The translations under genes were made by a program, and so were the position numbers. From Octopus vulgaris (Eukaryota), in the NCBI GenBank assembly GCA_951406725.2, contig OX597828.1, forward strand, positions 71,176,001-71,240,000: a stretch of 64,000 nucleotides of DNA, written 5' to 3'. The notes below the pieces were generated by a model, which saw only the letters and a program-made list of their open reading frames with translations, did no database searches and was not told where the DNA came from. The number at the start of each line of letters is the position of its first letter. The stretch's first letter is position 1. Positions 1 through 64,000 of the stretch are shown here, piece after piece.

Positions 1-153
1 AACAGAATAAATACCAGACTGGAAAAGAAAGTACCGGGGTTGGTTTCATCAACTAAATTCTTGAAGTCGGTGCCCCAGCATGGGCTGCTGTACAATGACT
101 GAAACAAAAAAATACACACACACACAAGATTTTTTATACACGTGCATATATAT

Positions 154-196
<43 letters not shown>

Positions 197-198
<2 letters not shown>

Positions 199-391
199 CC
201 TGTGGCACCTGTGCCGGTGGCATGTAAAGGCACCCACTACACTCATAGAGTGGTTGGCGTTAGGAAGGGCATTCAGCTGTAGAAACACTGCCAGATCAGA
301 CTGGGCCTGGTGCAGCCTTCTGGCTTCCCAGACCTCGGTCGAACCGTGGAAAGCGGACGTTAAACGATGATGATGATGATGATGATGATGA

Positions 392-395
<4 letters not shown>
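197..395 (+). mobile_element. 5'-truncated RTE LINE 3'UTR copy (family C) with (GAT)n tail
   Basis: GGTTGGCGTTAGGAAGGGCATTCAGCTGTAGAAAC...AAGCGGACGTTAAAC(GAT)n, the same tail that follows the RTE ORF2 remnant at 4525-5027. Confidence 0.8.
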
Positions 396-440
<45 letters not shown>

Positions 441-1972
441 TAGCTGAGATCTTGTGCAGCTACTTGAAACTTCATATCTGAATGGATCGAATTGCAAATA
501 CTGATCTACAATACAAAGCAGCACTCAAATAAATGCATCCACGCGTATATATGTATGTATGTATACACAAACACACACACGCACACAGAGAAATGCACAT
601 ATACATTCACACACAGAGTTGCCTATGAAAATTAGAATATTATGTAGATATTGAATATTAGTTGCCTGTTAAGTGGGAATATGAAAATTTCCAATGTATT
701 AGATTCAATAATCCTAACATGTCCTCTATTTTGTTGATATAAGCAAACATTTATGGCTTCGACACACACCAATCATTCGAATTCCAATATCTCAAAATAT
801 AAGAATGTAATATGAAAACATCTAAAACATATCCTTATAAAAGAGCTGCAGGTATAGAATATCAGTTTATACTTGGTTGGAATTCTTTTGGTTTCAATAC
901 ATTACAGCCTCAGCAGTTCTCTATTTCTTCAACCTTCAAACACTACAAACCCAGCTATTTGAAGTTCAGCATCAAAATCCTTGCATTACTTCAGTGTCAC
1001 ACACTACTGAGATCTAGTGCTAAGCCAAGAGATCTTAGAGCTCTTCAGGTTTCTGTCAGCCAATGAGCTATTTAGTGATGTGGTATTTCTGCCCCAGCAG
1101 CATTTGGCATCATTTTTTTTATGTCCATTTCCAAAACTGGCATGGCTGGATCATTTGACAGAAGCTGGCAAGCCAGAGGGCTGCATCGGGCTCCAGTTGT
1201 CTGTTTGGAATGGTTTCTAGGGCTGGATGCCCTTCTTAATGCCAACTACTTTACAGAGTGTATTGAGTGCTTTCTATGTGACGCCCAGCACAGGGCATCT
1301 ACAAGCAATACCAAAACAACCAATGTCTGGTTACTAATCATCATATCAACCTGCTTTCTCGGCCAGCTGACACGTCTGACCAGAATCAAACCTCTTGGAG
1401 TGCCTATGTGGCATAATTAAAAAGCAGACAGTCAAGTGCATCAAAGCAATTAGCTGAAGGTGGCTATCAAGAACACCTAGGCTTCCATCACACCTGAGAA
1501 GTGTCACAGGTCGATTTCCTTTATAGTTATATGCCAGATAGATATAGGTATGTCTTCACACCTGCTGAGGTACTCGGAATGCAAAGAACTGGAACAGATC
1601 CTGCAAAACAACAGAGTGGACACTGCTAAATATATGAACTGGACTTCTGTAGTAAGGACTGATTTACAGAGAAGTAAGAGAAGAATTGTGGAAAGAGAAA
1701 GGGGAAGCTGGAGAGAGAGGGTGAAGCTAATGGGGGAGAGAAACAGGGGCACTGGAGAGAAGAAGGAGAAGGAGATTATGAAGGGAAGAAGAGGATGGTA
1801 GAAACAGAGAGATTAATGTAGAGAGAGAAGAGCTCATAAAAAGAGGGAAGAGGAAGCAGGTGGAGAGAGTGAAAGAGGAATTTGATTGATCATAGATCTG
1901 TTCAATCAGGGCTAATATGGATTTTAACAACAGCCACAACCAGTGCTGAATTTAAATTTGGTAAAAACTTAA

Positions 1973-2167
1973 CCCTTTCGTTACTGTATTTATTTTGAGA
2001 TGCTCTGTGTTTCTTGCAATTACTTTAAATATAACAAAGAATTCAGTAAAATAACTTCGTTATCATTAAGCTAGTGTTAGGAACATAAATTGTGACTAAG
2101 GTTTGGTGGAAGATTTTAATTCAAAACTTATGAAAACAAGACATTTGAACTCAGAGCCATGAAAGGG
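1973..2167. mobile_element. piggyBac-type MITE (family D)
   Basis: TTAA|CCCTTTCG...GAAAGGG|TTAA termini, TTAA at 1969-1972 and 2168-2171; near-identical copies at 43497-43716 and 55018-55237. Confidence 0.85.
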
Positions 2168-3081
2168 TTAAACTATATAAAGCTTGGTGGCCCTTTATTA
2201 TGTCCTTTAATGATCTTGGGGTCATTGTGGTTAGTAAGGTCCTCAACTGCAGCTGGTTTACTTTATGTCCAAATCTAACTCTAATCTGTAAATAGTGAAA
2301 TCTGTTGAATTTTAAAGGGAGATAATTTTGGTTTGACCTCTTTTATATTGGAATACCCAGAATGCATCAGATTTCATAGCCAACACAAACTGTATTTCGT
2401 GAGACAGGTGTTCTCACCTCAGCTGAACTGGTGTTAAGAATATAGGATCAATACATTATATTCTTATCAGCACTTCCTACAAATTTCCATAATATAATAT
2501 TATTGATAATTTATCTCTATATCTAGAGTAACACTCTGATGATTGGATTAACACTTAGTAGGTCTCAAACTGGTTTTAAACTTAGTAATACCTGAAAATG
2601 GAACTAAGAAGTCTAATCTCAGAAACTCATGTTCAATCAAATAAGCAGTAGATTCTTAAAAATCATGTAAACCTGTAAATCCATGATTCCTCCCCTACCC
2701 ACAGAAATATATTAGCAATGTTTTTTGTCTCCTCCCGGTCTCTTTTATCATATAAAAATAGAGTTGAATTCCACAGCACTCTTCTCTCTTTACCAAGATA
2801 TGGGGCAAAAATTAAGAAGAGCTTCAAATCGCTTCTTTTTATTAAATGTTGCAATTTATCCGACCCCTTTTGATCCCCAGGAGCCCCATCAGAAAAGGGC
2901 ATCTTCTCACATTCCATTCTATTTATGAAAAAAAAAAATGATATAGACAATATTTCTTGTAAATCAAGTTACCTCATTTACTCATGTATACATCACACTA
3001 TTTTATAGTTGAATTTAACCAAAAAATACCGAGGTGCAACTTATACCAAACACTATGAAGGGGAGAAAATTTTGTACCAAG

Positions 3082-3545
3082 ATCATCATCATCATTTAAG
3101 GTCCGCTTTCCATGCTGACATGGGTTGGACGGTTTGACTGAGGACTGGTGAGCCAGAGGCTGCACCAGGCTCAAACTGATCTGGCAAAGTTTCTACAGCT
3201 GGATGCCGTTCCTAATGCCAACCACTCTGAGAGTGTAGTGGGTGCTTTTACATAGCACTGGCATGAGGGCCAGTCAGGCAGTTCTGGCAACAAGCACACT
3301 CAAAAGGTGGTTTTATGTGCTACTGTCACAGGAGCCAGTCTGGCAGCACTGGCAACGATCACGATCGAATGGTGCTTTTCACATGTCACCGGCATGGGAG
3401 CCAATCCATGGCCCTGGCAACAATCACCCTCAGATGTGCTCTTAACATTCCACTGGCACACATGCCAATCAGGTGGTACTGTCATCTGCCACATCAGCGA
3501 TTTTGATTTGTTTACACTTTCCTCAATAGGTCTTTGCAAGCAAAG
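3082..3545 (-). mobile_element. RTE LINE 3' fragment (family C) with internal degenerate repeats
   Basis: (CAT)n-TTTAAGGTCCGCTTTCCATGC...GGATGCCGTTCCTAATGCCAACC, extending to sequence resembling the ORF2 stop region. Confidence 0.75.
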
Positions 3546-4524
3546 TTCATTGTCCAATGAATGAGGGGTATAACACTAAATTAGGGGTGTGGAAGACAAG
3601 AATACATAGGGTATGCTCTCAAACAGTAGTAGATTAGACCATGTACCTAGATGCAAGGTAGCTTATTTAACAGTTTTACTTCAGAACTTGAGGTTGGGGA
3701 ATTAGCCAAAGGGATCAGAGCAGCAGAGGAGAATAATTGGCTCCATGAAAAAAATTTCTTTTTTCTTTGTTTGTTCTATCTTTTAGTCAGGAGGGAAGAC
3801 AGTGTCAATAGCATATTACAGGACCTCCAAAACTGGTGAAAAGAAGGGAGGGAGGAAAATATCCTCAAACCAGGGACCTCATCTCAATGTTTGCAACAGA
3901 AAGGACTTCACTAAAGACATCCAAGGTGCCAAGTGGTGAGTTAAACCAGGGCAAAGGATTAAATCACCTAATAAGGCCATGCTGGATTTTGAAGTTACAA
4001 TGCTAAGAGCTGGAACAAATACTACAAGGCATCCAATATTCTTGTGGCTCTACCAGAGCCTTACCTTGTATGGTACCTTTTCTTTTTTTGTCAACCCCTG
4101 GAAGGATGAGAGGCAAAGATGACACTGATAGGATTTGAACTCACAGTGTAGAAATCTAGAATAGACATCAGAAAGCACTCTGTCAGATGTTCTAATGAGC
4201 CTGCTAATTCACCACCATAATGAGGGAGAACTCCACCAGCATGGTATCATCAGTAACATTGATGAAGTCCTCTTTAAAGACTCTACACAATCTGCACACA
4301 ATCATCTGCATCTTAGTCATCATCATTTGAATGTCCCACTTTTCCAAGCTTCCGTGAAACAGATGGAATTAAGGCAGATTTCATGTGGCCAGATGGCCTT
4401 CCACTTGCTAACCCTCACCTATTTCCAACCAAGGTAATATCTCCCAGTTAGCTACTTTTGTGCAAATGAAAATATCAATTAAATTTAATTGGTTTAATTA
4501 ATGGCAGCCATGTGGGAATAGATG

Positions 4525-5027
4525 GTGCATATACAACAGAGTGTAAGCATCTTGAGAGAAAAATTGAGCATGAGAGGCATCAGATGTGGTATGCAAAAGA
4601 GAAGACTACACTGGTGTGGTCATGTGATGCATTTGGATGAGGACAGCTCTGCAAAGAAGAGCTGATCCCTAACTGTGGAGGGAAGCTGTAGAAGAGGTAG
4701 ACCCAGGAAGACATGGAATGAGGTGGTGAAGTAGGACCTTTGAATGTTGGGCCTCACGGAGGTGATGACAGGTGATTGAGACCTTTGGCAATTTGCTGTG
4801 CTTGAGTGGACATGTCAAGCCAAGTGAAAGCATAGTTGTGACCAGTGCCAGTGACGCATAAAAGATACCCACTACGCTCTTGGGGTGGTTGATGTTAGGA
4901 AGGGCATCCAGCCACAGAAATCAAGCCAAATCAGACCGGAGCCTGGTACAGCTCCCTGGTTTAATAGTTGCAGTCAACCCATCTAATCCATGCCAGCATG
5001 GAAAACGGACACAAAATGATGATGATG
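4525..5027 (+). mobile_element. RTE-clade LINE remnant: ORF2 C-terminus (4525-4827) plus 3'UTR and (GAT)n tail
   Basis: Single frame reads VHIQQSVSILREKLSMRGIRCGMQKRRLHWCGHVMHLDEDSSAKKS*SLTVEGSCRRGRPRKTWNEVVK*DL*MLGLTEVMTGD*DLWQFAVLEWTCQAK*, containing the RRLxWxGHV and RGRPRKTW motifs of RTE ORF2. Three of the four internal stops are TGA, consistent with CGA decay. Confidence 0.9.
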
Positions 5028-5146
5028 TATCAGATATATGAAGGTAGAGAAATGAAAAGATGAAGAAGTGAAGCAAGAATAGATTTAAAAATCTAGGAAC
5101 ATTTCTTTGTTATAGGAGGACCTCAATTCTTTGTACCTACACATAT

Positions 5147-5180
<34 letters not shown>

Positions 5181-5242
5181 AAGAGAGCAGGTTATGACAT
5201 TATGTGACCAAGGACAGTAAGACTTAAACAAGTGATTAAATA

Positions 5243-5415
5243 CCTATTTCTTTACTACCCACAAGGGGCTAAACACAGAGGGGACAAACAAGAACAGACA
5301 AAGGGATTTAGTTGATTACATCGACCCCAGTGCATAACTGGTACTTAATTTATTGACCCCGAAAGGATGAAAGGCAAAGTGGAATTTGAACTCGGAACGT
5401 AACGACAGACGAAAT
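5243..5415 (-). mobile_element. 5'-truncated tRNA-derived SINE family B with TSD
   Basis: CCCCGAAAGGATGAAAGGCAAAGT body; flanking direct repeats ACAAGTGATTAAATA (5228-5242) and ACAAGAGATTAAATA (5416-5430). Confidence 0.8.
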
Positions 5416-5596
5416 ACAAGAGATTAAATATAGAACCTGAAAAAGTGAGAGACAGAATGAGGGGAGTTCCAAAGAGTGAATTAAGAAGACAAAATAAAAA
5501 TTTAACTACACGGGGACATCTGTCTCCACAAATACAAACAACAACAATCGTGCGTGTGTGTGTATGTGTGTGTGTCTCATGATACGTGTATGGAGT

Positions 5597-5985
5597 TACT
5601 CTCTTACTTGTTTCAGTCATTTGACTGCGGCCATGCTGAAGCACCACCTTTAATCGAGCAACTCGACCCCAGGACTTATTCTTTTGTAAGCCCAGTACTT
5701 ATTCTATCGATCTCTTTTTGCTGAACCGCTAAGTGACGGGGACATAAACACACCAGTATTGGTTGTCAAGCAATGCTAGGGACACACACACAGACACACA
5801 AACACACACACACATATACATATATACGACAGGTTTCTTTCAGTTTCCGTCTACCAAATCCACTCACTCGGGCTTTGGTCGGCCCGAGGCTATAGTAGAA
5901 GATACTTGCCCAAGGTGCCACACAGTGGGACTGAACCCGGAACCATGAGGTTGGTAAACAAGCTACTTACCACACAGCCACTCCT
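5597..5985 (-). mobile_element. tRNA-derived SINE family A (CORE-like), full length
   Basis: A box TGGCTGTGTGG, B box GGTTCAGTCCC, CORE-like GTGGCACCTTGGGCAAGT, internal (TA/TG)n, tail ATGACTGAAACAAGTAAGAGAG; more than 15 copies or fragments in the window. Confidence 0.85.
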
Positions 5986-6082
5986 TCAACTTCACATTGT
6001 CCTCACTATTTTCTTATTTCACGTACACACACACACATACACGAGCATGTATATATACACATGTATGTATATATATACGCAC

Positions 6083-6121
<39 letters not shown>

Positions 6122-6123
<2 letters not shown>

Positions 6124-6712
6124 ATCATCATCATCATCGTTTAACGTCCGCTTTCCGTGCTAGCATGGGTTGGACGGTTCAACTGGGGTCTGGCAAGCCC
6201 GAAGGCTGCACCAGGCCAGTCAGATCTGGCAGTGTTTCTACAGCTGGATGCCCTTCCTAACGCCAACCACTCCGAGAGTGTAGTGGGTGATTTTATGTGC
6301 CACCGACACAGGTGCCAGACGAGGCTGGCAGACGGCCACGCTCGGATGGTGTTTTTTATGTGCCACCGACACAGGTGCCAGACGAGGCTGGCAGACGGTC
6401 ACGCTCGGATGGTGTTTTTTATGTGCCACCGACACAGGTGCCAGACGAGGCTGGCAGACGGCCACGCTCGGATGGTGTTTTTATGTGCCACCGACACAGG
6501 TGCCAGATGAGGCTGGCGAACGGCCACGATCGGATGGTGTTTGTTACGCGCCCACAGCACGGAGGTCAGTCGATGCGGTACTGGCTACGGCCACGTTCGG
6601 ATGGTTTTCTTATGTGCCACCGGCACTGGTACCACAAGGATACAAATTCCATTGATGTTCATCTATTTGATTTGGTTTGATTTGATTTGATTTTCACTTG
6701 CCTCTACAGGTT
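6122..6712 (-). mobile_element. Young RTE LINE 3'UTR copy containing a 63-bp tandem repeat (about 4.5 units, 6291-6600)
   Basis: CpG-rich; unit TTTTATGTGCCACCGACACAGGTGCCAGACGAGGCTGGCAGACGGCCACGCTCGGATGGTGTT; ends at TCACTTG, the complement of the ORF2 stop region CAAGTGA. Confidence 0.85.
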
Positions 6713-6746
6713 GTCACAAGTGTCACAAGTGTCACTTCACAAGTGT

Positions 6747-6786
<40 letters not shown>

Positions 6787-6925
6787 AACAAGGACACATA
6801 TACTTACATGTGTGTGTGTGTATATATATATAATACAAATAAGAAAATGGAGAAACAAATTTGGTTTGTTCATCAACTTACGGATATTATAATGTTGGAT
6901 TATTTATTCATTTTATATATATATA

Positions 6926-7166
6926 CGTTAGGAAGGGCCTTGGCGTTAGGAAGGGCCTTGGCGTTAGGAAGGGCATCCAGCTGTAGAAACATTGCCAGAT
7001 TAGACTGGAGCCTGGTGCAGCCTTCTGGCTTCCCAGAACCCCGGTCGAACCGTCCAACCCATGCTAGCATGGAGAACGGACGTTAAACGACGATGATGAT
7101 GATGATGATGATACATCATCATCATCATCATCATCATCATTTAACATCCGCTTTCCATGCTAGCAT
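6926..7166. mobile_element. Tail-to-tail pair of RTE 3' ends
   Basis: Plus copy 6926-7112 ending (GAT)n abuts minus stub 7114-7166 starting (CAT)n. Confidence 0.8.
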
Positions 7167-7810
7167 ATATATATATACACATACATTACATACATATGTG
7201 TGTGTGTGTATATATATATATGCATTTGTGTGTGTCTGGCTAAACAAGATTAAAACAATGGTTACACGAAAATCTAATTATTATTTTACACGTCAACTTC
7301 ATTATCATTCTCCTAGAATTAGTTCTCAGGAAGGCAAAAACAGTGTTTCACTTTTCTTTTTCAAATGTCAACTGACTCCTTGCTCCACCACCACTGCCAC
7401 CACACCTTCTTTACAAACAATTCTTTCAACCTCACTGAGTTCAGTAGCCTTGGTCCATAATGTCGTGGGTCAACTAGATCTGCCCAGCACACCGTGGGTC
7501 AACAAGACCTTTACTATTAATAACTTGCAGTAATTACTAGAACAGACCAGTTCTAAAACTCCACTTCACAATACAAATAATAATAATCCTTTCTATTATA
7601 AGCACATGGCCTGAAATTTGGGGGGAGAAGATAAGTCGATTACAATTACCCCTGTACACAACTGGTACGTATTTTATTGACCTCTAAAAGGATGAATGAC
7701 AAAGTTGATCCCAGTAGAATTTTGACTTGGGATGTAAAAATCGATCAAATGCACCAAGCATTTACCTGGCATGTCCACAATTCTGCCAAGTGACTACCTT
7801 GATGATGATG

Positions 7811-7844
<34 letters not shown>

Positions 7845-7860
7845 CAACAACAACAACAAC

Positions 7861-8462
7861 AAGAACACTGAGAGAGTACAAACCTCCACCAAGGCAACAC
7901 CAATGTCCTCTCAACAATATGCTAGAGATGATTTTTTTAAAATGAGAATATCTGAAATAAACTGAACTGCTCTCACAAACAGATGGATTCTCAGGAACTG
8001 CTGGAATCCATCCAGCCGTTCCTGAGATATCTTGTCCACAGACAAACAAACACAACTGAAAACAATACCTCCACCTTTGCTAAGGCAGAGGTAATAATAA
8101 CAAGAGCATTCAGGGAGTGCAAACCACCACCAAGGCAACACCAGTATCCTCTCAATGATTAGCCAGAGATGATTTTTTTAAATGAGAATATCTGAAATAA
8201 ACTCGATTGCTCTCACAAACAAGAATACTAAAAAGGGACCCGACCGCTCTCAAAATTTAAGTTAAAAAACAGGAAAAATAATCCAGAATCCTTGTCCAGT
8301 ACCAGATGAATCCCAAAATCTAATCAGTTTGTGCCAGTCATGATACCAAACATCCCTCAGAGTTTCATCCGAATCCATCCAGTGGTTCTTCAGATATTTT
8401 GTCCATGGATAAACAAATATGACTGAAAACAATACCTCTGCCTTTCCTAAGGCAGAGGTAAT
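7861..8462 (-). mobile_element. Two head-to-tail Helentron-associated (HINE/DINE-like) non-autonomous elements
   Basis: Terminal palindrome TACCTCYRCC-N8-GGCRGAGGTA, matching subterminal AACCTCCACCAAGG at the other end with adjacent short hairpin GCATTC..GAGTGC; 7861-8095 is internally deleted, 8102-8462 is complete; third copy at 45014-45378. Confidence 0.65.
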
Positions 8463-9999
8463 AATACTTTCTACTATAGGCACAAGGCCTGAAATTTTGT
8501 GGGAAAGAGGATATAGTTGCTTAACTAATTCTCAGTGCTAAACTAATTCTCATTTAATTGGTCCCAAAAGGATGAAAGTTGAACATGGCAGCATTTGAAT
8601 GAAGACAGTAAAAACAAAACAAAAAATGCCAAGCATTTTGTCCAACATGCTAAGGATTCTGCCAGCTTACCACCATAAATAATAGTAGCGGTTTCAAATG
8701 TTGGCACGAGGCTAGCAGGTTTGGGAGAGGGGCTAAGTTGGTTAAATTGATCCCACTGTTCAGCTGGTGCCTGAAAAAATGAAAGGCAAAGTCGACCTCA
8801 TTGGAATTTGAACTCAGAACATGACAAATGAAAAGATAAATGAAATGCCACAAAGCATTTTGCCAGACGATTCTGCCAACTCACAGTAATAGGATCGTAA
8901 GAGTATTATTATTAATCCACTTCATGGGTTTTTATATCATTATTGTAGTTGAGTCCCAGGTGGTCAAATATAATTATTAAAATTATAGTTATGATGAACC
9001 TGTCTTTTTAAGCCACAGTGTATCTTGGACTACATTATGTAATAAGCTACAGTAAACTTATGTGAGTGGAATCAGAGAGAGAGAGAGGGAGGTAAATGTG
9101 TTTGTATGTGTGAGAGAGAGAGTATTTGTACTAGTTAAAAAATACATCTGAGTGGTTTTTTTGTTGTTATCAAATTTCATGCTTAATAAATAAAAACAAA
9201 GAATATATTAATGGAAAAGACAGGAGTTTTCCATTTTTCATCTAAAATTGTAGCCATCATTAGGAGTTAGAAAAACAGACCTATTGGCATACAATTTTAT
9301 GCAGCACGGAATTTTGTCAGTGAAAAGGTCACAGTCTAAAAGTGACAAAAATATTTTGGTAAATTTAAATGTTGAAGCGAATCTAATGGTTTTTGTGTGT
9401 TTTTAAATGACTTAGAAACACCTTCCACACTGCAATTGTTTTTGTTTCAGCACAGGATCTCAGATCAGGTCACTTGCTATGCAAGTACATCTCAGTTTAT
9501 TTAATGTTTTTTTTTAAATTTCTCCTAAACCCTGAGGGAGGTTTTAAGGTTCAGAGCTTATCCCAGGAACCATGACTTGTACTGGTTGTGACAGAAATCT
9601 CTCTCTGGGTAAGACACTGTTTTATCCCAGATGAGATTTTTCAAAATATTCTGGTACGTATTGCTGCTATCGGAGTAAAACAAAGCTATATAAAATAATG
9701 TGGTCGGAACAGATATAAAGCAGGATTTTGAAAAAGCACTGAATTTGAACTCATGACCTGTAGGTAAGTGGAATAATAATTTATTTCATTCAATTATCTT
9801 GTTGCTATGAAGGAATCGAAGAAAACAGAAATGTCAAATAAATTGTTCTGGAGATAAAAATGGCCAAGCAGTGAAAGAAGTGAATTAACAATTCAAATAT
9901 TATTGAATAAATGCAAGCAACAGGGGAGCAAAAACAAGTTGTCATTGTACAGAATATATATACATATATATATATACATATATATATACATATATATAT

Positions 10000-10174
10000 T
10001 GATAGAAATGGTAAGACAACAAAAAAATGAAAGAGACCTCGATATTATGTAAATAGAAGAATTTATCTGTAAATATAATATGTGACAATTATTTGGTAGC
10101 CAATGATAAAACTCTGAGTTTTGGATGTCAGGGCAGAAACCCATGCTGCCATCTCTTCAGTTATCCAGCCATCG
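10000..10174 (-). mobile_element. Penelope-like pLTR-type fragment next to (TA)n
   Basis: Short non-coding element between TA/A tracts that contains a hammerhead-like fold (10105-10165). Confidence 0.45.
10105..10165 (-). ncRNA. Hammerhead-ribozyme-like motif (type I, decayed)
   Basis: GATAA-CTGAAGA-GATGGCAG..CTGACATC-C-AAAA-CTCAGAG-T-T-TTATC: helix I GATAA/TTATC, CUGANGA core, 8-bp helix II with one mismatch, near-palindromic helix III; G12 is replaced by A. Confidence 0.55.
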
Positions 10175-10178
10175 AAAA

Positions 10179-10209
<31 letters not shown>

Positions 10210-10210
10210 T

Positions 10211-10592
10211 AGGCATAGGAGTAGCTATGTGGTAAGTAGCTTGCTTACCAACTACATGGTTCTGGGTTCAGTCCCACTGCGTGGCACCTTGGGCAAGTGT
10301 CTTCTACTATAGCCTCGGGCCGACCAAAGCCTTGTGAGTGGATTTGGTAGAAGGAAACTGAAAGAAGCTCGTTGTATATACGTACATGTATATGTTTGTG
10401 TGTCTGTGTTTGTCGCCCCAACATCGCTTGACAACTGATGCTGGTGTGTTTGCGTCCCCATAACTTAGCAGTTCAGTAAAAGAGACTGATAGAATAAGTA
10501 CTAGGCTTACAAAGAATAAGTCCTGTGGTCGATTTGCTCGACTAAAGGCGGTGCTCCAGCATGGTCACAGTAAAATGACTGAAACAAGTAAA

Positions 10593-10595
<3 letters not shown>
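10211..10595 (+). mobile_element. SINE family A, full length
   Basis: GGCATAGGAGTAGCTATGTGG...GGTTCAGTCCC...ATGACTGAAACAAGTAAAAGA, between (TA)n tracts. Confidence 0.85.
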
Positions 10596-10662
<67 letters not shown>

Positions 10663-10665
<3 letters not shown>

Positions 10666-11088
10666 TATAAAAGAAGGTTTGAAAATGCAATTTTAAAGAT
10701 GTTTATTCACTTGACCGGTTTCACTTTTTTAGAAAAAGATTGTCAAAAGTAAAATGTAAAGCTTTGTATAAGCTTTGTTGTGTTAAGTACTGGTTGACAT
10801 GAAATATTAAAATACATATATACATTCTTTGATTATAATAAGAACATGTTAGAAACAGTTTACAAGGAAAAATCTTGAGAAAATATGAAACAAAAAGTTC
10901 AATAAACTGTTTTTAACATGTTATTATTATCAAAGAATGTATATGTATTTTAATATTTCGTGACAACCAGTACTTAACACAACAAAGTTTTACATTTTAT
11001 TTTTGACAATCTTTTTCTCAAAATGTGAAACCGGTTGTGTGAATAAGCATTTTTTAAAATTGCATTTTCAAACCTTCTTTCATATATA
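10663..11088. repeat. Long inverted repeat (arms about 190-200 bp, 40-bp spacer), Penelope-like inverted pLTR candidate
   Basis: AAAGAAGGTTTGAAAATGCAATTTTAAA... mirrored by ...TTTAAAATTGCATTTTCAAACCTTCTTT; spacer 10863-10902; GAAACCGGT in each arm. Confidence 0.9.
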
Positions 11089-11180
11089 TTTCCACTCATG
11101 TGGTACCTTACAACTTCACTTTGTAATATACATCCTGTATATATATATATATATACATCCTGTATATATATATATATATA

Positions 11181-11584
11181 TACTCTTTACTCTTTTACTT
11201 GTTTCAGTCATTTGACTGCGGCCATGCTGGAGCACCGCCTTTAATCGAGCAACTCGACCCTGGGACTTATTCTTTTGTAAGCCCAGTACTTATTCTATCA
11301 GTCTCTTTTGCCGAACCGCTAAGTAACAGGGACATAAACACACCAGCATCGGTTGTCAAGCAATGCTAGTGGGACAAACACAGACACACAAACACACACA
11401 CGCATATATATACATATATATGACGGGCTTCTTTCAGTTTCCGTCTACCAAATCCACTCCCAAGGCTTTGGTCGACCCGAGGCTATAGCAGAAGACACTT
11501 GCCCAAGGTGCCGCGCAGTGGGACTGAACCCGGAACCATGTGGTTAGTAAACAAGCTACTTACCACACAGCCACTCCTGCGCCT
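11181..11584 (-). mobile_element. SINE family A, full length
   Basis: Well-preserved A and B boxes, CORE-like segment and (AAAGAGT) tail. Confidence 0.85.
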
Positions 11585-13255
11585 ATAGAAGAAAGTTATA
11601 TATACAGGATGTTTATAAATTTTCTTTACAATTTCAAAAATTCAGAAAAAAATATGTTAGGATGACTCAGCAAAGTTTCTTGAAAAAACAGGCAAAGAAA
11701 TAAAAGTTTTATTAGAAACATCAGAACACTTCCATGTGAACTCCATTGGTCACACACAACCTGCTGAGTTAACCTATTTCTTCTAATTGTGAAGGTAATT
11801 TATGGACAGTGTGTGTGTCATTTTAATACTCACTTTTCCATTGCTTGCTTAGGTCAGACTGAGTCTGCTGAGACAGATTTTCTAGAGCCAAATGCCCTTC
11901 CTGCTGCCAACCATTAACTGTTACCAAGTGAGGTATTATTTCCCCATAGCTGGATATGTTTTCACGCGCACACAGACACACACTGGGCTTCTTTCAGTTT
12001 CCATCTGCCAAATCCACTCGTAAGGCATTGGTCAGCCCAGAGCTAGAGTAAAAGATACTTGTGCAAGGTGTCATACAGGGGAATTGAACCTGAAACCATG
12101 TGGCCCAGAAGCAAACTTCTCAACCACACACCCACACCTGTGCCAATATATGTATGAGAGAGAGAAGGCTGGAGAGAGAGAGAGAGAGAGAGTTTATAGA
12201 TTTACAGGGGAGGAGATGTTACCTATGACAGGTTAGCATCCAGCCCTGTGGCAAATTCATTCCTCATCTCCTTAATACAAGAATTGGAGCTAAATCTCAC
12301 TTTAGTCAGCCTTTGTGGCTTATAAAGTCATCTACTCTAGTTGTTTAGAAAATGTGAGACAACTTTGTCCCTTCATGATTCACCGATGCCAATGTGAGAC
12401 TTCAAGTCCCTTCAAGACCCAAAGTTTCTTTCCCTGACAACGGAGCAGCATTTAAATCACTTCACTGGTTAGTGATAAGATAACTGATAACGTAAAGGAG
12501 ATGCTAAAGTGGTAGACAGATGCTGCAAGGAATAGCTAAAGGTTGGGGGCTAATATGGGAGCTGGAGGGTAAAACTGAAATGTCATCAATGGAGGAAATA
12601 TTTTATCTTTAATTTATTCAGGCAAACAATTCCACCCTAAAACTGGTACTTTAGGTGTTAGTATTTCATTCCATGTTTGTATGTGGGTTTGATGGATATA
12701 GGAAGCTATAGAATTACATCAGTAATTCTACTGATACAGTATAATGATAGAGTAACAATATGTGTATGTGTGTGTGTGAACTAGAACAATTATTATAATA
12801 CTATGTGTAGAGAAGAATGAGAAATTACAGTACAAATAACAATTAACAGAATAATTTTTAAATATGTAGGGGTGTGTGAGTATGTACTCATACACACATT
12901 TTAAATGGAAGTTTTGTTATTTCTCTGGTACCCAAGGTTTCTCTGCAGACAAAGCATTTTTCAAGCCAAGTTCCAAATATGAAAGACATCCCACACACAA
13001 ATATTTATGTCACAGCATGGGAGGCAGAATTGATTATCTTTATAAAAAAAAAATCTCATCACTATTTTACTTGTTTCAGTTATTGGACTGCAGCCATTCT
13101 GGAGCATCGCTTTGTAAGGTTAGTAAAAAAAAATTACCCCAGTACTTATTCTATCAATCACTTTCACTAAATCACTAGGTCATGGAGATGTAAACAAACC
13201 AACACTGGTTGTCAAGTGATGGGATGACAAACACAAACACATGCATATGCAGATT

Positions 13256-13468
13256 TATTTCTTTATTGCCCACAGGGGGCCAAACAAGGACAGACAAAGA
13301 GATTAAGTCGATTACATCGATCCCAGTGTATAACTGGTACTTATTTAACCGACCCTGAAAGGATGAAAAGCAAAGTCGACTTTGGTGGGAATTGAACTCA
13401 GAACATAACAGCAGATGAAATACTATTAAGCATGTCACCCAGCATGCTAACAATTCTGCCAGCTTGCA
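13256..13468 (-). mobile_element. SINE family B inserted into an older family A copy
   Basis: Family A tail part (13063-13240) and head part (13470-13610) lie on either side. Confidence 0.7.
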
Positions 13469-13751
13469 CGCATACACATATGGGATTCCACACAGTTTCT
13501 ATCCACCAAATTCACTTATAAGGCATTAGACAGGAGTTGAAGACACCTTCCTATGGTGCTGCACCATGGAGTTGAACTCAAAGCTATATGCTTTCAAAGC
13601 AAGCTCCTTAACCTAGTTCCACATCTTTGCAAATATTCAATGACCACCACATTGAATTTTGCTCTAATTCAGAACCACCAGAATTCCTCTTAAATTGTCT
13701 CCACCTCACTCTCTAAATTTATAATTGTTTCAACGTGTTCAATATTCTTTC

Positions 13752-14112
13752 ATCTTTTACTTGTTTCAGTCATTAGCACGGCCAAGCTGGGGCACCACCT
13801 TGAAGAATTTCAGTCGAACTATTCGATGACTGTACTTACTTTCTTTTTAAACCTGATGCTTATTCCATCGATCTCTTTTACTGAACTGCTAAGTTATGGG
13901 GACAGAAACAAACCAACATCAAGCAGTAAGGAGGGGGACAAACACAAAGACACACACAACAGGCTTCTTTCAGTTTCCGTCTACCAAATCCACTCACAAG
14001 GCTTTGGTTGTCCTGAGGCTATGGTAGAAGACACTTGCCCAAGGTGCCACACAGTGGGACTGAACATGGAACCATGTGGTTGGGACACAAACCTCTTACC
14101 ACACAGCCACAC
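13752..14112 (-). mobile_element. SINE family A (older subfamily)
   Basis: TTTTACTTGTTTCAGTCATT...CTTGCCCAAGGTGCCACACAGTGGGACTGAAC...TTACCACACAGCCA. Confidence 0.8.
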
Positions 14113-14446
14113 CTTCACCTCTAATATTACAGAATTTTCAAAAAAATTAAGGAGAATCAAATACATCACCCTTTCTACAAAAACATCATCAACAATTTAA
14201 TATCCACCTTTCCATGCTGGCATGGGTTGGACGAGACACATTTCACACTGTTTTACAATCAAATGCCAACCTTGCCCCATCTGCTGGTTGTTTTGTAGAA
14301 ACTCCCAGCTGATGTGTTTTTAGCCCAGGTCAGCCCTCATCTGGCAGATCTATGATCTGATCAAAGATATTCCAACACTGACCATGCTGTTTATTGCCAA
14401 TATGCAGGGAATGCAGGATCACATTATGCATGACCTTTTATTTTGT

Positions 14447-14688
14447 ACATTATTTACATTAGATGGATATTTGTCCTCATCTTGTTTGTTGTTAACACAA
14501 CGTTTTGGCTGATATACCTTCCAGCCTTCATCAGGTGTCTTGGGGAAATTTCGAACCTGGGTTCTCATTCCTAAGGTATATTTCGATGTTATTGTTATTA
14601 TCATTATTATTATTATTATTCAGGTTACTGCCAGGAATCGAACTCGGAATCTTGGGGTTAGTAGCTCATGCTCTTAACCACTACACTA
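14447..14688 (-). mobile_element. tRNA-headed retroposon carrying a hammerhead-like motif, bounded by a 10-bp TSD
   Basis: TSD TTTATTTTGT at 14437-14446 and 14689-14698; A box TAGTGTAGTGG (14688-14678), B box GAGTTCGATTCC (14645-14634), (AAT)n linker, then hammerhead-like fold at 14494-14539. Confidence 0.8.
14494..14539 (-). ncRNA. Minimal hammerhead-ribozyme-like motif
   Basis: GACAC-CTGATGA-A-GGCTG-gaaggtatat-CAGCC-AAAA-CG-T-T-GTGTT: helix I GACAC/GTGTT, CUGAUGA core, 5-bp helix II, loopless palindromic ACGU helix III; G12 is replaced by A in a CpG context. Confidence 0.6.
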
Positions 14689-15730
14689 TTTATTTTGTGA
14701 TAGTAAGGTGAAACCTGAGAGAGACTTAGCTACTATTTCTGACACACTGAGGTTCCTTTGTTATGCCATAGGGTTCTATATCCTCTTCCTCCAAATTAAA
14801 ATTCCTTTTGATGCCAAATAGTTTTTTTTGTTTCTATGGCAACAGTCTACAATTGCTGCCAATATAAAGAGATAATTAGATAAATTATAAACCATCTTTC
14901 AAAAAGTTATTTAAAATATATTTCTATGGTTTAGAATGCAATCCTTACATCATCATCACTTTATATCCGTTGTTCCTGGTATATTTGGGTATTTGCACAA
15001 ATTCTTGGAGCAGATATTTTATAACATGAAGAAACCACAAAACAAGCATTATAATTCTTTAAAATCTCTTGTTTTTAACTGGAAGAAACCTGTTCAAAGA
15101 GCAAAGAAGCTCATTTTCCCTAAAATTTGATTCTACTAAAGAAGTTTGGCATTGCTATAAGTGAGTGGTTTCAAACTTTAGCACAAAGCCAGCAAGTTCG
15201 AGGTGGAGGGAAGGTGCTATGTTGATTACATCGGCTCCAGGGCTCAACTGGTACTTATTGTATTGACCCTGAAAGGGAAGATGAGTAAAGTCGACCCCAT
15301 TAGGAACTTGAACCCAGAATGTAAAGGCAGATGAAATGCTACTAAGCATTTTGCCTGACATGTTAACAATTCTGCTGGCTTGATGCCTTATAAATGTACC
15401 GATATTGACCACTTAGAGAAATCTATACTCATTCCATCATCTTTGTATTTTGCCATCAGCTTTTTCTGTAGACACAGGTTGGGAAGCTCATGTAGTTCCA
15501 GGTTCAATCCCTCTGCATGGCACCTTGGACAAGTGTCTTCAACTATAGCCTTAGTCTGACTAAAGCCTTGTGAATGGATTTGGGAGACGGAAATTGGAAG
15601 AAGCCTGTCATATATATATATATATATATATGTTAGAAGGTTTGGAGATGACGTACAGGTATTATATATTAGAAGAAATGAGCTACTCAAAAATCTGGAT
15701 TGGTACTCAGATTTCTGAGTACTTCATTTC

Positions 15731-15766
<36 letters not shown>

Positions 15767-16664
15767 TGTCTATGTGTGTCTGTGTATGTCACTGCCACCT
15801 CTAGTTCCTGTAACTTAGCAGTTTGGAAAAAGAGGTAGATAGAATAAGTACCAGGCTGAGCAAAAAAAAGTCCTGGAATCAATTCATTTGACTAAAAATT
15901 CTTCAAGGTAGTGCCCCAGCATGGCCACCGTCTAATGACTAAAACAAGTGAAAGACAAAAGATACTTTAATGGGCCACATGTAATTCTTTGCAGCACATT
16001 TTTTACAGCTGGATGCTCTTCCTGTTGCCAACACTCACCAGTTTCCAAGCGAAGTGATATTTACTCAAGGCCTTCACACACAAACAGGACTGCCAATGCT
16101 CACAATTGGAGCAAGATTCGAAACTGAATCATCAGATTGCAAAGTTTAAATCATGGCATAGCAACAACTTGTTTATGGACCAACCGGCAGCCTGACTTCA
16201 AGTGATGGATCATTCTAGATCTTTCTGAGAATGTCCCTGTACAATGGTCATAAAAAGGCATGTTTTTAGAGCTAACCTTTAGCGTGTGGCAACCTGCAGT
16301 TCAGCCCCACACACTCTCTAGCTGTTTATAATAGTCGTTTCCACTGCTGCTACTCAAACCTTGGTATGTCGTTAGAGTTGGTTGGCTTAAATCTAATGTA
16401 CGTACTTTTTCCTGTCTTAGCAAGCTTAATTAAGTACAGAGATTTTGTAATCAACTATTTATGAATGCTACAGAATTATTCTTTCAACTGTGTTGACTTG
16501 TTAAAACTTTCTAATTCATGACGAACCTGAAAATTTTCCAGTGCACTGAAACGAAACTCATGATTAAATGTTTGCGAGGTGTTGTTGCACCACTTGCATG
16601 CAGCTATAGTGCAAACACGTTTGTGATGCAGTCCTTGACAGAGAGTTAAAATAAGAAGACTTAC

Positions 16665-16778
16665 TTCAGTGGAATAACTGGAGTTACTTTCCCCATCTTC
16701 AGGGTAAAGATGAACCCTTCAACAGCAATAAAAAGGAACTGACTGAATGTTACGATGTTGCCGCTGCTGGGGGCTTCA
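16665..16778 (-). CDS. SLC35B4: SLC35B4 coding exon 2 (UDP-GlcNAc/UDP-xylose transporter)
   Basis: tttatctttcAG|T GAA GCC...CTG AA|GTAAGT, 114 nt, phase 2 at both ends; (N)EAPSSGNIVTFSQFLFIAVEGFIFTLKMGKVTPVIPL matches recalled human PGCGNIVTFAQFLFIAVEGFLF...PAIPI and splices in frame to exon 1. Confidence 0.96.
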
Positions 16779-16907
16779 CTGAAAGATAAACGATACAGAA
16801 TCATAAGAGAAACACACAGCATAATATAACGGAACATATGTTATTGGCAATATAGGACTGGCAATGAAAATATTATTATTATGGAACATGATAATAATCA
16901 AACACAG

Positions 16908-17166
16908 TGAGAGTACATGGCCCAGTGGTTAGGCTGTTGTACTCACATTCGCTACATCATGGGTTCGATTCCAAGATGGGGCAGTGATTTTGTTCTTGAG
17001 CAAGACATTTCATTTCACATTGCTACAGTCCTCCTTTCAATCAGCAGGGTATGTTGGCCAGCTCACCTAGCGGGTGGAGTGGCATCATTCGACAGCTAAA
17101 ACAATGCAATGCAAAGTGCATTGTGACCAGTGATGTGTAACAACAACAGCTAGTCTGGTCATGGTG
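16908..17166 (+). mobile_element. tRNA-derived SINE with family I CORE-like body and family H tail
   Basis: TGGCCCAGTGG and GGTTCGATTCC boxes, TTCTTGAGCAAGACATTTCATTTCAC body, tail GCTAAAACAATGC...CATTGTGACCAGTGATGTGTAACAAC. Confidence 0.7.
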
Positions 17167-17527
17167 TTATTGAACATATATCATACACAATACAGAACTG
17201 GCAATATAAACATTATAAGAGATCATGGTGTGTTATAACAGAACTGATAAGTGGATAATGAAGAACTAATGAAAAAAGCATGATAGATGTGTTATAGAAT
17301 AGTTTACAATTCGCAACAGAAGCAACAGATGTGATGTAGAAGATAGGGCAACAATCACAATGGACAGTTATAGAAAATAAAGTAATAATAGCAGAAGATA
17401 AAGTGTGATAAGAGAACATGTATTATAAACAATACAGAACTACTAAGAGAAATACTTTTATTATTTCATGTAACAATTTCCACACCTTAAAATATGCTTT
17501 ATTTATTTATTTATTTATTTTTTAAAA

Positions 17528-17712
17528 TTTACTTCAGTCATTTGACTGTGACCATGCTGGAGTACTGCCTTTAGTCGAGCAAATCGACCCCAGGACTTAT
17601 TCTTTGTAAGCCTAGTACTTATTCTGTCAGTCTCTTTTGCCAAACTGCTAAGTTACGGGGACATAAACACACCAACATCAGTTGCCAAGCGATGGTGGGG
17701 GGACAAACACAG

Positions 17713-17766
<54 letters not shown>

Positions 17767-17938
17767 CATACATACGATGAGCTTCTTTCAGTTTCCATCT
17801 ACCAAATCCATTCATAAGGCTTTGGTCAGCCTGAGGCTATAGTAGAAGACACTTACCCAAGGTGCCATGCAGTGAGACTGAACCTGGAATCATGTGGTTG
17901 GTAAGTAAGCTACTTACCACATAGCCACTCCTACGCCT
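17528..17938 (-). mobile_element. SINE family A, full length
   Basis: Same head, body and tail as 11181-11584. Confidence 0.85.
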
Positions 17939-18645
17939 GTTATCAATTTTTACAATAGAAAAATTCTACAATTTGGGAGTGGAACCCTAACAAGAAAAGC
18001 CAAATTCTTCGAAAAGTGATGGCAGTGGTAAGTGAAACTGTAAATATCAATTAGAGCAGAGGTGAGGAAAATTCTTTTTAGCACCTGGTAAAATTATTAT
18101 TGTAACACACCTGTAGGAGTGCAATTGGATGGAGAAAAATAATGATTTTTATAGATTTATAGAAACTGTAACTCCCTACATCCACTCTTCAACCTGACTA
18201 TTACCACCATCCTCATCATTTAGCATCTGTTGTCCATGCTGACATGGGTTGGACAGTTTGACCAGGGCTGGCAAGGCTGGAAGGCTGCACCAGACACTCC
18301 AGTCAGACACTCAATCTTTAAAATTGTTATCTACCTCCCATCACTTATTCTTTTGCCTCCCAATCTTCTGTATACTCTTGCAACCTCCAACCCACACTCC
18401 TGGTCCCCCTGTCCCCAATGACTTCTACTTTACCTCATATCTTGAGGGTCCACCCTGCATTTGCACATGACCAACACAGGCCTAGTAGCCTAATTACTGT
18501 AGCCCCTCAAAATGATATTTGACCCCCAAGGTAATACATACCCTACAAATCCAGTTAATATTACAAAAATATATAATACCACCCCAACATTTCAAGTATA
18601 AACATTTATATATTCTCCATAATATAAACCACGACCAATATGTAT

Positions 18646-18878
18646 ATCATCATCGTCGTTTAACGTCCGCTTTCCACGCTAGCATGGGTTTGACGGTTTG
18701 ACTGTGGGCTGGCAAACCAGATGGCTGCACCAGGCTCAATCTGATCTGGCAGAGTTTCTACAGCTGGATGCCCTTCCTAACGCCAACCACTCTGAGAGTG
18801 TAGTGGGTGCTTTTATGTGACACCGGCACGGGGGTCAGTCAGGCAGTACTGGCAACGACCTTGCTCGAATTTTTTTAC
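18646..18878 (-). mobile_element. RTE LINE 3'UTR copy (family C)
   Basis: CATCGTCGTTTAACGTCCGCTTTCC...GGATGCCCTTCCTAACGCCAACC. Confidence 0.8.
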
Positions 18879-19654
18879 ATATAAACAAATAAAAAGAAAA
18901 AGAATCTCCATTAGCATGAGTATATCGCAACACCCAACCATAATTAACATCCCGTATAATATGAATAAGATTGCTTTGAGGAAGACAAGCAGTGGTCCAT
19001 GGATGCAAGTCTCACCTCTACATGCCACAGATGTTCACAAACTTGAGTCAATGTAGTTTGGCATTGGTGTTGTTGCAGACATTGCTGTTAGAACACAAAG
19101 AACTGGAGCAGATACCACAAGGCATCTTGTCAGACCCTCTAACAGTCCCATCAATCCGTTGCTTGGGACTGAATCTTCTCTTTTATTGACCTTGAAAGGA
19201 TGCAAAGTGAAGTTGACCCCAGCAGGATTTGAACTCACATTGCAATGCAATGGAAAAAATACCACAAAGCATTCTATCCAACACAAATTATTCTATCATT
19301 TCATCACTTTCTTGGTAATAGAGTTTCTGTCATATTTTTTTAAACACACACACACTGAGTCATACACACACAAACACACTGAGTCACAGTTACTCACACA
19401 TGGTGAGTCTTTCACACACTAACTTCACTAAATGATAAATCTACAGTTATTAGTTAGCCCTAAAAATCAACAATGACTGAGCAGGCATGTGATCAAAGTC
19501 ACTCCACCCATGACCATCACATTAACAAATGTTTTTTCGTTTGTTTTGATTTTTATAAGTTTTATCAGGTCAGGTGACAGTATGGATGCATTTTTATTGA
19601 CTCATTAAGTCTGCAGTTAACAGGTGAAGTCATACAATTTGACTGATTTTTTTC

Positions 19655-19830
19655 ATCATCATCATTTAACATCCGTTTTCCATGCTGGCATGGGTTGGAT
19701 GGATTGACAGAAGCTGACAAGGCCAGGGGCCACAAAAGGTTACATTGTCAGTTCTGGCTTGGTTTGTACAGCTTGATGCCCTTCCTAGTGCCATCTGCTT
19801 TACAGATTGTACTAGGCAATTTTCACCTTT
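19655..19830 (-). mobile_element. Older RTE 3'UTR copy leading directly into the 26-bp array
   Basis: (CAT)nTTAACATCCGTTTTCCATGCTGGCATGGGTTGG...GATGCCCTTCCTAGTGCC. Confidence 0.7.
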
Positions 19831-21067
19831 TTACATGACACCGTCCCCAGTGCCTTTTACGTGGTACCATCACCAGTGCTTTTCATGTGGCACCATCACC
19901 AGTGCTTTTCATGTGGCACCATCACCAGTGCTTTTCATGTGGCACCATCACCAGTGCTTTTCATGTGGCACCATCACCAGTGCTTTTCATGTGGCACCAT
20001 CACCAGTGCTTTTCATGTGGCACCATCACCAGTGCTTTTTATGTGGCACCATCACCAGTGCTTTTCATGTGACACCATCACCAGTGCTTTTCATGTGGCA
20101 CCATCACCAGTGCTTTTCTTGTGGCACCATCACCAGTGCTTTTCTTGTGGCACCATCACCAGTGCTTTTCATGTGGCACCATCACCAGTGCTTTTTATGT
20201 GGCACCATCACCAGTGCTTTTCATGTGACACCATCACCAGTGCTTTTCATGTGGCACCATCACCAGTGCTTTTCTTGTGGCACCATCACCAGTGCTTTTC
20301 GTGTGGCACCATCACCAGTGCTTTTCTTGTGGCACCATCACCAGTGCTTTTCATGTGGCACCATCACCAGTGCTTTTCGTGTGGCACCATCACCAGTGCT
20401 TTTCGTGTGGCACCATCACCAGTGCTTTTCGTGTGGCACCATCACCAGTGCTTTTCATGTGGCACCATCACCAATGCTTTTCATGTGGCACCATCACCAA
20501 TGCTTTTCGTGTGGCACCATCACCAGTGCTTTTCATGTGGCACCATCACCAGTGCTTTTCGTGTGGCACCATCACCAGTGCTTTTCGTGTGGCACCATCA
20601 CCAGTGCTTTTCGTGTGGCACCATCACCAGTGCTTTTCGTGTGGCACCATCACCAGTGCTTTTCATGTGGCACCATCACCAATGCTTTTCGTGTGGCATC
20701 ATCACCAGTGCTTTTCATGTGGGACCATCACCAGTGCTTTTCGTGTGGCACCATCACCAGTGCTTTTCATGTGGCACAATCACCAGTGCTTTTCATGTGG
20801 CACAATCACAAGTGCTTTTCATGTGGCACAATCACCAGTGCTTTTCATGTGGCACCATTGCCAGTGCTTTTCATGTGGCACCATCACCAGTGCTTTTCGT
20901 GTGGCACCATCACCAGTGCTTTTCATGTGGCACCATCACCAGTGCTTTTCATGTGGCACAATCACCAGTGCTTTTTATGTGGCACCATCACCAGTGCTTT
21001 TCTTGTGGCACCATCACCAGTGCTTTTTATGTGGCACCGTCCCCAGTGCTTTTTACGTGGTACCAGT
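19830..21067. repeat. 26-bp minisatellite, about 47 units
   Basis: Unit GTGGCACCATCACCAGTGCTTTTCAT with few variants (CGT, CTT, TAT, GACA); no unique spacers. Confidence 0.97.
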
Positions 21068-21882
21068 CACTCTTCTCTTCAGTTATTTCTGAACCTGCAA
21101 CAGAGACATCTAACAAACTGAATAACCACAACAATATGAAGGAAATAGCAGGGGGGGAGGGATGGGGGAGTATGTCTTATATACCCCATGTTTCATTACC
21201 ATCACCATCATCATCATCATCGTATGTCTGCCTTTTCTTGCTGGTGCAGGCTGGGCAGTTTTCTGCAAGACAACCAGATGCCTTTCCTATCACCAACCTT
21301 TTTGGTCACCTTTCACAGTACACAAACAAGGATGTATCATAGCTGTACTAAAACTGGGATAAACATAGTACAAAATATCTCACCAGGTTTAGCAAATGAA
21401 ATTATAGACCAAGCATAAACAGCTGTTGTATAGCACTATTTGATCAATAATACTACCAACATAACGGTTTTAGTAATATATTATAAGCAGTTAATAATAA
21501 GCATATGGAGTTAAAATAACATATTAACAAGTTCATAGTAGTACGAATTAACTACAAAGATTTTAATGTAAATGATATCAAAGAACTATAAGAACCAATT
21601 TGAGAGAAGGAAGAGAAAGGAACTAGGTCCATTGATAGAGCACCAATGACAGAAATGAATAACAATCCAGCTGTGCCCCACCAGCAGAGTCTGTTGTTCT
21701 TTTCTGTCTCACATTGGTATGTATAATATTTAATGTGTTGGTATTATTTTGTGTTTATATCAAATCTTTCCTACTTTATATGCAATTTTGTGCATTTTTT
21801 GTGATGTTTATTAAATTATTCAAATAGTTAAAGGGAAGTCAATGAGGAATAAATCATCAAATGATTCATAATAACAACAAGC

Positions 21883-22620
21883 GGGAGAGCATTACATGCC
21901 ATCAAAGTGACATTGGGGTACAAATATACAAAGCCCAACACATCCATAATGACTACCTGTGTGATCAAGGTGTACCAGGCACATGCATCACAACTATACG
22001 TACACGACATGGTAACCTCATATCAAAACAAACAGTACATGACCTTGCAGGTAGGATCAAATAGCCTGTCCCATTCAAAAGGTCTCTGAATAAGGGTTGT
22101 TTAAGGATGATGAACAAAACACCCATGCTTCCAGGGGTGAAATATTCAAAACCCACAGAGTCCTTCTCAATACATGGCTCTAATGCTATGCAACTACTGC
22201 TCATGATCAGAGATGCACATATTGTCAATTACTAAGGGACATGCTCAACTCATTAAGGTCAGACAACTGATAAGCAGATCTGTGGTACTGAGCAGAATAG
22301 GGCGACGAACTGGCAGAAACGTTAGCACACCGGGCGAAATGCGTAGCCGTATTTCGTCTGCCGTTACGTTCTGAGTTCAAATTCCGCTGAGGTCGACTTT
22401 GCCTTTCATCCTTTCGGGGTCGATAAATTAAGTACCAGTTACGCACTGGGGTCGATATAATCGACTTAAACCATCTGTCTGTCCTTGTTTGTCCTCCTTG
22501 TTTGTCCCCTTGTGGGTAATAAAGAAATAGGTACTGAGCAGAGTATTTGCTATAGCCCACCTTTTACACCAAAACAAATCATGTACATATTAACACTTCC
22601 AATCAGTTAAGATCAGAAGC
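21883..22620. mobile_element. Unclassified ~560-bp family G copy, inverted relative to 26381 and interrupted by a SINE
   Basis: Reverse-complement similarity to 26381-26937, e.g. CATGCCATCAAAGTGACATTGGGGTA and CAATCAGTTAAGATCAGAAGCC. Confidence 0.75.
22300..22529 (+). mobile_element. Young full-length SINE family B with 16-bp TSD
   Basis: TGGCAGAAACGTTAG and GAGTTCAAATTCC boxes; TSD GGTACTGAGCAGA(A/G)TA at 22284-22299 and 22530-22545. Confidence 0.9.
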
Positions 22621-23232
22621 CTTTTTTTTTTCTACTAAAGGCAAAAATTTTGAGTGAGGAGAATAGTTGATTTTGTTGGCCTGAGCACTCAACCGGTACT
22701 CATTTCATCAACCCTGAAAGGATGAAAGGCGAAGTCGACCTTGGTAAAATGTGAACCTAGAACATAAAGCTGGAGGAAATGACTGATGTGGTAATGATTC
22801 TGCCACCTTGCAACATTAATAATAATAATGATAATAATAATAATAATAATAATAATAATTTCAAATTTTGGACAAGACCAGCAAATTTCGGGAGAGGGGA
22901 TAAGCTGATTTGAACTCAAATACTGCCCCTTCCACTAAAAATTGCTGGCCTTGTACCAAAATCACAATTAATATAAGCTGGCAGAATTGTTAGTTCAAAA
23001 GACAAAATGCTTAGCAGTATCCCTTCCAGATGTTGAAGTTCTGAGTTCAAGTCCTACAGGAGTCAACTTTGTCTTTTATCCTTTCAAGGATGATAAAATA
23101 CAGTAGTAGTCAAAAACTGGGGTCAATGTAATCAACTACCCCCTTCCCCTAGAATCACTGGCCTTCAGCAACTAAAATCATATTTCTTACACAGACACAC
23201 ACAGGTATGTGTATGTATATATTCTTTTTTTT

Positions 23233-23592
23233 TCTTTTATTTGTTTCAGTCATTTGACTGCGGCCATGCTGGAGCACCGCCTTTAGTCAAGAAAATCGAC
23301 TCCAAGACTTATTCTTTGTAAGCCTAGTACTTATTCTATTGGTCTCTCTTGCCAAACCACTAAGTGACGGGGACGTAAACACACCAGCACCAGTTGTCAA
23401 GCGATGTTGGAGGGACAACATGTAATATATATATATATACAACAGGCTTCTTTCAGTTTCTGTCTGCCAAATCCACTCATAAGGCTTTGGTCGGCCTGAA
23501 GCTATAGTCGAAGACACTTGCCCAAGGTGCCACACAGTGGGACTGAACCCGGAGCCATGTAGTTGGTAAGCAAGCTACTTACCACACAGCCA
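23233..23592 (-). mobile_element. SINE family A
   Basis: Full body and head; an extra head fragment lies at 23652-23737. Confidence 0.85.
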
Positions 23593-23920
23593 GATGGGTA
23601 CCAATATCCCATGTGGAAGGCTTGATAATTGTTGATAATTCTCTGAGCATGAGAAGACACTTGGTCAAGGTGCTCTGCAGTGGGACTGAACCCAGATCCA
23701 TATGGTCGCAAAGCAAACTTCTTACCACACAGCCATGATTTCAAAATCTTTTGTATCTCACGCTTAGGTGGGTTTACTCTTGGTACACACACACCCACAC
23801 ATACAAAGCCTACAAGAATTGGCAGTCCTGAACCTTCATGTCTTCCTGTTCCACACACACACACAACTTAGCACTCTACCAGATGGGTATTTCTGAAACC
23901 AGATGGTAAGGCCATTGAGT

Positions 23921-23982
<62 letters not shown>

Positions 23983-24107
23983 GGGGTTTTCTGTTTCCTT
24001 TTAGTTTCCCAAGTGCTCAAGATTATTTCTTCTCCTTATATCACCGACCTTTATCATCTTCATAAGACAATAAGAATACTAAGAAATTATAAAACAATAA
24101 TGCTAGC

Positions 24108-25187
24108 AATCCTCTCTATCATAAGCACAAAGCCTGAAATTTGGTGGAGGAGGGGGGGTTAGCTGATTACTTTGCCCCCAGCATTCAACTGGTACTTATT
24201 TCATCCACCTCCAAAAGGATTAAAGGTTAAGTAGACCTCAGCAGAATGTGAATTGAGACAAGATGTTACCAAGCATTTCACCCGGCATGATAATGATTCT
24301 GCCAGCTCACCACCTTAAAAATAATAATAATAATAATCCTTTCTACTCGAGGCACAAAGCCTCAAATTTGTGGGGAATGGGACAGTTGATTATATCAACC
24401 CCAGTGTTTCACTGGTACTTAATTTATCAACCCTGAAAAAAATGAAAGGCAAAGTTGACCTCGGCAGAATTTGAACTCAGAACATAGTGACAGGTGAAAT
24501 AATAATAATGATGATAATGATTTCAAATTTTGGCACAAAGCCGGTAGTCTCATGAGATGGAAATTAGTTGATTATATCGACCCCAGTATTTGACAGGTAC
24601 TTTATTTTATCCTGAAAGGATGAAAGGCCAAGTTGACTTCAACAAGATTTGAACTCAGAACGTAAAGAGCTGGAGCAAATACTGCAAAGCATTTTTTCCT
24701 GGTACTCTAATAATTCTGCCAGCTTACTGCCTCAACAATACTAATTATAATTTTGGAATGAGGCTAGCAATTTTGAGGCAGTGGAGGGGGGGCAAGTCAG
24801 TTCCATCAACTCCTAGTACTTGAGCGGTACTTTATTTTATTACTTTGAAAGAATGAAATGCAAAGATCATACTGGTGAGATTTGAACTTGGATATGTAAA
24901 GAACCAGAAAAAATGCTGTGAAGCATTTTGTCTGACACACTTGTGACTCTGCTAGTTTGCTATCTTAGTAATCTTTTCTGCTATAGGCACAAGACCTGAA
25001 ATTTTCAGGCGAGGGGTTTAGTCGATTCTATCAACCCCAGTACACAACTGTTACTTATTTTATTGACCCCGAAAGGATGAAATACAAAGCTGATCTCGGC
25101 AAAATTTGAACTCAGAATGTAACGGCAGATGAAATACTGCTAAGCATTTCACCAAGCATGCTAACGATTCTGCCAGCTTGCCGCCCT
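24108..25187 (-). mobile_element. Array of five same-orientation SINE family B copies with AAT-rich spacers
   Basis: Copies at about 24108-24316, 24336-24500, 24520-24733, 24750-24965 and 24971-25187. Confidence 0.8.
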
Positions 25188-25316
25188 TGGGTATGTTGAA
25201 GTGGATGGGTGGGGCAGTGAGATAACATAATTAACACACTAAAATAAACTTAAAGGTGGAATTTGAACTCAGAAGGAAGTGGCCTGTCCATTTGGTACAA
25301 AACAAAAGAAAGGAAA

Positions 25317-25545
25317 AAAGAAAAAGGAGTCAACAAGGTAGATATATACCAGGACCTGAAGCGAGAGATAAGCAGATTGTAGGGGTCGCAGAAAATGTGA
25401 GGTTGTCAAAGAAATCTTAAGAAGGATGGAAAAGAGGCTCAAGAAATTGGCAGAAAAGATTGGTTTGCAGAAACAGATAGAATACATGCAACTGGTCTGC
25501 TTGTTAGGAACGGCAAAGATCATTTGAAAGTTCTAAGATGGCTGT
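25317..25545 (+). mobile_element. R4/Dong-like (restriction-like endonuclease) LINE C-terminal relic
   Basis: KVDIYQDLKREISRL* followed after an indel by KKLAEKIGLQKQIEYMQLVCLLGTAKII*K, resembling the KYxDL..EI..LW...LQK..LLGTA.ILRK end of RLE-type ORFs. Confidence 0.7.
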
Positions 25546-25802
25546 GATGACAGGTGGTGACTTGTTAATCCAAGTGTAAACCCACCTAAATTCCATCATA
25601 GGGTTGAGATACAAAAAATGTTGAAATCGTGGCTGCGTGGTAAGTTTGGAAGTTTGCTTCACAATCACATGGTTCTAGGTTCAATCCCATTGCAGGGCAC
25701 CCTGGCCAAATGTCTTCTACTATAGCCTCCAGTCAACAAAACCCTAGCAAGTGGAGTTAGTAGTTGGAAACTGAAAGAAGCTCGTCTCGACTGACTGACT
25801 TG

Positions 25803-26001
25803 ACTGGCTTCTGTGCCGGTGGCACGTAAAATGCAGCCACTACACTCACGGAGTGGTTGGCGTTAGGAAGGGCATCCAGCTGTAGAAACACTACCAGATC
25901 AGACTGGAACCTGGTGCAGCTTCCTGGCTTCCCAGACCCCAGTCAAACCGTCCAACCCATGCTAGCACGGAAAACAGACGTTAAACGATGATGATGATGA
26001 T
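25803..26001 (+). mobile_element. RTE 3'UTR copy inside a split SINE A (head 25627-25785, tail 26150-26350)
   Basis: GGTTGGCGTTAGGAAGGGCATCCAGC...GACGTTAAAC(GAT)n. Confidence 0.8.
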
Positions 26002-26380
26002 ATATATATATATATATATATATATATTCTCTTCTGGTCATTTCAATATGTGAGTGCATGTGTATCGTTGGCGATTTTCTTTCTCCATCTTCCTTTCTTT
26101 GGACTTTTTCTATATTTCTGATAAAATATATATAAATATGAGGGCGGGTGTCTTTGTGTCTGACCCCAGCAGCACTTGACAACCGCTGTTGATATGTTTA
26201 CATCCCTGTAACTTTGTGGTTCGGCATCAGAGACTAATACAATAAGTACCAGGCTTAAAGAATAAGAACTGGGGTTAATTCGTTCAACTAGAATTCTTTC
26301 AGACCGTACCTCAGCACGACTCCAGTCTAACGAGTGAAACAAGCAAATGATAGAAAGGTAACGGAATAATAATAATAATA

Positions 26381-27406
26381 AATGCCCTGATGCAGTACCA
26401 GGCATTGGCTCTCATGGTTTCTGATCTTAACTGATTAGAAGTGCTATCATGTACATTGTTTTGTCTTAGTATAAAAGATGGGCTACAACAAATATTCTGC
26501 TCAATACCACAAATTTGCTTGTCAGTTGTTTGACCATAACCAGTTGAGCATGTCCCTTAGTGGTTGACGATATGTGCATCTCTAATCACAAGCAGAAGTA
26601 GTGGGGGAGCATCATAGCCATGTGTTGAGAGGGATTCTTTGGGGGTTTGGATAATTCACCTCTGGAAACATGGGTGGTTCGTTCAACATCTCTAAACAAC
26701 CCTTATTCAGGGACCGTTTGAGCGGGATGGATTACTGGACCAGAAGAAAATTCTAACTGGGCCCCACCTGCAAGGTCATGTGCTGTTTATCTTGATATGA
26801 GATTACTATGTCGCACACGTGGTTGTGATACATGTGCCTGGTGTACCCTTATCAGACAGGTAGTCATGATGGGTATACTGAGCTTCGTATAATTGTACCC
26901 TAGTGTCACTTTGAGTGCATACACTGCTCTTTCATTCAATAATAATAATAATAATAATAGCAGTGGCTCTCATAGTTTCTGATCTTAACTGATTAGAAGT
27001 GCTATCATGTACATTGTTTCGTCTTGTTATAAAAGATGGCCTACAGCAAATATTCTGCTCAATACCACAGATTTGCTTGTCAGTTGTTTGACCTTAACCA
27101 GTTGAGCATGTCCCTTGGTGGCTGACGATATGTGCATCTCTGATCACGAGCAGAAGTAGTGGGGGAGCATCACAGCCATGTGTTGAGAGGGATTCTTTGG
27201 GGTTTGAATAATTCACCTCTGGAAACATGGGCGGTTCATTCAACATCTCTAAACAAACCTTATTGAGGAACCTTTTGAGCGGGATGGATTACTGGACCAG
27301 AAGAAAATTCTAACTGGACCCCACCTGCAAGGTCATTCACTGTTTATCTTGATATGAGATTACTATGTCGCACACGTGGTTGTGATACATGTGCCTGGTG
27401 TACCCT
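26381..27406. mobile_element. Two tandem copies of unclassified family G (26381-26937 and 26960-27406), with (AAT)n before and between them
   Basis: Highly similar direct repeats starting GCA(T/G)TGGCTCTCAT..TTTCTGATCTTAACTGATTAGAAGTGCTATC. Confidence 0.85.
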
Positions 27407-29082
27407 TTCCACTAAAAATTGCTGGCCCAAATAGATTAGTTTTCTAAAGAAACTGAAATCAAATTCACACTTCAACACCTGTCCTGATAACAACTGAATT
27501 AGTTGTTCAGTTACTTAGGAACACTCTGCAGGTCAAATGTGTTTTTGTGCTGGTCTACGACACCCTCAACAATACACCTATTCAATGGATGATTGAATGG
27601 AGCAGAGTGTAGCAACCAAGGTATGCTGTTTCTATCTTACAGTGCTAAATCTGTTGATATACAATTAAAGGCTCTGATAATACCAAGGTAATAAAAAGGG
27701 TAAGGTAGATTTCATTTGGGTCTATCAAAGGGGACTGGAAACTCAGGTGTGGGGAGAATCGTATTGCAATTATTTTAATGCCATCGTTAGTATGCCAGGC
27801 AAAATGTGCAGTGGCATTTCATCTCGTAACAATCTGAGTTCAAATTCCGCCAAGGTTGACTTTGCCTTTCATCTGTCCATGGATGATAAAATAAGTACCA
27901 GTTGAACACTGGGGGGGAGGGGGACGTAATTAACTTACCCCTCCCCTAAAATTACTGGCCTTGTGCCAAAATTTGAAACTAGTTACTCTGATGTCATCTC
28001 AGGTTTTGTGTTCTTATTTTTATTCTAGTTCAAACCTTTGTGAATTGTGGCCATGCTGCAGTAGCGTATCACCTTACATGTGTCTGGATCAGACACAGGA
28101 CATAATAATTAGAGGTCCTCATTGACTGTCTATCTCAGGTAGTTGTCTATAGATTCAGAGTTGCAATACCTGTAGCTTTATATGAACTTTATAAAAAAAA
28201 CCAAAAAACTACATATTCATCACAAAAATATCTTTTGCACTTATTCAACTTCATGGTTTCTGGCTAACCCCTCGACTTTGTCTAATTTGATTATTACAGT
28301 CTAATTAGTAAGACTATTATTAGCCCAGATCACAGATATCCTATTACACTTCATCCAGAATACTTTAAGCTACATCTAACCAAAGTTGGAATTCAAGAAG
28401 GGCAAGAGCTGACTTTATATACACCCCAACATCTGTGAATCCATGTGGAGTGTAAGTGTAGCAATTCAACAGGGCTTTTGACAGAAGTAATAGCTTAATG
28501 GTGCATATTGCCTTGTTCAATTATGCCATTTTACATACAGACATACATATTTATGTGTGTTAAACTAAAAGACATTTCTTCTCAGGCCCCCTACTGAACA
28601 CCTACTCTAATCTAATTAACAAACTATCAAAGGTGTCTCTGTCTAGTTGCTCGACATGCTAGAAATAGCAACCAAATTTACCTCAAATCACACCTGCCGT
28701 TTTAAAACGCATATTGTATAGTTCTGGGTCGCCTGCATATAGGAAAAGGTGGGGTGGTCACGAGTAGGATGCCTTTGACTCCCTCCCTCCCATAGGTTTA
28801 CTAGATGAGGGGTTAACGACAAGAGCAACTACAAAAACTGAACAGGTAAAGTACATTTGATTGCGGCACCCACCCCCACGCGCACGTCATTCGTGCTTCC
28901 CACCCCCTCCTAGTGCATGACTTTTTTTTTTTGATAAACACAATAACGTAGTTACACTACATGCCAAACAGATAAAATTACATCAGAAAATTATATAACG
29001 GAACAGCACTAACAATAAAAGGCCTAAAATAAATACATGACTTCATGTAATTTAGTGACCACATTTATAAATTAAATATTTC

Positions 29083-29124
<42 letters not shown>

Positions 29125-29127
29125 TAG

Positions 29128-29178
<51 letters not shown>

Positions 29179-30304
29179 TGCAATTATTTCAATCAAGCAG
29201 CCAGGTGTGTACTCTAATACACTAGGTTTCGGCAAATATCATCCCTTCCATGACTGCTATTTTTAGATAGTTAAAACAGCCAAAGTAAAGATGTTGTTTA
29301 AAGTATCTGGCAGTTAAACAACTTTTAACTCTTGAGTAACCGACACACAGACACTCTTGCAAGAATTATCCGTCCAGGTTTCAAAGTCAGGGTCTAGTGC
29401 ACATCTCTAATGAAATACCATCGGAAATCTTTCAAATTTTCGTAATGTTTTTTATTAAATTTTTATCATTATCATTAAAGCCAAGTAAATTTAGGACATA
29501 TTATTGTTATCCTTATCATTATTACACCCGTCACATGAAATGGGTGTAATAGTAGAAATTTGTCGGTTATAAATTATATTTTTGGGATAAAAATTCTTTA
29601 CCTTCCCTGTGAAGCAGTGAGAGATATTCCAAAAGTCTGCCTCTCAAGAATTACGCCAACTTCGTGTGGCAGGTAAAATTTTTAAAAATTACTGTATTTA
29701 ATTCAAATATTTTTTAGTAAATATTTTAAAATATTAAATGTGTTTGTGCGTATAAGTGTGTGTTTTTATTTGGTTCCAAATGAAAATTCCTTAACGTGGA
29801 GTCTTGGTGATGCTCGACAAAACTTGCTATTGAGAATATTCCGGCGATAATTGACCGATTCTTCTGTATGATACTGTAATATGGATATTTAAATTATATT
29901 TGTAAACTGTGTGGGAGGCTTTCAACTACAAAACTGCTTTGCAAGTAAGCAAAACACAAACATAGTAGAGTAATAATATAGTTTGTAAACAAATACCTGT
30001 TAATTACAGCAAAGAGTCAAGACATTTATAGGTAAGTCATTGTTTAATGTTGTTAATTAGGGATAAGAATGAAGATCGGCGACACATAACTGAATTGGGG
30101 TCGTGGACAATGTACCATCGATCTCACAGGATCCATGAACGACAGGGGTACACACACACACACACACACAAAGAAGGACCACGGCCAAAAGTCATGAAAT
30201 TAAAATCGTTTTAATTACTTTTTTAAATATTTTTCTTTACAGTGAGTTTCCCCTCAACACCTAGCGTGCATTTATTTCCAGTTTTTATTTTTACTTATGA
30301 TTTG

Positions 30305-30424
<120 letters not shown>

Positions 30425-30576
30425 GTCGTCTAAGGGTCCATAAGTCAGGAAAAAAATGCACCCGTATATCTGTCAATAGAGTGTGTATACTAATCGAAGT
30501 GTACAGCATTATATATCCGTTAGAATCGATCTTACCGATCGGCTTCGCGCTCAAGACTCAACGGAGTAACAGTCCG

Positions 30577-30624
<48 letters not shown>

Positions 30625-31359
30625 GCGATGGTATTGTAAATTCAAAAGAAAGAGATGAAGGTTATTAAATATTGTAACACCTGGACCAGTTGTTAAACTG
30701 TTTTGTGAATAAAAGAAGGGTGAAGAATAAAGGTTGCTGAAGTCCTTGTCGAAATTTTTATCAATATTATAAGAATCGTTATCATTATTGTTGTTGACAT
30801 TGGTATTGTACTGTGACCCCTAAGTTCTAAGGGATAAAAAGTCAATGAAGCAGGTTTAGCTAAAGGTGAGCGCTAAAAAATAACGGATCTCTCTGTGTAT
30901 TATTCGTGTTTCTTCATCAGCTACAAAAGCGAAGAAGAACTGCTTCACCTGAAAAACTGGAAGGGTGACATTTACTGCTTTTGTGATGAACGATTCGTGA
31001 CCCAAGTTGACAATTAAACTAATGTGAAACAACTATTGACATTTATGTATTTATTTATTCAATGGTTAGACATATTAGAATGGTTGTAGCGTTGATGAAG
31101 AATATTCTACAGTCCATCTTCTTCTTCTTCTATAAACGACCCATCCACAAAAGAAGATCAATTTCCTAAAACTCACAACCGTTTCTCTCTTAATATATCG
31201 ATAACTTCCCCAAGGGGCAGATTTGTACGTAGATATTATTAGATGAGCTTTATATGTAGATATTATAAGAGAAGGTTGGAGTGACTAATGGTTTGTAGTT
31301 TAATTAGTAGAGTTAATTAGTGTTAATTATTAGTAAGTTATGTAAATGCTGTTCCTTAC

Positions 31360-31436
31360 TTTATAAGTAACTCTAAAAAGACCACATTGCTGCAACAGCC
31401 GACAAAGACCATCAATATAGGAAAGCCTGGATGCAT
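31360..31436 (-). CDS. SLC35B4: SLC35B4 coding exon 1 (start codon)
   Basis: catcATG CAT CCA...TTA CTT ATA AA|GTAAGG, 77 nt; MHPGFPILMVFVGCCSNVVFLELLI matches recalled human MRPALAVGLVFAGCCSNVIFLELLA (GCCSNV motif). Confidence 0.96.
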
Positions 31437-32400
31437 GATGAATTCCCTCAGTTTGGCTTCTCCAACAAGTGAGTGTCCCTAGATTATAAACAAACTGGTT
31501 TCGGGTTAATTTAATAAAGAGAGACGACGACCATGTGTCATCTTGGTCGTCTGCAATGACTGATTCGCACAAGAAAGCCACATGCCGCTTACACCATTAC
31601 AAACATACAGCTCTATAATAAGATATCACCTTCTAATACATCAGTTACTTATCATAAAATAATACCGAGAGATACTATAAAAATGTAAAATTTTATTATT
31701 CTAATTTTACATCTATCTGAAAAAAAATTTTTTAATGTATTGAAAAAATTAAAAGAGAATATAAAAAGAAAAAAGAAATCAATATTTGTCGGCGACAGAA
31801 GGGGTCTGCTTAACTGTTGGATTTTGGGAAGGACAACAAAGAAGATGGCAGGATAGTGGAAACATTCACATTTCTTTCTCTCTCTCTCTTTCTTTCTCTC
31901 TGCTCTCTTCCTACTTTCTACAGATATTTTCACTGGATGCTCTCACTTTATAATTACTCATCAAAGGTAATCCGTTTCCGTCTTCCTATTTCGAACAATT
32001 ACAAGATCTAGCAACATAACCGTTGCTATATCTACTCCGCTTCTCTCTCTCTCTCCTAATATCACTCTGTCTAGCTACACACACCACACACACACATATA
32101 CATACATATATATATACGTGCGGGTGTGTATACACGCGCACGTTTATCTTTTATCATACACACTACTTTCAACTCAACCGTACATTCAACTCACATTTCC
32201 TCTCCTCAATAGATTCCTACCCACCACACGAATATATTTTTTGTTGTTCATCAGAGGAGAGAGACTGGGTCCATTCCTTAGCAGCCTGCTTTTTTCTTTT
32301 TTAATTATTTCCTTAATTACCTCCAATTTATTATTCAGTCGGAGGATTATTCCTGCTTCTCCCCGGCAAATTCTTTACTCTAGGAATTTATATGGAATTT
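31437..32400. promoter_or_regulatory. Putative SLC35B4 5'UTR and promoter, possibly bidirectional
   Basis: Immediately upstream of the ATG, free of SINEs, visibly more CpG than the introns; YY1-like AAGATGGC at about 31842. The TSS cannot be determined from sequence. Confidence 0.5.
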
Positions 32401-32462
32401 AAAAAAGAAATACATAGGTAAATGCTTATTTTTTCTTTTTCTTTATTTTGGAATAGCCCAGC

Positions 32463-32518
<56 letters not shown>

Positions 32519-32799
32519 CAAGCACTATTCGCAACGTGTGTGTATATATACTCACACACCTCCCATTCTAAATCCCTATAATAACCTTATATTTTCCTTC
32601 CTGGCCGATTGATTCTTTTACTTTTTCTCTCTTTAAGCGATTCTCTTAATCTTTTTCAATTTCAGCTTCACTCAATTTCGAAATATTCATTTAAATTCCG
32701 TTTATTATTATTATTATTATTGCCAAAACACAAAGTATGTAAAAGCACTGCAACAGTGCTGTGGCTTTTCCTTTATCAGATACGTTTACTGGAATTATA

Positions 32800-33156
32800 C
32801 GTGTATATATTCTGTGGGTGTGTATATATAAATATGTATGTATATATATGTAAGTATATGTGTGTATATATGTATGTATGTATATCTGTATGTGTATGTA
32901 TATATGTGTATGTATGTATATATATATAAGTGTATGTGGATATATATGTGTGTATATATATGTGTGTGTATATATATATGTGTGTGTATATATATATGTG
33001 TGTGTATATATATATATATATCTATATATATATGTGTGTGTGTATATATATGTGTGTATATATATATGTGTGTGTGTGTGTATATATATGTGTGTATATA
33101 TATATGTGTGTGTGTGTGTGTATATATATGTGTGTATATATATATATGTGTGTGTG

Positions 33157-33193
<37 letters not shown>

Positions 33194-36100
33194 AAGTGTA
33201 TTTATATATATGTATATGTGTATATATATATGTGTGTGTGTGTAAGTGTATTTATATATATGTATGTGTATATATGTGTGTATGTGTATATATATATGTG
33301 TATATATATGTGTGTATGTGTATATATATATGTGTATATATATGTGTGTATGTGTATATATATATGTGTATATATATATGTGTATATATATGTGTGTATG
33401 TGTATATATGTGTGTATGTGTATATATATGTGTGTATGTGTATGTATGTGTGTATATATATGTGTGTGTGTATATATATATGTGTGTGTATATATATGTG
33501 TGTGTATATATATGTGTGTGTATATATATGTGTGTGTATATATATATGTGTATATATATGTGTATATATATGTGTATATATATGTGTATATATATGTGTA
33601 TATGTATATGTGTATATATGTGTGTGTATATATGTGTGTATATATATGTGTGTATATATATGTGTGTATATATATGTGTGTATATATGTGTGTATATATA
33701 TGTGTGTGTATATATATGTGTGTGTATATATATGTGTGTATGTATATGTGTGTATATATATGTGTGTATATATATATGTGTGTATATATATGTGTGCATA
33801 TATATGTGTGTATATATATGTGTGTATATATATATATGTGTGTATATATATATGTGTGTATATATATGTGTGTGTATATATATGTGTGTATATATATATG
33901 TGTGTATATATATATGTGTGTATATATATATGTGTGTATATATATGTGTATATATATGTATATATATATATATGTATATATATATGTGTGTGTGTATATA
34001 TGTGTGTGTGTATATATGTGTATATATATATTTATATGTGTATATATATTTATATGTGTATATATATATATATATATGTGTGTGTATATATGTGTGTGTG
34101 TATATATATATATGTGTGTGTGTATGTATATGTGTGTGTATATATATGTGTATATGTGTGTGTGTGTATATGTGTATATGTGTGTGTGTGTATGTGTGTA
34201 TATGTGTGTGTGTATATATATGTGTATATGTGTGTGTGTATATATATGTGTATATGTGTGTGTATATATATGTGTATATGTGTGTATATATATGTGTATA
34301 TGTGTGTGTGTATATGTGTGTATATGTGTGTGTATATATGTGTATGTGTGTGTGTATATATGTGTATATGTGTGTATATATGTGTATATGTGTGTGTATA
34401 TATGTGTGTATATATGTGTGTATATATGTGTGTATATATGTGTGTATATATGTGTGTATATATATGTGTGTATATATATATGTGTGTATATATATATATG
34501 TGTATATATATATGTGTATATATATATATGTGTATATATATGTGTGTATATATATATGTGAATGTATGTATATGTGTGTATATATATATGTGAATGTATG
34601 TATATGTATATATATATATATGTGAATGTATGTGTATATATATATGTGAATGTATGTGTATATATATGTGAATGTATGTGTATATATATGTGAATGTATG
34701 TGTATATATATATGTGAATGTATGTGTATATATATATGTGAATGTATGTATATATATATGTGAATGTATGTATATATATATGTGTATGTATGTATATATA
34801 TATGTGTGTATGTATATGTATATGTGTATGTATGTATGTATATATATGTGTATGTATGTATGTATATATATGTATATATATGTGTATGTATGTATATATA
34901 TATGTATGTATATATATGTGTATGTATGTATATATATGTGTATGTATGTATATATATGTGTATGTATGTATATATATATGTGTATGTATGTATATATATG
35001 TGTATGTATGTATATATATGTGTATGTGTGTATATATGTGTATGTATATATATATGTGTATGTATGTATATATGTGCATGTATGTATATATGTGCATGTA
35101 TGTATGTATATATGTGCATGTATGTATATATATATGTGCATGTATGTATATATATATGTGTATGTATATATATATATATATGTGTATGTATGTATGTATA
35201 TATATATATATGTGTATGTATATATATATATATGTGTATGTATATATATATATATGTGTATGTATATATATATATATGTGTATGTATATATATATATATG
35301 TGTATGTATGTATATATATATGTGTATGTATATATATATATATGTGTATGTATGTATATATATATGTGTATGTATATATATGTGTATGTATATATATATA
35401 TATGTGTATGTATATATATATATATGTGTATGTATGTATATATATATGTGTATGTATGTATATATATATGTGTATGTATGTATGTATATATGTGTATGTA
35501 TGTATATATATATGTGTATGTATGTATATATATATGTGTATGTATATATATATATATGTGTATGTATGTATATATATATATGTGTATGTATGTATATATA
35601 TATATGTGTATGTATGTATATATATATATGTGTATGTATGTATATATATATGTGTATGTATGTATATATATATGTGTATGTATGTATATATATATATGTG
35701 TATGTATGTATATATATATATGTGTATGTATGTATATATATATGTGTATGTATGTGTATATATGTGTATGTATGTGTATATATATGTGTGTATGTATATA
35801 TATATATGTGTATATGTATGTATGTATATGTGTGTATGTATATGTGTGTATGTATATATGTATGTGTCTATGTATATGTATGTATATATGTATATGTATG
35901 TATATGTATGTACATATGTATATATGTGTGTATGTATGTATATATGTATATATATATATATGTGTGTGTATGTATGTATATATGTATATATATATATGTG
36001 TGTGTATGTATGTATATATGTATATATATATATATGTGTGTATGTATGTATATATGTATATATATATGTGTGTATGTATGTATATATGTATATATATATG

Positions 36101-37112
36101 TGTGTATGTATGTATATATGTATATATATATGTGTGTATGTATGTATATATGTATATATATATGTGTGTATGTATGTATATATGTATATATATATGTGTG
36201 TATGTATGTATATATGTATATATATGTGTGTATATATATATATGTGTGTATGTATGTATATATGTATATATATATATGTGTGTATGTATGTATATATGTA
36301 TATATATATATATGTGTGTATGTATGTATATATGTATATATATATATATGTGTGTATGTATGTATATATGTATATATATATATGTGTGTATGTATGTATA
36401 TATGTATATATATATATGTGTGTATGTATGTATATATGTATATATATATATGTGTGTATGTATGTATATATGTATATATATGTGTGTGTGTGTATGTATA
36501 TATATGTGTGTGTATGTATATTTATGTGTGTATGTATATATGTATATATATGGTTGTATGCATATATGTACATGGATGTATATATGTTTGTATGTATATA
36601 TGTGTGTATGTATATATATATGTGTATGTATATATGTATATAGATGTGTATGTATATATGTATATAGATGTGTATGTATATATATATATATATATATATG
36701 TGTATGTATATATATATGTGTATGTATATATATATATATAGATGTGTATGTATATATGTATATATATGTGTGTATGTATATATGTGTGTATGTCTATGTA
36801 TATATGAATGGATGTATGTATATATGTGGATGGATGTATGTATATATGTATGTATGTATATATGTATGTATGTATGTATGTATATATGTATGTATGTATG
36901 TATATATGTATGTATGTATGTATGTATGTGTATATGTATGTATGTGTATATGTATGTATGTATGTATGTGTATATGTATGTATATATGCATGTATAAATA
37001 TATATATATATATATATGTATATTTGTGTGTGTGCGTATATAGATATATGTATGTACGTATATATGTTTACAAGTGTGTGCCTATATATGTATGTATGTA
37101 TGTATGTGTGTA
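32800..37112. repeat. ~4.3-kb compound (TA/TG)n alternating purine-pyrimidine array
   Basis: Almost uninterrupted RY alternation with very few C on the plus strand; sub-domains include TGTGAATGTATG (about 34558-34770) and TGTGTATGTATGTATATA. Confidence 0.98.
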
Positions 37113-38254
37113 GTGGTGTGCTTGTGCGATAACGGTGCCCTATTTCCGAATCAATGGAACTACCTTTTGGTTAAGTCTCTGGAATCGGTCATGTTACCAT
37201 TCTGCCGTGAATGTGTCAGAAGACTGTGATGGAATTAAAGAAGAACGGTAAATTCCAAGATAATAATTATTTATTGTTTCTGTCTCAATCATCGGTTTTT
37301 CGGTTTTCGCAAGAATTATTTGGTCTCTTCTCTTTTAAAGGAAATTCCAAGACGAAGAAGAAAAAAACCCAAAATAATTCTAATTATTTTTATCGTATTT
37401 CTCACATAAATATATTCTAATTTTTTTCCTTCTCTCCGATCTGACCGTTCTGTTATTTGTCTGGATGCTACTTTTTAAATTTATTTTTAGATTATGTATA
37501 CATACAGTTAGTGTGTGTATATATTACAAATAGGGTACCTACACATGTGCTTGTCTTATATTTAAAAGATTGAGAAAAATGTTTATATATATATATATAT
37601 ATATGTGTGTGTATATATACATACATACATGAATATTCACTATCTTTCAGTTTTGTTTTTCAATGTATGTATCTACACACACACACACATAATAGTGTTA
37701 CAAAAAAGATGTAAAAATTTTTTGTGTATATTCACATGAGTATATAGTTAAAATTCAGTCTTTGTTAGTTTATGTGTGTATATATTTAACCAACTGTTAC
37801 GTTATATCTCTGAACAGATAAATATTCAACACCCACGCTGACTACTTTCTCTAGATGAATGCACATATATATATATATATACACACTCACTTATCTACAC
37901 AGACACACGAGATCGTTTTGAAAACTATTTACAGTGATTTTTCTACTAGTTTAATTAAAATTTATACATTTGTTAGTTTCTACATTTCTGCTAAGTTCTT
38001 GTCTCAGATAATTTACACTGAATGGTAACTTCCACCGTAGGGGATGGTGTGTGTGTGTGTATGTATGTATGTATATGGCAAAAACATTCCATCTGGTATT
38101 CTATACCTCAGTTTATCTTTGTTTTACATTCTTGTTTGTTTTATTAGTGTTGGTGTTTAAGATCTCTTTTGTGGTAGGGGCCAGAGTTTGTGAGGGGTGT
38201 ACTATGACCGGGCGAGTTTGCTTCTGTAATCAACACACACACACATACATATAC

Positions 38255-38293
<39 letters not shown>

Positions 38294-39393
38294 ACATATA
38301 TATACATATATATATATATATACATATATATATAAGGTGTGACAGACAGGCAGCATGTGTTGAAGAGAGAAAAGCTGACAGACAACTTGGCTATATACTA
38401 CTCGTATATGAAACAAAATATTTGTCTGTCTCTGTGCCTGGTTTTATTGTTTTAAAACATCGAATGTCTTCCCCCCCCCCCCCAAAAAAAAAGAAGGCAC
38501 TCGTCGGCCGAATATATTTTGCCAGAGAGAACCTTCTTTGGTTTAGGTGAGGTCTGTAAAAACCTTGACATCTCTGGTATGTCCTGCCAAAACCGACACA
38601 TACTCACACTTGCAAGCTTTATCTTAATTCCATCCTCTAAATATAGACATACCGGACGTTTCCGACACGTATTGTCAATCCCTTTCGTTTATATTTTAAA
38701 TTTCGATGTTGTTTATCGACCACTCGAAGTTCTACCAAGAGCTTCACTTATCCTGCTAACCTCTGCGATAAGCAGTGACGCCATGTGCGCACACGGTCCT
38801 ATTTATCGATGTTCTTCACTTCAGGTAACATTGAAACTCTTTGTGACGGGGAAATTAGACACCCAACCCTTTTTAAATCTTCGAAACCCGTCCCTTATCT
38901 TTCTCTTTAAGGTCATATTTATTGATTCACAGCAAAATGGTAATATTTTAGCTTTTTCACGTTAACAGTCGCATGAAATCATGGCTTTTTATATGTATCT
39001 ACTGTACATTATTGTCGTTTTTTCCCCCTATACCCTATACTATATTTAATGAGAAGAAATATTGTCTGCAGGACGTTGTGTTTGTCCCTCCACGGTGTCC
39101 TATGTCTGTCTAACTGTTGATCTAGAGACATTCTTCACTTTGCAGTTAAAAGTGTGATAGAGCGAAGAGAGGCAGCTGTATGTGTGCAGCTATTACAGCG
39201 AGCTGTGTAGGAGGTTTAGCTGTTGTAATAATGGTAATAAATGGCTAGCAAGGAATATCCAAGATGGGGGATGTTACAGACTGTTTCGTGTGGGTGGCTG
39301 GCAGGGGTACGGAGTGGGAACGGACGTGCAACTGATATGGTTGTAGTTAGAGAAAACAAAAGCGATACGTCACTGTCAGGTGTGCGAGTCCAT

Positions 39394-39770
39394 TCAGGGT
39401 GTCCTAATTGTATTTTATTGTGAAAGCAGGGTGTCTCGCTAATTAACTTGTACTCTACTTTGTATCCAGGATAACCGACTAATTAACTTGTAATTCATTG
39501 TGTATCCAGGCTGTCCAGCTAATTCATTTGAATTTCATTGTGTAACCCAGAGTGTGTGCTACTAACTTGTACTCTAATATATATATATCCAAGGTGTCTT
39601 ATTTTGTATTCTATTGTTTTCTGGGTGTCCTATTCTATTTTATGTATACAGGGTGTACTCTAGTGTGTATCAAGGGTTTCCTATTAACTTGTACTTAAAT
39701 GTGTCTCCAGATGTGTCCTAACTTGTACTCTATTCAAGATGTCCTATTAATTGTACTCTTTTTATGTCTC
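39394..39770. repeat. Degenerate ~35-41-bp minisatellite
   Basis: Recurring CAGGGTGTCC-TAATTAACTTGTACTCTA-TTGTGTATC. Confidence 0.6.
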
Positions 39771-41060
39771 ACCATTTATTTTAAACATCAAACACATCAG
39801 TTTTTATGAAACCTCATTAAAGTTTATATTTCTAACATTCAACATCCCCCGTTTTATCCCCTAATGTACACTCTCTACCTCAGCAATGTATACCCTGCTA
39901 AAGATCATACACCATATTTCATTAAACCCATTGTATACCACCATGATCATTCTGTCTTTACAATGAAGCATGCTGTCCTAAATTTAAGACTTCAAAACAA
40001 CGGGATCCTTACTTTAAAGACACTAGGGAGTTCATAGGTGCTGTTGCTAAATAGTTCCTTTATTTTGACCAATCTTCAGTTGATTAGGTAGCTGGAATTG
40101 TAGAAAACAAGGATTCCTGAAGATTTCCCTACACACACATTCATGTTACATAAATGAAGGAATTGTTTAAAGAATTTTGCTTTGCAATTACATGGATTTG
40201 GGTTCAATCCCAGTGCATGGCACCTTGGGTAAGTCCTCTGTCTTGAGCCAACCTGATCTTTGTGAGCAAAATTTGTCAGACAAAAGCAGTGTGGAAACTG
40301 ATCAGTTTAAATGTTCCTGTTCTTGGATGGAGCAGTTAATCTGTCTCAGTCTAAGACTATATTCTGTTGTGAGCATTCAGGCCTGTCTGAGGATAACTTT
40401 GGAGGCCCTTTAAAGGGTCAGGTGTACTGCTGCTTGAGGCATTTTGCTTTATAGATGTAGTCACTATTTGAATATATTCTGCATAATCATCATCATTTGA
40501 TGTCTGCCTTCGATGCTAGCTTGAGTTGGATGGTCCGAGGGAAACTGACAAGCTAGGGGACTGTGCTGAGCCCCAATGTCCACTTTGGTAACATTTCTGC
40601 AACTAGATGCCCTTCCTAACATGAACCACTTTACAGAGTGTACTGGGTGCTTTTATGGCACCAACACTTGGGAAGTCGCCAAGTAACTTTCAAGACAAGA
40701 CCCCTCGACTGAGTGGAGGTGCAGTGTTACTGAGGGAGGTGGTTTTGTGTCAGGTGTTGAAAAGGTGAAGCCTGATACAGGAACAGGTGTTTTGCAGGGG
40801 AGGGAAAGACCTGGCTCCCCAAACTGGGAAGGGATCAAGTATGGTGGTAATGATACATCAGGGCGCATCAAGTTAGAAGGTGGCGGCTATGAGAGAATAG
40901 GAACAGAATATCAGGAAGGGTGGATGGGTAAGTCCAGAAGAGTGTGAAAGGAGAATGACAGATGGTTAGAGATGGGGGGTAGAAGTTAATGTAGTCAGTA
41001 ACAGTTATAGCCATTAATAACTTCTATAACTACCAACACTAACTAATGGTTAATTAATAT

Positions 41061-41260
41061 TTAACCATTTACCATTCAGATTATTCTGTCAAATGTAATG
41101 CTTATTTGTTCGTATTGGTGTGAATTAATTATGATCACAGCTCTGAGGTTTCAGCGATTGTTTACTTTTAGAATAACATTATAGGGTAGAGGCTGGATCT
41201 GACCAGTTTGATCTTAAGATGTGAAGAATATTTTCGCTGGATTAAATGCTGAATGGTTAG
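41061..41260. mobile_element. Second piggyBac-type MITE family (E), decayed
   Basis: TTAACCATTTACCATTCAGA...AATGCTGAATGGTTAG; related copy at 43048-43804. Confidence 0.6.
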
Positions 41261-41784
41261 AAGGAATTGTGTTGCTGTATATCTGTGTGATCTTATTTCT
41301 GTTGCATTTTATTTTGTCTTTTTTTTTTCTCATTTTGTGAATAGCCTCTAACTCCCTGAATGTGACGTGGTCAGTAGAACTGGGCCCTAAACCCTCCCAT
41401 CATTTACCAGCAAACAGATTCATTCCTCTCTTCCAGTTACTACAAGATCCTCTACTCTGAACGAACTAAACAACTCCCACCACTGAGGCCCACTTCTGGC
41501 ACCTGTCTCTCCTCTCATCACTCCTCAATGTATCTCACCTTCCAAGATCCTGTATAAAGACTTTGCTTAACACACATTTCCAGAACAGTACCCCCACCCA
41601 TTAGTGTAGCGGTGGGGAGGGGAGAAGGAGGTGGTCTGCTGTAGCTAATACTTATTTTTTGTGGGATTGGGGGGGGGGGGCAAATGACAGGGCCACCCCA
41701 ATCAGCACACACTCTAGCTACGCCAGTGCCCCATCCCCACCCATTTCAGCTTTTTTTTTTCATGTTGCAGATATCAATCTGCAC

Positions 41785-42038
41785 CAGAGGTTCCCAACCA
41801 TTTTTTGCCTATGGCCCCTTTTGATTCTTACTTCACTGCACACTGGACCCTAATAAACATTTCACATTTAGAAAGAACAGTCCCATCATATTTCTATAAT
41901 TAAATATTATTAGGAATTATATAAAAATTAAACTATTTTGTATATTGTAGAAGTACAGCCAATTTATTGCTCATAAATTTGAACTAAATCTTCTATGGAC
42001 CCTGAAGGGTCATATTGACTCCCAACTGGGAACCACAG
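41785..42038. mobile_element. hAT-type MITE with 8-bp TSD
   Basis: TIRs CAGAGGTTCCCAA / CTGGGAACCACAG; TSD ATCTGCAC (41777-41784) and ATCTACAC (42039-42046); inverted relative at 55986-56222. Confidence 0.8.
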
Positions 42039-43047
42039 ATCTACACTGTCTAAACTGAACATTAACCACATCAGTATCCCCAGGCTGGGAGGACAGTCTG
42101 TAAAGATCATTGACATTGCCTCCCTCCTCCTCCTCCTCACCCTTCTCTAATTTATTGAAATTATTTATAGCTGGTTATTAATTATTACTCATTAGTACAT
42201 GATACTTTCTGAGAGTTCAGTCAGGCAAATAATTGGCTGGATTAACATCTGTGGTGCCTAATTTTCCAACCTCCTATCTTTTACTTGTTTCAGTCTTTTG
42301 ACTGCGGCCATGCTGGGGCACTGCCTTGAAGAATTTTAGTAGAACGAATCAACCCCAATACTTTTTTTTTTGTAAAGCCTGTTACTTATTCTATCAGGCT
42401 CTTTGCTGAACTGCTATGCTATGGGGGACATAAACATACCAACACTGGTTGTCAACCAATGATGGGATACAAACACGCACACACATGGTGGGTTTCTTTC
42501 AGTTTCTGTCTACCAAATCCACTCACATGGCTTTGGTCAGATTTACACTTGGTGAGGTCCTGTCCTTGGAAATGCCGTGTTGAAAATTACACAATGAGGT
42601 ATTGCAAAAGTTGAAAACAACAACAACATCATCAGCATCATCAATTAGCGTCCATGTTCCATGCTTGCATGGGTTGAACATACATCTCTTAATTTCAGGC
42701 CCTAAATCATGGCTTGATCAGCTTATGCCTAAATCAAACGGTACCTCTAACCAACAGAACCTCTATGTGGTCAATCGACCTTCTAGAAGTAGCAGCTGAA
42801 TCTCCCTCAGATCATTACCAGCCTTTAACCCTTTTGTTACCATATCTCTGTCGAAATACACTGCTGTTGTTTCAATTAATTATTAAAATAACGAAGGTTT
42901 AGTCTAACAGTATTGTCATTATTTTATGCTGGTGTTTGGAATATAAATTAACATAAAATTTCGATGGATGGCTTTAATTTAAAAACAGGAAGTTTGTGTG
43001 ATAGAACCAAAGTCAGTCTCAAGTAGTTTGGCATCAGAGGGGGTTGG

Positions 43048-43804
43048 CCCTTTAGCATTCAGAATGTCAGGTATGATGCTTATTTATTCACATTGTTTTG
43101 AATTAATCGTGCATGATCTTGTACTTTTGAAATTTTAAGGATGTGATTGTTTTATTTTTAGAATGTCATTCATCATCATCGGGATCATCATTTAACGTCC
43201 GCTTTCCATGCTGGCATGGGTTGGACGGTTCAACTGGGGTCTGGGAAGCCAGAAGGCTGCACCAGGCCCAGTCTGATCTGGCAATGTTTCTACGGCTGGA
43301 TGCCCTTCCTAATGCCAACCACTCCATGAGTGTAGTGGGTACTTTTTACGTGCCACCAGCACAGGTGCCAGACGATGCTGGCAAATGGCCACAATCGGAT
43401 GGTGCTTTTTATGTGCCACCGGCACAGGGGCCAGGCGATGCTGGCAAATGGCCACATTCGGATGGTGCTTTTTACGTCATTGTAGCGTAGATTTAACCCT
43501 TTTGCTACCAACCCAGCTGAAACCAGCTCTGGCCCTGAGTGCAAATGTCTTGTTTTCATAAGTTTTGAATTAAAATCTTCCATCAAACCTTAGTCACAAT
43601 TTATGTTCCTAACACTAGCTTAATGATAACTAATTTATTTTACTAAATTTTTTGTTATATTTAAAATAATTGAAAGAAACACAGAGCATCTCAAAATAAA
43701 GAGAGTAACGAAAGGGTTAAGAGACCAGATCTGGCTGGTTTGAGCTTAAAACTGGTAGAATATTTGGATCGGATATGGGGCCAGTTTGAATGCTACAGGA
43801 TTAA
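43048..43804. mobile_element. MITE family E with nested RTE tail (43171-43475) and MITE family D (43497-43716)
   Basis: Outer termini CCCTTTAGCATTCA / TGAATGCTACAGGATTAA; GTCATT duplicated at 43165-43170 and 43476-43481; TTAA at 43493-43496 and 43717-43720. Confidence 0.8.
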
Positions 43805-44779
43805 AAAAAAAGAAGAAAAAAACACAGGAGAGTGTCATGTAAAAAAATCAGAATGTTAAATGTTGGTTTCAGCTTTTGTGAGACCTCCTTGTGCAATTTT
43901 TGCTTTTCCGCAAGAGGCCTCCAATTTCAGGGCCTTATCAAATCTAAATCTTATCAGCTTGCTCTAATTGGTGTTGTTTAGCCCCAGGTTAGACCTGAAT
44001 GTGGAGAGCTCTGACCAAAGGCATTTTCAGCATTGACTAGTCTGTTCTTTATGAGTTATATAGGACTACGTTATTTGTCCGTGTCCTTCCTTTTGTTTTG
44101 GGGGAGTGGGGGTGTTAAAGCAAAGTGTGATTTGGCTGCTATTTCTAGCAAGTCAACCCTGCAAGGTTTGCTTTTGTTACTGTGCAATTTGTAATGAGTT
44201 GATAAGTGTTTTGGCCCAAATAGACAGACAACTTGGCACCTGTGGTCAAATAAGACCTCATGATCTGGAAATCCACAGGTTGTCTCCGTATTAACATTGT
44301 AGCAGCAGTAGCTCTATAATAGTAGTAGTAGTAGTATCAATTGTAGTTGTAAATAATGATTTCTAACCTTGGCACAGGGCCACACATTTACAGAGAAAAG
44401 CAGGAATAATATTGAGAGTTCAATAACTAAACACTCACTCACAAACAACTGTAGATCACAGTATCTTGTTGTTGTTGTGAAGACCTGGTCTTGTCTATAG
44501 ACAACTACATGGCTATTGTTATTGTTCATACATAACATGATGATGATGATGATGGTATAGAAGGCCTGTTGTTGATTGAGAAACAAATTGTTAGCCTCTG
44601 TAATCTTATATGTTATGTGGAGACCACATTATTTAGAAATGTTGAAATATGTAGAAGTAAGGTTATAGCCGGCCCAGAATGGTAGGACGTGGGGTCTTCC
44701 CAGTGCGATAACAATAATAGACAGAGTGCTTGGTGGGATAGCAACAATAATTATCACAGCATTAGTGGGATAATAATAA

Positions 44780-46345
44780 TTACAAATTTTTTGGCACAAG
44801 GCCAGCAATTTTGAGGGTGGAGGCCTAAGTCAATTAGATTGACCCCAGTGTTCAGCTGGTACTTAATTTATCGACCCTGTAAAGATGAAAGGCAAGGCTG
44901 ACCTCGGCAGAATTTGAATTCAGGCTGTAAAGATGGACGAAATGCCACTAAGCAGTTTGCCTGGTGTGATAACAATTCTGCCAGCTCACCACCTTAATAA
45001 TAATAATAATAATAAGAGCATTCAGAGTGCAAACCTCTGCCAAGGCAACACCAACATCCTCTCAATGATTAGCCAGAGATGATTTTTAAAATGAGAATAT
45101 CTGAAATAAACTCGACTGCTCTCACAAACGAGAATACTAAAAATGAACCCGACCACTCTCAAAAATTAAGTAAAAGAACAAGAAAAAAAAATCCAGAATC
45201 TTTGTCCAGTACTGGATCGATTCTAAAATCTAATCAATTCCTGCCAGTCATGAGGCCAAACATCCCTGAAAGTTTCATCTGTATCCATCCAGCGGTTCAT
45301 GAGATATCTTGTACACGGACAAACAACAAATACGACTGAAAAAAACAATACCTCTGCCCTCGCTAAGGTGGAGGTAATACTAGTTGAAGCACTAATAAGG
45401 TAACTATGATAATAGTATTAGTGGAATAATATTAATAATAATAATAATGGTGTCATATTTTGGCACAAAGCTAGCAAGTTTAGGAGACAGGTAAGTTGAT
45501 TACATTGACCCCTGTGTTCTGTAGTTAATTATTTTATCTCCACCCAAAAGGATGATGGCCAAAGATGACTTTGGTGGAATTTGAAATCAGAATGTAAAGA
45601 GCCAGAAATGCCACTAAATATCTTGTATAGTGTGCTAACTCTGCCAGCTCACTGCTTTAATAATCATAATAATAATAATAATAATTCTATAGGCATGAGG
45701 CCTGAAATTGTTTAGGGTAGGGGTCTAGTTGATTGCAATGACCCCAGTGCTTAACTGGTATTTATTTCATCAACCATGAAAGGACAAGTCAACCTTGGCA
45801 GAATTTGAACTCAGAAAGTAAAGGCAGACAGAATGTTAATGATTCCATCAGCTTGCCACCTTAACAACAATAACAATAATTATAATAATCCTTTCTACTA
45901 TAGGCGCAAGGCCTGAAATTTTGGGGGAGGGGGCTAGTCAATTAGATCAACACCAGTATGGAACTGGTACTTATTTTATCAACCCCGAAAGATTGAAAGG
46001 CAAAGTCGACCTCGGCGGAATTTGAAGTTAGGACACTAGTGGGATAACAATAATAGAACATTGGTGGGATAATAATAATTTTTGGAGCTCTAATGGAATA
46101 ATAATAATAATATATTTCTTTACTGCCCACAAGGGGCTAAACATAGAGGGGACAAACAAGGACAGACAAAGGGATTAAGTCGATTGCATCGACCTCAGTG
46201 TGAAACTGGTACTTTATTTATCGACCCCGAAAGGATGAAAGGCAAAGTCGACCTCGGCGGAATTTGAACTCAGAATGTAGCGGCAGATGAAATACTGTTA
46301 AGCATTTCGCCCGGCGTGCTAACGACTCTGTCAGCTCACCGCCTT
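44780..46345 (-). mobile_element. Cluster of five same-orientation SINE B copies plus one HINE-like element (45014-45378)
   Basis: SINE B at about 44780-44995, 45452-45658, 45685-45862, 45888-46030 and 46113-46345, each bordered by AAT-rich tracts. Confidence 0.8.
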
Positions 46346-47547
46346 AAATAATAATAAATGGAATAATAATAGTTGGAGCTCTAGTGGGACGACTACAATT
46401 ACTGTAGTCAGAGCACTAACGAGTAACAATAGAAGAGGACATAGTGGGATGATGATAATAATAATAATGGTTGGAACGCTAAGTAGAAGAACAGTAATGA
46501 CTGTTAATGGGATAAGAGTGTCAGAGCTTGAAGTGGGTCAATAATGTTATTAGCCAAGCAAGGGCAGTGAACTGACAGAATCAGTAACACGTTGGGCGAA
46601 ATGCTTCTTGGCATCTCATCAATCAACCAGTCGTCGGAGAGATCGCAAATGGTAAGGAAAGGACTGCATTCAAATTCTGCCCGAGGTCAGCTATGCCCTT
46701 CATCCTTTTCAGGGTCAATAAAGTAGGTACCAGTCAAACTCTGGGGTCGATGTAATCAACGTGCTTCCCCCTCCCCACTGCCGCCGCCTGAAATTGCAGG
46801 CCTTGTGCCAAAATTTGAAATTAATATTATTACCCACATGGGATGTCGGTTAATAGTTGGAGTATTAAGCTCAATTCCTTGCAAGTTTCCATTCTGTTGC
46901 AGACGAGAGAAAATATTGACACAGAATATCGACAGAAATTTTGTAATATTGATGGAGAGGATAACCATTTCAGTTGTTGTAATTCAAGCGCTTAGGATAT
47001 CATCCGGGTATATGTATTATGGCATTGACTAGGGATATCAGTATAAGCAGTTATTAAAATGTGTGCTTCATATCAAGCATATAACATTTCAGTTTTGATA
47101 AGTTCTAATTATTTACAGAAACAGTATCACTCTTCATCATCATCATCATGTAACATCCGTTTTCCATGCTGGTATGGGTTGGACGGTTTGGCAGCAGCTG
47201 ACAAGGCCAGGAGCTGCACCAGGTTCCTTTGTCTGTTCTGGCTCGGTTTCTGTAGCTGGATGTCCTTCCTAACACCAACCACCTCACATTATGTATACTG
47301 GGTGCTTTCTATGTGGCACCAACACCAGTGCTTTGTTGCTCAAGTATGAGAATTTTCAACTAACTTCTAAAGCATTCTGTATCAAGGAATAAATGTAAAA
47401 ATAAAATAGGGACCTGCACTATGTTAAGTAAAAAAAACAAATCAAACTGGACTGTAACAATGAACAGTTTAACAAGAAAATGAAAAATGTATTTAACATG
47501 ACTGAGACACTTTCCTCATCAGTTGCCAAACAGATACCATAGTTTCA

Positions 47548-47581
<34 letters not shown>

Positions 47582-47584
<3 letters not shown>

Positions 47585-47779
47585 CTTCTTTCTGTGTTTT
47601 TTCTCTGTGTATCTTTTTGTTGAAGAGCGTAGGCTCGAAACGTTAAAGACTTGTTTTATTTATATTTCCTGAGCGCCATACTAATACAATTGTTTGTTTG
47701 TATTCCACCTGCCTTCGTCTTTTGTTTATTTCCGTAAACCTGCCTTCGTCTTTTGTCTATTTTCATAAAGCTTCCCGTT
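47582..47779 (+). mobile_element. Small element in (TA)n with hammerhead-like variant (47612-47649)
   Basis: TCTTT-TTGTTGA-A-GAGC-gtag-GCTC-GAAA-CG-T-T-AAAGA; second copy at 53176-53333. Confidence 0.65.
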
Positions 47780-47816
47780 ATATATATATATATATATATA
47801 TAGTTGTGTCTCAGGA

Positions 47817-48080
47817 GGGTCATTATGCCAGTAATAAATGCACACATTGGTTCTATTTCACTTCCTTATTTATTTGTCAGTTGATTTAACTAATTAACTA
47901 ATTGGTCGTGTTTGCTAAAGTGACCCCTTCAATGGCTGATTAACTGATTAGATCAACTGACCAGGAAGTAATAAAGTGAAATAGGATTAGTGTGTATGGT
48001 TGATCTAATCGACTGGCTTCCTCCCCCAAAATTTCGGGCCTTGTGCCTAGAGTAGAAAAGGATTATTGGCACAATGATCC
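47817..48080. repeat. Foldback element with a SINE B tail inserted in the right arm
   Basis: GGGTCATTATGCCAGTAATA / TATTGGCACAATGATCC, CTATTTCACTT / AAGTGAAATAG, GTCAGTTGAT / ATCAACTGAC. Confidence 0.7.
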
Positions 48081-49712
48081 ATGCAAGATGTTTCAACATA
48101 CAGGTCCAAATCAAGAATCTTGCAAACCAAATACAAAAACGAAATTATAATTGACAAACCATGTGTGGCAACAAAAGAAGGTTGACCTCAATATCACTGC
48201 AAATAGAGGACAATGTTTATTAAATTATACAGGTATGGAGATTCACATGTAGGACTTTAAATTTCTGTGCAATTTGATGATTCATTGCACAAGGAAGTTT
48301 CCACACTTGTATCATTTCATCATTTAACGTCCGCTTTCCATGCTAGCATGGGTTGGATGATTTGACTGAGGTCTGGCGAACCAGACTCCAATCTGATCTG
48401 GCAGAGTTTCTACAGCTGGATGCCCTTCCTAACGCCAACCACTTCAAGAGTGTAGTGGGTGCTTTTACGTGCCACCAGCACGAGGGTCAGTTTGGTGGTA
48501 CTGGCATGGGTTGGACAGGAACTGGCAGGCCAGAGAGCTGCACTAGGCTTCACTTGCTTGTTTTAGCATGGTTTCTACAGCTGGATGGTCTTGCTAACGC
48601 CAACCACTTTACAGAGTGCAGTCTGGGTGCTTTTACATGACACTGGCGCGAGGAATATTCAGTTGTTCAATCAAGTGAGCTACCTGCTCGTTGAATTAGT
48701 AAGTGGCTGAGTATCTCACAGACATGTCTACCTCTGACGTAATCCTCAGGCAGAATCAGGCCAGGCCTTTATATTTACACAACCCATTGAATGATCTTCT
48801 CCAGGGTTTCCATCTCCCTCGTTTCATTTCACTCTCAACACTTGGATCAACTTGAGATTATGGTGGAAACTCTTGTTCAAGAGACCATGCTGTCTGATCA
48901 AATCTGAGACCTTGTGATTGCAAAGCTAGCATCTGAACTATGAAGCCCATACTTCATCATCACTATCACAATCATCATCTCCATGCTTGCATGGCTCAGG
49001 CGGAAGTTTTTGATGCAGATTTTTTTATTGCTGGATGCTCTTTCAGTCACCAACCTTTATCTGTTTCCAGGCAAAATAATATTTCCCATGACCAAACAGG
49101 TTTTTCATGGCAAACTGGAAACAAACAGTATCATTTGTATGACAATGATGGTTGTCTACAACCATCACATGTCGTCTAGAGAAGGGTAGTCACTAACACA
49201 AACATACATGCACACTTCACAGGCTTCTTCAAGTTTCCCATCTCCAAATCCACTGACAAGGAATTGGTTGGCCTGACACTGCAGTAAAACCCACCAAAGA
49301 TGTTGTGTAATGGGACTGAATCCAAAAGTCACATGGCTGAGAATTAAGCCCCTTAATCACACAGCCACACCCGTGCCTCTGTCTGTCTGTGCAGTTTCTT
49401 TGTTTCAAACATTTGGCCGTGGCCACACTGTAGTGCCACCTTGAAGAACTTTAGTCAACTGGACTACTAAGTCACAGGGACATAAACACACCAACACTGG
49501 TTGTCAAGTGGTGGCGCACGCGCGCACACACACACACACACACAATGGGCTTCTTTCAGTTTCCATCTACCAAAACCATTCACAAGGCTTTAGTTGACCT
49601 GAAGCTATAGTAAAAGACAGTTGCCCAAGGTACCTTGCTGTGGGACTGAACCCGGAACCATGTAGTTTGGGAAGCAAACTTTTTACCACACAGCCACGCT
49701 TCTGCCTATACA

Positions 49713-49752
<40 letters not shown>

Positions 49753-49900
49753 GAAGGGCATCCAGCCATAAAAACCATGCCTAATCAGGCTGGAGTCTGG
49801 TGCAGCTTCTCAGCTTTCCAGCCCTGGTCAAACTGTCCAACCCATGCCAGCATGGACAACGGACGTTAAACGATGGTGATGATGATATATATATATATAT

Positions 49901-50193
49901 CACGTGACCGACCAGACCATCAGATGTTGTTACACATCGCTGGTCACAATGCATTCGCATTGTTTTAGCCTTCGAATGACGCCACCCCGCTGGCTAAGTG
50001 AGCAGGCCAACAGAAGAAAGAGTGAGAGAAAGAGTGGTGAAAGAGTACAGCAGGGATCACCACCCCCTGCCAGAGCCTCGTGGAGCTTTTAGGTGTTTCC
50101 GCTCAATAAACACTCACAACGCCCGGTCTGGGTATCGAAACCGCGATCCTGCGACCGCGAGTCCACTGCCCTAACCACTAGGCCATTACGCCT

Positions 50194-50196
<3 letters not shown>
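49901..50196 (-). mobile_element. Young tRNA-derived SINE family H inserted in (TA)n
   Basis: GGAGGCGTAATGGCCTAGTGGTTAGGGCAGTGGACTCGCGGTCGCAGGATCGCGGTTTCGATACCC head; CpG-rich. Confidence 0.8.
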
Positions 50197-50271
<75 letters not shown>

Positions 50272-51524
50272 GCCTTTGACTCAGATATATTTGTCCATGT
50301 GCAATAATTAATATTTGAGTTAAACTCATTAAGGAAATAAATTGGTAGTGGGAGTGGTTAATTAGATAAAACTCAACATTGTCTTTGATTGTGCATTATC
50401 TCCATTCCTGCAAGTCTGTCCATTTCTCTGATAGTGTCAGTTCAGGTGGAACCTCAAGCCTCATTAAGTTATATTCCTGGACGACAACACCTCAGTGGGA
50501 GATTAAAATCTATCAAATTGATATTAGCATCACTATCTTCATCATCCACCACCATCATCATCATCATCTGCTGAGCTTCATCATCACCCTCATTAATCAT
50601 TGCCACCCTCACCACCACCAATTCATCACTCCTACCACTACCATCGTCATCATCATCAACATATTTCAACAATGTCTCTTTAATTTCTCTTTGTTGTTTG
50701 ATTATTCGGCTGTTTTGATGGCGTTTTAAATACTTTTTGTTTCAATTGCTGTGGCTTCTCTGCAGCTCAGTGACTTTATTCTGGTGATGGTAGCGATGAC
50801 AGAGATGGTGGTGATGACGGTATTCGCTATAGTGCTGGTGATGATGATGGCTAATTATAGCAGGGGTGGTGGTGGTGGTGGTGGTAATGTTTGTAGTGAT
50901 GTTAATAGAAAATATGATGGGTGTGATGCTGATATGGGTACTGGTCGAGAAAACATTAATATTTGTGGTGGTGGTGGTGGTATGGTGCTTGTAGTATCGA
51001 TTGCAGTGGTGGTGATGGGGATGGTACTGTGGTGGTTCTAATGTTAATTGTGATGATGCCAACGTTGGTGTTGATTACAGATGAGATGGTGTCTGTAGTG
51101 GCTGTGGTGGTGCACGTAGTTTATTTCTTAGAATCATTGACCCCTGGTCACAATATTAAAAACCAGATGTTAAATCAATGATTAATGATATGTACTAGAC
51201 CATGTTTTATGTTACTAGTTCTGATTGTAGTGAGCTGGGATGTGAGAGCATCTGATAGAACGCCTCAAACCGTGATGAGGATGTCTTCAGACCTGTCAGC
51301 CTCATATATGGGGGTTTACTAAAGAGAAGGGAGGACTGAACGAAGCTTAATATCTGCTGCAAAATCAATGATTTCAAGTGATTTCAAGAGGAGGATTATG
51401 CACTCACTCATTGTTGATGTTCAATTTCTGTTCCAGTAAATTCAGGCTGTGGAAAGGATTGGAATTATGCAGCAATTTTAGATATCCTACTTGGTGTCTT
51501 GGTGCATCATCATCATCATCATCA

Positions 51525-51689
51525 GGCGCAGGAGTGACTGTGTGGTAAGTAGCTTGTTTACCAACCACATGGTTCCGGGTTCAGTCCCACTGCGTGGCAC
51601 CTTGGGCAAGTGTCTTCTACTATAGCCTCGGGCCGACCGAAGCCTTGTGAGTGGATTTGGTAGATGGAAACTGAAAGAAGCCTGTCGTA

Positions 51690-51739
<50 letters not shown>

Positions 51740-51944
51740 TGTGTGTGTTTGTACCCCTAGCATTGCTTGACAACTGATGCTGGTGTGTTTATGTCCCCGT
51801 AACTTAGTGGTTCGGCAAAAGAGACCGATAGAATAAGTACTGGGCTTACAAAAGAATAAGTCCCAGGGTCGAGTTGCTCGAATAGAAGCGGTGCTCCAGC
51901 ATGGCCCCAGTCAAATGACTGAAACAAGTAAAAGAGTAAAGAGT
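51525..51944 (+). mobile_element. SINE family A, full length
   Basis: GGCGCAGGAGTGACTGTGTGG...AAACAAGTAAAAGAGTAAAGAGT. Confidence 0.88.
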
Positions 51945-52225
51945 ATACCGTTGTTTCAAATGTTAACTTTTCTGTTTGCATGAATCAGATGAATTTCATT
52001 GAGGCAGATTTTCTGCATCTGGGTGCTCTTCCTGTCACCAAGCTACACCCATTTCCAAGCAAGGAATACTTCCCCGACTCCTTTAAACATGAAACTACAC
52101 TGTAGCTGGATTAGTTTGGTTTGTTTTTTGTTTTTTTTGATAAATGGAAGATTGCAAACAAACAGCACCGTTTGTGGTGGTGTAGTTTGTTTAACACTGT
52201 CAAAACAAATGAAATGTACACATAT

Positions 52226-52391
52226 GGGTGCAGGAGTCGCTGTGTGGTAAGTAGCTTGCTAACCAACCACATGGTTCCGGGTTCAGTCCCACTGCGTGGC
52301 ATCTTGGGCAAGTGTCTTTTGCTATAGCTCCGGGCCGACCAATGCCTTGTGAGTGGATTTGGTAGACGGAAACTGAAAGAAGCCTGTCGTA

Positions 52392-52438
<47 letters not shown>

Positions 52439-52645
52439 CTGTGTTTGTCCCCCTAGCATTGCTTGACAACCGATGCTGGTGTGTTTACGTCCCCGTTACT
52501 TAGCGGTTCGGCAAAACAGACTGATAGAATAAGTACTGGGCTTACAAAGAATAAGTCCCGGGGTCGATTTGCTCGACTAAAGGCGGTGCTCCAGCATGGC
52601 CGCAGTCAAATGACTGAAACAAGTAACAGAGAAAGAGTAAAGAGT
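52226..52645 (+). mobile_element. SINE family A, full length
   Basis: Near-identical to 51525-51944. Confidence 0.88.
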
Positions 52646-52670
52646 ATATATAGATACACACACAAACTAG

Positions 52671-52965
52671 CACTCTGTCGGTTATGACGACGAGGTTTCT
52701 AGTTGTTCCGATTAATGTGCAAGTGGCTGAGCACTCCACAGACAAGTGTACCTTTAAAGCAGTTCTCAGGGAGATTCAGCATGACAAAGAATATGACAGG
52801 GCTGGCCTCTTTGAATTACCGGTACAATTCATCTTTGCCAGATGAGTGGATTGGAGCAATGTGAAATAAAGAGCCTTGCTCAAGAACACAATGCACTGAT
52901 GGGAATCGAACTCGCGACCTTATAGTGATGAGCCAAATACCCTAACCACTAAGCCACACAGCTTC
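52671..52965 (-). mobile_element. tRNA-derived CORE-like SINE family I
   Basis: TGGCTTAGTGG and GAGTTCGATTCC boxes, TTCTTGAGCAAGGCTCTTTATTTCACATTGCTCC body; relatives at 61034-61348 (+) and 53565-53758 (-). Confidence 0.8.
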
Positions 52966-53175
52966 ATACATATATCACCATCATTGTTTAATGTCTGTTT
53001 TCCATGCTGGCATGGGTTGGACAGTTGACTGAGTTCTGGAGAGCCAGCAGCTGCACCAGGCCCCGATCTGATTTGACAATATTTCTACAGTTGGATGACC
53101 TTCCTAATGCCAGCCACTCCGAGAGTGTTGTGGGTGCTTTTTACATGCCACCAGCACAGGAGCCAGTCAGATGGC

Positions 53176-53333
53176 TCTCCTTGTTTTTTTCTGTGTATCT
53201 TTCTGTCAAAGAGCGTAGGCTCGAAATGTAAAAGACTTGTTCTATTTCTATTCCTGAGCACCATACTAATACATTTGTTTGTTTGTACTCCACCTGCCTT
53301 CGTCTTTTGTTTATTTTCATAAAGCTTCCCGTT
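53176..53333 (+). mobile_element. Second copy of the 47582 element, with hammerhead-like variant at 53198-53235
   Basis: TCTTT-CTGTCAA-A-GAGC-gtag-GCTC-GAAA-TG-T-A-AAAGA; ends in (TA)n. Confidence 0.65.
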
Positions 53334-53766
53334 ATATATATACATATATATGCGCGCATGCACACACACATGGGGCTTCTTTCTATTTTCGCCCCTCAAA
53401 TATCCACTCGCAAGGCTTTGGTTAGTCCAAAGCAATAAGAGAAAGACAGTTGCCCAAGGTACCATGAAGCAGAAATGAATCCAAAATTATGTTGTTAGGA
53501 AGCAAACTCCTTAACTACATCCCTATTTCTGCATATCATATGAGGTTAGTCCACATCACTCTGGAAGGGGCCGGTTTCTCTCGGTTATATATTCTTCCCT
53601 GGACAGGACACCGGTCAGTTGCAGGATTACTCTTTATTACCAGCTGAGTGGACTTGAGCAACGTGAAATAAAGTGTTTTGCTCAAGAACACAATGCATTG
53701 CCCAGTTCAGGAATTGAACCACTATCTTATGATCACGAGTCCAACACAGTGCCTCCACAACATATA

Positions 53767-53800
<34 letters not shown>

Positions 53801-53975
53801 TAGGTTAGTTGAGTTAGAGGGTAAAATAACCGTCTAAGGGATAGAAGTATCCTTTATACTACAGTATGGGTATATTACCTATGTTTAACCCTGGGCATAC
53901 ATATGCAGGCATATTATGCTCATAAGTTATAGGTGAAGACAAGGGTAAACATGGGTTTATCAAGAATCAAAATTT

Positions 53976-54102
53976 AAAGAAGACAGGAAATGGAGAAATA
54001 TCGATGAACAACAATTTACTTACATCAGTTATTATTATTATGAATAATGATTGATGTAAGTCAACTGTTGTTCATCTGTACTTCTCCATTTTCTATTTCC
54101 TT

Positions 54103-54103
<1 letters not shown>
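53976..54103. repeat. Imperfect palindrome with ~61-bp arms and 6-nt loop
   Basis: GAAATGGAGAAATATCGATGAACAACAATTTACTTACATCAGTTATTATT-attatg-AATAATGATTGATGTAAGTCAACTGTTGTTCATCTGTACTTCTCCATTTT. Confidence 0.9.
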
Positions 54104-54137
<34 letters not shown>

Positions 54138-55017
54138 TACATGCACATACATGTTTATAATGAATTACTTGGACACAATACCCATTGTCCTGCTGTATCT
54201 TGTATTGACTGGGCAGATGGTCATCCGGTGAGTTTTTGTTCAGTTTTCATCAGAGACCATTGTTATTTTCTGTTCTTGGACCATTGTTTCTCAACATGTA
54301 ACAGTTGGTATTGTTCTCGCATGCACACGTGTGTTGCAGTGTCTGTTGTACATCGCCATCTAATTTCTAAATGCTGCAACACCAGATGTCTGCAACATTC
54401 CCATGTGGAAACCTGTTCTCCGCTCTGGTTGCATTTCATAGAATTTGCAATTTAAAAAGATCAATGTGCTTTTTGGTCTGTAACAACTTATAGAATAGAC
54501 CCGTATTAAGCACTTTGCCATTTATAAGCCAACAAGAGGACGTCTACACTACAATAGGAGTAGAGGCCATGGGTGGAGAACACCTCGCCTGTGGACAAGA
54601 TTTTGTATACTTTCAAATATAAGTCTTGAAAAAAATCTTGCTTAAAATTCAATTTGGAGCGTTTTTTTGTTTTGTTTTGTTACCTGTGTGTCTGAGGCCT
54701 CCTTTAGGATTATGGTACTTCTTGTTTTAAAGTGAGATAAATTAAGACTTTCCATCAAAATTTCATGTTAATCCATGTCTCATGCAATGATTAATTACGA
54801 CAGTTATTTTATTGAATTCTTCGTTATTTTTGAAATTAATTGAAACAAAGGTGGTATGTTTCAACAGGAATATGGTAACCAAAAGAGTTAAAACCAAAAT
54901 GGTAATTTACAGGATATTTCTGTGAATTTGTTAAAGTGATTGATACATTATTTTTCTCAATACAGAAGTCAACACACTTTCTTCATTGACATTTTTTATG
55001 CCAGCTCTTCTTTTTAA

Positions 55018-55237
55018 CCCTTTTGTTACTGTATTTCTTTTGAGATGCTCTGTGTTTTTTTCAATTACTTTAAATATAACAAAGAATTTAGTAAAATAAC
55101 TTCGTTATCATTCAGCTAGTGTTAGGAACATAAACTGTGACTAAGGTTTGGTGGAAAATTTTAATTCAAAGCTTATGAAAATAAGACGTTTGTACTCAGT
55201 GCCAGAACTGGTTTCAGCCGGGTTGGTAACAAAAGGG
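55018..55237. mobile_element. piggyBac-type MITE family D
   Basis: TTAA|CCCTTTTGTTAC...GTAACAAAAGGG|TTAA. Confidence 0.88.
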
Positions 55238-55985
55238 TTAAGCAAAGTGCTTTATCTGTTTCATTCCATTGGTCTTGGCATGTCTAACTGCTGAAGCAGC
55301 AGCAACCTCTGTGAGTGGGGGGTGGGGGGCATAAACAAACATCACTGCCACTCCTAACCGGTGTCACACACACACACACGATGGGCTTCCATGCAGTTTC
55401 TGTCTGCCAACTTTCACTCACAAGGTAATATTGGTGAACCTGAGGTTGAGATGATGCCCAAAGTGTCACACACTGAGATTGAACCTGAAACTACGTAGTT
55501 ACTAAGCAGATGTATCGACCACTTGTACACATCGATGTTCAGTATATTAACAATGACCATTTGGTGCAAAGCAATTCAGAGTTTAATAATTCTAAATGTT
55601 AATTAAAGACTCCAAGACATTCTTGTTTCAAAAGGTCAGAATTTTCTCAAGTGAAAAAATATTTTATATATATTGATAAGAAATGTGAAGGGTCAACAAC
55701 TCTAAACTATAGTGAAATAAAGAAGAAAAATACATAAATCTTTAATGTTTCAACAAGTGACTTGGTGGTGCTTTACTGTTAAATGAACCAAAGATAAATC
55801 AGTTCCTTGACAGACTGTGAGTGCATCTTAACATTTCTAAAAGATCTAAAATTTATTTCAACAGTTTGGTCTACGGACACATATGAAATTCAATTTCCTG
55901 TCTGAATCTATAACAATACTAGCGATGGACTTGAACTCCTGTCATGTATGTTAGCCGTTCAGTATCTTTATCCATTCAGTTGTGT

Positions 55986-56222
55986 CAGTGGTTCTTAACC
56001 AGGGTCCACTTAGGATTTTGCTGGTAAAATTTATCTGCAATAAATAGGTTATACTTCTACAATGCACAAAATATTTATAACAATATTTTTTTATACAATT
56101 CCTTAGAATTTTTTAATTATAAAAATATGATTTTTAAAACCTTGACTGACTAGAAGGGTCCAGCTGAATAAAATAAAACTCAAAGGATTCCACAGATAAG
56201 AAAGAATGGTTGAGAAACACTG
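55986..56222. mobile_element. hAT-type MITE
   Basis: CAGTGGTTCTTAACC / GGTTGAGAAACACTG TIRs; body related to 41785-42038. Confidence 0.7.
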
Positions 56223-57400
56223 AGCTATGACAAAAGATATCACTTTTAAATCCAGATAATCTTGTAGACAGATACTGGAGAGTATTTCAGTTTGATCCAT
56301 CGTTTACCATTGACAGTAATTCTTGTAGAATTTACCTGTATTTACCTGTACCTTCTTCTAGCTCAGAACTAGTTCTAGGATTAGTAAACTTCTAATAATG
56401 TGATTTTAAAATGGTTGTTAATTGGCATGAAGAAGAACCAGATGCTATGAAAGCTACACTTTCCTTTGGTTTGTTTTGGTTGCCATGGCCATGCTGCAGC
56501 ACAGCCCTCTGTGTTTATGTAATTAGTTTACATCAACTCTAGTATTTATGGAATTTCATTTCACTGGCTTGTATCTTGACAAGTTGCCATTCCACTGAGA
56601 TCCACTCTCTTTTACTCCTTTCTTTTCCTGTAGGATCCTCTCTCCTCCACTCCCTTACATTCCTACACACTCCTTACTGTGTGCTACCAAGAATGGCATA
56701 TAACCTGTTATAAGCTCCTATGTCTTTACAAACCTTACCTGTTGGCTACTTACACACGGTCACCATACTTAAACATTTCGTGTTTTAATTACAAATTAGG
56801 CCTGAGTCTCTATGTTCTGGTCAAACTAAGTAATTCCCATTTATTTATTCACTCACTATAGTTAGACCACAACAGTTCTATAAAAGGACTGTGACACGTA
56901 CATAGCTTGTCTATAACGGGACTGTAGTATGTCTATAGGCTTCTTCTAACAGCTATATAGTAAGACTCTGCCTTTTAGTATAAGAGATGCGTAACCATTC
57001 AACAAGCAAGGCTTAGCAGATCTGATAAGAATGAAGTCACTGCATCTAATAAGGATGTTTATCATAATTTAGACATTTGTTGAGCTCTGATGCAAGTGGA
57101 TACAGGTTCATTTCTAGTTGACAGCTAAGTTATTTTTAGACTTTTATCTTTTACTTGTTTCATTCATTGGACTGTGGTCATGCTGGGGCAACACCTTGAA
57201 GAATTTTTAGTTGAATGAATTAACCCCAGGACTTCATTTTTCTTTTTCTTAAGCCTCATGATTGTTCTATCACTTTTGCCAAACTACTAAGTTACTGCAA
57301 ATGTAAACACACCAACACTGGTTGTGAAGCAGTGGGGACACACACACGTGTATATGAGAGAGAGAGAGCGAAATATATAAATAACCTTACCTCCTGCTTT

Positions 57401-57447
<47 letters not shown>

Positions 57448-57682
57448 CATTATTTAATGTCCGTTTTCCATGCTAGCATAGGTTGGACGGTTCAACCGGA
57501 ATCTGGTAAGCCATGAAGGCTGCACCACACGACAGACTTCTTTCAGTTTCTGTCTACTAAATCCACTCACAAGTCCTTGGTCTGCCCAAGGCTATAGGGT
57601 TCAGTCCCACTGCAAGCCCAAAGTGTCACACAATGGATTGAACCCAGAACAGAGCTACACCCATGCAAAAGAACTAATATAG

Positions 57683-57897
57683 TCTTTTCTTATATAGGCA
57701 CAAGGCCCGAAATTTTTGGGGAGGGGGCCAGTCGATTAGATCGGCCCCAGTACACAACTGGTACTTAATTTATCAACTCCAAAAGGATGAAAGGCAAAGT
57801 TGACCTTGGCGGAATTTGAACTCAGAACGTAAAGACAGATGAAATACTGCTAAGCATTTCGCCTGGCATGTTAATGATACTGCCAGCTCGGTGCCTT
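57683..57897 (-). mobile_element. SINE family B, full length
   Basis: AGGCACAAGGCCCGAAATTTTTGGGGAGGGG tail variant, AAAGGATGAAAGGCAAAGTTGACC body. Confidence 0.85.
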
Positions 57898-58359
57898 AAA
57901 AAGGATCTAATATATTATTAAATATTCTGTTGAGTGTAGAATGTTGAATGCTTAATTTATAGTCTTGGCATCCATTAAGTTTGAGACGTTCTTTTAACTT
58001 TCATCAATATTTTTTTTGAAATGGTTCTTTGTTGAGGTCATCAGGTGGTGGCCACTATTGTGCTTCCTTTGGCATTGGAGAGACCAAAGTTAACCAAGAT
58101 ATCTGAACCCTAGCAGTCAACAATGCAGTGGAACCCTCTAGAATGGACTGTTCAATAAATATGAAATACTTTCAATAGTACACATCATTGTCAGACACCA
58201 TCAAAGACTGTCTTTGGATTCACTTCTGTTACCTTCTTAACAATAACATCAGTTAATTAACCCACCACCATCACTCGGCCTTCCTTTGCCTTCAGTTAGG
58301 TCTTGTTGAATGCAAACAATTCTTGCTAAATACTGGAATAAACATTGAGTAATAAGTGC

Positions 58360-59960
58360 TTAGAGCACACAGGAAATAAGATTTTCTCAAACACCCAGGA
58401 GGATCCATAGAGGTAACAGATAGCTTCTATGACCTCAATGATCTAACTTGGAGGAGGATGTTCTGAAATGATAGTTGCTAGGGAAACCTTCTGTTTACGA
58501 CATAAGATTTCTCTCTGAGTGAAAACAGATTGTGTGATGCTTGTGTATGAACTGCAATGCTATATGAGCTCTGAATATCGAAGACATGCAAACACTAGAA
58601 AGAAATGGAACAAGCATATGTTGAGAGAAAAAAACTGGGCATAAGAGGTAAAATGTAATGTGCCAAAGAGAATAAAGCATTGGTATGGGCAGATGATGTG
58701 TATGGCTGAGGGCAGCTGTATAAAGAAGTGTCAATCACTAACGGTGCAGAATGAAACCCGTGGAAGAGTAAGGCTAAGTAGTGAGGACTGATCTCGGGAT
58801 GTTGAGCTGCACAAACGAGATGACTAAAGATCAGAAGGGTTATTAATTCACTGTGCTTGAGAAGTCCCACTCTTCAAGATAAAACTGTGGTTCTTGAAGC
58901 ACACGTTTGCACACAATTAGGCTCCCTGCCCTTGTCAAAATCTTCCTCATCTCCCTATCCTTGGTCCCTCTATATCACTCTTCCAATTACTGCATTGTTC
59001 TGCTTAAATGAGAGTGGAACCAGTTATCTTCCTTTCTCTCCTCCTGGAACCACATCTCATTCTTAACATCATCCTCCTTCTCCATCACTTATATTGTCCT
59101 CTGACCAACCTTCCTCTGCTGCCAGTCTTCTTCTTCTTTGGACCATTTCCTATTCACTTCCTTAACACCATCTTTTATCTCCCAGCAGTCATCCTCCACT
59201 TATGTTTTCCACTCGCTGCATCCACCCTTATGAACTGCTGACCATCTCCATCCTTAACCCTATCTATGTCTCACTCTCCTCCATATTCTTGGAACCTTTA
59301 CCTCACTCTCTCACATCATCTCCTTATCATCTCTCTCTCTGTTCTACAGTATTTTGATACTCATCGCTCTGTACTGCCAGTCATCACTTCCTCTCTCCTG
59401 AGCTACTTCTATTGACAACCTTCCCTCATTCTTATCACCTTCCCCTGCCCTGCCCCTCCCCCACTACTTGCCAATGACCATTCTTCACTTCTTGTTTACC
59501 ATCCATTACATTAGTCCTTTCTCTTAACCATCTCTCTCAACCTGCACCCACCCTTCTTGATCTTATGTCCCCACTTTTCACATTTTTCAACACTCCACCA
59601 TCTTTACTTCTTTTTCCAGCTCCAACTTGAACACCCCCCACCCCATTTTATATAATGCTGAATTACTGTGTACCTCCTCCCCGTCTTCTACAACAACAAA
59701 CCTGTTCCTGTCTCCTTCCCAACACCCAGCATAAAACCTCTTTAGTTTTCACTATCCTCTCACTCAGTTGAGGTGAGTCTTTTGTCTTGTTAGTTACATG
59801 GCAACCTCACTAATGCTGGTGCAAAGGAAAAAAAAACAAGGAACCAGTACAATCTGTAAAGTGACTAGTGTGAGGAAGGGTAGCCCACAAGAGAAACCAT
59901 GCCAAAATTTTAGTTTGTTGAACATCCATAGAAAGTGGATATGAAACGATGATGGTGATA
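58360..59960 (+). mobile_element. Old RTE LINE remnant: ORF2 (about 58360-58870), long CT-rich 3'UTR and decayed tail
   Basis: Frameshifted pieces SIEVTDSFYDL, GGGCSE, VKTRLCDACV*TAMLY, LNIEDMQTLERN, LREK.LGIRG, HWYGQMMCM, MTKDQ..FTVLEK; tail resembles family C (GAGGAAGGG...AAACGATGATG). Confidence 0.8.
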
Positions 59961-60034
59961 ATGTAAGAGGGTAAATATTACATGTAAGAGGGGACAGCTG
60001 ACCAATAATATATTTGTGGGCACATTACATAAAA

Positions 60035-60395
60035 AACAAATCAAATCACATTCAAATGGAAATTGTAGTTGTGGTCCCCGTGCTGGTGGCACATAAAAAG
60101 CACCACCCGAACATGGCTGATGCCAGTGCCGCCTTGACTGGTTTCCATGCAGGTGACACATAAAAAGCACCATCCAGTCGTGGTCGATGTCAGCCCCCTC
60201 TGGCTCCTGTGCTGGTGACATGTAAAAAAGCACCCACTACACTCTTGGAGTGGTTTGCGTTAGGAAGGGCATCAAGCTGTAGAAACACTGCCAGATCAGA
60301 TTGGAGCCTGGTGCAGCGTCCTGGCTTCCCAGACCCCAGTCGAACCGTCCAACCCATGACAGCATGGAAAATGAACATTAAATGATGATGATGAT
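60035..60395 (+). mobile_element. RTE 3'UTR copy (family C)
   Basis: Three internal GGTG(G/A)CAC..AAAAGCACC units, then GCGTTAGGAAGGGCATC...(GAT)n. Confidence 0.8.
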
Positions 60396-60625
60396 TATGG
60401 CCAAATGATTAAGAAGTTTGCCTTTGCAACCACAAGGTCTTGGGGTCAATCCCACTGCATGGCATCCTGGGTAAATGTTACTTTTCATAACCTCAGGTTG
60501 ATCTGTACCCTGTGGGTAAAATCAGGCTGACAGAAAGTGTATAGAAGGTCATTGAGTGGATTGTACCTGTGGTTTTATAATGGCACTGCCTTGTCACACG
60601 GAGTTTGAGAATTGCATTAAGAGTA

Positions 60626-60996
60626 TGCAAGAGTGGCTGTGTGGTAAGTAGCTTGCTTACCAACCACATGGTTCCGGGTTCATTCCCACTGCATGGCACC
60701 TTGGGCAAGTGTCTTCTACTATAGCCTCAGGCCAACCAATGTCTTGTGAGTGGATTTGGTAGACGGAAACTGAAAGAAGCCCAACATGTATATGTGTGTG
60801 TGTTTGTGTTTGTCCCCCCCCAACATTGTTTGACAACCGATGGTGTGTTTACGTGCCCGTAACTTAGCGGTTCGGCAAAAGAGACTAATAGAATAAGTAC
60901 TAGGCTTACAAAGAATAAGTCCTGGGGTCGATTTGCTCAACTAAAGGCGGTGCTCCTGCATGGCCACAGTCAAATGACTGAAACAAGTAAAAGAGA
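60626..60996 (+). mobile_element. SINE family A
   Basis: Full head, body and tail. Confidence 0.85.
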
Positions 60997-61033
60997 TATC
61001 TGTAGAATACTTGGCCACTTACACGTTAAATCA

Positions 61034-61348
61034 GGAGCATGTAGGTTAGGATGGATAGTCAGCTCTCAGTCGTATGGTCAGGGGTTCAATTCCGTGCAGT
61101 GTGCTGTAGTCTTGAGCAAGACATTTTATTTCACATTACTCCAGTCCACTCACCTGGCAGAAATTAACTGTACCTGTAATTCAAAGGGGCCAGCCTTGTC
61201 ACATTATGTGTCGTGCCGGTTGTCCCTGATAACTACATTAAGGGCACACGTCTGTGGAGCACTCAGCCACCTGCATGTTACTTTCACAAGCAGACTGTTC
61301 CGTTGACCAAAATCATCTGGAACTCTCATTCTCGTAACCGATGGAGTG
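61034..61348 (+). mobile_element. SINE family I
   Basis: Reverse-complement match to 52671-52965. Confidence 0.75.
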
Positions 61349-61940
61349 TTGTTTATTTAATTCCGGTGCGGATAATACGGTTGATCGAACAAAGGAAACC
61401 TCATCGTCGAACAACAGTTCCACCAACACCATTTGAATTCTTTTAAATTTACAACAGCATCATCTCCACCGCCACCACACAACCATCGTCCCTACTAGCT
61501 CTATTGATACTCCAGATCATCATCATCATCGTTATCATCTCCATTAACACTGCACAGTAACTCCTATCTCCACCACCACCACCTCTGCTACTTTTGTTTT
61601 CTGTGCTGCACACTGACCTAACCTACTTTAGTTTGGCCTCTGTGAGGTGGTTTCAAAGTGATCATCACCACCACCACCACCGTCATCACCATCATCACCA
61701 CCACCATCATCACCGTCACCGCTGTCATCACCACCACCATCATTGCTGTCGCCGCCACCATCACCACCATCTTTCCTCGCTGACATAATGTACAAGAAGG
61801 TTACTAAATAATATCCACTGTCATCTCACGTGCAAGACCCCCCAGGGTCAACAGGTCTGACTTTTTCTGAACTTCCAGCTTCTCTTTTCCTTTTGTTTTA
61901 ATCTTAAATATTTCTATTAACATCAAACAATTCTACTCAA

Positions 61941-61976
<36 letters not shown>

Positions 61977-63316
61977 TTCTCTCTCTCTCTCTCCCTCTCC
62001 CTTTCTCTCTCTCTCTCTCTCTCTCTGTTTGAAAACCTAAACTTAATCAAATACAACTTGCTACTGGCCTGTTTAGCGTGTGTGTGTGTGTGTGTGTGTG
62101 TTTGGCTTTTAACCTATCATTAAAGAACCCAGATCAATAATTGGTACTTGTTGCACTGAATGAAATGATAACGTTGCTGCTCTCCTATAGTTTGGTTGAA
62201 GCAGGTGGAAAGAAGGTAAGCTTAATCCTGTATAATGTCAGAACTGATCTGCCTACCTGTGTAGGCAGTTCTGTATACAGGTGAACATGATCAAAAACAT
62301 AAGATATTGAACAGTTCGACTGATTTGTGCCAAGAGATTATCACAGTTTACTGACAGATATTGTGGGTTGGATGTTCTTTGAGATCATCATTATTGATGT
62401 TTAATATCCACTTTTCTATGCTTGCTTGTGTTCAGAAAACTGCTGTTGGCTGCCGTAATAGGAGAGCTGCTCTATTAGATCTCATGTTCTCACCATTTAC
62501 AATGGCCTTTTGTGGCATCTCTTGAACCTTCTTGGACTGAAGAAAAGCAACATGTTCAGTCCCAGATCAGTTTTGATTGGTCAGATCTAAGTTCAGATGT
62601 TCCACCCATAGCCATCACATATATTCTTCAGATGTAGTATATCTTGGACTACATTATCCAGTGTACCCTTTCTAATTTAAGATTAGAATGTAATTTGAAA
62701 GAAGTTTTGGCTGCTATTTTTAGCATGTTGAGTGACCGCATAAAGCTTCCTCATCAGCTCGCAGTGTAATAATAGTTGTTTAACCCCCACGGTCATCCCT
62801 GATCTAGCACTCATATAATCAACCATTCCAACTCTGACCATCACAACTTCTTAGTAAATCAAGAAATACATTATCCAATTTGTCCTTCTTTTAAATGTTA
62901 AGGTATGGTTCAAGAAAATGTGCCTGCTATTTCTAGCACATCAGACAACCTTAGTAGAAACTCCATGTTACACTGATAACTGTTGTGATGATTAAGAAGA
63001 AGTTAAAATGTTCAACTGGAACCAAGGCATTTGTCACAGAATCAGTGTGATAACAGTTTACCTTCTCGCTATACCATAGTCCCAGTTCCATACTAGTGTG
63101 TCTCTACACCAGACATGGGAAATTTTATTCGAGAGGGGGGTCACGTGAGACATGGCTCATCCTCAGGCAGGCTGCATTACTAAAATGAAACTCAAAGTAA
63201 TTTTTGTTTTTTATGGTGTGCCATCCAAAATGTACCACTGGCACAATTTGCTCATGGCTGAATTACACCATACCACTGTTTCTGTGTTGCAACACCTACC
63301 GGTGCTCCATTCCACC

Positions 63317-63665
63317 CCAGTCACATGGTTCTGGGTTCAATCCCTCTGTGTGGCATCTTGGACAAGTGTCTTCTATTATGGCCTCGGGCTAACCGAAGCT
63401 ATGGGAATAGATTTGATAGATGGAAACTGAAAGAAGTCTGTCATGTGTGGTGGGGCAGTTGTCCACCCACCACTGTTTGACAACTGGTGTTGGTGTGTTT
63501 ATGTCCCTTGTAACTTAGTGGTTTGGCAAAAGAGATTGATAGAATAAGTACCACACTTTGAAAAAAATAGATAAATAGGGAGTTGATTCATTCAACTAAG
63601 AATTCTTCAAGATGATGCCCCAGCATGGCCACAGTGTAATGACTGAAACAAGTAAAAGATAAAAA
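63317..63665 (+). mobile_element. SINE family A (older subfamily, head partial)
   Basis: CACATGGTTCTGGGTTCAATCCC...ATGACTGAAACAAGTAAAAGAT. Confidence 0.75.
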
Positions 63666-63870
63666 AAGATTCATTTATTCAGAAAATAGAAAGGAATCCT
63701 TAATAAGATTTACTGAAGCATGAAGGGAAACTTGTGGGTAGGAGAGCCACAACAAAACTTTTTACATGGCCCTGGCACAGGTGCTCCTCACATGGCCCTG
63801 GATGACATAATTAGTGGTAATTATTGTGTGCTTGAAGTTGTTGTTTAACCACAGGTCAGTCTTCATACAG

Positions 63871-64000
63871 AAGGCGGTGAGCTGGCAGAAATGTTAGCAT
63901 GCTGGGTGAAATGCTTTACGGTATTTCGTCTGTCTTTACGTTCCAAGTTCAAATTCTACCGAGGTTGACTTTGCCTTTCATCTTTTCGGGGTCGATTAAA
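63871..64000 (+). mobile_element. SINE family B, cut by the window end
   Basis: AAGGCGGTGAGCTGGCAGAAATGTTAGC...AGTTCAAATTC...GACTTTGCCTTTCATC. Confidence 0.85.

What the first reader, a model, noticed from the sequence alone, without database searches (positions are those of the whole stretch)
14447..14688. TSD-bounded SINE fusing a tRNA-derived Pol III head to a hammerhead ribozyme
Seen: a perfect 10-bp TSD (TTTATTTTGT) encloses A box, B box, (AAT)n linker, GACAC-CUGAUGA-A-GGCUG/CAGCC-(A)AAA-CGUU-GUGUU and a ~50-nt AT-rich end with no poly(A) or microsatellite tail, so the parts moved as one unit. Known: loopless ACGU helix III hammerheads are typical of Penelope-like elements and are proposed to work as dimers; tRNA-promoter plus hammerhead combinations are known from few repeats, such as schistosome Sm-alpha. 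Inference: a SINE whose 3' half derives from a PLE pLTR, i.e. a candidate Penelope-mobilised, self-processing Pol III retroposon.
Basis: partly seen in the sequence, partly recalled or inferred. Interest (0 to 1): 0.8.

Follow-up and report, generated by a model that had tools for sequence, protein, structure and literature searches.

The report
Penelope transposon carrying a tRNA promoter
This 242-base repeat is a short copy of the end repeat of a protein-coding Penelope-type jumping gene that has taken up a tRNA-like promoter next to its hammerhead ribozyme motif, so the small-RNA polymerase (Pol III) likely made its thousands of short copies and possibly its whole protein-coding RNA.

Summary
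This is not an independent SINE that borrowed a Penelope 3' end. It is the pLTR of an RT+GIY-YIG Penelope-like element (PLE) in this genome: ORF stop, ~25 nt, tRNA-like A/B boxes, (AAT)n, ORF start with the hammerhead in its first codons, optional tail.

The genome holds 12,824 exact matches to a 3' 19-mer and 940 to an ORF 19-mer. Insertions look like PLE insertions: 47 of 85 units have an inverted 5' arm, and 30 of 34 two-arm units have the tail on one arm only. Short and ORF-linked copies share one master.

Signs of Pol III transcription: 5' ends of 21-24 of 30 head-bearing copies fall within 14 nt upstream of the A box; a TATA-like box lies at -30; no TTTT run is shared along 2,631 positions (5.0 expected). 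That TATA could equally serve Pol II, and no RNA evidence exists. The window copy has G12A and is likely dead. New variant of a known kind.

The parts
14689..14698 (-). target-site duplication, 5' side of the element
   Evidence: sequence
14678..14688 (-). A box of the tRNA-derived head (CpG-decayed in this copy); the copy begins here and lacks the ~13 nt that most copies have upstream
14621..14688 (-). tRNA-derived head; best match tRNA-Arg(TCG) among 35 distinct tRNAs of 10 anticodon types sampled from this genome (incomplete set, parent tentative)
14634..14645 (-). B box
14588..14620 (-). (AAT)n linker; variable in length and often hit by other insertions in other copies
14566..14568 (-). 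ATG that opens the PLE reading frame in natural copy L197; the frame runs through the hammerhead and tail into the ORF
14494..14539 (-). minimal type I hammerhead with loopless ACGU helix III; G12 is A at 14506, so likely inactive; predicted cleavage between 14499 and 14498
14447..14493 (-). pLTR 3' part (first ORF codons); ends in the tail-less class of 3' ends, inside the loop of a predicted stem formed with the tail in longer copies
14437..14446 (-). target-site duplication, 3' side; its first 3 nt also match the element's own continuation

Best explanation
The 242 bp is a short copy of the terminal repeat (pLTR) of an RT+GIY-YIG Penelope-like element whose pLTR contains a tRNA-derived A/B-box segment, and it was likely transcribed from that segment by RNA polymerase III and likely inserted by the element's own RT and endonuclease. 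Shown: the order ORF stop, head, (AAT)n, ATG, hammerhead, tail, ORF; a complete partial tandem (L224); PLE-type insertion structure; one shared master. Inferred: Pol III starts about 13 nt upstream of the A box, helped by a TATA-like box formed by the ORF's last codons and stop. The downstream pLTR of each ORF-bearing copy yields a ~300-nt RNA that runs to the first T-run in the flank. The PLE protein starts reverse transcription internally at one of two sites (tail absent or present), and fold-back at the 5' palindrome gives the inverted arm. An upstream pLTR in a tandem would transcribe the whole ORF, which has no fixed TTTT. The hammerhead is inherited from the PLE clade, would need a dimer or protein help, and need not cut for insertion. 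The family is now decayed.
For: ORF linkage: (28 of 30 ORF-piece loci show a pLTR piece in the same sense directly downstream); RVT_1 hit E 5.8e-8; C-terminal piece aligns to a GIY-YIG-bearing homologue, E 2e-13. PLE insertion marks: 47 of 85 units inverted; tail on one arm in 30 of 34; 3' ends bimodal, 60 at +225..259, 50 at +270..284, none at 260-269, as described in PMC8557442 and PMC11167929. One master. Defined 5' end: 24 of 30 by curated BLAST ends or 21 of 30 by an automatic walk lie at -14..0; about 25-fold higher per-base rate than on either side. Exact 19-mer counts: head 5,491, ORF 940. TTTATAA at -30/-31 in 33 of 41 ORF-pLTR junction rows; PMC7279448 (abstract) places such boxes at -31/-24 in type 2 promoters. 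T-runs: none of the TTTT sites is in more than 10% of copies over 2,631 positions in 67 copies; 5.0 expected, P 0.0065; TTT observed/expected 0.58 against 0.88-1.61 in 25 intact related PLEs; those controls have a median TTTT o/e of 1.52; another PLE family of this genome has 9 and 8 TTTT per ORF. No A/B pair in 80 related PLE loci, where the same pattern finds 15 of 30 of ours.
Against: No transcript, start-site or Pol III occupancy data. The TATA-like box fits Pol II equally, and D. virilis Penelope uses an internal promoter likened to LINE promoters (PMC2377424, passages). The T-run test was devised after seeing the data and is moderate: P 0.033 given the 13 shared TTT sites, P 0.08 by synonymous-codon shuffle of 1,716 nt of one copy; one control has no TTTT (L316, 1.3 expected) and one has o/e 0.26 (L270); one short ORF stretch of another family here also has none (L031). 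A and B boxes depart from the commonest base as much as or more than the rest, so copies show no selection. An uncapped Pol III RNA is a poor mRNA (own knowledge). Only 1 locus (L224) showed an upstream direct pLTR with its A/B boxes; 5 of 30 loci had an upstream pLTR truncated below the head. No same-clade control from this genome was obtained. 5'-end samples are the first matches on one chromosome and include both arms of some inverted pairs.
Confidence: 0.6

Rival explanations
1. Same element, but Pol II transcribes it from the TATA box in the pLTR. The tRNA-like piece is a passenger that landed at the start site, short copies come from downstream pLTR transcripts, and the lack of T-runs is compositional or chance.
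For: TATAA at -28 from the inferred start in 34 of 41 rows; a capped RNA explains translation; T-run P values are only 0.007-0.08 depending on the test.
Against: Intact A/B spacing begins right at the start site; none of 25 intact related PLEs is as poor in TTT; TTT-N-TT motifs are also not shared in any position.
Confidence: 0.2
2. Ordinary 5' truncation of long PLE transcripts, with the RT stalling or folding back at the small palindrome and tRNA-like structure; no promoter role for the head.
For: PLEs are heavily 5'-truncated (PMC8557442); many junctions are fold-backs at the palindrome just 5' of the A box.
Against: The palindrome is only 4-5 bp; stronger hairpins (hammerhead stem II, tail stem) show no comparable pile-up (judged by eye); it does not explain the TATA-like spacing or T-run depletion.
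Confidence: 0.11
3. One reading: a separate non-autonomous SINE family (tRNA head fused to a PLE 3' part) with its own masters, mobilised in trans by a PLE.
For: Short copies outnumber ORF copies about 6-14 fold by raw 19-mer counts, keep A/B boxes and could re-transcribe; they are slightly less diverged than ORF-linked arms.
Against: The head is in the ORF-bearing element itself; no diagnostic bases separate 167 short from 46 ORF-linked arms.
Confidence: 0.07
4. A LINE-mobilised SINE or a single chance fusion.
For: TSDs of 7-13 bp also occur with LINE-type insertion (own knowledge).
Against: Thousands of copies; inverted arms; optional one-sided tail; no poly(A) or repeat tail; 3' part is PLE coding sequence.
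Confidence: 0.01

Closest known systems
Canonical EN+ Penelope-like elements, closest in layout to PAc/Poseidon of Anolis (PMC11167929, parts 1-2 of 4 read) and PLE min-HHRs (PMC4209133, parts 1-2 of 4 read)
   Same: RT plus C-terminal GIY-YIG; pLTR overlapping the ORF start with the hammerhead in the first codons; loopless palindromic helix III, bulged base before G10.1; partial tandem and inverted 5' copies; optional 30-40 nt tail.
   Different: The pLTR carries tRNA-derived A/B boxes and an (AAT)n linker; 5' ends pile up just upstream of the A box; the sense strand has no shared TTTT. Clade label Penelope/Poseidon is inferred from layout, not from a tree with named references.
tRNA-derived SINEs, including octopus OK/OR1/OR2 (Ohshima and Okada 1994, seen only as a reference; OR2 is called a CORE SINE in PMC4758252, passages)
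   Same: tRNA-derived head with A and B boxes, ~300 nt, high copy number, TSDs.
   Different: No LINE-derived 3' end or repeat tail; the unit is part of the ORF-bearing element, not a separate parasite. Identity with a catalogued family could not be tested (no Repbase, Dfam or SINEBase).
Schistosome Sm-alpha/Sj-alpha (known here only from the review PMC6765202, passages; primary paper not held)
   Same: Pol III-type promoter followed by a hammerhead.
   Different: Described as tandem SINE-like repeats released by ribozyme cleavage, with no partner ORF named in the passages read; here copies are dispersed or inverted and are the pLTR of an identified PLE.
Animal non-LTR retrozymes (PMC7229834, passages; bioRxiv 10.64898/2026.07.22.740005, parts 1-2 of 5 plus passages) and non-autonomous Chlamys elements such as MRC1 (PMC8557442, passages)
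   Same: Short PLE-related units, with a type I hammerhead in retrozymes, proposed to use PLE enzymes.
   Different: Those form head-to-tail arrays, retrozymes make circles, and no tRNA or Pol III promoter appears in the passages searched; here head-to-head pairs dominate.

Membership tests
EN+ Penelope-like element | single ORF with RT and C-terminal GIY-YIG | tested here: met
   RVT_1 E 5.8e-8; C-terminal piece has no direct Pfam hit but aligns to P0066, which carries GIY-YIG; all copies seen are broken, longest open frame 569 aa
EN+ Penelope-like element | pLTR from partial tandem | tested here: met
   L224: pLTR-ORF-pLTR
EN+ Penelope-like element | inverted truncated copy at the 5' end | tested here: met
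   47 of 85 units; absent in the window copy
EN+ Penelope-like element | optional 30-40 nt tail at one end | tested here: met
   30 of 34 two-arm units; bimodal 3' ends
EN+ Penelope-like element | clade by RT phylogeny | not tested
   no named reference sequences in hand
minimal type I hammerhead | CUGANGA and GAAA core, stems I and II, palindromic helix III | tested here: met
   family: 3,418 exact-core matches; 33 of 110 arms fully intact, losses mostly at CpG; 15 related PLE motifs pair 51/60 in stem I and 53/60 in stem II with compensatory changes. Window copy fails at G12; Rfam models do not score it
minimal type I hammerhead | self-cleavage as dimer or with protein | not testable with these tools
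   no pile-up of 5' ends at the cleavage site among 30 copies chosen by a downstream 19-mer
tRNA-derived SINE | tRNA-related head with A and B boxes | tested here: met
   (local alignments to genomic tRNAs, z 5.8-9 against shuffles)
tRNA-derived SINE | Pol III transcription | tested here: inconclusive
   indirect only:
tRNA-derived SINE | non-autonomous family with its own master, distinct from the partner | tested here: not met
   head lies in the ORF-bearing element; 1 of 263 columns differs
tRNA-derived SINE | LINE-related 3' end or simple-repeat tail | tested here: not met
   3' end is PLE coding sequence
non-LTR retrozyme | head-to-tail arrays of hammerhead units | tested here: not met
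   mostly single or head-to-head; a same-sense neighbour is rare, e.g. L083

The most novel reading that the evidence does not exclude
An autonomous, protein-coding retrotransposon that swapped to a captured tRNA promoter and was transcribed end to end (about 2.9 kb) by RNA polymerase III, its ORF purged of T-run terminators. The same promoter in the downstream pLTR spawned a SINE-like population directly from the parent: a route from PLE to SINE seen in mid-step.
Probability: 0.4. Interest if true: 0.88.

Novelty: new variant of a known kind. Interest (0 to 1): 0.7.

Why it matters
Pol III makes short non-coding RNAs, and retrotransposon ORFs are taken to need Pol II or a Pol I co-transcript (own knowledge). 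A PLE with A/B boxes in its pLTR and a terminator-free ORF would be a natural test of whether Pol III RNA can carry and template an autonomous element, and of what the PLE hammerhead does in a 5' coding region. Even without that, it shows that a high-copy 'tRNA SINE' can be the pLTR of a PLE, which affects repeat annotation and the view that SINEs partner only LINEs. Ten full-text searches listed no paper whose title or abstract describes this; subscription papers, Repbase, Dfam and bioRxiv supplements were not seen and may hold the family.

Tried and rejected
Rfam and ARAGORN on the window: nothing; Rfam on 18 loci gave only low-complexity miRNA and snoRNA matches. Relaxed ARAGORN called 14 of 30 heads with inconsistent anticodons: not used. 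Family PF26215 is not in the searchable library. The GIY-YIG profile search returned other PLE families, none of 30 loci sharing sequence with the element: rejected as partner. The first TSD test at single-arm boundaries found 8 bp or more in 1 of 30; it ignored inverted arms and tails and is superseded, whose 'none' class still includes units split by long AAT arrays. The ORF 19-mer (35 hits) was a minority variant present in 2 of 30 ORF loci and was dropped. Twelve weaker protein hits fetched as possible sister families were the same family, except one 73% fragment, so a same-clade control within this genome is still open. Viral contigs: no relative. No RNA holder listed; contigs of four runs from four coded organisms cover all 30 bins of L224 but cannot show expression, strand or ends. 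Earlier scan findings: none. Papers PMC5785218 and PMC108972 are not held. One search crashed after printing the T-run numbers; its pairing part was redone. The host was not identified; octopus was used as a search term on a guess from genome size.

Full report
Observation. The motifs are present on the minus strand at the stated coordinates. The 10-bp TSD is exact. The hammerhead has a bulged A after CUGAUGA, a loopless ACGU helix III and a GUU site, but G12 is A in this copy, which by established hammerhead chemistry (own knowledge) should inactivate it. Rfam and ARAGORN score nothing.

Family. A DNA search of the 2.8-Gb genome gave 4,234 first-look candidates; the 40 scored were the window copy itself and 39 others 89-94% identical. 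Exact counts: 3,418 for the intact core pattern, 5,491 for a head 19-mer, 8,248 for a mid 19-mer, 12,824 for a 3' 19-mer, each with 0 for the reversed control. These count arms, not insertions. In 110 arms not chosen by the exact core pattern (fuzzy match), CUGANGA is intact in 98, GAAA in 82 and the whole motif in 33; G12-to-A and the mirror C-to-T each occur 25 times, as CpG decay predicts. The full unit is about 13 nt longer at the 5' end and 35-40 nt longer at the 3' end than the window copy.

What it belongs to. The GIY-YIG families found by profile share no sequence with it. Several copies, however, continued upstream into coding sequence. That piece found 2,886 candidates; in 28 of the 30 loci fetched a same-sense pLTR piece follows the ORF end. 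The ORF has RT and a C-terminal region aligning to a GIY-YIG-bearing homologue. L121 is nearly full length; L224 is a complete pLTR-ORF-pLTR. In L197 the ATG after the (AAT)n linker opens a frame through the hammerhead and tail into the ORF, the layout described for PAc (PMC11167929), and homologue P0019 keeps the hammerhead-encoded residues at its N-terminus. Related PLEs from metagenomes carry the same motif with compensatory stems (51 of 60 and 53 of 60 pairs in 15 motifs; shuffled means 26.7 and 32.5; the sequences are related, so this is not a probability) and none of 80 loci has an A/B-box pair. So the hammerhead is ancestral and the tRNA head is a later gain (inference). The head is closest to tRNA-Arg among 35 genomic tRNAs sampled.

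How it inserted. Of 85 distinct units pooled from four samples (one chosen by likeness to the window copy, three by short patterns on the start of one chromosome), 47 have an inverted arm at the 5' end. In 34 units with two complete 3' ends the tail is on one arm in 30, on none in 3, on both in 1. 3' ends fall in two groups about 35-40 nt apart. TSDs of 7-13 bp flank 25 of 85 units, 19 of them inverted units, against 3% for mismatched flanks. These are the PLE marks in PMC8557442 (passages) and match two internal RT start sites in PMC11167929. The tail is predicted to pair with the stretch after the hammerhead.

Not a separate SINE. 167 short arms and 46 ORF-linked arms share the commonest base at 262 of 263 columns. 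Short copies are direct products of the same master.

Which polymerase. (a) Among 30 copies chosen by a head 19-mer, 24 (curated BLAST ends) or 21 (automatic walk) end at -14..0 relative to the A box; 2 run 500-730 nt into the ORF. The ORF 19-mer, about 250 nt upstream of the head 19-mer, has 940 matches although 27 of 30 ORF loci carry it. (b) TTTATAA, made of the last codons and the stop, lies 30-31 nt upstream of the G at -13 in 33 of 41 junction rows; PMC7279448 (abstract) reports -31/-24 TATA-like boxes in type 2 Pol III promoters. (c) Along 2,631 positions in 67 copies no TTTT is shared by more than 10% of copies, and 13 TTT sites are shared by most. Expected from composition: 5.0 TTTT and 22.6 TTT. 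Twenty-five intact related PLEs have TTT o/e 0.88-1.61 and median TTTT o/e 1.52; a second PLE family in this genome has 9 and 8 TTTT per ORF at similar T content. Against: the test is post hoc, other versions give P 0.033 and 0.08, two controls are also poor in TTTT, the TATA suits Pol II, and there are no RNA data. That TTTT terminates metazoan Pol III, and that TTT-N-TT can too, is recalled.

Mechanism. Shown: anatomy, copy numbers, insertion marks, shared master. Inferred: Pol III start near -13; short RNAs from downstream pLTRs; full-length RNA from upstream pLTRs in tandems; RT start at two internal sites; fold-back at the 5' palindrome. How the protein would be translated from an uncapped RNA is unexplained; read-through by Pol II from host promoters could supply it. 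In PAc the hammerhead needs protein and is dispensable for insertion in vitro; here no excess of 5' ends lies at the cleavage site in 30 copies. ORF copies depart 6.5% from the commonest base and none seen is intact, so the family is likely inactive now. Contigs of runs from four coded organisms cover the whole element, so it is shared among related species.

Odds: pLTR of a PLE about 0.95; Pol III-made short copies about 0.6; whole element by Pol III about 0.4.

Literature seen: PMC4209133 and PMC11167929, parts 1-2 of 4; bioRxiv 10.64898/2026.07.22.740005, parts 1-2 of 5 and passages; passages of PMC8557442, PMC6765202, PMC2377424, PMC7229834, PMC4758252, PMC8967140, PMC10886601, PMC8848866; abstract of PMC7279448. 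No supplements were read. Ten searches listed no description of a PLE with a tRNA-derived promoter; curated repeat libraries were not available, so the sequence may already be catalogued under another label.

Verdict: new variant of a known kind; interest 0.7.

Noticed in passing
L037, L042, L231, L232 (G000:C16:20835500-20840559 and C16:33682000-33686978): A second PLE family with many intact 781-aa open frames, so probably young. Its 3' end has a hammerhead-like motif with the U3-A8 core variant described in PMC4209133, and tandem repeats holding TGACGTC and ATTGG motifs upstream.
   Followed up: partly
L070, L077, L086, L089 at the (AAT)n linker: 5'-truncated copies join, through the AAT linker, the AAT-ending 3' ends of two other repeats: microhomology joining or insertion into those tails.
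   Followed up: no
L133, L142, L096: The AAT linker is itself interrupted by insertions of other elements.
   Followed up: partly
L270 (OFEN01001488.1) 76-2421: An intact related PLE with 1 TTTT against 3.8 expected and no A/B boxes found; a possible second case of T-run avoidance, or a measure of chance.
   Followed up: no
L219 848-1686 (oriented): A 73%-identical sister-family fragment with no TTTT in 840 nt; its pLTR was not found.
   Followed up: no
ORF-linked pLTRs, e.g. L099, L108, L115, L222: Internal deletions inside the pLTR are common in ORF-bearing copies.
   Followed up: no
pLTR positions -1..+8 of the A box: An ATG followed by one codon and a stop overlaps the A box, upstream of the ORF's ATG: a two-codon upstream frame if the RNA is translated (seen).
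   Followed up: no
window 13950-14110, minus strand: By eye, a copy of a different, common tRNA-headed repeat close to the finding.
   Followed up: no
window 32818-37023; 19847-21053; 6291-6542: A 4-kb TA/TGTA-type simple-repeat tract with extreme GC skew; a 26-bp unit repeated 46 times at 95% match; a 63-bp unit repeated 4 times.
   Followed up: no
L098 2673-3200 (oriented): An uninterrupted frame beside the PLE copy that resembles a ribosomal protein L16 (recalled label, untested), perhaps a retrocopy.
   Followed up: no
L147 and L148: Two head-plus-AAT copies 5 kb apart with the same flank: a local segmental duplication.
   Followed up: partly
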